In this document: positions 1 to 41,060 of the stretch, one piece after another
How positions within the stretch are numbered: position 1 is the stretch's first letter
How the letters are laid out: the number at the start of each line of letters is the position of its first letter
Assembly (NCBI GenBank): GCA_964357635.1
Contig: CAYHLZ010000004.1
Coordinates: forward strand, 1-41,060
DNA from: an uncultured Candidatus Saccharibacteria bacterium
Lineage (GTDB): Bacteria; Patescibacteriota; Minisyncoccia; Phycocordibacterales; Zambryskibacteraceae
DNA: 41,060 nt
Direction: 5' to 3'
Notes under the pieces: generated by a model
Seen by the model: the letters and a program-made list of their open reading frames with translations, nothing else
Told to the model about the DNA's origin: nothing
Databases searched by the model: none
Translations under genes and position numbers: made by a program

Positions 1-467
1 GGGTAACGAACGCAACCCTCGTTGCCAGTTACAAGTGTCTGGCGAGACTGCCCCGATTTGTGCGCAGGAGAGGAGTCTCTAGTTTTAGTTTCTCGTGCGC
101 AGAAATCGGGGAGGAAGGCGAGGATGACGCCAGGTCAGCATGTCCCTTGATACCTTGGGCCACACGCATAATACAATCGCATCTACAACGGGTCGCGACG
201 GGGTAACCCCGAGCAAATCCTAAGAAAAGCGGCGTCAGTTCGGATTGGGGGCTGCAACTCGACCCCATGAAGTTGGAATTGCTAGTAATCGCGGGTCAGC
301 TATACCGCGGTGAATACGTTCTCAAGTCTTGTACTCACCGCCCGTCAAGTCAGGGAAGTTGGGAGTGCTCGAAGTCTCACGTATGTGAGCCTACGGTAAA
401 CTCAATGACAAGGACTAAGTCGTAACAAGGCACGGGTAGCGGAAGCTGCTCGTGGAGTAATTCAATT
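1..467 (+). rRNA. rrs: 16S rRNA, 3' portion (partial at window start)
   Basis: Conserved SSU motifs in order: AACGAACGCAACCC, GAGGAAGGCGAGGATGACG, GGAATTGCTAGTAATCGCG, GGTGAATACGTTC, TTGTACTCACCGCCCGTCA, AAGTCGTAACAAGG, then helix 45 (CACGGGTAGC-GGAA-GCTGCTCGTG, 431-454). The 3' end is placed by analogy to E. coli numbering. Confidence 0.97.
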
Positions 468-626
468 TGAAACCGCTTTCTCGAATAGAGATAGCTTATA
501 GAGTCGATATTTCAACATATGTTGGAGTGGACAATGATCGTCAGTACCTAAAATCGATCTGACAAACGGAAAGACGTCCCAAAGCCTTAAAAAGCCAAGG
601 AAAAACGGAACAAAATAGAGAACGAT

Positions 627-652
627 AGACCCCGCCGCAAGGCGGGGTTTGT
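627..652 (+). terminator. Hairpin downstream of 16S, probable end of the rRNA transcript
   Basis: AGACCCCGCC-GCAA-GGCGGGGTTT, a 10-bp stem with a GNRA loop. The U-tract is short. Confidence 0.6.
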
Positions 653-654
653 GC

Positions 655-682
655 TTGACAAAGTGGCACAACATGATATAAT
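655..682 (+). promoter_or_regulatory. Consensus sigma70 promoter
   Basis: TTGACA (655-660), 16-nt spacer, TGn extended -10 and TATAAT (677-682). Confidence 0.8.
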
Positions 683-710
683 GGTAGTGGGCTGAACACT
701 GGAGACTCTC

Positions 711-872
711 ATGAATCCGAATGGAATCATTGCACTCGTTGCCTTGGCACTCGTCGTGGCGCTCTCGTGGAAGCAACCGCTCTCCACGCAGGGCCCGTTT
801 CGACGGTCCAAACGCGGACTGCGAAGCGACGTTCGTGTCGCACTCGCTCTCTGCCCGCCGAGGTTTCGCTAA
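711..872 (+). CDS. Small 53-aa putative membrane peptide (not in ORF track)
   Basis: MNPNGIIALVALALVVALSWKQPLSTQGPFRRSKRGLRSDVRVALALCPPRFR: hydrophobic N-terminal segment and Arg-rich tail. It is preceded by GGAGA and lies between a consensus promoter and a terminator. Confidence 0.55.
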   Translation: MNPNGIIALVALALVVALSWKQPLSTQGPFRRSKRGLRSDVRVALALCPPRFR

Positions 873-893
873 TCGCGGACCTTCGAGAGAAGC

Positions 894-928
894 AAGAGAC
901 TGGACGCAAGTTCAGTCTCTTTTTATTT
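894..928 (+). terminator. Intrinsic terminator
   Basis: AAGAGACTGGAC-GCAA-GTTCAGTCTCTT followed by TTTATTT. Confidence 0.8.
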
Positions 929-955
929 GTTTGAAAGAGAGGTTTTTGCTATAGT
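927..955 (+). promoter_or_regulatory. Probable promoter for tRNA-Ile and downstream genes
   Basis: TTGTTT (927-932), 17-nt spacer, TGc-TATAGT (950-955), 13 nt upstream of the tRNA. Confidence 0.55.
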
Positions 956-968
956 TTCTCTTGAATTT

Positions 969-1044
969 GCGCGCATAGCTCAGTTGGTAGAGCATTCGAC
1001 TGATACTCGAAAGGTCCTAGGTTCGACCCCTAGTGCGCGCACCA
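969..1044 (+). tRNA. tRNA-Ile (anticodon GAT), CCA encoded
   Basis: Cloverleaf: acceptor GCGCGCA/TGCGCGC, D arm GCTC/GAGC, anticodon arm TTCGA-CTGATAC-TCGAA, T arm CTAGG-TTCGACC-CCTAG, then ACCA. Ile identity pairs C4:G69, U12:A23, C29:G41 and A73 are present. Confidence 0.96.
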
Positions 1045-1045
1045 C

Positions 1046-1918
1046 ATGAAAAAAAAGAAAGTTAAGATTGGGTTCATAGGGCAGGGATACGTCGGCAAAC
1101 ACAATGCTGACGACTTTGAAATGCGAGGGCATCATGTAGTACGTCATGCCAAGGAAAAACCGTATCATAAAAATAAGAATGCCATAAAAGATTGTGATGT
1201 TGTTTTTATCGCAGTTCCTGCTCCAACCACTCCAAAAGGATATGACGCAAGCATTATCCACTCTGTATTGTCTCTAACGGGGGTTGGCAAGATTGTCGTT
1301 TTGAAATCTACAATCTTTCCCGGGTTAACTGAAAAAATTCAAAGCAAATTTCCAGACAGAATAGTTTTACACTCTCCCGAATTTTTAAGCGAAGCAACTG
1401 CGAGTTATGACGCATCTCACCCTTTTGTAAATATTGTGGGAATGGCGAAGGATACTAGAGAACACAGGGAGGCAGCTAAACTTGTACACTCTATTTTACC
1501 AAAAGCACCCAAGAGTTTTACGCTGAAAAGCATTGAGGCAGAGGTTATAAAGTATGCGCACAACTGTAGCGGATATACCCAAATAATATTTTTTAACTTA
1601 ATACATGACCTAGCACAGAAAATGGGGGCAAATTGGAAAAATATTGAAGAAGCGATAAAAGCTGACCCACTAATACCAACTAGGTATGCCTCTCCGGTTC
1701 ACAAAAGTGGCAGGGGGGCTGGCGGACACTGTTTTATCAAAGACTTTGCTGCTTTCAGAGAAGTGTATGAAAAAATGCTTGGCGATCCTGTCGGGACAGC
1801 CATACTTAAACACATGGAAAAGAAAAATATTGACCTACTTATTTCTAGTGGTAAAGATGTAGAGATTCTTTCGGGCGTGTATAATATCACTAAGAAAAGT
1901 AAAAATGCCCAAAAATAG
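1046..1918 (+). CDS. UDP-glucose/GDP-mannose dehydrogenase family protein (short form)
   Basis: GQGYVG Rossmann motif, FIAVPAP, KSTIFPG, SPEFL, EVIKYAHN and catalytic GGHCFIKD. Confidence 0.88.
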   Translation: MKKKKVKIGFIGQGYVGKHNADDFEMRGHHVVRHAKEKPYHKNKNAIKDCDVVFIAVPAPTTPKGYDASIIHSVLSLTGVGKIVVLKSTIFPGLTEKIQSKFPDRIVLHSPEFLSEATASYDASHPFVNIVGMAKDTREHREAAKLVHSILPKAPKSFTLKSIEAEVIKYAHNCSGYTQIIFFNLIHDLAQKMGANWKNIEEAIKADPLIPTRYASPVHKSGRGAGGHCFIKDFAAFREVYEKMLGDPVGTAILKHMEKKNIDLLISSGKDVEILSGVYNITKKSKNAQK

Positions 1919-2171
1919 AATCATTATCACCTTAGGATTCCTGATAGCACTTCTGCCTTTTTTCGGCTTTCCACACATTTGGGAATCATTTTTCCAAGTG
2001 GCTAGCGGACTCGGAATTGTGTTACTCCTCATATGGGCAAGTATTGATAAGCGTCTTACCTTTAAAGCCAAGGCACAAAAACGCCAAGCACATAAGCTGA
2101 AGCAAGAAGAATTAGGGGCAGGAGAAGTCCCAACTAACAACGCGCCAATTGTGGAGGGAGAAAACATATAG
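1905..2171 (+). CDS. Small membrane protein with two predicted TM helices
   Basis: Two hydrophobic stretches and a charged tail; overlaps the upstream gene and ends 1 nt before the next ATG. Confidence 0.7.
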   Translation: MPKNRIIITLGFLIALLPFFGFPHIWESFFQVASGLGIVLLLIWASIDKRLTFKAKAQKRQAHKLKQEELGAGEVPTNNAPIVEGENI

Positions 2172-2172
2172 C

Positions 2173-3339
2173 ATGCCAAAGCTAAAGGGAAGCATAATCT
2201 TAATCTTTTTGGCAGGATTTGTTCTTTTGTTTTTTATTTTTGGTTTGCCATATTTGTTAAAGGCAAGCTACAATGCTTCTTCAAACTCCCTGGTGAGCGT
2301 AACCACTTCTTTACCCAGTCTTCCTCCGGTAGTTCACCTAAAGACACCCGAACCCCTTAAGGCACTTTACATGACTGCTTGTGTTGCCGGCACACCCTCG
2401 TGGCGCACTAGTCTTAAAAAACTTATTGAGACCACAGAGCTCAATGCGGTAGTTATAGATATTAAGGATTACACAGGGGTTGTTTCATTTGAAAACGATT
2501 TTCCAAAGACTGATGTTGAGCGTGGATGTGTAGTTTCCGATATGAAGGAGTTTGTTAAGGAGCTTCACGATGCGAACATTTATGTCATAGGACGTATATC
2601 TGTTTTTCAGGATCCATCTTATACAAAACTTTTCCCAGAATTAGCAGTTAGGAAAATAAGTGATGGTAGTGTCTGGAAAGATTATAAAGGGCTTTCTTTT
2701 ATAGATGTTGGAGCCAAACCGTACTGGGATTATATTGTGGAACTCTCTAAAGTTTCTTTTGAAATGGGTTTTGATGAAATAAATTATGACTATGTGCGCT
2801 ATCCATCGGATGGCAATATGCAAGATACCCACTACAGCTGGACTGTTGGCACGACGACAAAGCCAGAAATGCTCAAAAGCTTTTTTAAGTATCTTCACGA
2901 TGAAATGCGAAAGACAGATGCCAAGCTCTCGGTTGATCTCTTTGGCATGACCACAACGGTTACGGTAGATATGAACATCGGACAAATCTTGGAAAATACC
3001 CTGCCTTACTTTGACTACGTTTCTCCCATGGTATACCCGTCTCATTATCCCAAATCTTGGAGTGGTTTCTCTAATCCAGCAGATAATCCTTATGAGGTTA
3101 TAAAGATTTCAATGTCTGGGGCACTTGAAAGGGAAGGGGCGTGGCGCATATCGGAAGGCCTTGCCACTACCACAGCGTCTAAAATGCGCCCTTGGCTACA
3201 AGACTTTAACCTTGGTGCTACCTATGGACCAGACAAGATTCGCTCACAGATTCAAGCAACCTATGACATCGGGCTTTCAAGCTGGATGCTTTGGAATGCG
3301 GGCAATAAATACACCACTGCCGCACTTCTCTCCGAGTAA
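2173..3339 (+). CDS. Membrane-anchored putative glycoside hydrolase (DUF4015-like)
   Basis: N-terminal TM, then TELNAVVIDIKD, GFDEINYDYVRYPSDG, SPMVYPSHY and RPWLQDF. Start placed at ATG 2173. Confidence 0.8.
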   Translation: MPKLKGSIILIFLAGFVLLFFIFGLPYLLKASYNASSNSLVSVTTSLPSLPPVVHLKTPEPLKALYMTACVAGTPSWRTSLKKLIETTELNAVVIDIKDYTGVVSFENDFPKTDVERGCVVSDMKEFVKELHDANIYVIGRISVFQDPSYTKLFPELAVRKISDGSVWKDYKGLSFIDVGAKPYWDYIVELSKVSFEMGFDEINYDYVRYPSDGNMQDTHYSWTVGTTTKPEMLKSFFKYLHDEMRKTDAKLSVDLFGMTTTVTVDMNIGQILENTLPYFDYVSPMVYPSHYPKSWSGFSNPADNPYEVIKISMSGALEREGAWRISEGLATTTASKMRPWLQDFNLGATYGPDKIRSQIQATYDIGLSSWMLWNAGNKYTTAALLSE

Positions 3340-3344
3340 GCTAA

Positions 3345-4688
3345 CTACTTGCGAGCACTGATAAGTTTAAGAAATTGGTCGTTTCTTTCGTATTCATTCT
3401 TAAACATTCCGAAGGAAGCAAAACCAGGACTAAACAAAATAACATCGTTTTTTTCAGAGACCTTAAACGCTTCTTTCAACGCATCTTTCAAACTAGCTAC
3501 TTCTTTAAAGTTTGAGTTCAATTTGTTTTTTAAATGTTCGGTACCCGTGCCTTTTAAAAGTATTGTTTTGTGACAAAACTTTTTGATTGTCTGTACTAGC
3601 CGAGAGAGGTCAAGTTCTTTATCAGAGCCACCACATATTAGTATTATGTTTTTGTGTTTTCCATAAACTGCCTCTATCCCAGCTATCGTCGCCTCTGGGG
3701 TGGTGGCGTTGTTATCGTTTATTATTTCTACACCACTCTTCTTTCCTAGATACTCTAGTCTTCCTTCTAGACCGGGAAAAGTTTCAAGTGCCCGACAGAT
3801 TTCTTCATTTTTTAGCCCAAGAATTCTTGCTGTCTCGTAAGCATAAGAAGCGTTTTGAATATTGTGGTTGCCCAATATGTTCATAGAAACACTTGCTACT
3901 TTTGAAGTGCTTGGCAAAAGGACTTTTCCCTTAGGTTTAGTGGTCAATGTTTTCAGAAGATTTTTATTGGTTATTAGGAAATCTTTACTGGTTTGAAACT
4001 TGTAAATATTTTCCTTGTCAGAAAGATATTTTTTAGGATTTCCTTTGTAATAATTCATATGGTCGCTCATCAGGTTGGTAAACACAGAAATATGCGGAGA
4101 AATTTTCTCATCTCCAAAACCTTGAAGTTGCCATGAATCAAGCTCTAGAACCACGAAATCTTTAGGGTTAACTTTCTTGATAAGTGGTAAGGTTGCCTTC
4201 TCTCGCATATTGCCTCCAAGATAAACATCGCCACCAAGAGCTTTTTTATTCGCTTTTAAAATATGGTAAATAACGGCAGTTGTCATAGATTTGCCACGAG
4301 TACCTGTGATACCTATGACAGTGACTTTTGGTTTTATATTCTCTACTAACTTGGCAAAAAGGGAGGCATCCATGGCAATGGGAACACCCTTAGTGTGTGC
4401 GTGCTTGATATAAAGCGAGTCTAAGGGTACTCCGGCAGCTTTTATTATCAAATCTACCTTTTCAAAATCTTTAAAGTCGTGCCTTCCAAGAACAAAGCGA
4501 ATCTTATATTTTTTAAGAGCCTTAATTGAGCTCCAAAGAGCCTCTCTATTTTTAAGGTCTGTTACCGTTACACTTGCCCCGCATTCTGCTAAAAATTTTG
4601 TGACCTGAAGACCACGGCCAAGCACCCCCAGTCCCATTACAGTGATTTTTTTACCTCTAAAAAATGATTCGTATTTTTTTCTCTCCAT
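3345..4688 (-). CDS. murD: UDP-N-acetylmuramoyl-L-alanine--D-glutamate ligase
   Basis: MGLGVLGRG, GITGTRGKSMTT P-loop, LELDSWQL, DHMNYY, GRLE, ICGGSDK and SPGFASFGMFKNEYER. Confidence 0.9.
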   Translation of the reverse strand: MERKKYESFFRGKKITVMGLGVLGRGLQVTKFLAECGASVTVTDLKNREALWSSIKALKKYKIRFVLGRHDFKDFEKVDLIIKAAGVPLDSLYIKHAHTKGVPIAMDASLFAKLVENIKPKVTVIGITGTRGKSMTTAVIYHILKANKKALGGDVYLGGNMREKATLPLIKKVNPKDFVVLELDSWQLQGFGDEKISPHISVFTNLMSDHMNYYKGNPKKYLSDKENIYKFQTSKDFLITNKNLLKTLTTKPKGKVLLPSTSKVASVSMNILGNHNIQNASYAYETARILGLKNEEICRALETFPGLEGRLEYLGKKSGVEIINDNNATTPEATIAGIEAVYGKHKNIILICGGSDKELDLSRLVQTIKKFCHKTILLKGTGTEHLKNKLNSNFKEVASLKDALKEAFKVSEKNDVILFSPGFASFGMFKNEYERNDQFLKLISARK

Positions 4689-6121
4689 CAGTCTTTATCA
4701 AAGAGTTTTTCCAATATTTTTTTCTCTGAAAATGGAATCCTACCATCTTTTAAAAACTGATAATCTTCATGACCCTTACCAGCGAGAAGAATGATGTCTC
4801 CAGGTTTTGCGTGCTCATATGCGATTTTAATGGCCTTGACCCTGTCAATTTCGCACTCATATCGACCGGTCTGGGGTGGCAAGTTTTGAGTTATATCCTT
4901 CATAATCTTTTCCGGGTCTTCATTTTTTGGATTATCCGACGAGAAAACAACATAATCAGAAAGCTCACACGCAATTTCTCCCATTATAGGTCTCTTGGTC
5001 ACATCACCCTCACCGTTACAACCAACCACTGTTATGATTCTTGCTGTCGGTACAATTTCTCGCAATGTTTTTAAAACATTTTCTAGAGCATCAGGAGTGT
5101 GGGCGAAATCAATGATTCCACTAACACCTTTTTCTGATTTAATAAATTCCATTCTACCAGCTGGTGATTCAAGCGAGGCGAGAAGAGAAATGGCTTTGTC
5201 CTCCGGCGCGCCTAAGAGTTTCGCCACCGTATAGACACCAAGGACATTGTGAGCGTTGAAGGTTCCTATTAGTTTTGACTTTATCACTTTACCGTCAAAC
5301 GACATGCTTAATCCGTCAGCGGACTGCTTCAAATTTTTATCCTTAAGCGAGAATAAATATTTTCTTGCACGAGTCTCGCTCAAAATATACTCACTCCACA
5401 GATCATCTTCATTTGCGACAGCAAATGCTTTTTCTGAAAGATTATCAAAAAGCTCTTTCTTGGCTTTCGCATAATTTTCCATAGTCTTATGATAGTTGAG
5501 ATGGTCGTGTGTCAGGTTAGTGAAGAGTGCCCCAGCAAACTCAAGCCCACCCACACGTTTTTGGTCAAGAGCGTGGGAAGTGCACTCCATAAAAGCATAT
5601 TGGCAACCCGCCTTTACAGCTTCGTTTAGAAATGAAGTCAGAACTATCTGGTCTGGAGTGGTAGTAGTGGCCGGGTAGGTTTTCTTGCCGATTCGGTTCT
5701 CTATAGTGGAGAGTAGAGCGCTTGGGTGTCCGAGTGCCTCAAAAAGGTTGAAGAGCATGGTGGCGGTAGTCGTTTTGCCATTTGTGCCTGTTACGCCGAT
5801 GAGTTTCAGTTTCTTAGATGGATGGCCATAAAAATTTTGTGCTAAGAGAGCTAGGGCAATGTGACTTTCCTTCACTTGAACATAAACAATCCCAGAAATT
5901 TTTTCTATGGATTCCTTATCGTAAATAATTGCTATTGCGCCACTCTTAACAGCGCTTTCTATAAAATTGTGCCCGTCACTTACATTGCCTCTAACTGCCA
6001 CGAAGACGGAATTCTTTTTTACAAACCGAGAATCAAAGTGAATTGACGCTATTTTTGTAGACGTATCATTAGTCTGTTTTAAGACTTCAAGACCAGATAT
6101 AAGTTCAGATAGATTCTTCAT
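4688..6121 (-). CDS. murE: UDP-N-acetylmuramoyl-dipeptide--amino acid ligase
   Basis: DSRFV, GVTGTNGKTTT, TTPD, FTNLTHDHL, GRME, DFAHTPDAL, SDNPK and AGKGHE. Its stop overlaps the murD start. Confidence 0.93.
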   Translation of the reverse strand: MKNLSELISGLEVLKQTNDTSTKIASIHFDSRFVKKNSVFVAVRGNVSDGHNFIESAVKSGAIAIIYDKESIEKISGIVYVQVKESHIALALLAQNFYGHPSKKLKLIGVTGTNGKTTTATMLFNLFEALGHPSALLSTIENRIGKKTYPATTTTPDQIVLTSFLNEAVKAGCQYAFMECTSHALDQKRVGGLEFAGALFTNLTHDHLNYHKTMENYAKAKKELFDNLSEKAFAVANEDDLWSEYILSETRARKYLFSLKDKNLKQSADGLSMSFDGKVIKSKLIGTFNAHNVLGVYTVAKLLGAPEDKAISLLASLESPAGRMEFIKSEKGVSGIIDFAHTPDALENVLKTLREIVPTARIITVVGCNGEGDVTKRPIMGEIACELSDYVVFSSDNPKNEDPEKIMKDITQNLPPQTGRYECEIDRVKAIKIAYEHAKPGDIILLAGKGHEDYQFLKDGRIPFSEKKILEKLFDKD

Positions 6122-6147
6122 GTGCTATATTATCCACTATTATAGAG

Positions 6148-7461
6148 ATGTTTAAAGCAAAGCACGTCCATTTTATAGGTGTTGGTGGCATCGGTGTTTC
6201 AGCTGTAGCTAAGATGGTTTTGGGTAGGAAAGTTGCCGTTTCTGGCTCTGATCTCAATGATTCAGCACTTATAGATGAGTTGAGAAAAGGTGGCGCCGTT
6301 ATTTACCTTGGCCACGACGCCAAAAATGTTCCTGCCGACTGCGAATTAGTAGTCTACACCAATGCCCTTAGAGAAGACAATCCAGAGCTACTTGAAGCCG
6401 AGAAAAGGGGACTCAAAAAACTCTCTTATCCAGAAGCTTTGGGAGAAATTTCTCGTGGGCAATTTGTCATAGCCATATCAGGAAATGCTGGTAAAACAAC
6501 CACTACAGCGATGATTGGGCAGATTTTAATTAATGCAGATCTTCACCCGACAATAATAGTTGGTAGTCTTGCAAATTTTGTGGATCAGAACGGCAAGACA
6601 GAAAAAACCAACTTTGTCCTTGGTAATGGAAAGTATTTTGTCGTTGAAGCTGATGAGTATAAAAGAGCTTTCTTAAATTTAGAACCAAATATTTTAGTAA
6701 TTAATAATATTGAGGCAGACCACCTAGATTACTACAAGAATCTAGACGACATCCAAAATGCTTTTGCCGAACTTGTAACCAAAATTCCAAAAAATGGTTT
6801 TGTAATTTGTCGAGCTAAAGATAAAAACGTCATGCCACTTTTAGCTCGAGCTCGCGCAAAAATTCTTGACTATACGGACACATCCCTCTCAAACTATTCC
6901 ATCTCTTTGCCTGGCGAGCACAATAGAGATAACGCCAAGGCAGCCATAGCTGTTGCCGATATTTTAGGTATTGAAAAAGAAGTGACAAAGAAATCTCTTT
7001 CCAATTTTATTGGTCCATGGAGACGCTTTGAATACAAAGGAAAAACTAAGAGCGGGGCTATTCTTTATGACGACTACGCACACAATCCGAGAAAGATTAG
7101 GGCGGTTATCGCTGGTGCCAAAGAAAAGTTCCCAGAAAAAAGAATTGTAATAATTTTTCAACCACACCTTTTTAGTCGCACAAAACATTTGTTGGGAGAA
7201 CTCTCAGAAAGTTTTCTTGGTGCTGATAGAGTTATAGTCACACCCATCTATGCGGCTCGCGAGAGCGTGGACCCAAGCATCACACACAGTTCTCTTAGAG
7301 ATGCGATTATTGTTTCCCAAACAGTTAAGCAAGTTGAAACGGCAGATTCTTTTAACTCTGTAAAAGACATGCTTGAGACAGAGGGTGAGGGGACAGTTTG
7401 CCTAACTATTGGTGCTGGAGATATCCACAGTCTAAGCAACTTAATACTTGACAAAAGCTAG
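6148..7461 (+). CDS. murC: UDP-N-acetylmuramate--L-alanine ligase
   Basis: HFIGVGGIGVSAVA, GSD, GKTTT, VEADEY, NIEADHLDYY, DDYAH, FQPHLFSRT and GAGDI. Confidence 0.93.
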   Translation: MFKAKHVHFIGVGGIGVSAVAKMVLGRKVAVSGSDLNDSALIDELRKGGAVIYLGHDAKNVPADCELVVYTNALREDNPELLEAEKRGLKKLSYPEALGEISRGQFVIAISGNAGKTTTTAMIGQILINADLHPTIIVGSLANFVDQNGKTEKTNFVLGNGKYFVVEADEYKRAFLNLEPNILVINNIEADHLDYYKNLDDIQNAFAELVTKIPKNGFVICRAKDKNVMPLLARARAKILDYTDTSLSNYSISLPGEHNRDNAKAAIAVADILGIEKEVTKKSLSNFIGPWRRFEYKGKTKSGAILYDDYAHNPRKIRAVIAGAKEKFPEKRIVIIFQPHLFSRTKHLLGELSESFLGADRVIVTPIYAARESVDPSITHSSLRDAIIVSQTVKQVETADSFNSVKDMLETEGEGTVCLTIGAGDIHSLSNLILDKS

Positions 7462-7476
7462 TTAAAGGTGTACACT
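7448..7476 (+). promoter_or_regulatory. Sigma70 promoter for the orphan ORF
   Basis: TTGACA (7448-7453), 17-nt spacer, TACACT (7471-7476). Confidence 0.7.
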
Positions 7477-7509
7477 TGTATTTAGAATACAGTCAACAGG
7501 GAGAGATTC

Positions 7510-7815
7510 ATGGACTCTGGGATTCGCGAAGAAATCCAGTCTCCAGAAATCGTTTCCTGGAGACTTGTCAAAGAACACCTGCTTGGTGTCAAGGCAGAAA
7601 TAAGAAAGAGTGGTGGAAAAATTGACCACCGCTACGCCTTTGATGATTTGGCATGTTGGAAGCGACACCCTGAGTATTTTCCGGAAGAATTCAGGGGAAG
7701 GGTGACATACCTCTGGAATACACTCGAGAGCCAGGGTAGTTTCCACGAAGTTGAATTCGTATTGCTTGATCGTCGTGGGCGAGTTGAGTCACATCGGCAG
7801 ATTTTCTTCATATAG
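7510..7815 (+). CDS. Hypothetical protein (101 aa orphan)
   Basis: Has its own promoter, a GGAGA leader and a downstream hairpin. No motif recognised. Confidence 0.6.
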   Translation: MDSGIREEIQSPEIVSWRLVKEHLLGVKAEIRKSGGKIDHRYAFDDLACWKRHPEYFPEEFRGRVTYLWNTLESQGSFHEVEFVLLDRRGRVESHRQIFFI

Positions 7816-7850
7816 GCCCAGCGTGCGTGCGCGCTGGGCTTTCCTTTTAT
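7815..7850 (+). terminator. Intrinsic terminator
   Basis: GGCCCAGCGTG-CGTG-CGCGCTGGGCT followed by TTCCTTTTAT. Confidence 0.65.
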
Positions 7851-7892
7851 TTAAAACAAGTTAGACCTATTTTGTTGTATAATATTAAAATA

Positions 7893-9518
7893 ATGGATCA
7901 TTCTAGCAAAGTAACATATTTTGCAGAGACAGACTCGCGACACAATCGCAATAAATTTGGCATCAAAGCCGAGGACCGTTCCAAACATGTCTATGTCATA
8001 GGTAAGACCGGCATGGGCAAGTCCACCCTGCTTGAGAACATGGCCATTCAGGACATTCAGAATGGTAATGGCATCGCTTTTATTGATCCCCACGGAGGCA
8101 CAGCAGAAAAACTTTTGGAATACATCCCAAAAGAGCGCGCTAAAGATGTTTTATATTTTGCACCCTTTGACATGGAGCACCCTGTATCTTTCAACGTTAT
8201 GGAAGACGTGGGGGCAAGCAAACGCCACCTAGTGGTCAACGGCCTCATGTCCGTTTTTGAAAAAATTTGGGAAGATGCTTGGTCAGCTCGTATGGCCTAC
8301 ATTCTCCAGAACACACTTCTCGCTCTTCTTGAGTATCCTGGAGCCACGCTCTTGGCCGTCAACAGAATGTATACAGACAAGGAATTTAGAAACAAAGTGG
8401 TTGCAAACGTTACCGATGTCTCGGTAAAAAGTTTTTGGATTGACGAGTATGCCAAATATACCGATAAATATGCTCAAGAAGCCACTCCTGCAATCCAGAA
8501 CAAAATCGGCCAATTTGCCGGCAACCCTTTGATTAGAAACATCATTGGTCAACCGAAATCAAGTTTTAATCTCAGAGAGATTATGGATGAGAAGAAAATA
8601 ATGATTGTAAACTTATCCAAAGGTAGAGTGGGTGAGGGCAATGCGCGCCTGCTTGGCTCCATGCTTATCACCAAGCTTTATCTCGCTGCCATGTCTCGTT
8701 CTGATGAGAAATCTTCAAACCTCGCCAAGCTACCGCAGTTTTACCTCTTTGTAGACGAGTTTCAATCTTTTGCTGATAGGTCATTTACCGATATTTTGTC
8801 GGAGTCTCGTAAATATAAACTCAACCTAACTATCGCTCACCAGTATATAGAGCAGATGGATGAAGAAGTGCGTGATGCCGTCTTCGGTAACGTTGGCACC
8901 ATGATAGTTTTTCGAGTTGGGGCTTACGATGCCGATGTTTTGGAAAAAGAATTTGCACCAGTCTTTACCGCAGAAGATCTTGTAAACTTAGGACTGCGTC
9001 AAATTTATCTTAAACTAATGATAGACTCGGTAACCTCACAACCATTTTCTGCCACCACACTTGCTCCTATCAAACTTCCAGAGGCCTCATATGTTGATGA
9101 AATTATTGAACACTCAAGAAAAGCATTTTCCAGACCAAGAGCCGATGTTGAAAAAAGCATTACGGACTGGCACGAAGAGGGTCGACTACAAGCACCAGCA
9201 AAAACGCACCCGCCTAAAGTAACAAGTAATCCTCATGTAATTAAACCCCAACCGCGCCCTTATATACCTCCGCCGTCGCCAAACCCTCCTCCGCGCCAAA
9301 CGCCACCTCAACCTCCTCCACCACCACAAAATATCTCTCTGGATAGTTTGAAAAAAAAGACTGATAATCAGCGTAAACCTGGGGCGGAGCACGTTTCTGC
9401 TCTTAGAGACGCACTGAAAACAGCGATGAAAAATCAACCAGAACCACAGAAGAGCAATGAGGTCTCTCAAAAAAAAGAACCAAGCCCAGAAGAGCTCAAG
9501 AAAATTCTCGATGTCTAA
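7893..9518 (+). CDS. TraD/TrwB/VirD4-like (HerA-FtsK superfamily) ATPase with Pro-rich C-terminal linker
   Basis: Walker A IGKTGMGKST, FIDPHG, Walker B LFVDEFQ, ESRKYKL, AHQY and FGNVGT. Start placed at ATG 7893, downstream of TATAAT. Confidence 0.85.
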   Translation: MDHSSKVTYFAETDSRHNRNKFGIKAEDRSKHVYVIGKTGMGKSTLLENMAIQDIQNGNGIAFIDPHGGTAEKLLEYIPKERAKDVLYFAPFDMEHPVSFNVMEDVGASKRHLVVNGLMSVFEKIWEDAWSARMAYILQNTLLALLEYPGATLLAVNRMYTDKEFRNKVVANVTDVSVKSFWIDEYAKYTDKYAQEATPAIQNKIGQFAGNPLIRNIIGQPKSSFNLREIMDEKKIMIVNLSKGRVGEGNARLLGSMLITKLYLAAMSRSDEKSSNLAKLPQFYLFVDEFQSFADRSFTDILSESRKYKLNLTIAHQYIEQMDEEVRDAVFGNVGTMIVFRVGAYDADVLEKEFAPVFTAEDLVNLGLRQIYLKLMIDSVTSQPFSATTLAPIKLPEASYVDEIIEHSRKAFSRPRADVEKSITDWHEEGRLQAPAKTHPPKVTSNPHVIKPQPRPYIPPPSPNPPPRQTPPQPPPPPQNISLDSLKKKTDNQRKPGAEHVSALRDALKTAMKNQPEPQKSNEVSQKKEPSPEELKKILDV

Positions 9519-10530
9519 AGGCAGGATTCTCATCACCACAGGCATATATCCACCCAAAATTGGGGGACCAGCCCAATATGCTAAAAATTTGCGGGAAGTT
9601 TGGGGTAAGAAAGGATATTTGGTTAAGGTTAAAACTTTTCATCTTGAAAATTATCTACCTACTGGCATAAGACACCTTTTCTTTTTCTTTAAAATTATTC
9701 CTGCTGTTTCAACAAGCGACTTTATCCTGGCACTGGATACTTTCTCTGTTGGTTTCCCAACTGTTTTGGCAGGAAAAATATTTGGGAAGATTGTTGTTAT
9801 CCGGACAGGAGGAGACTTTCTTTGGGAAGGTTATATAGAAAGAACTGGTAAAAAAGTTCTTTTCAGGAATTTTTACATCCAAGAAAAAGATAATCTAAAT
9901 CTCAAGGAGAAACTAATTTTCAAACTTACCCGCCTTACTCTAAACAATGCATCAAAAGTTGTTTTCTCAACAACATGGCAGAGAGATATTTTTGTCTCCG
10001 CTTATGCTTTGGACACAAAGAAGACAGGTATCATAGAAAACTATTATGGGACAAAAGAAGGAGATTTTGAGTTTAATTCAAAAACATTTATAGCATCAAC
10101 TAGAAATTTGAAATGGAAAAATCTAGACATACTCAAAAATGTTTTTTATAAAAAGGATTCTATAATACCGAAAGATATTAATCTCCTTACGACCACTTCA
10201 GAATTTGAGAGTTTTATGGAAAAGGTTAAAAATTCTTACGCAGTCATTCTTGTCTCTTTAGGTGACATTAGTCCAAACTTAATACTTGATGCCATTCGTT
10301 TAAACAAACCCTTTATCTGTACCAAAGAAGTTGGGATTTTTGACAGGATAAAAGATATCGGCATTTTTGTTAACCCCCTTGATGAGAAAGAGATTGAGGG
10401 CGCTGTTCTTAAACTATTGGATGCTCTAGAGTATAAAAAATGGCAAGATAAGGTGAGAAGTTTTAATTTTGTCCATACTTGGGACGAAATGGCTGATGAG
10501 TATATACGGCTTAAAACTTCAACAAAATGA
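9511..10530 (+). CDS. Glycosyltransferase family 4 (divergent)
   Basis: ILITTGIYPPKIGGPAQY N-terminus and C-terminal DISPNLILDA, a variant of the E-x7-E motif. Confidence 0.75.
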   Translation: MSKGRILITTGIYPPKIGGPAQYAKNLREVWGKKGYLVKVKTFHLENYLPTGIRHLFFFFKIIPAVSTSDFILALDTFSVGFPTVLAGKIFGKIVVIRTGGDFLWEGYIERTGKKVLFRNFYIQEKDNLNLKEKLIFKLTRLTLNNASKVVFSTTWQRDIFVSAYALDTKKTGIIENYYGTKEGDFEFNSKTFIASTRNLKWKNLDILKNVFYKKDSIIPKDINLLTTTSEFESFMEKVKNSYAVILVSLGDISPNLILDAIRLNKPFICTKEVGIFDRIKDIGIFVNPLDEKEIEGAVLKLLDALEYKKWQDKVRSFNFVHTWDEMADEYIRLKTSTK

Positions 10531-11666
10531 AGGTTTTAATGATATCAAGCGACAGAAATATTTTAACTCCAGATAGCGCTGTTTCAGAGCGCATGAAGGA
10601 ATACGGAAAACTAGTAGAGAAGCTATACATTGTACTTTTATCGGACAGGAGTCACGGATTAAAAGAAAAACAAATTAGTGAAAATGTTTGGGTATATCCG
10701 ACAAACTCTTCAGGCGCTCTTTCAAGACCTATGGATGCCAGTCGGATAGGTAAAAAAATTGTATTTGAAAAGAAATTTATTAGAGGCAAATCATTAGTTA
10801 CTACACAGGATCCATTTGAATGCGGTTGGGCGGGACTCCAAGTGAAGAAGAAGTGGAGAATTGCACTTGAGGTTCAGCTCCATACTGACCCATTCTCAAG
10901 GTACTTTAGCGGATTCCAAAACAGAGTGCGAAAATTATTTGTTGGCGGAATATTACGTAACGCTGATAGCATTAGAGTGGTAAGCGCCGATCTTAAATCC
11001 AGAATCTCTAAATTTAGCACAGCTTCCATCAGGGTTTTGCCGATTTACATAGATCAGAAGAAAATTGAAGATGCCCAAATCACCTTTGATCTTCGGGCTC
11101 GCTACCCTTGGCACTTTGTTCTACTTTCAGTCTCTCGTCTTGCGCCAGAAAAAAATCTAGAACTTGCTATTAGGATACTTTCAACTGTAAGAAAAAAGTT
11201 TCCTGGGACAGGTCTTGTGATAGTCGGTTCTGGTCCCGAGGAAGGCAAACTAAGAAAGCTTGTAAAAAAACTAGAGCTTGGTGGTGCTGTTGAATTTGCC
11301 GGCTGGCAAGAAAACTTGGCTTCATATTACAAAACTGCCAATGTTTTTCTTCAAACATCTCTTTTTGAGGGATATGGTTTATCTCTTATAGAAGCGGCTC
11401 TCTCTGGTCTACCTGTCATTACCACACCAGTAGGCATTGCTCTACAGCTTGAGCACGGCAGAGATGCTTATATTTATCCAGCGAGTGGAGTAGAAATGTT
11501 TGCAAATGGAATAATAGATTTGATAGAAAATAATCATAAACGCGATAACCTGCGCATTAACATGAGGCATACTTTGTCAACCAAGCTTATTTCTAAAGAC
11601 GATTATATGGCTCAAATAAAGGATATTTGGGAGAAAACAGCACAAAGTGTACAAATAAAAGAATAA
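10527..11666 (+). CDS. Glycosyltransferase family 4
   Basis: SRLAPEKN, IVGSGP and SLFEGYGLSLIEAALSGLPVITT. Confidence 0.9.
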   Translation: MKVLMISSDRNILTPDSAVSERMKEYGKLVEKLYIVLLSDRSHGLKEKQISENVWVYPTNSSGALSRPMDASRIGKKIVFEKKFIRGKSLVTTQDPFECGWAGLQVKKKWRIALEVQLHTDPFSRYFSGFQNRVRKLFVGGILRNADSIRVVSADLKSRISKFSTASIRVLPIYIDQKKIEDAQITFDLRARYPWHFVLLSVSRLAPEKNLELAIRILSTVRKKFPGTGLVIVGSGPEEGKLRKLVKKLELGGAVEFAGWQENLASYYKTANVFLQTSLFEGYGLSLIEAALSGLPVITTPVGIALQLEHGRDAYIYPASGVEMFANGIIDLIENNHKRDNLRINMRHTLSTKLISKDDYMAQIKDIWEKTAQSVQIKE

Positions 11667-12589
11667 TGAGAATTTTAGTAATTACTCAAAAAATAGATAA
11701 AAATGATCCGGTACTCGGCTTTTTTCATCGATGGGTAGAGGAGTTTGCTAAACATTTTGAGTCTGTAGTAGTTATTTGTTTAGGAGTAGGGACTCATAGT
11801 TTGCCAAAAAATGTTAAGGTACTCTCTCTTGGAAAAGATGAGGGAGGGTCAAGGCTTAAATATATTTTCAGATTTTATAAATATATTTGGCAGGAAAGGA
11901 AAAATTACGATAGCGTGTTTGTGCATATGAATCAGGAGTACATTATCCTCGGCTGGAAGTTTTGGAAGTTGTGGGGTAGAAAGATTTATCTTTGGCGCAA
12001 TCATGCTAAGGGCAATTTCTTTACGAGACTGGCGATACTTTTTTCGGAAAAAGTGTTTTACACCTCTCCAAGCTCTTTCACTGCCCGTTTTAAGAAAAGT
12101 GTTATCATGCCTGTCGGGATAGATACCAATTTTTTCAAACCGGATTTATCCGTTGTTAAAAAACCCAATTCAATCCTTTTTCTCGGAAGGATTGCCCCAG
12201 TTAAAAGAGCACTAGAATTTGTTGAATGGTTTAATAAACTTGAAGAAAAATTTATCGCGACCGTAGCCGGGGAAGCCTTACCCAAAGATAAGGGATATGA
12301 AAAACTTGTTAAAAGTCGAGCGTCGGAGAAAATCAAGTTTATCGGTTCGGTGAGCCAGTATGAGGCAAAGAAACTCTACCAATCACACGAAACTTATGTG
12401 AACATGACACCTGCGGGCAGCTTCGACAAAACAATTCTAGAGGCGGCCGCCTCTGGAACGTCCGTAATCGTCGATAATACTGACCTTAAAATCTTGGAAG
12501 GGAAGTCTGGGAAAGAGCTGAGAGATTTCGTGGTTAATAATCATAGTCTTGAACTTCTAGTGAACCGGTTAAGATCCGAATTATCATAA
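11666..12589 (+). CDS. Glycosyltransferase family 4
   Basis: LFLGRIAPVK and GSFDKTILEAAASG. Start at 11666 overlaps the upstream stop (TAATG). Confidence 0.85.
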   Translation: MRILVITQKIDKNDPVLGFFHRWVEEFAKHFESVVVICLGVGTHSLPKNVKVLSLGKDEGGSRLKYIFRFYKYIWQERKNYDSVFVHMNQEYIILGWKFWKLWGRKIYLWRNHAKGNFFTRLAILFSEKVFYTSPSSFTARFKKSVIMPVGIDTNFFKPDLSVVKKPNSILFLGRIAPVKRALEFVEWFNKLEEKFIATVAGEALPKDKGYEKLVKSRASEKIKFIGSVSQYEAKKLYQSHETYVNMTPAGSFDKTILEAAASGTSVIVDNTDLKILEGKSGKELRDFVVNNHSLELLVNRLRSELS

Positions 12590-12624
12590 AAGACGTAATC
12601 TGTTATGATTGCACAATAATAAAT

Positions 12625-13368
12625 ATGAAACTTTTGGGAAAAAATTTTAAAGTCAGCTACGCTTACCCCCTGGGTTATCCAGTCAAGGTAGTGAGCAGAA
12701 ACTTCGGCATAAGAGCGTTACTAGGATGGTTATTTCAGAAATATGCTGCCACTGCCCCTACGGAGGAACTACTAATATCAGAACGGATTATTGAACTTCC
12801 CCTTCTACATCAGTGGTTTAGCCAGTCTTTTAAAGGGCCAGGAGTTGAGGTCCTTGAAATAGGCCATGTGGCAAGTAGTGTGTCACTCGAGCTTGCTAGT
12901 CTCGGGCACTTCGTTACCGGAATTGATTTGAGACCTTATCCATTCACACATCCTAACCTAAAGAGTCTGGTGGGAGACTTCTTAGAATATAATTTCCCCA
13001 AGTCCTTTGATTGCATTTACTCACTCTCCACCATCGAGCATTTTGGTTTTACCGAAAGGTATGACAACAAAGAGAATGTAGATAATCGAATGGATGAAGA
13101 GGCTTTTGCCAAGATAGCAAAGTTATTGAAGTCGTCTGGGAGAGCTATTATTAGCGTACCCTTTGAGCACACGCTTGTTCCTAGCACATGGTTTCGTATT
13201 TATACCCGTGATGAGTTAAATAAAAAACTTTCAAAATATTTTAATATTATTGAACAGAGATTCTATAGAAGGGATAACAACCAGTGGAGCCAAGCAATAG
13301 AGCACTCTAGAGATCCTGTTTCTGCTAGAGACGGAGTAGCCATATTTCTCTTGTCCAAAAAGAATTGA
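12625..13368 (+). CDS. Class I SAM-dependent methyltransferase
   Basis: VLEIG, VTGIDL, FDCIYSLSTIEHFG and LKSSGRAIISVP. Confidence 0.8.
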   Translation: MKLLGKNFKVSYAYPLGYPVKVVSRNFGIRALLGWLFQKYAATAPTEELLISERIIELPLLHQWFSQSFKGPGVEVLEIGHVASSVSLELASLGHFVTGIDLRPYPFTHPNLKSLVGDFLEYNFPKSFDCIYSLSTIEHFGFTERYDNKENVDNRMDEEAFAKIAKLLKSSGRAIISVPFEHTLVPSTWFRIYTRDELNKKLSKYFNIIEQRFYRRDNNQWSQAIEHSRDPVSARDGVAIFLLSKKN

Positions 13369-14501
13369 TGAAGAAAAACAAACTCACTTATATAGCCAAT
13401 CTTCGCCTGCCTACCGAGAGAGCGCACAGCATTCAAATTATGAAAATGTGTGAAGCTTTCGTTTCAGAAGGAATCGAGGTAGAGCTTGTCGTGCCAGATA
13501 AAAAGAACAATCTTGGTGAGTCGGAAGTATTTAAGTATTACGGAATTAAAAATCTTTTTAAAATTAAAAGAATTTCCAGCACTGATTTACTAGGAAAAAC
13601 TAGATTTTTTGGAAAATTATTTTATTGGATAGATTTAGTAACCTTCCTGATCGGATTGCATTTGGCTGTAAAAATTGAAGGAGAAAGCATTATTTATAGT
13701 CGCGACCCCATACTGTTTCTTCCATTTTTAAGAATGGAGAAGTGCTCAATGTGGGCAGAAATTCATGATATACCAAAGCACCAGCTCCTCTTTTTTAGAT
13801 TGTTGAGACGTGTCGCTGGTGTGGTTGTTATCACCAAGCACCTAAAGAGGATTCTAGTAGAAATGGGTCTTGGGGAAAGTAAAATTATGGTGGCACCAGA
13901 TGCGGTAGACACAGAAGGTTTCAACATTAGCGTGTCTCAGAAAAAAATTAGACAGAAATTGGGTATTCCTCTCGATAGAAAAGTTGTAATGTACACAGGA
14001 CTTTTTGATGAGTGGAAGGGGTATAGAACTCTCCTTGAAGCATCACTTCTTCTGTCTCCCGAAATTAAGATAGTTATGATGGGGGGCACACCAGAACAGG
14101 TAAATCACTTGAGGGGGGAGTATCCAAAGGTTATTTTTTGGGGCTTCAGACCATATAATGAACTGGCAGAGAACCAAAGAGCCGCCGACATTCTTGTTGT
14201 TCCAAATTCGGATAAAGTAATGATCTCTAAATATTTTACATCTCCTCTCAAACTTTTTGCCTACATGACAAGTGGTGTGCCGATTATTGCTTCAGATTTA
14301 CCATCCTTGCGAGAAATAGTTGATGAATCAACAGTATTTTTTTTCACCTCTGACGACCCCAAGAGCCTCGCTAATACTATAAATTACATATTGAGTAATC
14401 CCAATGATGCAAATAAAAAGGCTGAGCAGGCATTGATTAGGGTTAGAGAGTATTCTTGGCAAAATAGAGCGAGAAAAATATTAGAATTCATTCATGTTTA
14501 A
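13368..14501 (+). CDS. Glycosyltransferase family 4
   Basis: PTERAHSIQIMKMCEAF, YTGLFDEWKG and SPLKLFAYMTSGVPIIASDLP. Confidence 0.9.
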   Translation: MKKNKLTYIANLRLPTERAHSIQIMKMCEAFVSEGIEVELVVPDKKNNLGESEVFKYYGIKNLFKIKRISSTDLLGKTRFFGKLFYWIDLVTFLIGLHLAVKIEGESIIYSRDPILFLPFLRMEKCSMWAEIHDIPKHQLLFFRLLRRVAGVVVITKHLKRILVEMGLGESKIMVAPDAVDTEGFNISVSQKKIRQKLGIPLDRKVVMYTGLFDEWKGYRTLLEASLLLSPEIKIVMMGGTPEQVNHLRGEYPKVIFWGFRPYNELAENQRAADILVVPNSDKVMISKYFTSPLKLFAYMTSGVPIIASDLPSLREIVDESTVFFFTSDDPKSLANTINYILSNPNDANKKAEQALIRVREYSWQNRARKILEFIHV

Positions 14502-15132
14502 AAAAATTACTCGTAGAAATCTTGAAGAGTTTCTTAAAAGATATGCAACAAAAAGTAGAGTGCTTGATGTCGGTTCCGGCGGGTCATCGTATCAAAAATT
14601 TTTCCCTAATCGCGTTACTGTTGATATTGATCCCAATAGAGAGCCAGACGTAATAGGGGATGCGCATGCTCTGCCATTTAAAGATGGAGAATTTGAGACC
14701 GTACTCTGTACAGAAGTTCTCGAGCACGTGAAAAATCCTTTTGATGTTGAGAAGGAGTTCTGGCGAGTACTCAAGCCTGGTGGCATACTCGTACTCTCAA
14801 CAAGATTTATTTTTCCGATACACGATGCTCCAAATGACTTCTGGCGCTTCACTCGTTATGGATTGAAAATGATATTCAAGCAATGGGAAATTATTGAGCT
14901 TACCGACGAAGCGGCCACCTTTTCGACCCTAGCTGTGCTTTTACAGAGAATCTCTTTTCAAACTCGTCTGAGAGCTAATGCGGCAATAAAACTTTTTCTG
15001 TTCGTAAGCGCCTGGGTCTTGGATCATACAAACGGTCTTGTGATTGAAGAATACGGGGATATAAAGAAAACACGAAAAGAGTATAATATTTTATCATCAG
15101 GATACTATTTGGCTTGCAGGAAAAAACTATAA
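14494..15132 (+). CDS. Class I SAM-dependent methyltransferase (type 11-like)
   Basis: VLDVGSG, GDAHALPF, LCTEVLEHV, RVLKPGG and HDAPNDFWRFT. Confidence 0.88.
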   Translation: MFKKITRRNLEEFLKRYATKSRVLDVGSGGSSYQKFFPNRVTVDIDPNREPDVIGDAHALPFKDGEFETVLCTEVLEHVKNPFDVEKEFWRVLKPGGILVLSTRFIFPIHDAPNDFWRFTRYGLKMIFKQWEIIELTDEAATFSTLAVLLQRISFQTRLRANAAIKLFLFVSAWVLDHTNGLVIEEYGDIKKTRKEYNILSSGYYLACRKKL

Positions 15133-16271
15133 TGAGTACACACACGAGAGCAAAAAACCTAATACTAATTGTCACCGTTTTTTTGAAAGCGCTCGTTACT
15201 GGTGGGGCGCATCGGACTCCGAGTCTCCCGCCCAAGAGTATTGTTGCTATGGTACTGACTAGTAATGTCGGGGACATGATTTTTGCCACATCAGTTTTTC
15301 GGGCCATTAAGGAGAAGTATCCGGATTGCTATCTTACTGTCGTAGGGAGTAAGAAAAATACCATAACTCTGTCGGGCAATAAAGATATTAATAAGTATAT
15401 TGTCATTCCAGCAAGTATCCGAGAACTTATTAATCTTCTTAAGGTGGTAAGGGCAGATTATGGATTTAGTCTGACGACTAGCTCATTTGATATTGCCAGT
15501 ATGTTTCTCTCCGGTATTAAATCAATAGCTTGTTTTGATGTTAAAAACGCCCCAGGAGCACACACCCGATCATATCGTCTTTTAAAAAAGCTTTGCGTAC
15601 AAGTACCTTACTACATCGGTCAATACTGCTCACAAGAATATTTGAGAATTCTTGAACCGATAGGAATATTTTCCAATAACACTGCTAAGTACTTGTTTTA
15701 TGACAAAGAGATAGCGAAGAAATTGAGAGATAGACTTTTAGAAAAAGGGGTTGATCTAGAAAGACAAAAGACTGCAGTAATATCTCCTGGTGCTGGAACC
15801 AAAACAAAACTATGGCCAGCAGAACGGTTTACCGAAGTAGCAGATTTTCTAGCAGAGCACGGTTTTAAAATTGCCGTCATTGGCGGGCCGGGTGATAAAG
15901 AAGAAGTAGAGCTTTTCAAGTCGAAACTAAAGACCAAAGATCTATTAGATGCAGCGAGCTTCTCCTTGGAAGAGTTAATTTATTTCATATCAACATGTAA
16001 ATTACTCGTGGCAAACGACAGTGGACCAGTTTATATGGCCGAGGCGTTTAAAGTTCCAACTCTGGTGGTGGTTGGTCCAACAGATGAATTTGAACACCCC
16101 CCACACGGACCCTTAAACATGGTTGTAACCCCAGATAGAGACAAGGAAGCACCAGAAATGCGCGGTCACATCGTTGGTTACAGCGAGGAGAAGGCCCGTG
16201 AGCAAATAGAACAAGTAACAGTAGAAGAAGTGTTGGCGGCACTTAAAACCCTGCTTCAGAAGATTGTCTAA
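15132..16271 (+). CDS. Glycosyltransferase family 9 (heptosyltransferase-like)
   Basis: NVGDMIF, SPGAGTKTKLWP, LVANDSGPVYMAEA and VGPT. Confidence 0.85.
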   Translation: MSTHTRAKNLILIVTVFLKALVTGGAHRTPSLPPKSIVAMVLTSNVGDMIFATSVFRAIKEKYPDCYLTVVGSKKNTITLSGNKDINKYIVIPASIRELINLLKVVRADYGFSLTTSSFDIASMFLSGIKSIACFDVKNAPGAHTRSYRLLKKLCVQVPYYIGQYCSQEYLRILEPIGIFSNNTAKYLFYDKEIAKKLRDRLLEKGVDLERQKTAVISPGAGTKTKLWPAERFTEVADFLAEHGFKIAVIGGPGDKEEVELFKSKLKTKDLLDAASFSLEELIYFISTCKLLVANDSGPVYMAEAFKVPTLVVVGPTDEFEHPPHGPLNMVVTPDRDKEAPEMRGHIVGYSEEKAREQIEQVTVEEVLAALKTLLQKIV

Positions 16272-16292
16272 CAAAGGGTTGTTTGTCCATAT

Positions 16293-16823
16293 TTACCATA
16301 ATTTTCTTTTTAAAATAATATCAATACAGTCGCGCACATACGGAGCAAGAGAGTCACGCATCATAGGATATTCTGCTTCAGTCACAATCATGGGTGATTC
16401 GTGAAGAGAATCAAGTTTTATTTTTCCATCACTTTTTGCCCAGTAGAAGAGATTGAGGGTGTCTGAACCACGACCGTGCCCGTATATATCGCCATGAAAC
16501 ATTGTTCGCGCTGCTCCCAGATACTCCATATCAGAAAGGGTGAGATTGCATTCATCTTGAACTTTTTTACGTAGAGAATCTTCTGTGTTTAAGCCACGTA
16601 AAATTCTGCCTCCGACTGGCCACATCTCGCCCTTGGCTGGTTCGACCAGACGTTTTACCAATAAAATACCACTCTTTTTCCCAATAGTAGTTTTTATAAA
16701 AACATCATGGCAGACAATCACGGTATATTCCTGAATTTTCCTGTATAAATCGTCAGGTATGCGCCCTGTATATAGAATTTCATTTCCCTTTTCAGATTCA
16801 CTGTATTCGGGAAAATTTATCAT
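16293..16823 (-). CDS. Nudix hydrolase (GDP-mannose mannosyl hydrolase-like)
   Basis: LLVKRLVEPAKGEMWPVGGRI and a degenerate Nudix box ending RKKVQDECNL. Divergent from gmd. Confidence 0.72.
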   Translation of the reverse strand: MINFPEYSESEKGNEILYTGRIPDDLYRKIQEYTVIVCHDVFIKTTIGKKSGILLVKRLVEPAKGEMWPVGGRILRGLNTEDSLRKKVQDECNLTLSDMEYLGAARTMFHGDIYGHGRGSDTLNLFYWAKSDGKIKLDSLHESPMIVTEAEYPMMRDSLAPYVRDCIDIILKRKLW

Positions 16824-16882
16824 ATATCAATTATACATTTTTTGACCTGGTTTTAAATGAATGATAAGATTTCAAAGACACA

Positions 16883-17881
16883 ATGAAAACAGCACTTATT
16901 ACGGGTATTACTGGACAAGACGGAGCATATCTAGCAAAGTTTTTGGTAAGCAAGGGTTATCGCGTCTATGGCGGGTATCGCAGAACGAGCACTAGAAATT
17001 TCTGGCGTCTTCATTATCTTGATGTCAAGAAGGATGTGAAACTTATCCCTCTTGACCTTCTCGATCAGACCTCAATTCTTTCCGCAATTAAGGAAAGCAA
17101 CCCCGATGAGATTTATAATCTCGCCGCACAGAGTTTTGTGGGGGCCTCTTTCGACGAGGCGATAGGTACCGGTGAGATCTGCGGATTGGGAGTAACCAGG
17201 ATACTTGATTCTATAAGAATACTAAATCCACGCATAAAATTTTACCAAGCATCAACTTCGGAGATGTTTGGCAACGCTCCGCAACCACAAAGCGAAAAAA
17301 CTCCTTTTGAACCAGCCAGTCCCTACGCCGCCGCCAAACTCTATGCCCACTGGGTAACAAAGAATTACAGAGAAGGTTATCACCTATTTGCCTGTTCCGG
17401 AATTCTATTCAACCACGAGTCGCCGATACGTGGCATAGATTTTGTTACCAAAAAGATTACCGATGGGGTGGCCAGGATTAATTTGGGTTATACGAATTAT
17501 CTTGAATTGGGGAATCTTGAGGCCAAAAGAGATTGGGGCTTCGCTGGAGACTACGTGGAAGCCATGTGGCTGATGCTTCAAGCACCCAAGGCCGATGACT
17601 ATGTCATTGCCACAGGGGAATCACACTCGGTAAGGGAGTTCTGTGAAGAGGCTTTTTCTGTCGCAGGCATGGACTACAACAAATACGTTAGGACTAACAA
17701 GCAATTTATGCGTCCAGTAGATGTCAATTACTTGCTTGGCGATCCATCCAAAGCAAAAAAAGTTCTCAATTGGAAGCCCAAGACAACTTTTAAAGAACTG
17801 GTTGCCATGATGGTAGAAGCTGATACGGCCAAATATAAGGATCCGATTAGATATGCTGAGCAGTTTCTCAAGCATATATAA
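16883..17881 (+). CDS. gmd: GDP-mannose 4,6-dehydratase
   Basis: ITGITGQDGAYL, YNLAAQSFV, YQASTSEMFG, SPYAAAK, GILFNHESP and KRDWGFAGDYV. Confidence 0.95.
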   Translation: MKTALITGITGQDGAYLAKFLVSKGYRVYGGYRRTSTRNFWRLHYLDVKKDVKLIPLDLLDQTSILSAIKESNPDEIYNLAAQSFVGASFDEAIGTGEICGLGVTRILDSIRILNPRIKFYQASTSEMFGNAPQPQSEKTPFEPASPYAAAKLYAHWVTKNYREGYHLFACSGILFNHESPIRGIDFVTKKITDGVARINLGYTNYLELGNLEAKRDWGFAGDYVEAMWLMLQAPKADDYVIATGESHSVREFCEEAFSVAGMDYNKYVRTNKQFMRPVDVNYLLGDPSKAKKVLNWKPKTTFKELVAMMVEADTAKYKDPIRYAEQFLKHI

Positions 17882-17894
17882 TAGCCCAGCCGAC

Positions 17895-18857
17895 ATGTCC
17901 ACGGCCAAGAAACGAGCCCTTGTTACCGGTATAACTGGTCAAGACGGATACTATCTATCTAAATTATTGAACGAGAAAGGTTACGAAGTATTCGGATTTA
18001 CTGGTGACTTGGGAGACGAAAATGCAATTACCCGAGCGGTAGAAGAATCAAAGCCAGACGAAGTGTATAACCTAGGAGGTATCTCTGATTTGGGCTCTGC
18101 GATAAAAGATCCAGAGCGCACAATGAAGATAAACTATGAAGCGGTTATAAAACTTCTAAATCAGTCAAAGAAAACAAATCCAAAAGTGCGGTTCTGCCAA
18201 GCTTCTTCCGCAGAAATCTTCAGTCGAGAGAACCCCGCTCCACAAGATGAGAGCGCAGTATATGGGCCCACCAATCCATATGGCGTGGCAAAGTTAAAAG
18301 CCCAGCAAGAGATAAAAAGACAAAGGGAAGAGGCGGGTGTCTTTGGGTGTTCTGCGATACTTTATAATCACGAATCGCCCAAGCGTAGTGAGAAATTTGT
18401 TACGAGAAAAATTACTATGACTCTGGCAAAAATTAAATTGGGGCTAGCCCAAACACTTGAACTAGGTAATTTAAGTGCCAAGCGTGACTGGGGTTTCGCC
18501 GGGGACTATGTGGAAGCTATGTGGCAAATGCTTCAGGCGCCCACAGCCGATGATTACATTGTTGCCACGGGTGCGGCTCATACAGTGAGAGATTTTGTTA
18601 ATACGGCAGCTAAATGTTTGGATATGGAATTGATATGGGAAGGCGAGGGGGAGAGTGAGATTGCCAAAAATAAATCTGGCAGAGTAATTGTAAGGGTTAA
18701 CCCAGAATTTTATCGTCCGCTTGAACAAAACGATATTATAGGCAATAATGCAAAGGCAAAAAAGATACTAGGATGGAAGCCCCGCACATCATTTGAAGAT
18801 CTTGTGCGACTGATGATCGAGAAAGACCTTGAATACGTTAAAACTTTACAACAATGA
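17895..18857 (+). CDS. Second Gmd-like NDP-sugar dehydratase/reductase
   Basis: VTGITGQDGYYL, QASSAE, NPYGVAK, NHESP and KRDWGFAGDYV, with a shorter N-terminal domain. Confidence 0.85.
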   Translation: MSTAKKRALVTGITGQDGYYLSKLLNEKGYEVFGFTGDLGDENAITRAVEESKPDEVYNLGGISDLGSAIKDPERTMKINYEAVIKLLNQSKKTNPKVRFCQASSAEIFSRENPAPQDESAVYGPTNPYGVAKLKAQQEIKRQREEAGVFGCSAILYNHESPKRSEKFVTRKITMTLAKIKLGLAQTLELGNLSAKRDWGFAGDYVEAMWQMLQAPTADDYIVATGAAHTVRDFVNTAAKCLDMELIWEGEGESEIAKNKSGRVIVRVNPEFYRPLEQNDIIGNNAKAKKILGWKPRTSFEDLVRLMIEKDLEYVKTLQQ

Positions 18858-19270
18858 CAACACAAGAAAACTTAATACTAACTCCAACAGCGCCAGGAGA
18901 GCTCATAGACAAAATAACAGTTCTTAAAATTAAGGAAGAAAGAATAAAAGATGAAGCACGACTGCTTAATGTTAGAAAAGAGTTGTTAATGCTTGAGGAG
19001 ACGAGAGAAAAAAGTTTTCCCAAAAATAGTCAGGTAATAGGTAAGTTGGCAAAACTTGAGGCTAGTCTTAAGAAATCAAACGAGGAGATATGGGATATGG
19101 GCGACAAAATCCGTGAACTAGGAGACAAGCAGAACTTTGGAAAAGAATTTACTGATGTTGCTTATGGAATACATCTTGCCAACGACAAACGAGCCGCTAT
19201 CAAGAAAGAGATAAACTTGATGCTCGGATCAGGTATTGTTGAGGAAAAATCATATAAGCATTGGAAATAG
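18854..19270 (+). CDS. DUF6165-like conserved hypothetical protein
   Basis: PGELIDKITVLKIK, NEEIWD, NDKRAAIKKEIN and IVEEKSY. Confidence 0.7.
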   Translation: MTTQENLILTPTAPGELIDKITVLKIKEERIKDEARLLNVRKELLMLEETREKSFPKNSQVIGKLAKLEASLKKSNEEIWDMGDKIRELGDKQNFGKEFTDVAYGIHLANDKRAAIKKEINLMLGSGIVEEKSYKHWK

Positions 19271-20572
19271 TTATTTTCCAATAACCTCAAATTTGGGACA
19301 GGGAACGATTAATTTACCACCTCTTTTCAGAAAAGCAGTTTCGCGCTTTTTGAATTCATTGATAAAGTGCCATGGCAGGACCAAAAGATAATCAGGTTTT
19401 GCTTTGCGCATCTCTTCCTCGGAGTAGATAGGAATGTTCGTGCCAGCTGTTTTCAATCCAAACTTTGCTGGAGAGCGCTCGGCTATACCGTCAATAAGAG
19501 TGTTATCTAGACCATACCACTGTAGAAGGGTGTTACCTTTGGTGGAAGCACCGTAGCCCCATATCTTTTTCCCTTTATTTTTTTCTTTTTTGATGAACGA
19601 AATAGTTTTCTTCTTGAGTTTATGTATCTCCTTCCAGAATTTTTGATAAACCTTTTTATTGTTTAAACCAAGCACCTTTTCATATGCGAGTATTGAATCT
19701 ACACGCATTTTGGCGACATCTCGATACGGCGCGGAGGCGAAGGTATTCGGGTCTGCATCGCCATGTCTTATATAAATCCTGAAACTACCTCCGTTTATAT
19801 CGTTCAATTCGCAGTCGACTATTTGCATGTCATGTCTATCAAGCAGGTATTTAAGAGCACTAAGACTATAATACTCAAGGTGTTCATGGCAAATATTATC
19901 AAATGCCAACTGCTTGAGCATGAGTGGAAGATAGCTCATCTGAATAATCCAGAGACCATCTTTATCCAGAGTATTTTTTACATCTTTTACAAAAATATTT
20001 GGGTTTTCCAAATCATAAAACATGGCAATGCTAGTTATAACCTTAGCTTTCTTGTGGCCATACTTGGTTTTTCGATAATTTTTGAAAGTGAAGTAATCAT
20101 TAACAATAACATCGGCAAACTTACTTGATTCTTTTTTGAAGTCATTGGGGTCAAAGCCGATTCTAACAATATTTTTTTCCACAAATCGAAACAGCGTTCC
20201 GTCGTTACACCCAATGTCGAGAAATATTTCTCTCGGTTTCAAACGCATCAATTCTTGAGCTCTCTTAGCGATACTCATGAGCTCATTTGTCATGGTGGCA
20301 TTGGTGCCGGACTTATACCAATACTTTCTATACATAATGTCTCCCGGCACCGTGTGAGAGAGTTGGACAAGGCCGGATTTTCTTGCTAGGCGCAGTTCGA
20401 GCTCTACCGGCACATATTTAGGAGACTCGCTTCGTTCTATAAAATCCGATAAATAGAGCTTACCAAGAGAAAAAAGTGGAATGGTTCTCTCTCCTGATAT
20501 GCGGCAAGTTTCTCTTTTCTTTATTTCCTTGAATTTAGCTTTAGCGCGTGGTTTTCGGAGTATTTTTAACAT
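19271..20572 (-). CDS. NDP-hexose C-methyltransferase family protein
   Basis: YWYKSG, LDIGCNDGTL, IAMFYDL, FDNICHEHLEYY, NGGSFR, GYGASTKGNTLL and PDYLLVLPWHF. Confidence 0.88.
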   Translation of the reverse strand: MLKILRKPRAKAKFKEIKKRETCRISGERTIPLFSLGKLYLSDFIERSESPKYVPVELELRLARKSGLVQLSHTVPGDIMYRKYWYKSGTNATMTNELMSIAKRAQELMRLKPREIFLDIGCNDGTLFRFVEKNIVRIGFDPNDFKKESSKFADVIVNDYFTFKNYRKTKYGHKKAKVITSIAMFYDLENPNIFVKDVKNTLDKDGLWIIQMSYLPLMLKQLAFDNICHEHLEYYSLSALKYLLDRHDMQIVDCELNDINGGSFRIYIRHGDADPNTFASAPYRDVAKMRVDSILAYEKVLGLNNKKVYQKFWKEIHKLKKKTISFIKKEKNKGKKIWGYGASTKGNTLLQWYGLDNTLIDGIAERSPAKFGLKTAGTNIPIYSEEEMRKAKPDYLLVLPWHFINEFKKRETAFLKRGGKLIVPCPKFEVIGK

Positions 20573-20610
20573 GGGATGATTTTATATTTTTTTAAACAAA
20601 TTGCAAGAAA

Positions 20611-21465
20611 TCAGACTGGAATGTTTTCTAAAAAGTCTTTCCTAATATAGCCGGCATCAATTTCTTTTCGTATCAAATTTTCCGTTATTATGCCACCTTT
20701 TAATGCCTCCTTTGCTATGTTAAAGAATAAATTCTCAATTTTTTGATTAGGATGTTTTTGGTAGCTACTAGGGTATTTGCCCAAGAGTTTGTGAATAGGC
20801 TCGCGGGGGATAAGGCCAAAGATTTTTGGCATGGGATTTCTGGTAAAGTCTATAGGCAGTCCCGTCTTCCATGGTTGAGTAAGTCTGTTCGTCATGTGTA
20901 TGGCCAGGGTGTCATCTGTCAGGATGTCCAAATTGTTCCAGATGCGCGGAAGCTCAGTAATCGAGTCTTCTGGCTCGTGCTTCAGGCTCATAATGTCCGC
21001 CACGTAGTCAAGTTTTTTGTTCCCTAGCCCTTTGAGGATATCATCTATGCGCCAATGAGTGAGTTTGGCACAATCCATGAGCATAAAGCTGGTATCCCAG
21101 TGGCTTTTTTTACGGCAGACGGCGATAGATTTACCTGACATATTGATATCAAATATTTTAGAAATATCTTTAACAGCAAAGATATCTGGATCAATGATGA
21201 CAGCCATGCCTTTGTAGTTCATTAGTTCTGGAGCCATGAATCGTGAGAGGGTGAATGATTGCAAGTCTCTTGGGTCATAAATTCTTGATTTACCAGCAAA
21301 AAGGTATTCTTTTCCGGCAAAATTCTTAAAAGCCTCAATCTTGTCGACATTTATATATTCGACTATTATTTTGCTGTTTTTTGGCAAATATTTTTCAATT
21401 GCGTATTTAGCAAGTACCGCCCCCAACAGCTGCTTATTGTTGGTATGTATAAAAATTTTTTTCAT
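20611..21465 (-). CDS. GT-A fold glycosyltransferase (GT8-like)
   Basis: SFTLSRF, DxD motif IIDPDIF, SFMLMDC, ELPRIWNNLD and HMTNRLTQPW. Confidence 0.65.
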   Translation of the reverse strand: MKKIFIHTNNKQLLGAVLAKYAIEKYLPKNSKIIVEYINVDKIEAFKNFAGKEYLFAGKSRIYDPRDLQSFTLSRFMAPELMNYKGMAVIIDPDIFAVKDISKIFDINMSGKSIAVCRKKSHWDTSFMLMDCAKLTHWRIDDILKGLGNKKLDYVADIMSLKHEPEDSITELPRIWNNLDILTDDTLAIHMTNRLTQPWKTGLPIDFTRNPMPKIFGLIPREPIHKLLGKYPSSYQKHPNQKIENLFFNIAKEALKGGIITENLIRKEIDAGYIRKDFLENIPV

Positions 21466-23255
21466 AAGTTAATATTGTATTTTCTAGCCAAGATTGCGAG
21501 AGACAAATAGAGATGTATATGTTTACCGGGCCACGTATCACCTGACTCAATACAGTGTCGTACTTTTTCCCAATCTATGTATTCATTTGATTTCCTGTCA
21601 GAAATTATTTCCAAGAAAAGTTTTTTAAAAGAGCCGTCATACCAGTCTGTAATTGGTGAACGCCAGCCCGTCTTATCTTTGCGCCCAGTAATGTATTCCG
21701 GTAACCTGCCCTCATAAAGATTTCTTAAAAACAGCTTGTTTGAATTTTTATCAGTATAATCCTCTTTAGTAAGTTTTTTATCGCAGTATAGTCGGAAGGG
21801 GTGATAAGAAAGAGGAGACCGCAATTCCGCAGACTGACTCATATAAATTTTATCGGTTTGGATGAAATTCTCTGCTGGCATCCAGATAAATCGCTCTCTG
21901 AGCATAGCCTGGTATACCGCTTCGTGGTTTACCCCATACATATCTACCAATCCTTGCGTTATTTGCCCCAAGAGTTCTGGTATCGCATATTTAGATATCT
22001 CCGGCATCGCAGTCTTAAACCTAAATTCTCGAAAGAAGAGCCACCTCTCATTCATATCTCTAAAATCATAATCAGTGTTGTTGCGGTAATTTTTAATCAG
22101 ATTAAAAAGCCACGGGGTCAGCCATTTAATTTGTTTTTCGATTTTCCTGATTTGCTCGTAGTGAGGATATCCTCCGAAGATTTCATCACCACCATTGCCG
22201 GATATTACAACTCGATTCTTGTCACCACGAGCACCCTCTACAGAGGCAGTTTGGAGATATGCTGGCAAACTAATGTTAAAGTTGGGCTCCTCAATTGTCT
22301 CGTAGGCTTTTATAAAATTTTCAATATAAGTTTTCTTCGTAACCAGTATTTCTTGGTGGCGCGTGCCATAATCCTTCGCCAGTCTCTGTGCTAAATCGGC
22401 ATCCAAATTATATTTTTTATCTCCACCATCAAACCGAGTAGTGTATGTGCTAACTTCATAACCCGCTTGTCTCGCCTCGTGGAGCAGGAGTGAGGAATCT
22501 AATCCTCCAGAGAGATTGATAGCAACTTTTTGCTTGCTTTGCAGGTGTTCTAGTGTGAGTTGTTTGAATGCTCCTTCCCATGATTCTGGGAAATATTGAT
22601 TGGCTTCGCTTTTGAAATATGCTACAGAAACGAGTTTGGAGGCACTATCCCAACTTAAATATTGTGAAGGTTCAATTTTCCTAATGTGTTTAAAGAGGGT
22701 ATACGGGCCGGCAACATATCCTAGAGCAGTTGCCAAGGCCACACCTTCTTTGCTGACTGTTTTGTCAATATCGTGAATCAGGATTGACTTAATTTCTGAA
22801 GAAAAGATGAAAGTGTCTCCTTTTTGGTAATAGTATAGATTTTTTTGTCCAGAAGGATCTCGATAAAGTCTCAATTTTTTTTCTCTGCTGTTATATAGAG
22901 CAATGGTGAACATGCCGTGGATTTTATAAATAAAATTCCATCCATACTTCTCTATGGTTTTATATAACACATAAGTATCAAGATCAGATTTAGTCTGGTC
23001 AAGTCCGGTTAATTCCTCTTTAAGCTGGCGAGTGTTATAAATTTGCCCATTAAGTAAAAGCACCCATTCTGGATTTGGCATGTAGGGTTGATGCGAGCGC
23101 TCTTCAGAGTCACGAATAGACAAAAGGCAATGACCAAGACTAAGTGAGTCGTCGAAGTAGGTACCAGAAAAATCAGGGCCACGATGTTTGGTGGCCTCAT
23201 TCATCATTACTAATCTGTCAGGGTTATTTTGGGAGAAGCCATTTATACCACACAT
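21462..23255 (-). CDS. Asparagine synthetase B-like glutamine amidotransferase (probably glycan-amidating)
   Basis: N-terminal MCGING, HRGPD, NGQIYN, RDPSG, LSGGLDSS and SGNGGDEIFGGY. Confidence 0.9.
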   Translation of the reverse strand: MCGINGFSQNNPDRLVMMNEATKHRGPDFSGTYFDDSLSLGHCLLSIRDSEERSHQPYMPNPEWVLLLNGQIYNTRQLKEELTGLDQTKSDLDTYVLYKTIEKYGWNFIYKIHGMFTIALYNSREKKLRLYRDPSGQKNLYYYQKGDTFIFSSEIKSILIHDIDKTVSKEGVALATALGYVAGPYTLFKHIRKIEPSQYLSWDSASKLVSVAYFKSEANQYFPESWEGAFKQLTLEHLQSKQKVAINLSGGLDSSLLLHEARQAGYEVSTYTTRFDGGDKKYNLDADLAQRLAKDYGTRHQEILVTKKTYIENFIKAYETIEEPNFNISLPAYLQTASVEGARGDKNRVVISGNGGDEIFGGYPHYEQIRKIEKQIKWLTPWLFNLIKNYRNNTDYDFRDMNERWLFFREFRFKTAMPEISKYAIPELLGQITQGLVDMYGVNHEAVYQAMLRERFIWMPAENFIQTDKIYMSQSAELRSPLSYHPFRLYCDKKLTKEDYTDKNSNKLFLRNLYEGRLPEYITGRKDKTGWRSPITDWYDGSFKKLFLEIISDRKSNEYIDWEKVRHCIESGDTWPGKHIHLYLSLAILARKYNINL

Positions 23256-23324
23256 AATAAGATGATTATATCTCGTTATGTCTGTTTGATATAGTTACTT
23301 TACTGTAGTATTCTTGGCTACAAT

Positions 23325-24299
23325 ATGGGTCTAAATTCCTTAAAAGTTATTGAAAATCGGATTTTCTCTACTCTGGGAAAAGAGGTAGAGGCGGTTTCGG
23401 GTCTTTCCAAATCTATATTTGAAATCGTGAGCGCTGTCTCGCTTCTGTCTAGAAGAAAAGGAAAAATCATTATAACTGGTGTAGGGAAATCAGCTTTCAT
23501 TGGTATGAAGATGGCCGCCACGTTTACCAGCTTGGGTCACCACGCATTCTTTCTTCATCCCGTTGATGCCCTTCACGGTGATAGTGGTGTGGTCTTTGAC
23601 GGTGATATCGTTATTGCTGTCTCATTTTCCGGAGAGTCTAACGAGGTGCTGAAAGTAATTAGACACATTAAAAAGACTTTTTTAGTTAAAGTAATTGCTA
23701 TTACCAGAAGCAAGAAATCTTCACTCCGGAAATTAGCTGACAAAAGTATCACCATAAGAATAAAGGATGAAGGTTCACCAAGTGGACTTGCCCCGATGGC
23801 GAGTACGACCGCTTCATTGGTTGTTGGGGATCTTTTAGCCGTAGGACTTGTGGACCCTAAAAAATATAAAGACACTCATTTTGCTAAGTTTCATCCAGGT
23901 GGCAGTCTCGGATTAAGGCTTAAGACGGTTGAAGAGACAATGATCAAAGGAAGTAAGATGCCAATGGTTCGCGGAGAGACGCTGTTTAAGAAAGCCATTC
24001 TTGAGATAAGTAAAAAAAGAAAAGGAGTTGTGGGGGTGTTAGACCGGTTGGGTAAACTCGTGGGGGTTCTTACTGATGGCGATGTGCGTCGTTTTTTCAC
24101 TCTACACGATTCCTCGTCCGGTGTCTCCGTGAAAGATGTTATGACCACTAATCCGAAGATTATTTCAGCCACAGATTCTTTAGAGCGCGCCCTAGAGATA
24201 ATGGAAAGATTTAAAATCACGACCCTTTTCGTAACGACCAAAGGAAAAAAGGTCATAGGACTTATCCATCTCCACGATATAATCGAGGCCACTTCTTAA
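23325..24299 (+). CDS. kdsD: Arabinose-5-phosphate isomerase, KdsD/KpsF/GutQ family
   Basis: SIS domain TGVGKS, ALHGD, SFSGES, LAPMAST and FHPGGSLG, followed by a CBS pair (TDGDVRR). Confidence 0.9.
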   Translation: MGLNSLKVIENRIFSTLGKEVEAVSGLSKSIFEIVSAVSLLSRRKGKIIITGVGKSAFIGMKMAATFTSLGHHAFFLHPVDALHGDSGVVFDGDIVIAVSFSGESNEVLKVIRHIKKTFLVKVIAITRSKKSSLRKLADKSITIRIKDEGSPSGLAPMASTTASLVVGDLLAVGLVDPKKYKDTHFAKFHPGGSLGLRLKTVEETMIKGSKMPMVRGETLFKKAILEISKKRKGVVGVLDRLGKLVGVLTDGDVRRFFTLHDSSSGVSVKDVMTTNPKIISATDSLERALEIMERFKITTLFVTTKGKKVIGLIHLHDIIEATS

Positions 24300-24303
24300 C
24301 AAA

Positions 24304-25794
24304 ATGAAACCAGAAATTTTTCCTAAAAAAGACTTCAAATACTCCTTGGATTTCTTAAAGAGGCTCAACGCTCTTCATTATCAAGGTAAGCCACTATCTC
24401 ACCAAAAAATCTTTAATAAATATAATGTCTGGATCTTCTTTCAAAGCAGAATATTCTTCAGTGATTTAAAAGAATTTGCTCAAAATGGGCAGTATGAGCA
24501 GAGACAAAGCCCTTCTCTTAAAATAAAAATTCAGAATTTTACCCTGTCAACTTTCGGCCTGTTGGTGTCAACAGTGGCTGTGGTTTCCGCAATAATTTTT
24601 AAAAAGAAAATATTTGTCTATAGTGTAGACCGGACTAATTCCGATATTTATTCCAACGACGCGAGGATGGATCCCGTATACAAATATCTCAAATCATCTC
24701 AAGAGCCGTTCCTAGAATTTCTGCATACCACCTTTGAGTTTGGGTTTATTAAAAGATTTTTCAAAAGGAGGCGCTGGGTCATCTATATCAAATCAATTGA
24801 TACCGTGTATTACATGAGCCATCTTTTTTGGTTAAGCAGGCGCCAAAGTTTGGATACGACCGATGTGGACTTCTCTTCTTTTAAACCAGAAGAAAGAGAG
24901 TTCGCCGAACAACTTCTACATAAATACCTTTCCTCCATTGACCTTGTTATTTTTAGAGTTAAGGTTCTTCGGAGAATTCTATCTTGGATGAGAACAGAAA
25001 ATCTTTTCACTATTGACAACACCAGAGATTACTGGGAACTCATTCTAGCTTGTCGGATGAACAATGTTAATGTAAACGCATTCCAACATGGGCATTTTAC
25101 TAAATATCATGTGGGATGGCTCAACGACGGGTCCTTTGAGGGTGAAATAGCGCGACCGAACAAACTCTTCGTGTGGAGTGATTTCTGGAAAAAAGAACTT
25201 ATACGTCTAAAAACATATTTTCCAGAAAAATCTATTGAAATCGGCGGGTTCAAAAATATAATATCAACGATACCAAAGAAGCTTGATCGGGCATATGTGG
25301 GCGTCCTTATTCCATATGAGGTTGATAGCAATAAATCTGAAGTGAAGAGATATATAGATAAATTGCTTCTATGTGGCAACATTAAGGTTTTTTTCAAATT
25401 AAGAACAGATCTTGACTCTAATAGACAAATGACGGAGTACGGTCTTAATAAGAATTATAATCAGAATCTTCAGTTCATAGACGACGTGACAAAATATATA
25501 TCTGATGTGGACGTTGTTGCAGGAACATACTCTACGTTTCTCTATGATATGATTGCTTACGAAAGACCCGTTGCCCTTCTCAAGACCAGTTCAGACTTTG
25601 GAGAAGGTCTTGCAATAAATGAACTCGCTGAAACGGTGGACATAGAGAACGTTTGCAAAAAGATTGAAGAAATAGCCTCTATCGGTAGAGACATATTAAA
25701 AGAGAGAAATAAAAAACTTTTTGGCGAAAAACCACGCCTTATGCATGATACAGTCATTAAACTTGCTGAAGGGTCTTATTTAAATAATAGATGA
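24304..25794 (+). CDS. Hypothetical protein, possible GT-B ulosonic-acid transferase
   Basis: FQHG, LFVWS and DVVAGTYSTFLYD pattern. Lies between kdsD and kdsA. Confidence 0.55.
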   Translation: MKPEIFPKKDFKYSLDFLKRLNALHYQGKPLSHQKIFNKYNVWIFFQSRIFFSDLKEFAQNGQYEQRQSPSLKIKIQNFTLSTFGLLVSTVAVVSAIIFKKKIFVYSVDRTNSDIYSNDARMDPVYKYLKSSQEPFLEFLHTTFEFGFIKRFFKRRRWVIYIKSIDTVYYMSHLFWLSRRQSLDTTDVDFSSFKPEEREFAEQLLHKYLSSIDLVIFRVKVLRRILSWMRTENLFTIDNTRDYWELILACRMNNVNVNAFQHGHFTKYHVGWLNDGSFEGEIARPNKLFVWSDFWKKELIRLKTYFPEKSIEIGGFKNIISTIPKKLDRAYVGVLIPYEVDSNKSEVKRYIDKLLLCGNIKVFFKLRTDLDSNRQMTEYGLNKNYNQNLQFIDDVTKYISDVDVVAGTYSTFLYDMIAYERPVALLKTSSDFGEGLAINELAETVDIENVCKKIEEIASIGRDILKERNKKLFGEKPRLMHDTVIKLAEGSYLNNR

Positions 25795-25804
25795 TGACAC
25801 AGAT

Positions 25805-26626
25805 ATGAAACAGTCCGTCATAAACATAAAAGATTTTAAAATATCTAATAATTTACCTTTTATTTTAATAGCGGGACCAGATTCAATAGAATCGGAAGAA
25901 CACGCTCTGTTGGTAGCTAGTGAAATTAAAAGAATAACTGCGGAAGTTGGTGTTCATTACATTTTTAAGGCTTCTTATGATAAGGCCAATCGAACATCGA
26001 TTAAATCATTTAGAGGGGTGGGACTGGAAAAAGGAATGCGTATCCTCCAGAAAATTAAGAGCGAACTAGATTTACCCGTTACAACAGATGCCCACTCTTC
26101 TCAAGAGGTATTGCAAATTGGAAAAGTTGTGGATTTAATTCAAATACCGGCCCTCTTGTCTAGACAAACTGATTTACTTGTAACTGCAGGGGTAACCGGT
26201 AAGCCAGTTAACATCAAAAAAGGACAATTTATCGCTCCGCAAAATGTAGATAAAATAATTCAAAAAATACAATCGACGGGAAATAACCAGGCCATGATTA
26301 CAGAGAGGGGGACCACTTTTGGTTACAACGATGTTGTTACTGATATGAGGGGTCTAGAAATTATGAAAAGATTCGGTTTTCCAGTAATATTTGATGCGGC
26401 ACATACCGTTCAATTTCCCTCTGTTTTAAAAGAAAACTCGGGAGGGGATCGAACATTAATTTCGACACTAGCTAGGGCGGCTGTCGGCGTTGGGGTTGCT
26501 GGAGTGTTTATAGAAGTACATAATGATCCAGATAATGCGCCAGTTGATGGTCTTAACTCATTAAATTTGAAAGATCTTAAGAAACTTTTAATAACACTAA
26601 AAAAAATTGATGAATGTGTTAAATAA
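25805..26626 (+). CDS. kdsA: Kdo-8-phosphate synthase (variant active site)
   Basis: LIAGP, FKASYDKANRTS, QIPA..RQT, NIKKGQF, ERGTTFGY, FDAAHTVQ and EVH.DPDNA..DG. Confidence 0.92.
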   Translation: MKQSVINIKDFKISNNLPFILIAGPDSIESEEHALLVASEIKRITAEVGVHYIFKASYDKANRTSIKSFRGVGLEKGMRILQKIKSELDLPVTTDAHSSQEVLQIGKVVDLIQIPALLSRQTDLLVTAGVTGKPVNIKKGQFIAPQNVDKIIQKIQSTGNNQAMITERGTTFGYNDVVTDMRGLEIMKRFGFPVIFDAAHTVQFPSVLKENSGGDRTLISTLARAAVGVGVAGVFIEVHNDPDNAPVDGLNSLNLKDLKKLLITLKKIDECVK

Positions 26627-27376
26627 ATGATAATAAAAAAAATCAAAAACAGTCTCTATACGAGCAAGGAATGGCTAAAGCGCATGTATGTCTATCCGCG
26701 GGACAGAATCATACCGGGCGACCACTTCAATTATGACGAATATTGGAAAGAGAAACGTGGTGAAAAATATATTGGGTCCCTGGGGAGTTGGCAAAAAAAG
26801 AGGGCAGAAATAGCAAGCTCTATAATCTCTAAAAGTAACGGGGTTTCGATAAATGATATTGGTTCTGGTGCTGGAGAAGTTCTGCTTTATATAAAAAATC
26901 ACACATTAATCAAGCAAGCCACTTGTTATGACAGCTCGACATATGCACTCGATATAGCAAAATCCTTAGGTCTAGAAACAAAAAAATTTGACTTAAACAA
27001 TAAGGGAGATTATTCAAAAATCCAATTGGCAGATTTCACAATTATGTTTGAGGTTCTAGAACATGTGCCGGGTTCAGAAGAGCTTTTAAAGTTTGCATAC
27101 GACAGCTCTAGAAAGGGGGTACTCTTCTCATTCCCGAACACAGGATTTTTTATACACCGTTTCAGACTTTTTTTCTTTGGTAAGTTTCCGATGCAGTGGG
27201 CCAGACATCCCGCAGAACACCTTCGTTTCTGGACAAAAAGAGATCTTCTGTGGTGGCTCAAGGCCCAAGGGTATGAAAACTACAAAGTTCGCTACTACGT
27301 GGGGGTTCCAGTTCTAAAAAATATTTGGCCAAACATGTTTGCGGCGGGATTCTTTGTTGAAATAATCAAGAATTAG
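26627..27376 (+). CDS. Class I SAM-dependent methyltransferase
   Basis: NDIGSGAG, FEVLEHVP, SFPNTG and HLRFWT. Confidence 0.8.
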   Translation: MIIKKIKNSLYTSKEWLKRMYVYPRDRIIPGDHFNYDEYWKEKRGEKYIGSLGSWQKKRAEIASSIISKSNGVSINDIGSGAGEVLLYIKNHTLIKQATCYDSSTYALDIAKSLGLETKKFDLNNKGDYSKIQLADFTIMFEVLEHVPGSEELLKFAYDSSRKGVLFSFPNTGFFIHRFRLFFFGKFPMQWARHPAEHLRFWTKRDLLWWLKAQGYENYKVRYYVGVPVLKNIWPNMFAAGFFVEIIKN

Positions 27377-27384
27377 ATTGTAAG

Positions 27385-28125
27385 ATGAAAAATTTATTAA
27401 GAAACATTACAAGGGCAATAATCCGCAGGTATTTAACCAAGGATCATAGCATAACAAGGGAATTTCACCCTTATTATGACTTTGTTGATACTAACAATAA
27501 AAGATTTTTTGATATTACACATACGGAAGGTATTCGTATTACGAAAACGCCCTATAGTGTTTGGCGTAGAGATCGATTTTTAAATCTATCTTTCTTACTT
27601 GAATATATAAGAAATTTTGGTGGGGCATATGCTGAATGTGGAGCATGGAGAGGCTTGTCATCTTTTGTTATTTGCTCAACAATTAAACATCAGCAACCAG
27701 AGTTTCTTGGGGAGAATTACCATATCGTTGACTCCTTTGAGGGATTATCTAGTCCTACAAACGCCGATGGGGTGATAAATATTTCAACAAACAAGCGTTT
27801 CGCTTGCGACATTGATACAGTTCAAAAAAATCTCTCGATGTTTCCTAAAATTAAGTATCACAAGGGTTGGATTCCAGAAATATTATCAGGATTACCAGAA
27901 GAAAAATATAAGTTTGTTCACATTGATTTGGACTTAGCTGCTCCGACTATTGGGGCACTTGATTATTTCATGTCTAGGATGTTACCTGGGGGAATTATTG
28001 TTTGTGATGATTATGGGGGGGTTATATGGCACGGAATGAGGGCGGAGGTTGATAAATATTGTAAAGAAAGGAAGATTTCAAAAATTTTAGAGCTTTCAAC
28101 TGGCCAATTAGTTATTTTTCTCTAA
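27385..28125 (+). CDS. TylF/MycF/NovP-family sugar O-methyltransferase
   Basis: AECGAWRG, DSFEGL, KGWIPE, FVHIDLDL and GGIIVCDDY. Confidence 0.88.
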   Translation: MKNLLRNITRAIIRRYLTKDHSITREFHPYYDFVDTNNKRFFDITHTEGIRITKTPYSVWRRDRFLNLSFLLEYIRNFGGAYAECGAWRGLSSFVICSTIKHQQPEFLGENYHIVDSFEGLSSPTNADGVINISTNKRFACDIDTVQKNLSMFPKIKYHKGWIPEILSGLPEEKYKFVHIDLDLAAPTIGALDYFMSRMLPGGIIVCDDYGGVIWHGMRAEVDKYCKERKISKILELSTGQLVIFL

Positions 28126-29366
28126 ATTCGCTTGCTGAAAAAGAATGCCACATATACGGACACAACTTTTGAAATGATTCTTGCCACAATCAACCCCCAT
28201 AATCCGTAGAAAAACACTCCACAGAAAATTAAGATAATTTTTGAAAAGCTCGCTAAAAAATTCGCCTTATACTTTTCTTTTATTGCAAGATGAACATCAA
28301 GTAATGCCACTGGTAGTGCAGCAGAAAAAACAAGGATGACTGCATAGACCTGAGAGTAAATGATCGCATCAAGATACTGAGGAAAGAACCAATTGAACAA
28401 CAGGGGGGCGATGAGAATATATCCTACGGCCAATACCCCTCCCACCAAAGCAATCATAAGGGATTTACTTACAAGTGTTTTTTGTACAGAACTTTTTTCC
28501 ATTTGCGCAAACCTTGGTGTGGCAAGGGTGCCTATATTTTTTGTTATTCCCGACATGTGAGTCGGCAAAAGGACAGCGAAATTATAGATGGCTAGTTGGA
28601 TGGGGCCAAGAAATTGGAAAACAAGGATGTTATCTATCTTATCGGCAAAGCTGGCCAGACCATTTATAAAACTGGTATGGACCCCAAGCCTTATCATCTC
28701 TGGATTGTCGATTGTGGTTCTTGGCACTTCTCTGGCTACCCGGAAAAATATCCATGTTACCGAGAGCGTGTGCAGAAAAAAATAAACAATCACCAAATAT
28801 AGAGGATCCCTAGTAAACCATAATGCCAAGAGCATTCCTGCTGAATTAAATAATGTTCTTAGTGTTCTGTATATTGAACTTCTTTTAAACTGCTGTGTTC
28901 CATTTAAAAACGAGTTATAGAGCTCCCCGCTGTCGAGAAGAGGGCTCAAGGCTCCGGCCACAAGAAGACTTATTCCTAACGTATTATTGCCATGTAAGAG
29001 ATAATAGAGACCTATGGCACCTGCGCCCACGGTCATGAGAAGACTCCATTTTAAGTTTGTAAAAAAGGCGAGCCACAAAGAATCTGAACGTCCCTTAGCC
29101 ACTGATCTGGTCAATGCGGTAGGGAGACCAGAGAGGGAAATTATCCCAAGCATTCCTGCGACTGATAAAATATAGCGATAAGTTCCATATTCATATTGAT
29201 ACAAGAGGTTCGCGAAAGCCACAGACAGCCCAAAGCTTATGGCGAGAGAAATCACCTGTCCCGATAGAAGCCAGAAGCCACCCTTACTCAGGTATACCAT
29301 GTCGGTTTTGAAGAAACTCTCGCTTCGGCGGAGCAGGGAATAAGCCTTATTTCTAAGATTTTGCAT
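28122..29366 (-). CDS. Wzx-like oligosaccharide flippase
   Basis: About 12 hydrophobic segments with MOP-family patterns (EYGTY, DKIDNILVFQFLG...AIYNFA). Confidence 0.85.
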   Translation of the reverse strand: MQNLRNKAYSLLRRSESFFKTDMVYLSKGGFWLLSGQVISLAISFGLSVAFANLLYQYEYGTYRYILSVAGMLGIISLSGLPTALTRSVAKGRSDSLWLAFFTNLKWSLLMTVGAGAIGLYYLLHGNNTLGISLLVAGALSPLLDSGELYNSFLNGTQQFKRSSIYRTLRTLFNSAGMLLALWFTRDPLYLVIVYFFLHTLSVTWIFFRVAREVPRTTIDNPEMIRLGVHTSFINGLASFADKIDNILVFQFLGPIQLAIYNFAVLLPTHMSGITKNIGTLATPRFAQMEKSSVQKTLVSKSLMIALVGGVLAVGYILIAPLLFNWFFPQYLDAIIYSQVYAVILVFSAALPVALLDVHLAIKEKYKANFLASFSKIILIFCGVFFYGLWGLIVARIISKVVSVYVAFFFSKRI

Positions 29367-29394
29367 ACGTTAGTACCATGATAGGATAGTAGGA

Positions 29395-31473
29395 ATGAAT
29401 AAACAAATACTAAGGAACATTGTTTTTGTTGGGCTTTTTCTCGTGCCCTTTGTTCCTTTTTTGGTTTCTTCCTCTTTTTTCTTTCCATTTATCACCACCA
29501 AGGCCTTTGTCTTTAGGATTATTGTAGAAGTAGTCTTTGCTTCATGGTTACTTCTAGCTTTTTTTGATGCAAACTACCGTCCAAAACGGTCCATTGTTCT
29601 TTATGCGATTTTTGGATTTCTTGCTGTTATAGGATTGGCAGATCTTTTTGGCTCTGCTCCAGTAAAAAGTTTTTGGTCAAATTTTGAACGCATGGAGGGG
29701 TTTGTTACCCTTCTTCACTTGGGGATGTTTTTCCTAGTCATCTCCTCGGTTTTTAAAGAGATTGACTGGAAGAGATGGTGGAACACTTCACTTGTAGCTT
29801 CATTTTTGATGATTTTGTATTGTCTTTTACAAGTTATAGGATTATTGACCATAAACCAAGGCGGAGTACGTGTAGATGGTACTTTTGGTAACGCAATCTA
29901 TCTGGCTGTTTACATGCTCTTTCACATTTTTATTGCCCTTTTCTTTATGTGGCGGTCGTGGAAGAACGCTACTCTTAGGTGGATGTATGGTTTGCTTATC
30001 GTGGCCCAGGCATCAATTCTTTATCTCACAGCTACTCGTGGCGCTATTCTCGGTCTCCTTGGAGGATTGCTCGTTGTGGCAGTTCTTAATATTAGAAACA
30101 AAGAAGACGGCTTTGTAAGAAAAACCAGCGTTTCCACCTTAATAGGTTTAGTAATTTTGGTCGGAGGATTTGTCTCTATTAAAGATGCAGAATTTATCAA
30201 AAACAGCCCTGTTCTTTCAAGATTTTCATCTTTAACTATAGAGGAAGTTAAGACCCAAGGCAGATACTTCGTCTGGCCAATGGCATTTGAGGGGTTTAAA
30301 GAAAGACCAATTCTTGGTTGGGGGCAAGAAAATTTCAATTATGTTTTTCAGAAATACTATAGTCCAGAAATGTTTAGGCTGGAACCATGGTTTGACCGAG
30401 CGCACAACATTTTCCTTGACTGGGCAGTTTCTGGAGGAATATTTGGCCTACTCTCTTATCTTTCTCTCTACTTTGCACTTTTATTTTCAATCTGGAGGCG
30501 TTCCACAGGACCTAACGCTGAAAAAGACCAAAACTTTTCTCACACCGAGAAGTCTATCCTAACAGGCCTTGTTGCCGCATACTTCTTCCATAATTTTTTC
30601 GTCTTTGACCATCTTATTAGCTACGTCCTATTCTTTTCACTTCTCGGATATGTGCACTATAGACATGCCGGAAAAACATTAATGATTGATAGCAAGCTTA
30701 CTGAAACTCAGGTTAGAAATATTATTTTACCACCAGTTTTTCTGTTCTTGGTGCTTTCTCTATATTTCGTCAATGCGAGACCCATTATGACGAATATCTT
30801 ACTAATAGAGGCGCTCAAATCTGTTCAAACACCAGGTGAAATTTTGTCAGCTGCCCAATACTTTAAAAAGGCATACAGCAAATCTCGTCTTGGTAGACCA
30901 GAAGTGTCTGAGCAGATTGCTCAAAATGCACCCACGATTCTAACGAGCGATATACCTATGGAAGAAAAGAATTTATTCTTTGATTTTGCAAAAAATGCTG
31001 TACTTGAACAGAATGAAAAATTGAATGGTGATGCGCGCGCCCAACTACTTCTAGGATCCTTTCTTTCTTCTACAGGCTTGTTGGACGAAGCTCTTACCAA
31101 CCTTTTGCGCGCCAAAGAATTGATCCCAGGCAAGCAACAAGTCTATTTTGAAATTGGGTCTATTTATATAAACAAAAATGAAATAGCCCAAGCTCTCAAA
31201 GTATTCAGAGAAGCCTATGAGTTGGCACCAGAATACTTAGAATCCAAGGTAATTTATTTGATTGGGTCAATCTATGCTGGTGACAGGGCGCTCGAGAATG
31301 AGCTTCTTTCTAAACTTACAGACAGCGAGCTTGTCTTTGATGACAGGGTTATAAATGCATACTATGCGGTAGGCAGAAAAGATATTGTTCTGGCGCTACT
31401 TAACGAACGCATTAAGCTTGATCCAGCAAATGCTACTACTTACGAAAATCTAATAAAATCACTTGCAAATTAG
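29395..31473 (+). CDS. O-antigen ligase/O-oligosaccharyltransferase family protein with C-terminal TPR-like repeats
   Basis: Multi-TM; GTFGNAIYLA, TATRGAILG, RPILGWGQENF and DRAHNIFLD, followed by a helical TPR-like C-terminus. Confidence 0.85.
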   Translation: MNKQILRNIVFVGLFLVPFVPFLVSSSFFFPFITTKAFVFRIIVEVVFASWLLLAFFDANYRPKRSIVLYAIFGFLAVIGLADLFGSAPVKSFWSNFERMEGFVTLLHLGMFFLVISSVFKEIDWKRWWNTSLVASFLMILYCLLQVIGLLTINQGGVRVDGTFGNAIYLAVYMLFHIFIALFFMWRSWKNATLRWMYGLLIVAQASILYLTATRGAILGLLGGLLVVAVLNIRNKEDGFVRKTSVSTLIGLVILVGGFVSIKDAEFIKNSPVLSRFSSLTIEEVKTQGRYFVWPMAFEGFKERPILGWGQENFNYVFQKYYSPEMFRLEPWFDRAHNIFLDWAVSGGIFGLLSYLSLYFALLFSIWRRSTGPNAEKDQNFSHTEKSILTGLVAAYFFHNFFVFDHLISYVLFFSLLGYVHYRHAGKTLMIDSKLTETQVRNIILPPVFLFLVLSLYFVNARPIMTNILLIEALKSVQTPGEILSAAQYFKKAYSKSRLGRPEVSEQIAQNAPTILTSDIPMEEKNLFFDFAKNAVLEQNEKLNGDARAQLLLGSFLSSTGLLDEALTNLLRAKELIPGKQQVYFEIGSIYINKNEIAQALKVFREAYELAPEYLESKVIYLIGSIYAGDRALENELLSKLTDSELVFDDRVINAYYAVGRKDIVLALLNERIKLDPANATTYENLIKSLAN

Positions 31474-31490
31474 AGCCAATGTGCTATACT
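31463..31490 (+). promoter_or_regulatory. Sigma70 promoter driving a non-coding transcript
   Basis: TTGCAA (31463-31468), 16-nt spacer, TGc-TATACT (31485-31490). No plausible ORF lies before the next terminator. Confidence 0.7.
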
Positions 31491-31495
31491 AAGAG

Positions 31496-31570
31496 GGTGA
31501 GTGCTAGTAACTAGCACCAAACGAACGAATGTCTGCGCAAGTCCCGCCTCACGGCGGGATTTACGTTTTT
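31496..31570 (+). ncRNA. Candidate small RNA 1 (~75 nt)
   Basis: Promoter, 5' hairpin GTGCTAG-TAA-CTAGCAC, single-stranded CAAACGAACGAATGTCT, terminator-like AAGTCCCGCC-TCAC-GGCGGGATTT, then ACGTTTTT. Confidence 0.55.
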
Positions 31571-31617
31571 AAACCCTGGTGAATAGATTTAAAATCTACC
31601 ATCCATTATAATTCTTA

Positions 31618-31710
31618 GAGTTATTCTTTCTGTGCGTGGAGGGTGGCCGCACTCACAAAGATATTCGTTTGGAGCTAGCCCCACCCTCCGCGCATGGAAA
31701 GAATTTTTTT
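31618..31710 (+). ncRNA. Candidate small RNA 2 (long hairpin, ~90 nt)
   Basis: 24-bp stem 31623-31646/31681-31704 whose three non-Watson-Crick pairs are all G.U on the + strand. It has a 34-nt apical region, a T-run after the stem and TATAAT at 31607-31612. Confidence 0.6.
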
Positions 31711-31721
31711 GAAAAAAATAG

Positions 31722-31730
31722 TTATCCACA
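31722..31730 (+). promoter_or_regulatory. Perfect DnaA box
   Basis: TTATCCACA, upstream of the basic-peptide promoter. Confidence 0.45.
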
Positions 31731-31868
31731 CTTTTTTATTTTCTCTATTGTATGTCTAGATTATAAGTACGATAATTAACTTAAGTCACAGGCAAAAAAT
31801 ATTTTCAAAAATATTTTTTGCGGAAGACGTTAACAATAATTTCCTGACGGAAACATCAGGACAACACA

Positions 31869-31946
31869 ATGGCTAAGAAAAGAAAGAAGGCAAAGAGAAA
31901 GCCAGCTTCCAAGAAGAGAAAAGCTTCCAAGAAGAGACGACGCTAG
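31869..31946 (+). CDS. 25-aa Lys/Arg-rich peptide (not in ORF track)
   Basis: MAKKRKKAKRKPASKKRKASKKRRR, 17 of 25 residues K/R. Candidate promoter TTGTAT-17-GATAAT (31748-31776), A-rich leader and a terminator 11 nt after the stop. Confidence 0.8.
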   Translation: MAKKRKKAKRKPASKKRKASKKRRR

Positions 31947-31957
31947 TTCTCAACCTT

Positions 31958-31991
31958 AAGAAAAAACGCCCCCGCAAGGGCGTTTTTTCTT
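31958..31991. terminator. Bidirectional intrinsic terminator
   Basis: AAGAAAAAACGCCC-CCGCAA-GGGCGTTTTTTCTT. Confidence 0.8.
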
Positions 31992-32020
31992 GCTCTCAAA
32001 CGTGCTAAAATAAGCCCCTT

Positions 32021-34531
32021 ATGGCTTTTTTAAAGAATCTTTTGGGAACTCCGGAAGAGAAATTGCTCAAATCTTGGAAACCTCTCGTAGAGCGCATTAA
32101 TGCGCTCGAACCTTCGTTTGAAAAACTATCTCAAGAAGAATTGAAATCAAAGACATCTGAATTTAAAGAGCGTATCAATAAAAAAAATAATTCAGATGAA
32201 GAAATAAAAGGGGCGCTTGATGAAATTCTACCAGAAGCCTTTGCCGTTGTCAGAGAAGCAGCAAAACGTACCCTAAAACAGAGACACTTTGATGTTCAGC
32301 TTCTTGGCGGTATTGCTCTCTACCAAGGTGGGATTGCTGAAATGAAGACCGGTGAAGGAAAAACCTTGGTGGCCACACTGTCAGCGTATCTTATGGCACT
32401 TACAGGCAAAGGGGTGCACGTGGTAACCGTTAACGATCACCTCTCTCGCCGTGACACTGTCTGGATGGGGCAGATTTACTCCTATCTCGGGCTTTCTGTT
32501 GGGGTTATAAATCATTCGCAGTCCTTTATCTACGACGAGTCTCATGCAGAAAAAGACAAGGAGCGGGATGCTACAGGCTCTTTCCACGTGGTTTATGAGT
32601 TTTTGAGACCCGTGACCAAGAAAGAAGCCTACAGAGCCGACATTACTTATGGCACCAATAACGAATTCGGCTTTGACTACTTGCGTGACAATCTTCTTTA
32701 CAGGAAAGAGGATCTGTCTCAAAGAGATTATCATTACGCTATTGTTGACGAAATAGACTCTATTCTTATTGATGAAGCGCGTACTCCTCTCATTATCTCC
32801 GGTAACACGGGGGCTGCGGGTGAGTTGTATGAGAAATTTTCTAAAATTGCCAGAGGATTTGAAGAAAATAAGGACTTTACCATAGACGAGAAGTTGCGCG
32901 CAGTTTCTTTGACGGATGAAGGTATTAGTAAGGCAGAGAAAGCTTTGGGGATTGAAAACATTTATGCCGAAGGTGGAGTTAAATATGTGCATCACTTAGA
33001 AACCGCTGTTCGAGCTAAAGCTCTATATCACAAAGATAAAGAGTATGTGGTGAAGGATAACGAAGTGGTGATTGTGGATGCTTTCACAGGCAGACTTCAA
33101 CCTGGTCGTCGTTGGTCGGAGGGGCTACATCAAGCCATAGAAGCCAAGGAAGGTGTGGGTATAAAGGAAGAGAGTCGCACATACGCCTCTATTACTTTCC
33201 AAAACTATTTTCGTATGTACAAAAGGCTTTCCGGTATGACCGGCACCGCCATTACCTCCAAAGAAGAGTTTTATAAAGTTTATGGTTTAGAAACTTTTGT
33301 TATACCAACTCATAAACCAGTAGCCCGCAAAGATCACGGAGATTTAATCTTCCAGAGTCATGCCGGCAAAATGAAGGCTGTTGCTAAAAAGGTAAGCGAG
33401 CTAAACAAGAAAGGTCAACCCGTGCTTATCGGCACCGTCTCCATTGAACACAACGAACTTCTTTCCGAATATCTTAAGAGTGAAGGGATAAAACACGAAA
33501 TCTTGAATGCCAAAAACCACGAACGAGAAAGTGAGATTATCGCCCAAGCAGGCAAGCGTGGCGCAGTAACACTTGCCACAAACATGGCAGGCCGAGGCAT
33601 AGACATCAAGCTTGGTGGCAATCCCTCCACAGAAGATGTCTACGAAGGGATAAAGACTCTTGGCGGGCTCTTTGTTCTAGGCACCGAGAGACATGATGCT
33701 AGGCGTATAGATAATCAATTACGCGGTCGTTCTGGTAGGCAAGGAGATCCGGGTGAGACCCAGTTTTTTGTCTCACTTGAAGATTCTTTGATGCGTATAT
33801 TTGCCGTGGACACAATCAAAAAAATGATGGGACGATTTGATATTCCTGAAGACGAGCCCATAGAGAACAAACTTATAACCAACTCTCTTGAGAAGGCTCA
33901 AGAAAAGATAGAAGGATTTAACTTTGACGCTCGCAAGCATGTTTTAGAGTTTGATGATGTACTCAATTTTCAAAGAAGTATCATTTATGCTCGTCGTCGC
34001 AGTGTTGTGGTCGGGGGTCAAAAAGAGATAAGGGATTATTTGCTAGAGATAGCAGAACACTTAGACTCTGACGCGAAGATAAAAATGAATGAAAAAATCT
34101 CAAAACTACCTCTGGAAACTTCAGAAGTTTTGGAGGTATTACGAAGAATAATTCTTCAAACGATAGACTTGTTTTGGGTGGATCACTTGGAGATGATGGA
34201 ATACTTGCGGGGAAGTGTGAACTTGCGCGCTTACGGTCAGCGTGACCCACTTATTGAGTATAAGAAAGACGGTCTTCGATTTTTCAGGGAAATGGAAGGC
34301 TCAATTGCTAAGCAAATATCTGATTTTGTTATCGCCCTTAATCTGGAGGCATTAATGACCGCTGTGGAAAAATCTCAAATTGCCCCAAGCCCATTTACTT
34401 CAGCAATACCAGTGGGTACAGAGTTGTCTGGGCAAGGTCAAGTTCCAACCAACACTGGACCAAGGGTTGGCAGAAATGATCTCTGCCCTTGTGGTAGCGG
34501 AAAAAAGTATAAAAAGTGCCATGGCAAATAA
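32021..34531 (+). CDS. secA: Preprotein translocase ATPase SecA
   Basis: MKTGEGKT, DEIDSILIDEARTPLIIS, ATNMAGRG, RRIDNQLRGRSGRQGDPG and C-terminal GRNDLCPCGSGKKYKKCHG. Confidence 0.98.
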   Translation: MAFLKNLLGTPEEKLLKSWKPLVERINALEPSFEKLSQEELKSKTSEFKERINKKNNSDEEIKGALDEILPEAFAVVREAAKRTLKQRHFDVQLLGGIALYQGGIAEMKTGEGKTLVATLSAYLMALTGKGVHVVTVNDHLSRRDTVWMGQIYSYLGLSVGVINHSQSFIYDESHAEKDKERDATGSFHVVYEFLRPVTKKEAYRADITYGTNNEFGFDYLRDNLLYRKEDLSQRDYHYAIVDEIDSILIDEARTPLIISGNTGAAGELYEKFSKIARGFEENKDFTIDEKLRAVSLTDEGISKAEKALGIENIYAEGGVKYVHHLETAVRAKALYHKDKEYVVKDNEVVIVDAFTGRLQPGRRWSEGLHQAIEAKEGVGIKEESRTYASITFQNYFRMYKRLSGMTGTAITSKEEFYKVYGLETFVIPTHKPVARKDHGDLIFQSHAGKMKAVAKKVSELNKKGQPVLIGTVSIEHNELLSEYLKSEGIKHEILNAKNHERESEIIAQAGKRGAVTLATNMAGRGIDIKLGGNPSTEDVYEGIKTLGGLFVLGTERHDARRIDNQLRGRSGRQGDPGETQFFVSLEDSLMRIFAVDTIKKMMGRFDIPEDEPIENKLITNSLEKAQEKIEGFNFDARKHVLEFDDVLNFQRSIIYARRRSVVVGGQKEIRDYLLEIAEHLDSDAKIKMNEKISKLPLETSEVLEVLRRIILQTIDLFWVDHLEMMEYLRGSVNLRAYGQRDPLIEYKKDGLRFFREMEGSIAKQISDFVIALNLEALMTAVEKSQIAPSPFTSAIPVGTELSGQGQVPTNTGPRVGRNDLCPCGSGKKYKKCHGK

Positions 34532-34548
34532 TTTGCTATAATAAAAAA

Positions 34549-34935
34549 ATGAAAAAGAACACATTATTTTTGTCTGCAGGAGGCATCCTTTTTGTGGCGC
34601 TTGTCATCTGGCTCGTATTGGCTCCAACGAAACCAGGAAAACTCGACGCCTTCACCCAGTGCATCAATGACTCTGGCACCATATATTATGGAGCGTTCTG
34701 GTGCCCGAATTGCAAGAACCAAGAAGCTATGTTTGGCCGATCGTCTCGGCTTCTGCCGCGTATAGAGTGTTCAACTCCAGACGGCAAGGGCCAGCTGAAA
34801 GTATGCCAAGACGCAGAAATCAAAGGTTATCCGACTTGGGAATTCCCAGACGGGAGCCGAAAAACCGGAGTCCAACCACTCGAGGATCTGGCTAGAGCAA
34901 CTTCCTGCTCTCTAGAGGAAACTAATGTTCAATAA
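34549..34935 (+). CDS. Membrane-anchored thioredoxin-like protein (CPNC)
   Basis: N-terminal TM, YGAFWCPNC, IECS and IKGYPTW. Start placed at ATG 34549. Confidence 0.8.
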   Translation: MKKNTLFLSAGGILFVALVIWLVLAPTKPGKLDAFTQCINDSGTIYYGAFWCPNCKNQEAMFGRSSRLLPRIECSTPDGKGQLKVCQDAEIKGYPTWEFPDGSRKTGVQPLEDLARATSCSLEETNVQ

Positions 34936-35464
34936 CTTCGCTTCGTTCATACCATACCTAGTACTTTTGTCGCACATTCTGCTTCTTGTTTTATTTTTTG
35001 CACTTTTGTCCAGAAATTCCTGGGGGAAATCAATAGCCGGTTTTCTTGGTCGGCAAGCTCTTTGGTTTGGATTTTTGGTAGCCGTCGTAGCAGTGCTTGG
35101 TTCCCTCTTTTATTCGGAAGTTATCGGCTTTGAACCGTGTGTTCTTTGTTGGTGGCAAAGGATTTTCCTGTATCCAATGTTGATTATTTTCAGCATGGCT
35201 CTATGGAAGAAAAATGATTCCGCCTTTCTTTATGTCTTGCCTCTCGCTGTCCTCGGCGGCCTTATTGCCGCTTACCAGTCTTATATTCTCTTAGGTGGCG
35301 TCTCGCTCCTACCATGCACTGCCCTTGAGGGCGATTGTTCAAAAATCTACGTTATGGCATTTGGCTATATAACGATACCCATGATGTCTCTTACAATTTC
35401 CTTATACACCCTCCTCTTGGCTTGGGCAGATAGAATCTATAGAAATGAAAATAGTAACGCATAA
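34925..35464 (+). CDS. Disulfide bond formation protein, DsbB/BdbC family
   Basis: GSLFYSE..GFEPCVLCWWQRI, second Cys pair LPC...GDCS and FGYITIPMMS. Confidence 0.88.
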   Translation: MFNNFASFIPYLVLLSHILLLVLFFALLSRNSWGKSIAGFLGRQALWFGFLVAVVAVLGSLFYSEVIGFEPCVLCWWQRIFLYPMLIIFSMALWKKNDSAFLYVLPLAVLGGLIAAYQSYILLGGVSLLPCTALEGDCSKIYVMAFGYITIPMMSLTISLYTLLLAWADRIYRNENSNA

Positions 35465-36320
35465 CGGCAAATTTCATGCCGATGAAGTATTTGCTGTGGC
35501 GACAATCCTTCTTGCGCACGAAGGTGAAGACATAGAGATTGTCCGCACCCGTGATCCACTGATTATAAAAACAGGTGATATTGTTGTGGATGTTGGCGGT
35601 GAATATAATCCTTCTCTAGGTAAATTTGACCACCATCAAACGGAGGGTGCCGGCATACGAGAGAATGGTATTCCTTATTCGTCGTTTGGTATTGTTTGGA
35701 AAAAATATGGCGAGAAGGTTTGTAACTCTAGGCTTGTTAGCGACACAATAGATAAATTTCTGGTCATGTCACTTGACGCACTAGATAATGGCATAGATAT
35801 TCAAAAACCAATGTTAGAAAACATATACGAGTATACGGCTGGAGATTTAGTTGACGCATTTAACCCGAGCTGGAGGGAAACAATAAACCGTGATGAAAGT
35901 TTTAAAGAAGCAGTAGAGGTTGCCAAGAAAGTTTTGAGGCGAGAAATAATCCGAACGAGAGACAAACAGGAAGGGAAAGCTATGGTTGAAACTGTATTTG
36001 CCGGCGCGGTTGATAAAAGAATTATAGTTCTTGAAGATTACTTGCCTTGGAGTGATGTGCTCTGTGTCCACACTGAACCAATGTTTGTGGTGTACCCAGA
36101 CCCCGATAAGAAGTGGCGTGTCCAAGCGGTCCGTGATAACCCCCATTTATTTGAAAACAGAAAAGATTTTCCTTCGGCTTGGGGTGGAAAAACTGGTCGG
36201 GAATTATCAGAAATAACAGAGGTGAGTGACGCAATATTTTGTCACAAGGGCTTATTTTTATGTGGAGCACAAACGAAGGAAGGAGCTATATCACTTGCTA
36301 AAAAGGCTCTAGATGCATAA
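35445..36320 (+). CDS. MYG1 family (UPF0160) metal-dependent nuclease
   Basis: THNGKFHADEV, RTRD, VDVGG, FDHHQ, DALDNG and AIFCH. Confidence 0.9.
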   Translation: MKIVTHNGKFHADEVFAVATILLAHEGEDIEIVRTRDPLIIKTGDIVVDVGGEYNPSLGKFDHHQTEGAGIRENGIPYSSFGIVWKKYGEKVCNSRLVSDTIDKFLVMSLDALDNGIDIQKPMLENIYEYTAGDLVDAFNPSWRETINRDESFKEAVEVAKKVLRREIIRTRDKQEGKAMVETVFAGAVDKRIIVLEDYLPWSDVLCVHTEPMFVVYPDPDKKWRVQAVRDNPHLFENRKDFPSAWGGKTGRELSEITEVSDAIFCHKGLFLCGAQTKEGAISLAKKALDA

Positions 36321-36329
36321 GGTATAGCA

Positions 36330-37292
36330 ATGTTCATAGACGAACTAAACCTTTTATTTAAGGCCGGTCATGGTGGTGACGGGGTAGTACGTTGGCGTCA
36401 CGAGAAAGGCAGGGACAAAGCTGGCCCATCTGGGGGTAATGGTGGTAAAGGCGGGGATGTTTACGCTATTGCTGTTCGAGATATCGGAATTTTATCTGCT
36501 TATCGTAATGTAAAAGAGTTTGCCGCGGGGCGTGGAGGAGACGGGATGAAGGATTTGAAGCAGGGTGGGGCAGGAAAAGATATTGAAATAAAGTTACCCA
36601 TTGGCTCTCGTTTAACCAATATTTCTACAGGTTACTCCGTTGAGCTTCTCAAGGAAGATGAGAAGGTTTTACTTCTTAAGGGTGGAAAAGGAGGTTTGGG
36701 GAACGAGCATTTCAAATGCTCAACAAATATCCGCCCGAAAGAATTTACTCTAGGCACAGAAGGGGAAGAGTCTGAATTTCATATTGAACTTCTTCTTGTT
36801 GTAGATATTGGTATCATAGGGTTACCAAACGTTGGTAAATCCAGTCTCCTAAACACGCTTACTAGCGCACATTCTAAGGTTGGAGACTTCCCATTTACAA
36901 CACTTGAACCAGCCTTAGGAAGCTTTTATGGACTTATTATAGCCGACATACCTGGTCTTATTGAGGGTGCAGCAGAAGGTCGGGGTCTTGGACACAAATT
37001 TTTGCGACACATAGAACGCACCAAAGCGCTTGTACATTGCATCTCTGCTGAAGTTAGTGACCCCATTGAGACGTATAAGGTGGTTAGAAAGGAGCTTGAG
37101 CTCTATAATAAAGACATGATAAAAAAGCCGGAAGTGGTGTTACTTACAAAGACAGACATGATTTCCGAAAAAGAGAGCATGAGAAAACTTAAGCTCTTAA
37201 GCACGGTAGGACAGAATGTATTTCCAATCTCAATACTAGATGAAAAGTTAGTTAAAGATTTTGGTAATTTCCTAACTAAAACCTTTAAATAA
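36330..37292 (+). CDS. obgE: GTPase Obg/CgtA (no C-terminal domain)
   Basis: Gly-rich Obg fold (KAGHGGDG, GGNGGKGG), GLPNVGKS, FTTL, DIPG, GLGHKFLRHIER and TKTD. Confidence 0.95.
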   Translation: MFIDELNLLFKAGHGGDGVVRWRHEKGRDKAGPSGGNGGKGGDVYAIAVRDIGILSAYRNVKEFAAGRGGDGMKDLKQGGAGKDIEIKLPIGSRLTNISTGYSVELLKEDEKVLLLKGGKGGLGNEHFKCSTNIRPKEFTLGTEGEESEFHIELLLVVDIGIIGLPNVGKSSLLNTLTSAHSKVGDFPFTTLEPALGSFYGLIIADIPGLIEGAAEGRGLGHKFLRHIERTKALVHCISAEVSDPIETYKVVRKELELYNKDMIKKPEVVLLTKTDMISEKESMRKLKLLSTVGQNVFPISILDEKLVKDFGNFLTKTFK

Positions 37293-37304
37293 AAACAGAC
37301 TGAT

Positions 37305-38690
37305 ATGAGTGACTATCGTTTAACCGTTGGACTTGAGATACATGCAGAACTTAATACGGAGACAAAGATGTTTTGTAATTCTAAGAATGATACTAAAGAA
37401 TCACGCCCCAATGTAAATGTTTGTCCCATCTGTCTAGGATACCCTGGGACCTTGCCGGTGATAAATGAAGAAGCAGTGCGAAAAATCCTGCGTCTAGGGA
37501 CAGCCCTAGGAGGGGAGCTCGCAGATTTTACAGAGTTTGACCGCAAAAACTACTTTTACCCAGACATTCCTAAGGGCTACCAGATTAGCCAGTATAAACA
37601 TCCACTAATAAAAGGAGGCAAGCTTATAGATGTTCGTATTACACGTATTCATCTAGAAGAAGACACTGCCAAATCCATTCATGCAGAGAGTGGGGAGAGT
37701 CTGCTTGATTTCAACAGAGCGGGCACACCGCTTCTTGAGCTTGTAACCGAGCCAGTGATACATGACAAAGAGACTGCGGTAAAATTTGCCAAAGAGTTCC
37801 AACTACTCATCTCACCAACTTACCTCAATATTAGCTCTGCCGACATGGAGAGGGGAGAGATGAGAGTAGAGGCAAACATTTCAATATCAAAAGATAAGAC
37901 ACTTGGAACCAAGGTTGAAGTTAAGAATCTAAACTCATTTAAGGCAGTAGAGAAGGCCATAGACTTTGAGATTAAACGTCAGACAGAAATTCTTGAAAAA
38001 GGAGGCAAGGTAACCCAAGAAACTCGCGGTTGGAATGAAGTTAAAGAAGAAACATTTTTACAGCGACTAAAAGAAGAGGCCCACGACTACCGCTACTTCC
38101 CAGAACCGGACCTTCCGAAGCTTTTTATAAAAGACACCACTGAGTTTAGTAATAAGAGTTTGAAAACGTCTCTACCTGAACTTCCTAACGAAAAACGTGC
38201 TAGGTATAAAAAAGATTTCAAATTGAAGGAAAGCGACATAGAGATTTATATCAGGGAACCGGAGTGGGGGAGACTCCTAGAAGAGGTTGCCGAGACACTA
38301 AAAGATGTGGAGCTTATCAAGCTTTCTTCCAACTACATCACTAGCGACCTAAAGAAACTTGTACCGGCAAAGAGTCTTGTGGAAGTAATACGTATGGTTT
38401 CTCGTGGAGAGATCTCCTCTCGCGGAGCAAAAGATATTTTAAAAGTTGTTGAAGACAAAGGAGGCGACCCGAAACTTGTTGCCAAAGAAAACAATTTAAT
38501 CCAAAAGAGTGATGCTAACGAGTTGCGAGCTGTGGCAGAGAAAATTATAAAAGAAAATCCTGAAGTGGTTCTAGAGTATAAAAAGGGAAAGGTTGCGTCT
38601 CTACAGTTTCTAATTGGTCAGGCAATGAAGGTTACAAGGGGAAGTGGCAATCCTCAAGTACTGAAAGAAATTTTTACAAAGATTATTTAA
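37305..38690 (+). CDS. gatB: Asp/Glu-tRNA amidotransferase subunit B
   Basis: GLEIHAEL, FDRKNYFYPD, GYQISQ, HLEED, NRAGTPLLELVTEP, EVKNLNS and DYRYFPEPDL. Confidence 0.97.
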   Translation: MSDYRLTVGLEIHAELNTETKMFCNSKNDTKESRPNVNVCPICLGYPGTLPVINEEAVRKILRLGTALGGELADFTEFDRKNYFYPDIPKGYQISQYKHPLIKGGKLIDVRITRIHLEEDTAKSIHAESGESLLDFNRAGTPLLELVTEPVIHDKETAVKFAKEFQLLISPTYLNISSADMERGEMRVEANISISKDKTLGTKVEVKNLNSFKAVEKAIDFEIKRQTEILEKGGKVTQETRGWNEVKEETFLQRLKEEAHDYRYFPEPDLPKLFIKDTTEFSNKSLKTSLPELPNEKRARYKKDFKLKESDIEIYIREPEWGRLLEEVAETLKDVELIKLSSNYITSDLKKLVPAKSLVEVIRMVSRGEISSRGAKDILKVVEDKGGDPKLVAKENNLIQKSDANELRAVAEKIIKENPEVVLEYKKGKVASLQFLIGQAMKVTRGSGNPQVLKEIFTKII

Positions 38691-38929
38691 TCTTCTAGGT
38701 GTCTGATGAGAAGTTTTTTAATACGTTTTTCCGCATTGCTCTTATTAGTGCCACCCTCAATGTCACGTATGACATCTTCTAGGGCCGAAAGCTTGTAGAC
38801 CCTATAGTTGTTCATAGGGTGCCTCTGGGGGCGGAATTTGCCCGATTTGTCCCAATTACGAAGTGTTAGAGGGGAGACTCCCAATATGTCTGCCGCCTCT
38901 TTAATTGAAAAATATATTTCTCTAGTCAT
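38687..38929 (-). CDS. MerR-type helix-turn-helix protein
   Basis: SIKEAADILGVSPLTLRNWDKSG...NNYRVY. Confidence 0.85.
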   Translation of the reverse strand: MTREIYFSIKEAADILGVSPLTLRNWDKSGKFRPQRHPMNNYRVYKLSALEDVIRDIEGGTNKSNAEKRIKKLLIRHLED

Positions 38930-39001
38930 ATACTTATATAAACATTAATAATCACTCATAATTAATAATATAAGACTTTGTATTATCTATCAATGTTTAG
39001 A

Positions 39002-39158
39002 TGGGGATAATTTTATGCTTTAAAGCTCTTCATGAATAAGTTATTAACTTCAGCTCTGGAGAGAAAATTTCATAGCTAAACATGAGTGTCATTTTGGTTT
39101 ATAAATCAAGCGATCCTTATCCCCAGTATTTCACACATTATCCCTAGGGTTTTCCACA
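39002..39158. promoter_or_regulatory. Cluster of DnaA-box-like nonamers in a divergent intergenic region
   Basis: TGGGGATAA (39002), TTATCCCCA (39117), TTATCCCTA (39138) and TTTTCCACA (39150). Confidence 0.4.
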
Positions 39159-39181
39159 CACGAGATTTATAATTTATGTTG

Positions 39182-41060
39182 ATGGATAACCATATTTTCG
39201 TCGACGGAAAAGAATTCATCTCGGCTGTCCGAGCATCAAAAAAAATTGGTTACGCGAGTGACTATGTTGGTCAACTTTGTCGAGCAAAAAAAGTTCCCGG
39301 AAAATTAATTGGAAAGACATGGTACGTTGATTTTCAATCTCTACTTGAACACAGGAAGAACCGGAAGTTGGGAAAGAAGAGAAAAGTTCAACCTGAGTCA
39401 ATTTTGAATGAATTAAGAGGGGAAAGATTAAGCACCACTCTCACTCACAAGCCTTTTGAGAAATACATAGTTCGCCCTGAACAGAAAATTGAAAACAGAA
39501 TAACCAAAAAGCTTCCCGAGGTGATTCTACCTCAACTCCTAAATAGTGCTGGAATTACTTATGAAAAAGAGGAAATATCTCGGTTACCCGAGCTTAATAA
39601 AAAGGTTCGTCGTGTTGAATCTGTTTGGGGTGGAGGGTTACTTAAGAGGGCATCTATAGCCTCCCTGATCTTGATTACTGCCATAAGTGCCCACCTCTCT
39701 GTCCTTGAACAGGTCTCTCCCTCGGTTGCCACAGAGGTGCGACAGGTGACAGAGAGTATTGGTGACATTGGTGGGAAATTTGTAAGCATTCTACCAAACG
39801 ACCTTGTTGAAGGCGAGAGACTAGTTGCCATATCTATTTTTAGCGGCATTGAAAACTTTTTTGAAAATATTGTCACTGGATTTCGTAGCTTGAGAGATTT
39901 AGCACTAAATAAAATTTTCTTCAAACAACCTCGACTAACACAATCTCCTCCTTCACCGAAAATAACGAGAGCAACATCGTCACTGTCTTCAAAAGCAATA
40001 ACAGAAACAACAAACTTACTTAGTCTTAATTCTTTAAGAAGTGAACTTAAAACAGAACTTGAAAATTATATTGATATAAAAATTAATTCTTTGAGTCCTT
40101 CGGTGAATGTGTATCAATCTTTCTACTCAACCCCAACCAATTTAGAATTATTTAGAGACAACGAAGTTGTTCCTGTCATCTACCGAACTGTTACAAACCA
40201 GAGCACTAGTGATGTGGAGCATCTTTCATCAGGAATTAGTAATCTTGTAACAGATGGGAGCTTTATTAGGGCTACTTTTGATACTATTTGTCTTTCGGCC
40301 GATAATTGTATAGGAACATGGCCCACCGGAGGTAGCGGAACTTTTGCTTGGACTCCAACCTCTTACGGTGTCTCAACTTCTACGACTCTTGGCTTCTTAA
40401 ATGGCTTTCTCTCCACAGCTTCCAGCACTTTCACTGGAGGATTTATCGCTGATCGAAGCACCACCACCTCAGCCACCACCACCAACCTCTTTGCTACCAC
40501 TGCTTCAACTACAAACTTTTTTGGATCAGGACTTACCAACTGCACAGGTAACAATTATCTAACTTGGAGTGGAGGACTTTTTGGTTGTGATGTAGACGAC
40601 ACAAGTGTTGGTGGTGGAACATTTGCCTGGACCCCACAATCTTGGGGAGTCTCCACTACCACAACGTTGGGCTTCTTCAATGGTTTCATCTCCACAGCAT
40701 CATCAACATTTACTGGAGGATTTCTTGCTAACCGAAGCACCACTACCGAAGCCACATCCACTAACTTCTTTACCTCCCTCTTTGGTGCCAATCAATTAAG
40801 AATTGGTGGTACAGGAACATCAACCATCAACTCTTCAGGAGATCTCTTCGTCATTGGCTCCACCACTCTTCAGAACTTTACTTTCATTAACGCCACAGGC
40901 ACTCAAGCAACAACAACAAACTTCTTCTCCACCAATCTTTTTGCTTCCGTCATCAACTCTTCTTCTCTGGCTACTCTTGCTAACTTACTTTCAACCGGTT
41001 CATCTACTCTCCAGAACTTCACCTTTGTTAACGCCACCGGCACTTCTGCTACCACCACCA
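39182..41060 (+). CDS. Giant surface protein, 5' part (runs off window; absent from ORF track)
   Basis: Open frame from ATG 39182 to the window end. N-terminal HTH-like domain (FISAVRASKKIGYASDYVGQLCR...GKTWYV), hydrophobic segment (ASIASLILITAISAHL), then Thr/Ser/Gly-rich repeats. Confidence 0.9.
   Translation, partial: MDNHIFVDGKEFISAVRASKKIGYASDYVGQLCRAKKVPGKLIGKTWYVDFQSLLEHRKNRKLGKKRKVQPESILNELRGERLSTTLTHKPFEKYIVRPEQKIENRITKKLPEVILPQLLNSAGITYEKEEISRLPELNKKVRRVESVWGGGLLKRASIASLILITAISAHLSVLEQVSPSVATEVRQVTESIGDIGGKFVSILPNDLVEGERLVAISIFSGIENFFENIVTGFRSLRDLALNKIFFKQPRLTQSPPSPKITRATSSLSSKAITETTNLLSLNSLRSELKTELENYIDIKINSLSPSVNVYQSFYSTPTNLELFRDNEVVPVIYRTVTNQSTSDVEHLSSGISNLVTDGSFIRATFDTICLSADNCIGTWPTGGSGTFAWTPTSYGVSTSTTLGFLNGFLSTASSTFTGGFIADRSTTTSATTTNLFATTASTTNFFGSGLTNCTGNNYLTWSGGLFGCDVDDTSVGGGTFAWTPQSWGVSTTTTLGFFNGFISTASSTFTGGFLANRSTTTEATSTNFFTSLFGANQLRIGGTGTSTINSSGDLFVIGSTTLQNFTFINATGTQATTTNFFSTNLFASVINSSSLATLANLLSTGSSTLQNFTFVNATGTSATTT
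40337..40770 (+). repeat. Degenerate coding repeat, period 279 nt (93 aa)
   Basis: GTFAWTPTSYGVSTSTTLGFLNGFLSTASSTFTGGF at 40337 versus GTFAWTPQSWGVSTTTTLGFFNGFISTASSTFTGGF at 40616. Confidence 0.9.
40856..41060 (+). repeat. Second coding repeat, period 141 nt (47 aa)
   Basis: GSTTLQNFTFINATGTQATTT versus GSSTLQNFTFVNATGTSATTT. Confidence 0.85.

Follow-up and report, generated by a model that had tools for sequence, protein, structure and literature searches.

The closest described systems are the plasmid copy-number and killer-gene antisense pairs CopA/CopT, RNAI/RNAII and Sok/hok, in which a loop and an open partner nucleate pairing and the resulting long duplex is cut by RNase III. We analysed a locus, within a window of 41,060 nt (the whole stretch of DNA under study), that had been predicted from its sequence to carry two mutually antisense structured RNAs or one two-state switch. 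Its two parts, RNA1 and RNA2, resemble CopA/CopT-type pairs in that a hairpin loop meets a single-stranded segment and pairing can spread to ~20 bp by the opening of a hairpin. RNase III is encoded in the genome (contig C3, 5767-6489), and both RNAs probably derive from one sequence read both ways. Unlike the plasmid pairs, RNA1 and RNA2 are chromosomal and single copy, lie next to each other or unlinked and do not overlap, and are conserved across a bacterial order, and neither is an mRNA or a replication primer. They also differ in having two non-colinear helices and a pairing segment that co-evolves in trans.

By description, the pair also resembles crRNA:tracrRNA, in which two small RNAs are joined by a ~20-bp duplex, with RNase III again available, and RNA1 is like tracrRNA in that a conserved hairpin and a terminator come after its pairing segment. 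In contrast to that system, there is no repeat array, no cas gene or partner-protein gene was found among the recurrent neighbours of the cassette, and the pairing segment lies within the loop of a 24-bp hairpin. A type II CRISPR crRNA:tracrRNA is not supported, as the pairing segment would then be an array repeat, and no part of 31440-31760 has a second copy longer than 21 nt in the genome. U4/U6 snRNA and two-piece tmRNA share with RNA1/RNA2 the presence of two products, two intermolecular helices flanking an intramolecular hairpin, and compensatory evolution. The RNA1/RNA2 helices, however, pair 5' part with 5' part in a pseudoknot topology instead of forming a three-way junction. Unlike bipartite structural RNAs, the pair is dispensable within its genus, and the genome has a one-piece tmRNA elsewhere, on another contig.

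Two predicted small-RNA genes and their parts

All sequence features listed in the original prediction were found at their coordinates. A promoter-like TTGCAA-16-TATACT, its -10 extended by TG, occupies 31463-31490, and a terminator-like hairpin occupies 31539-31562. The inverted repeat 31511-31525 / 31664-31678 is complementary at 14 of 15 positions, and GTGAGTGC (31497-31504) and GCACTCAC (31649-31656) are perfectly complementary. The pairing of TGTCT (31530-31534) with AGATA (31659-31663) holds, via one G.U. The two 24-nt arms of the RNA2 stem are 88% complementary, with three exceptions that are all G-T, i.e. G.U on the + strand. The proposal that GAGGGTG at 31493 could substitute for GAGGGTG at 31639 fared less well, being confined to this genome. 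In eight aligned relatives of the same genus (L007-L012, L014 and L015), the RNA2 stem is GGAGAGCGG/CCGCTCTCC and the RNA1 bases preceding GTGAGTG vary freely.

Table 1. Predicted features of the RNA1/RNA2 locus (positions in the window)
Feature	Position	Strand	Description	Basis or remark
RNA1 promoter	31463..31490	+	-35 TTGCAA, 16-nt spacer, extended -10 TGcTATACT	consensus scan
RNA1, ~75 nt	31497..31570	+	predicted ends	model R1 scores 95.5 bits here
Helix a, RNA1 strand (GUGAGUGC)	31497..31504	+	partner 31649-31656	
RNA1 hairpin 1 (GUGCUAG-UAA-CUAGCAC)	31501..31517	+		seen in minimum-free-energy folds
RNA1 strand of long intermolecular duplex	31511..31534	+	helix b core 31522-31534	
Helix c (extension), RNA1 strand	31511-31525	+	requires CGAA 31526-31529 bulged out	
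RNA1 3' hairpin and U-run, terminator-like	31536..31570	+	arms 31536-31548 / 31553-31565	consensus scan, inverted-repeat list
RNA2 -10 box TATAAT	31606..31611	+		conserved in genus alignment
RNA2, ~90 nt	31620..31710	+	predicted ends	model R2 scores 102 bits here
RNA2 stem, 24 bp	31623-31646 / 31681-31704	+	encloses 34-nt apical loop	
Helix a, RNA2 strand (GCACUCAC)	31649..31656	+		nearly invariant order-wide
Helix b, RNA2 strand (AGAUAUUCGUUUG)	31659..31671	+		drifts in step with RNA1 linker
GGAGCUAG of RNA2	31671..31678	+		UGGAG part nearly invariant

Read 5' to 3', RNA1 consists of GUGAGUGC, hairpin 1, an open linker, a 3' hairpin and a U-run, and RNA2 of the long stem with its apical loop and a U-run (Table 1). 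Hairpin 1 overlaps the RNA1 strands of helices a and c; in relatives its stem is retained while its length and sequence vary. The stem of the 3' hairpin covaries among relatives. In the window it is G+C-rich and directly followed by the U-run, as in an intrinsic terminator. The U-run is absent in some relatives (L058, L070, L087 and L088), suggesting that the 3' hairpin may be structural there. Promoter motifs accompany both RNAs. The RNA1 motif (TTGAC/TTGCA - ~17 nt - TGCTAnnnT) was found at a fixed distance 5' of GUGAG in most of 57 loci, and TATAAT-like hexamers cluster 16 to 6 nt 5' of the RNA2 model start in the same set. These promoter motifs, together with the separable positions of the two elements, argue for two separate small-RNA genes. 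The sole reading frame across RNA2 in the window is a 47-aa GTG frame (31636-31779), which extends beyond RNA2. The cassette is single copy, with no second match longer than 21 nt in its own genome to any part of 31440-31760, and searches of phage and plasmid collections with it gave no match.

Pairing within and between the two RNAs

Both strands of the locus fold far better than shuffled sequences (z of -6.9 for + and -7.8 for -), so folding by itself does not assign the strand. Double changes were seen in 15 of 16 RNA1 model pairs, with 152 G.U against 5 A.C, which fixes the + strand, and in 23 of 24 RNA2 stem pairs, with 160 G.U against 39 A.C, all in alignments that were fitted to our own models and thus lean toward the modelled structure. 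The loci analysed are best-scoring matches, and related genomes among them are not independent observations. The equally good folding of both strands would also fit a locus with no RNA function, such as a decaying inverted duplication, a MITE remnant or a protein-bound DNA palindrome, as would the resemblance of the minus-strand RNA2 loop to the 5' half of RNA1, which suggests that the pair probably arose by inverted duplication. However, the mismatches are overwhelmingly G.U on the + strand and not A.C, conservation of the locus extends over more than 100 families of the order, the promoter motifs are conserved, and compensatory changes persist where the two halves are unlinked. A MITE or decaying inverted duplication was also rejected on the grounds that the cassette is single copy and the changes are compensatory and cognate-specific. 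We consider an explanation without RNA function highly improbable.

In the fold of RNA1 alone, the linker that forms the intermolecular strand is unpaired, and in the predicted folds the RNA2 pairing segment sits in the apical loop. All 12 linker bases are predicted to be unpaired in 19 of 57 RNA1 5' parts, and some of them in most others. Loop and linker would, on these models, provide an accessible nucleation site for pairing in trans. The same stretch of ~800 bases holds 24 listed inverted pairs of 10-25 nt, and a 15-nt imperfect inverted repeat is by itself unremarkable in 800 bases; the one described here rises above chance because it is conserved with compensatory change elsewhere.

Helix b joins the RNA1 linker to the central part of the RNA2 apical loop; its contiguous run has a median length of 12 pairs, and each column shows several pair types. 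In the window it comprises 13 contiguous pairs with 31659-31671, and the gapped optimum is -22.4 kcal/mol. The duplex can in most genomes be extended to ~20 bp with a small bulge. RNA2 UGGAG can lengthen it by pairing with the 3' arm of RNA1 hairpin 1 (helix c), and in 49 of the 57 pairs at least three of the four GGAG bases are paired with RNA1 in the optimal duplex. The helix b 12-mers are diverse (33 distinct among 57 pairs), and 26 of the 30 that are at least two positions off the commonest prefer their own RNA2 to the RNA2 of the commonest-type genomes. An ungapped register search for helix b missed two of the 57 rows (L094 and L097), both of which form good gapped duplexes. Since helix b drifts freely with compensation, it appears to act as a zipper without a conserved third partner.

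To compare cognate and non-cognate partners, duplex energies were used in place of RNAcofold, which gave a gain over the monomers of only -1.3 kcal/mol because nearest-neighbour cofolding cannot represent linker-to-loop pairing. The duplex energy of cognate pairs was -22.41 kcal/mol compared to -18.37 kcal/mol for non-cognate combinations, a value reached by 0 of 10,000 permutations. This was replicated with 26 further pairs (-21.63 versus -18.68 kcal/mol; 0 of 10,000 permutations). Controls with the reverse complement of the loop and with shuffled loops gave -12.9 and -13.7 kcal/mol, respectively. Helix a has a median of 9 contiguous pairs among the 57 cognate pairs, and its cognate and non-cognate runs hardly differ (9.12 versus 8.73). 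As helix a is nearly invariant, its support depends on about five compensatory cases, namely L051, L052, L065, L096 and the unlinked G121 pair. Helix a joins the RNA1 5' end (GUGAGUGC) to GCACUCAC on the 5' side of the apical loop. It is not colinear with helix b: 5' parts pair with each other, as do 3' parts, giving the topology of a bimolecular pseudoknot. By a geometric estimate, helix a is probably sterically excluded from the same complex once helix b reaches ~20 bp. Judged from the aligned sequences, the complementarity between RNA1 and RNA2 is maintained by compensatory change.

The variability of helix b bears on a further explanation, in which one RNA regulates several mRNAs in trans in the ordinary way, with the other as its sponge. 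RNA1 follows the classic plan, a 5' hairpin and then an open seed and a terminator, and the accessory, lineage-restricted distribution of the pair is typical of regulatory sRNAs. Shared mRNA targets would, however, fix the seed, and the seed-like helix b strand is not conserved among the 57 genomes and follows RNA2 instead. The genome also lacks a further match to the region longer than 21 nt. By permutation, the upstream Wzy_C gene shows no cognate-specific, co-evolving complementarity in its 5' region (525 of 5000 permutations reach the observed value), nor do the 200 nt after RNA2 (2387 and 3767 of 5000). A regulator with its sponge is an unlikely description of the pair.

Distribution, gene arrangement and known families

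Among 151 genomes of the order, model R1 found RNA1 in 91 and model R2 found RNA2 in 109. Both RNAs were found in 85 genomes, RNA1 only in 6, RNA2 only in 24 and neither in 36. Carriers include public assemblies titled Candidatus Zambryskibacteria, Taylorbacteria, Campbellbacteria and Lloydbacteria. In a sample of the phylum, R2 matched 4 of 151 genomes, including the genome under study and one of the same order, and the matches beyond the order were just two weak ones. Five genomes of the same class have weak R1 and R2 matches that are not co-located. Within the genus, RNA2 is present in only 10 of 37 genomes and the cassette is absent from 27, suggesting that the pair is dispensable there.

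The two genes usually lie in tandem, downstream of a gene for a Wzy_C/TPR membrane protein, and the recurrent neighbours within 1.5 kb are this protein, SecA and MurB. Among 57 distinct pairs, 52 are tandem, 4 divergent and 1 convergent; one of those counted as divergent (L091) has an equally good tandem match. In seven genomes (G157, G106, G143, G121, G154, G037 and G113) the genes are unlinked or kilobases apart, and complementarity is retained in the unlinked pairs. We considered whether the locus instead yields a single transcript of ~215 nt with two alternative folds that would act by attenuation on read-through to the basic peptide gene and secA, as one version of the original prediction held. 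The same-strand tandem arrangement of most pairs would fit such a switch, and so would the 3' hairpins of RNA1 that lack a U-run in some relatives; the gap between model ends in some tandem genomes is as short as 9-20 nt, so co-transcription is possible there. In contrast, complementarity persists in divergent, convergent and unlinked arrangements, and the downstream gene varies (secA at 25 and murB at 23 of 57 loci), which argues against both a single-transcript switch and a secA attenuator. A conserved -10 box also precedes RNA2. Congeners without the whole cassette keep the downstream leader, the peptide gene and secA unchanged; the basic peptide, in its correct frame, had no NCBIfam match. 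A transcription attenuator or leader of secA was rejected, as the constant same-strand linkage to the downstream gene expected of one was not found, and we regard a single-transcript switch as very unlikely.

To determine if the pair belongs to a known family, we searched the whole window with Rfam 15 (4227 models) at gathering thresholds, which returned only SSU rRNA and a tRNA. With E values up to 10 across 31300-32100, the best matches were mir-3817 at 24.6 bits (90 needed) and rnk_pseudo at 22.9 bits (55 needed). SRP RNA, 6S, RNase P RNA, tmRNA and 5S were rejected as the identity of the pair, having no Rfam match in the region. RF00169, RF00013 and RF00010 had no match in the genome, and a 5S fragment lies elsewhere in it. 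RNase P RNA occurs elsewhere in 38 of 41 genomes of the order. Two SRP RNA models each matched 0 of these 41, as did the Ffh M domain, and no SRP-type GTPase was found in the genome under study; an SRP RNA identity was dropped because neither SRP RNA nor the Ffh M domain was found in the 41 genomes. 6S RNA (RF00013) resembles RNA2 in several ways: each is long and largely double-stranded around an extensive open region, has a single-copy gene under a strong promoter of its own, and is dispensable. Unlike 6S RNA, which was not detected in the genome even with E values up to 10, RNA2 is half the size, and its open region forms a terminal loop, to which the product of a second gene pairs. A replication origin was rejected, as there is one perfect DnaA box but no cluster (15 one-mismatch sites versus 10.5 expected) and no turn in GC skew. 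The locus is also unlike TIGR-Tas guide arrays, which the cited source describes as box C/D-like repeat arrays adjoining Tas genes (PMC12045711).

The original interpretation is thus partly supported. An undescribed sRNA/anti-sRNA pair or two-piece RNA agrees with the lack of an Rfam match and with a conserved promoter motif for each RNA, and compensatory changes keep the complementarity across the order, even where the genes lie on opposite strands or different contigs. Covariation in related genomes was found within each RNA as well as between them; the complementarity has not decayed, and no known family such as 6S was matched. The two-state switch of ~200 nt and the secA attenuator did not hold up.

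Possible modes of action and significance

Our preferred explanation, to which we assign a probability of about 0.55, is that RNA1 and RNA2 are small RNAs which are transcribed independently and work on one another in trans, forming a dedicated heterodimer. Pairing would nucleate between linker and loop and then open RNA1 hairpin 1, and the resulting duplex of ~20 bp would be a substrate for the RNase III of the genome, which possibly cuts it. A third factor may read the near-invariant elements, namely the GUGAGUG:CACUCAC duplex, UGGAG and, at the top of the RNA2 stem, GGCGG/CCGCC, and the pairing state would determine their exposure. Our slight leaning, which is a guess, is towards RNA2 as the effector hairpin, with RNA1 as its antagonist. 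The analysis turned up no target, protein partner or output of the pair. Given its distribution, the system is presumably accessory and not essential.

A less probable alternative is an obligate two-piece ribonucleoprotein RNA. Here the RNA1:RNA2 complex, and neither RNA by itself, would do the work, with helices a and b zipping the two parts together during assembly and the invariant motifs providing a core for protein binding, by analogy with other bipartite RNAs. Helix b drifts freely and with compensation, as structural helices do, both genes have consensus-like promoters, and the two are nearly always found together and are lost jointly in congeners. Pairing alone, moreover, does not explain the invariant motifs. 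On the other hand, no linked partner-protein gene was found among the neighbours (Wzy_C/TPR, SecA and MurB), and absence of the cassette from most genomes of the genus is unusual for a core ribonucleoprotein. The same evidence fits both this explanation and the antagonist model. If tentatively accepted, the pair might be a new bipartite ribonucleoprotein RNA, restricted to one large order of Parcubacteria, with co-evolving helices in a bimolecular pseudoknot. The complex could then conceivably show its invariant motifs to some protein, or else to the apparatus for translation or secretion; no SRP was detected in these cells.

Organisms of the candidate phyla radiation have tiny genomes and are mostly not culturable, and among the papers searched we found none on conserved base-pairing small RNAs in this group. 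RNA1 and RNA2 constitute a clean, testable case: both are short, their pairing sites are defined, and compensatory variants occur naturally by the dozen. The pair would add a family to Rfam and improve the annotation of intergenic regions in hundreds of metagenome-assembled genomes. It would provide an example of trans-encoded RNAs that co-evolve with each other and not with mRNA targets and, if the complex is the working form, a new bipartite RNA in bacteria.

Predicted elements and their surroundings

RNA1 and RNA2 lie on the + strand inside a 548-nt gap of the window, and every sequence feature listed in the original prediction was found there. The region folds far better than its shuffles on both strands. 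Since the surrounding 800 nt contain 24 inverted pairs, an imperfect inverted repeat of 15 nt is by itself nothing out of the ordinary, and the case therefore depends on comparison across genomes.

Features of the RNA1/RNA2 locus and its flanks (window coordinates; RNA1 and RNA2 ends are inferred)
Feature	Position	Strand	Remarks
Upstream gene	29395-31473	+	692-aa membrane protein; Wzy_C O-antigen-ligase domain and TPR repeats
RNA1 promoter-like element	31463-31490	+	TTGCAA-16-TGcTATACT
RNA1 hairpin 1	31501-31517	+	followed by open linker
RNA1 3' hairpin	31536-31565	+	terminator-like, with U-run
RNA2 TATAAT box	31606-31611	+	
RNA2 24-bp stem	31623-31646 / 31681-31704	+	three non-Watson-Crick positions are G.U
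RNA1:RNA2 inverted complementarity	31511-31525 / 31664-31678		14/15 positions
Helix a	31497-31504 (RNA1 5' end) : 31649-31656 (RNA2)		GTGAGTGC / GCACTCAC; RNA2 side GCACUCAC
Helix b	31522-31534 (last 12-13 nt of RNA1 linker) : 31659-31671 (RNA2 mid-loop)		
Lysine/arginine-rich ORF	31869-31946	+	25 codons; downstream of RNA2
secA	32021-34531	+	after the lysine/arginine-rich ORF

The genome comprises 523 kb in 13 contigs (estimated completeness 92.5%), of which the window is contig C4. [quoted passage not shown] The lysine/arginine-rich ORF (MAKKRKKAKRKPASKKRKASKKRRR) is preceded by a Shine-Dalgarno-like AGGA and a conserved 14-bp hairpin (31792-31821) and followed by a perfect terminator (31958-31991); its peptide had no match in NCBIfam. 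Congeners (same-genus genomes) keep similar ORFs and the leader hairpin, including those without the cassette of RNA1 and RNA2 genes. A perfect DnaA box, TTATCCACA (31722-31730), lies within the block AGTTATCCACAC...CTATTGTAT...GATAATTAA (31719-31780); 8 of the 10 relatives in the alignment keep the box and flanking AG (with a single-base difference in two), as do cassette-less congeners. A replication origin was rejected because there is neither a box cluster nor a skew switch; the box may mark a promoter of the peptide/secA unit under DnaA control.

The Rfam search called for by the original prediction was run over the whole window with Rfam 15 at gathering thresholds. It matched solely the 3' part of 16S rRNA and a tRNA-Ile, and the RNA1/RNA2 region had no known-family match; at E up to 10 this region gave hairpin-shaped chance matches alone, far below threshold. 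The region occurs once in its own genome and had no match in phage and plasmid collections. The RNA1:RNA2 pair belongs to none of the tested families, and no such pair was found described for Parcubacteria or Patescibacteria in the literature surveyed, mostly titles and abstract openings. TIGR-Tas, presented in part of its source as repeat arrays adjoining Tas genes (PMC12045711), is unrelated to RNA1/RNA2, and the portion of PMC8321541 covered has no bearing on them. Nearest in mode of working are loop-to-linker antisense pairs and bipartite RNAs.

Some genome-wide observations concern other RNAs. The 16S rRNA match spans the 3' 447 model positions (window 1-467) and tRNA-Ile(GAT) lies at 969-1044; the other 40 kb of the window gave no 23S rRNA, so the rRNA genes are unlinked. 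RNase P RNA (RF00010), present in 38 of 41 order genomes, was not found in this genome at E up to 10, and lies either in the unassembled 7% or is very divergent. [quoted passage not shown] For the SRP54 GTPase domain PF00448, this genome gave no match and five single-contig genomes gave just short ones, to the N-terminal part of the domain; no SRP-type GTPase emerged when all 924 ORFs of at least 100 aa in this genome were scanned for motifs. Should the loss of both Ffh and FtsY be genuine, it would be remarkable.

Distribution and arrangement of the two predicted RNA genes

With 60 relatives as BLAST targets, both RNAs aligned at 71-77% identity in nine same-genus genomes, and fragments of them were matched in other families. 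Conservation in the alignment was highest in the two promoters, the RNA1 linker and the RNA2 loop. In an even sample of 151 genomes from the order (>118 families), the covariance models of RNA1 (R1) and RNA2 (R2) matched 91 and 109 genomes, respectively, almost always once per genome. Both matched in 85, R1 only in 6, R2 only in 24 and neither in 36, R1 being the weaker model. A lower-scoring RNA1 adjoined RNA2 in three of five inspected R2-only genomes (L097, L098, L101), and none was found beside RNA2 at the other two loci (L078, L084). In the phylum sample outside the order R2 had just two weak matches, and five same-class genomes gave no R2 match co-located with R1. Within the genus, RNA2 is confined to 10 of 37 genomes (8 of the 22 of high quality). 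Cassette-less congeners cleanly lack ~240 nt from the stretch that follows the Wzy_C stop codon and precedes the conserved AGTTATCCACAC block, and they retain leader, peptide gene and secA; the system is therefore dispensable. Extra copies also occur: one genome (G082; L048, L125) has a second near-identical RNA1 on another contig, G078 has both RNAs in two copies, and G157 (L114) has a weak second RNA1-like match 600 nt upstream of RNA2, its strong RNA1 being on another contig.

Of 57 distinct pairs, 52 are tandem (RNA1 then RNA2), 4 divergent (one of them, L091, has a tandem match of equal score) and 1 convergent. In five genomes (G157, G106, G143, G121, G154) the two genes sit on separate contigs or 50 kb from each other, and in two (G037, G113) they are separated by 2-4 kb. 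At most loci a TTGAC/TTGCA - ~17 nt - TGCTAnnnT promoter stands at a fixed distance upstream of the GUGAG of RNA1, and TATAAT-like boxes cluster 6-16 nt 5' of RNA2. A same-strand Wzy_C/TPR gene is the upstream neighbour at 46 of the 57 loci; downstream is secA at 25 and murB at 23. The varied arrangements, unlinked genes, own promoter motifs and variable neighbours make a secA leader or attenuator, one of the alternatives originally offered, very unlikely. At the convergent pair (L073, in G153) the RNA 3' ends overlap by 7 nt, as with a shared bidirectional terminator.

Compensatory pairs in RNAalifold support the RNA1 3' hairpin and the RNA2 stem. Double changes were seen at 23 of 24 pairs of the RNA2 stem and 15 of 16 pairs of RNA1, and G.U exceeded A.C (160 vs 39 in RNA2, 152 vs 5 in RNA1), counts taken from 57 rows of model-fitted alignments (best match per locus, loci biased toward high-scoring matches) that lean toward the modelled structure. 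The G.U excess argues that both RNAs are transcribed from the given (+) strand.

Predicted pairing between RNA1 and RNA2

Across 57 genomes helix b, counted without gaps starting at the base of the RNA1 3' hairpin, has a median of 12 pairs; two rows failed the ungapped register search. Its columns hold several pair types (at one position U-A 40, A-U 13 and C-G 2), and its RNA1 12-mers comprise 33 variants. Of the 30 that differ from the commonest at two or more positions, 26 prefer their own RNA2 over that of commonest-type genomes. In helix c, the optimal duplex takes in at least three of the four bases of the invariant RNA2 GGAG in 49 of 57 pairs. Helices b and c together form a roughly 20-bp duplex with a small bulge, and the optimal duplexes thus give the pairing proposed earlier. 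Helix a (median 9 contiguous pairs) offers few tests because it is nearly invariant; compensatory changes occur at L051, L052, L065 and L096 and in the unlinked G121 pair.

Mean duplex energy was -22.41 kcal/mol for cognate pairs (both RNAs from one genome) versus -18.37 for non-cognate pairs, with 0/10,000 permutations reaching the observed value; loop reverse complements gave -12.9 and shuffled loops -13.7 kcal/mol. A repeat on 26 pairs from loci fetched independently, via the upstream protein, gave -21.63 versus -18.68 (0/10,000 permutations); both tests are approximate as the genomes are related, and close kin among the non-cognate combinations counter the effect. Unlinked pairs remain complementary.

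Helices a and b are non-colinear: the 5' element of RNA1 pairs with the 5' side of the RNA2 loop, and the 3' element pairs with the 3' side; the predicted topology is that of a pseudoknot cut into two molecules. Linker-to-loop pairing of this kind is not representable in RNAcofold. By geometric estimate, helix a can coexist with the 12-bp helix b and probably cannot with the full 20-bp duplex. Because hairpin 1 overlaps the strands of helices a and c, binding must remodel it.

Possible function of the pair

Almost no variation is seen in GUGAGUG, GCACUCACA, UGGAG or the GGCGG/CCGCC stem top, and comparison of the sequences suggests that they are read by something besides mutual pairing. The helix b segment drifts freely and is therefore without a conserved third partner. 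This drift, the invariant motifs and the dispensability of the system lead us to favour, with a probability of about 0.55, a dedicated RNA/anti-RNA heterodimer. The main rival, an obligate two-piece RNP of RNA1 and RNA2, seems less likely. An ordinary multi-target sRNA with the other RNA as its sponge is less probable still: the pairing segment is free to drift, neither the upstream gene start nor the 200 nt downstream showed cognate-specific complementarity, and the genome yielded no further long match to the region. RNase III, which this genome encodes, could cut the 20-bp duplex or the 24-bp RNA2 stem. In a dedicated heterodimer, whether the invariant motifs are exposed would depend on pairing, and we lean slightly towards RNA2 as the effector and RNA1 as its antagonist.
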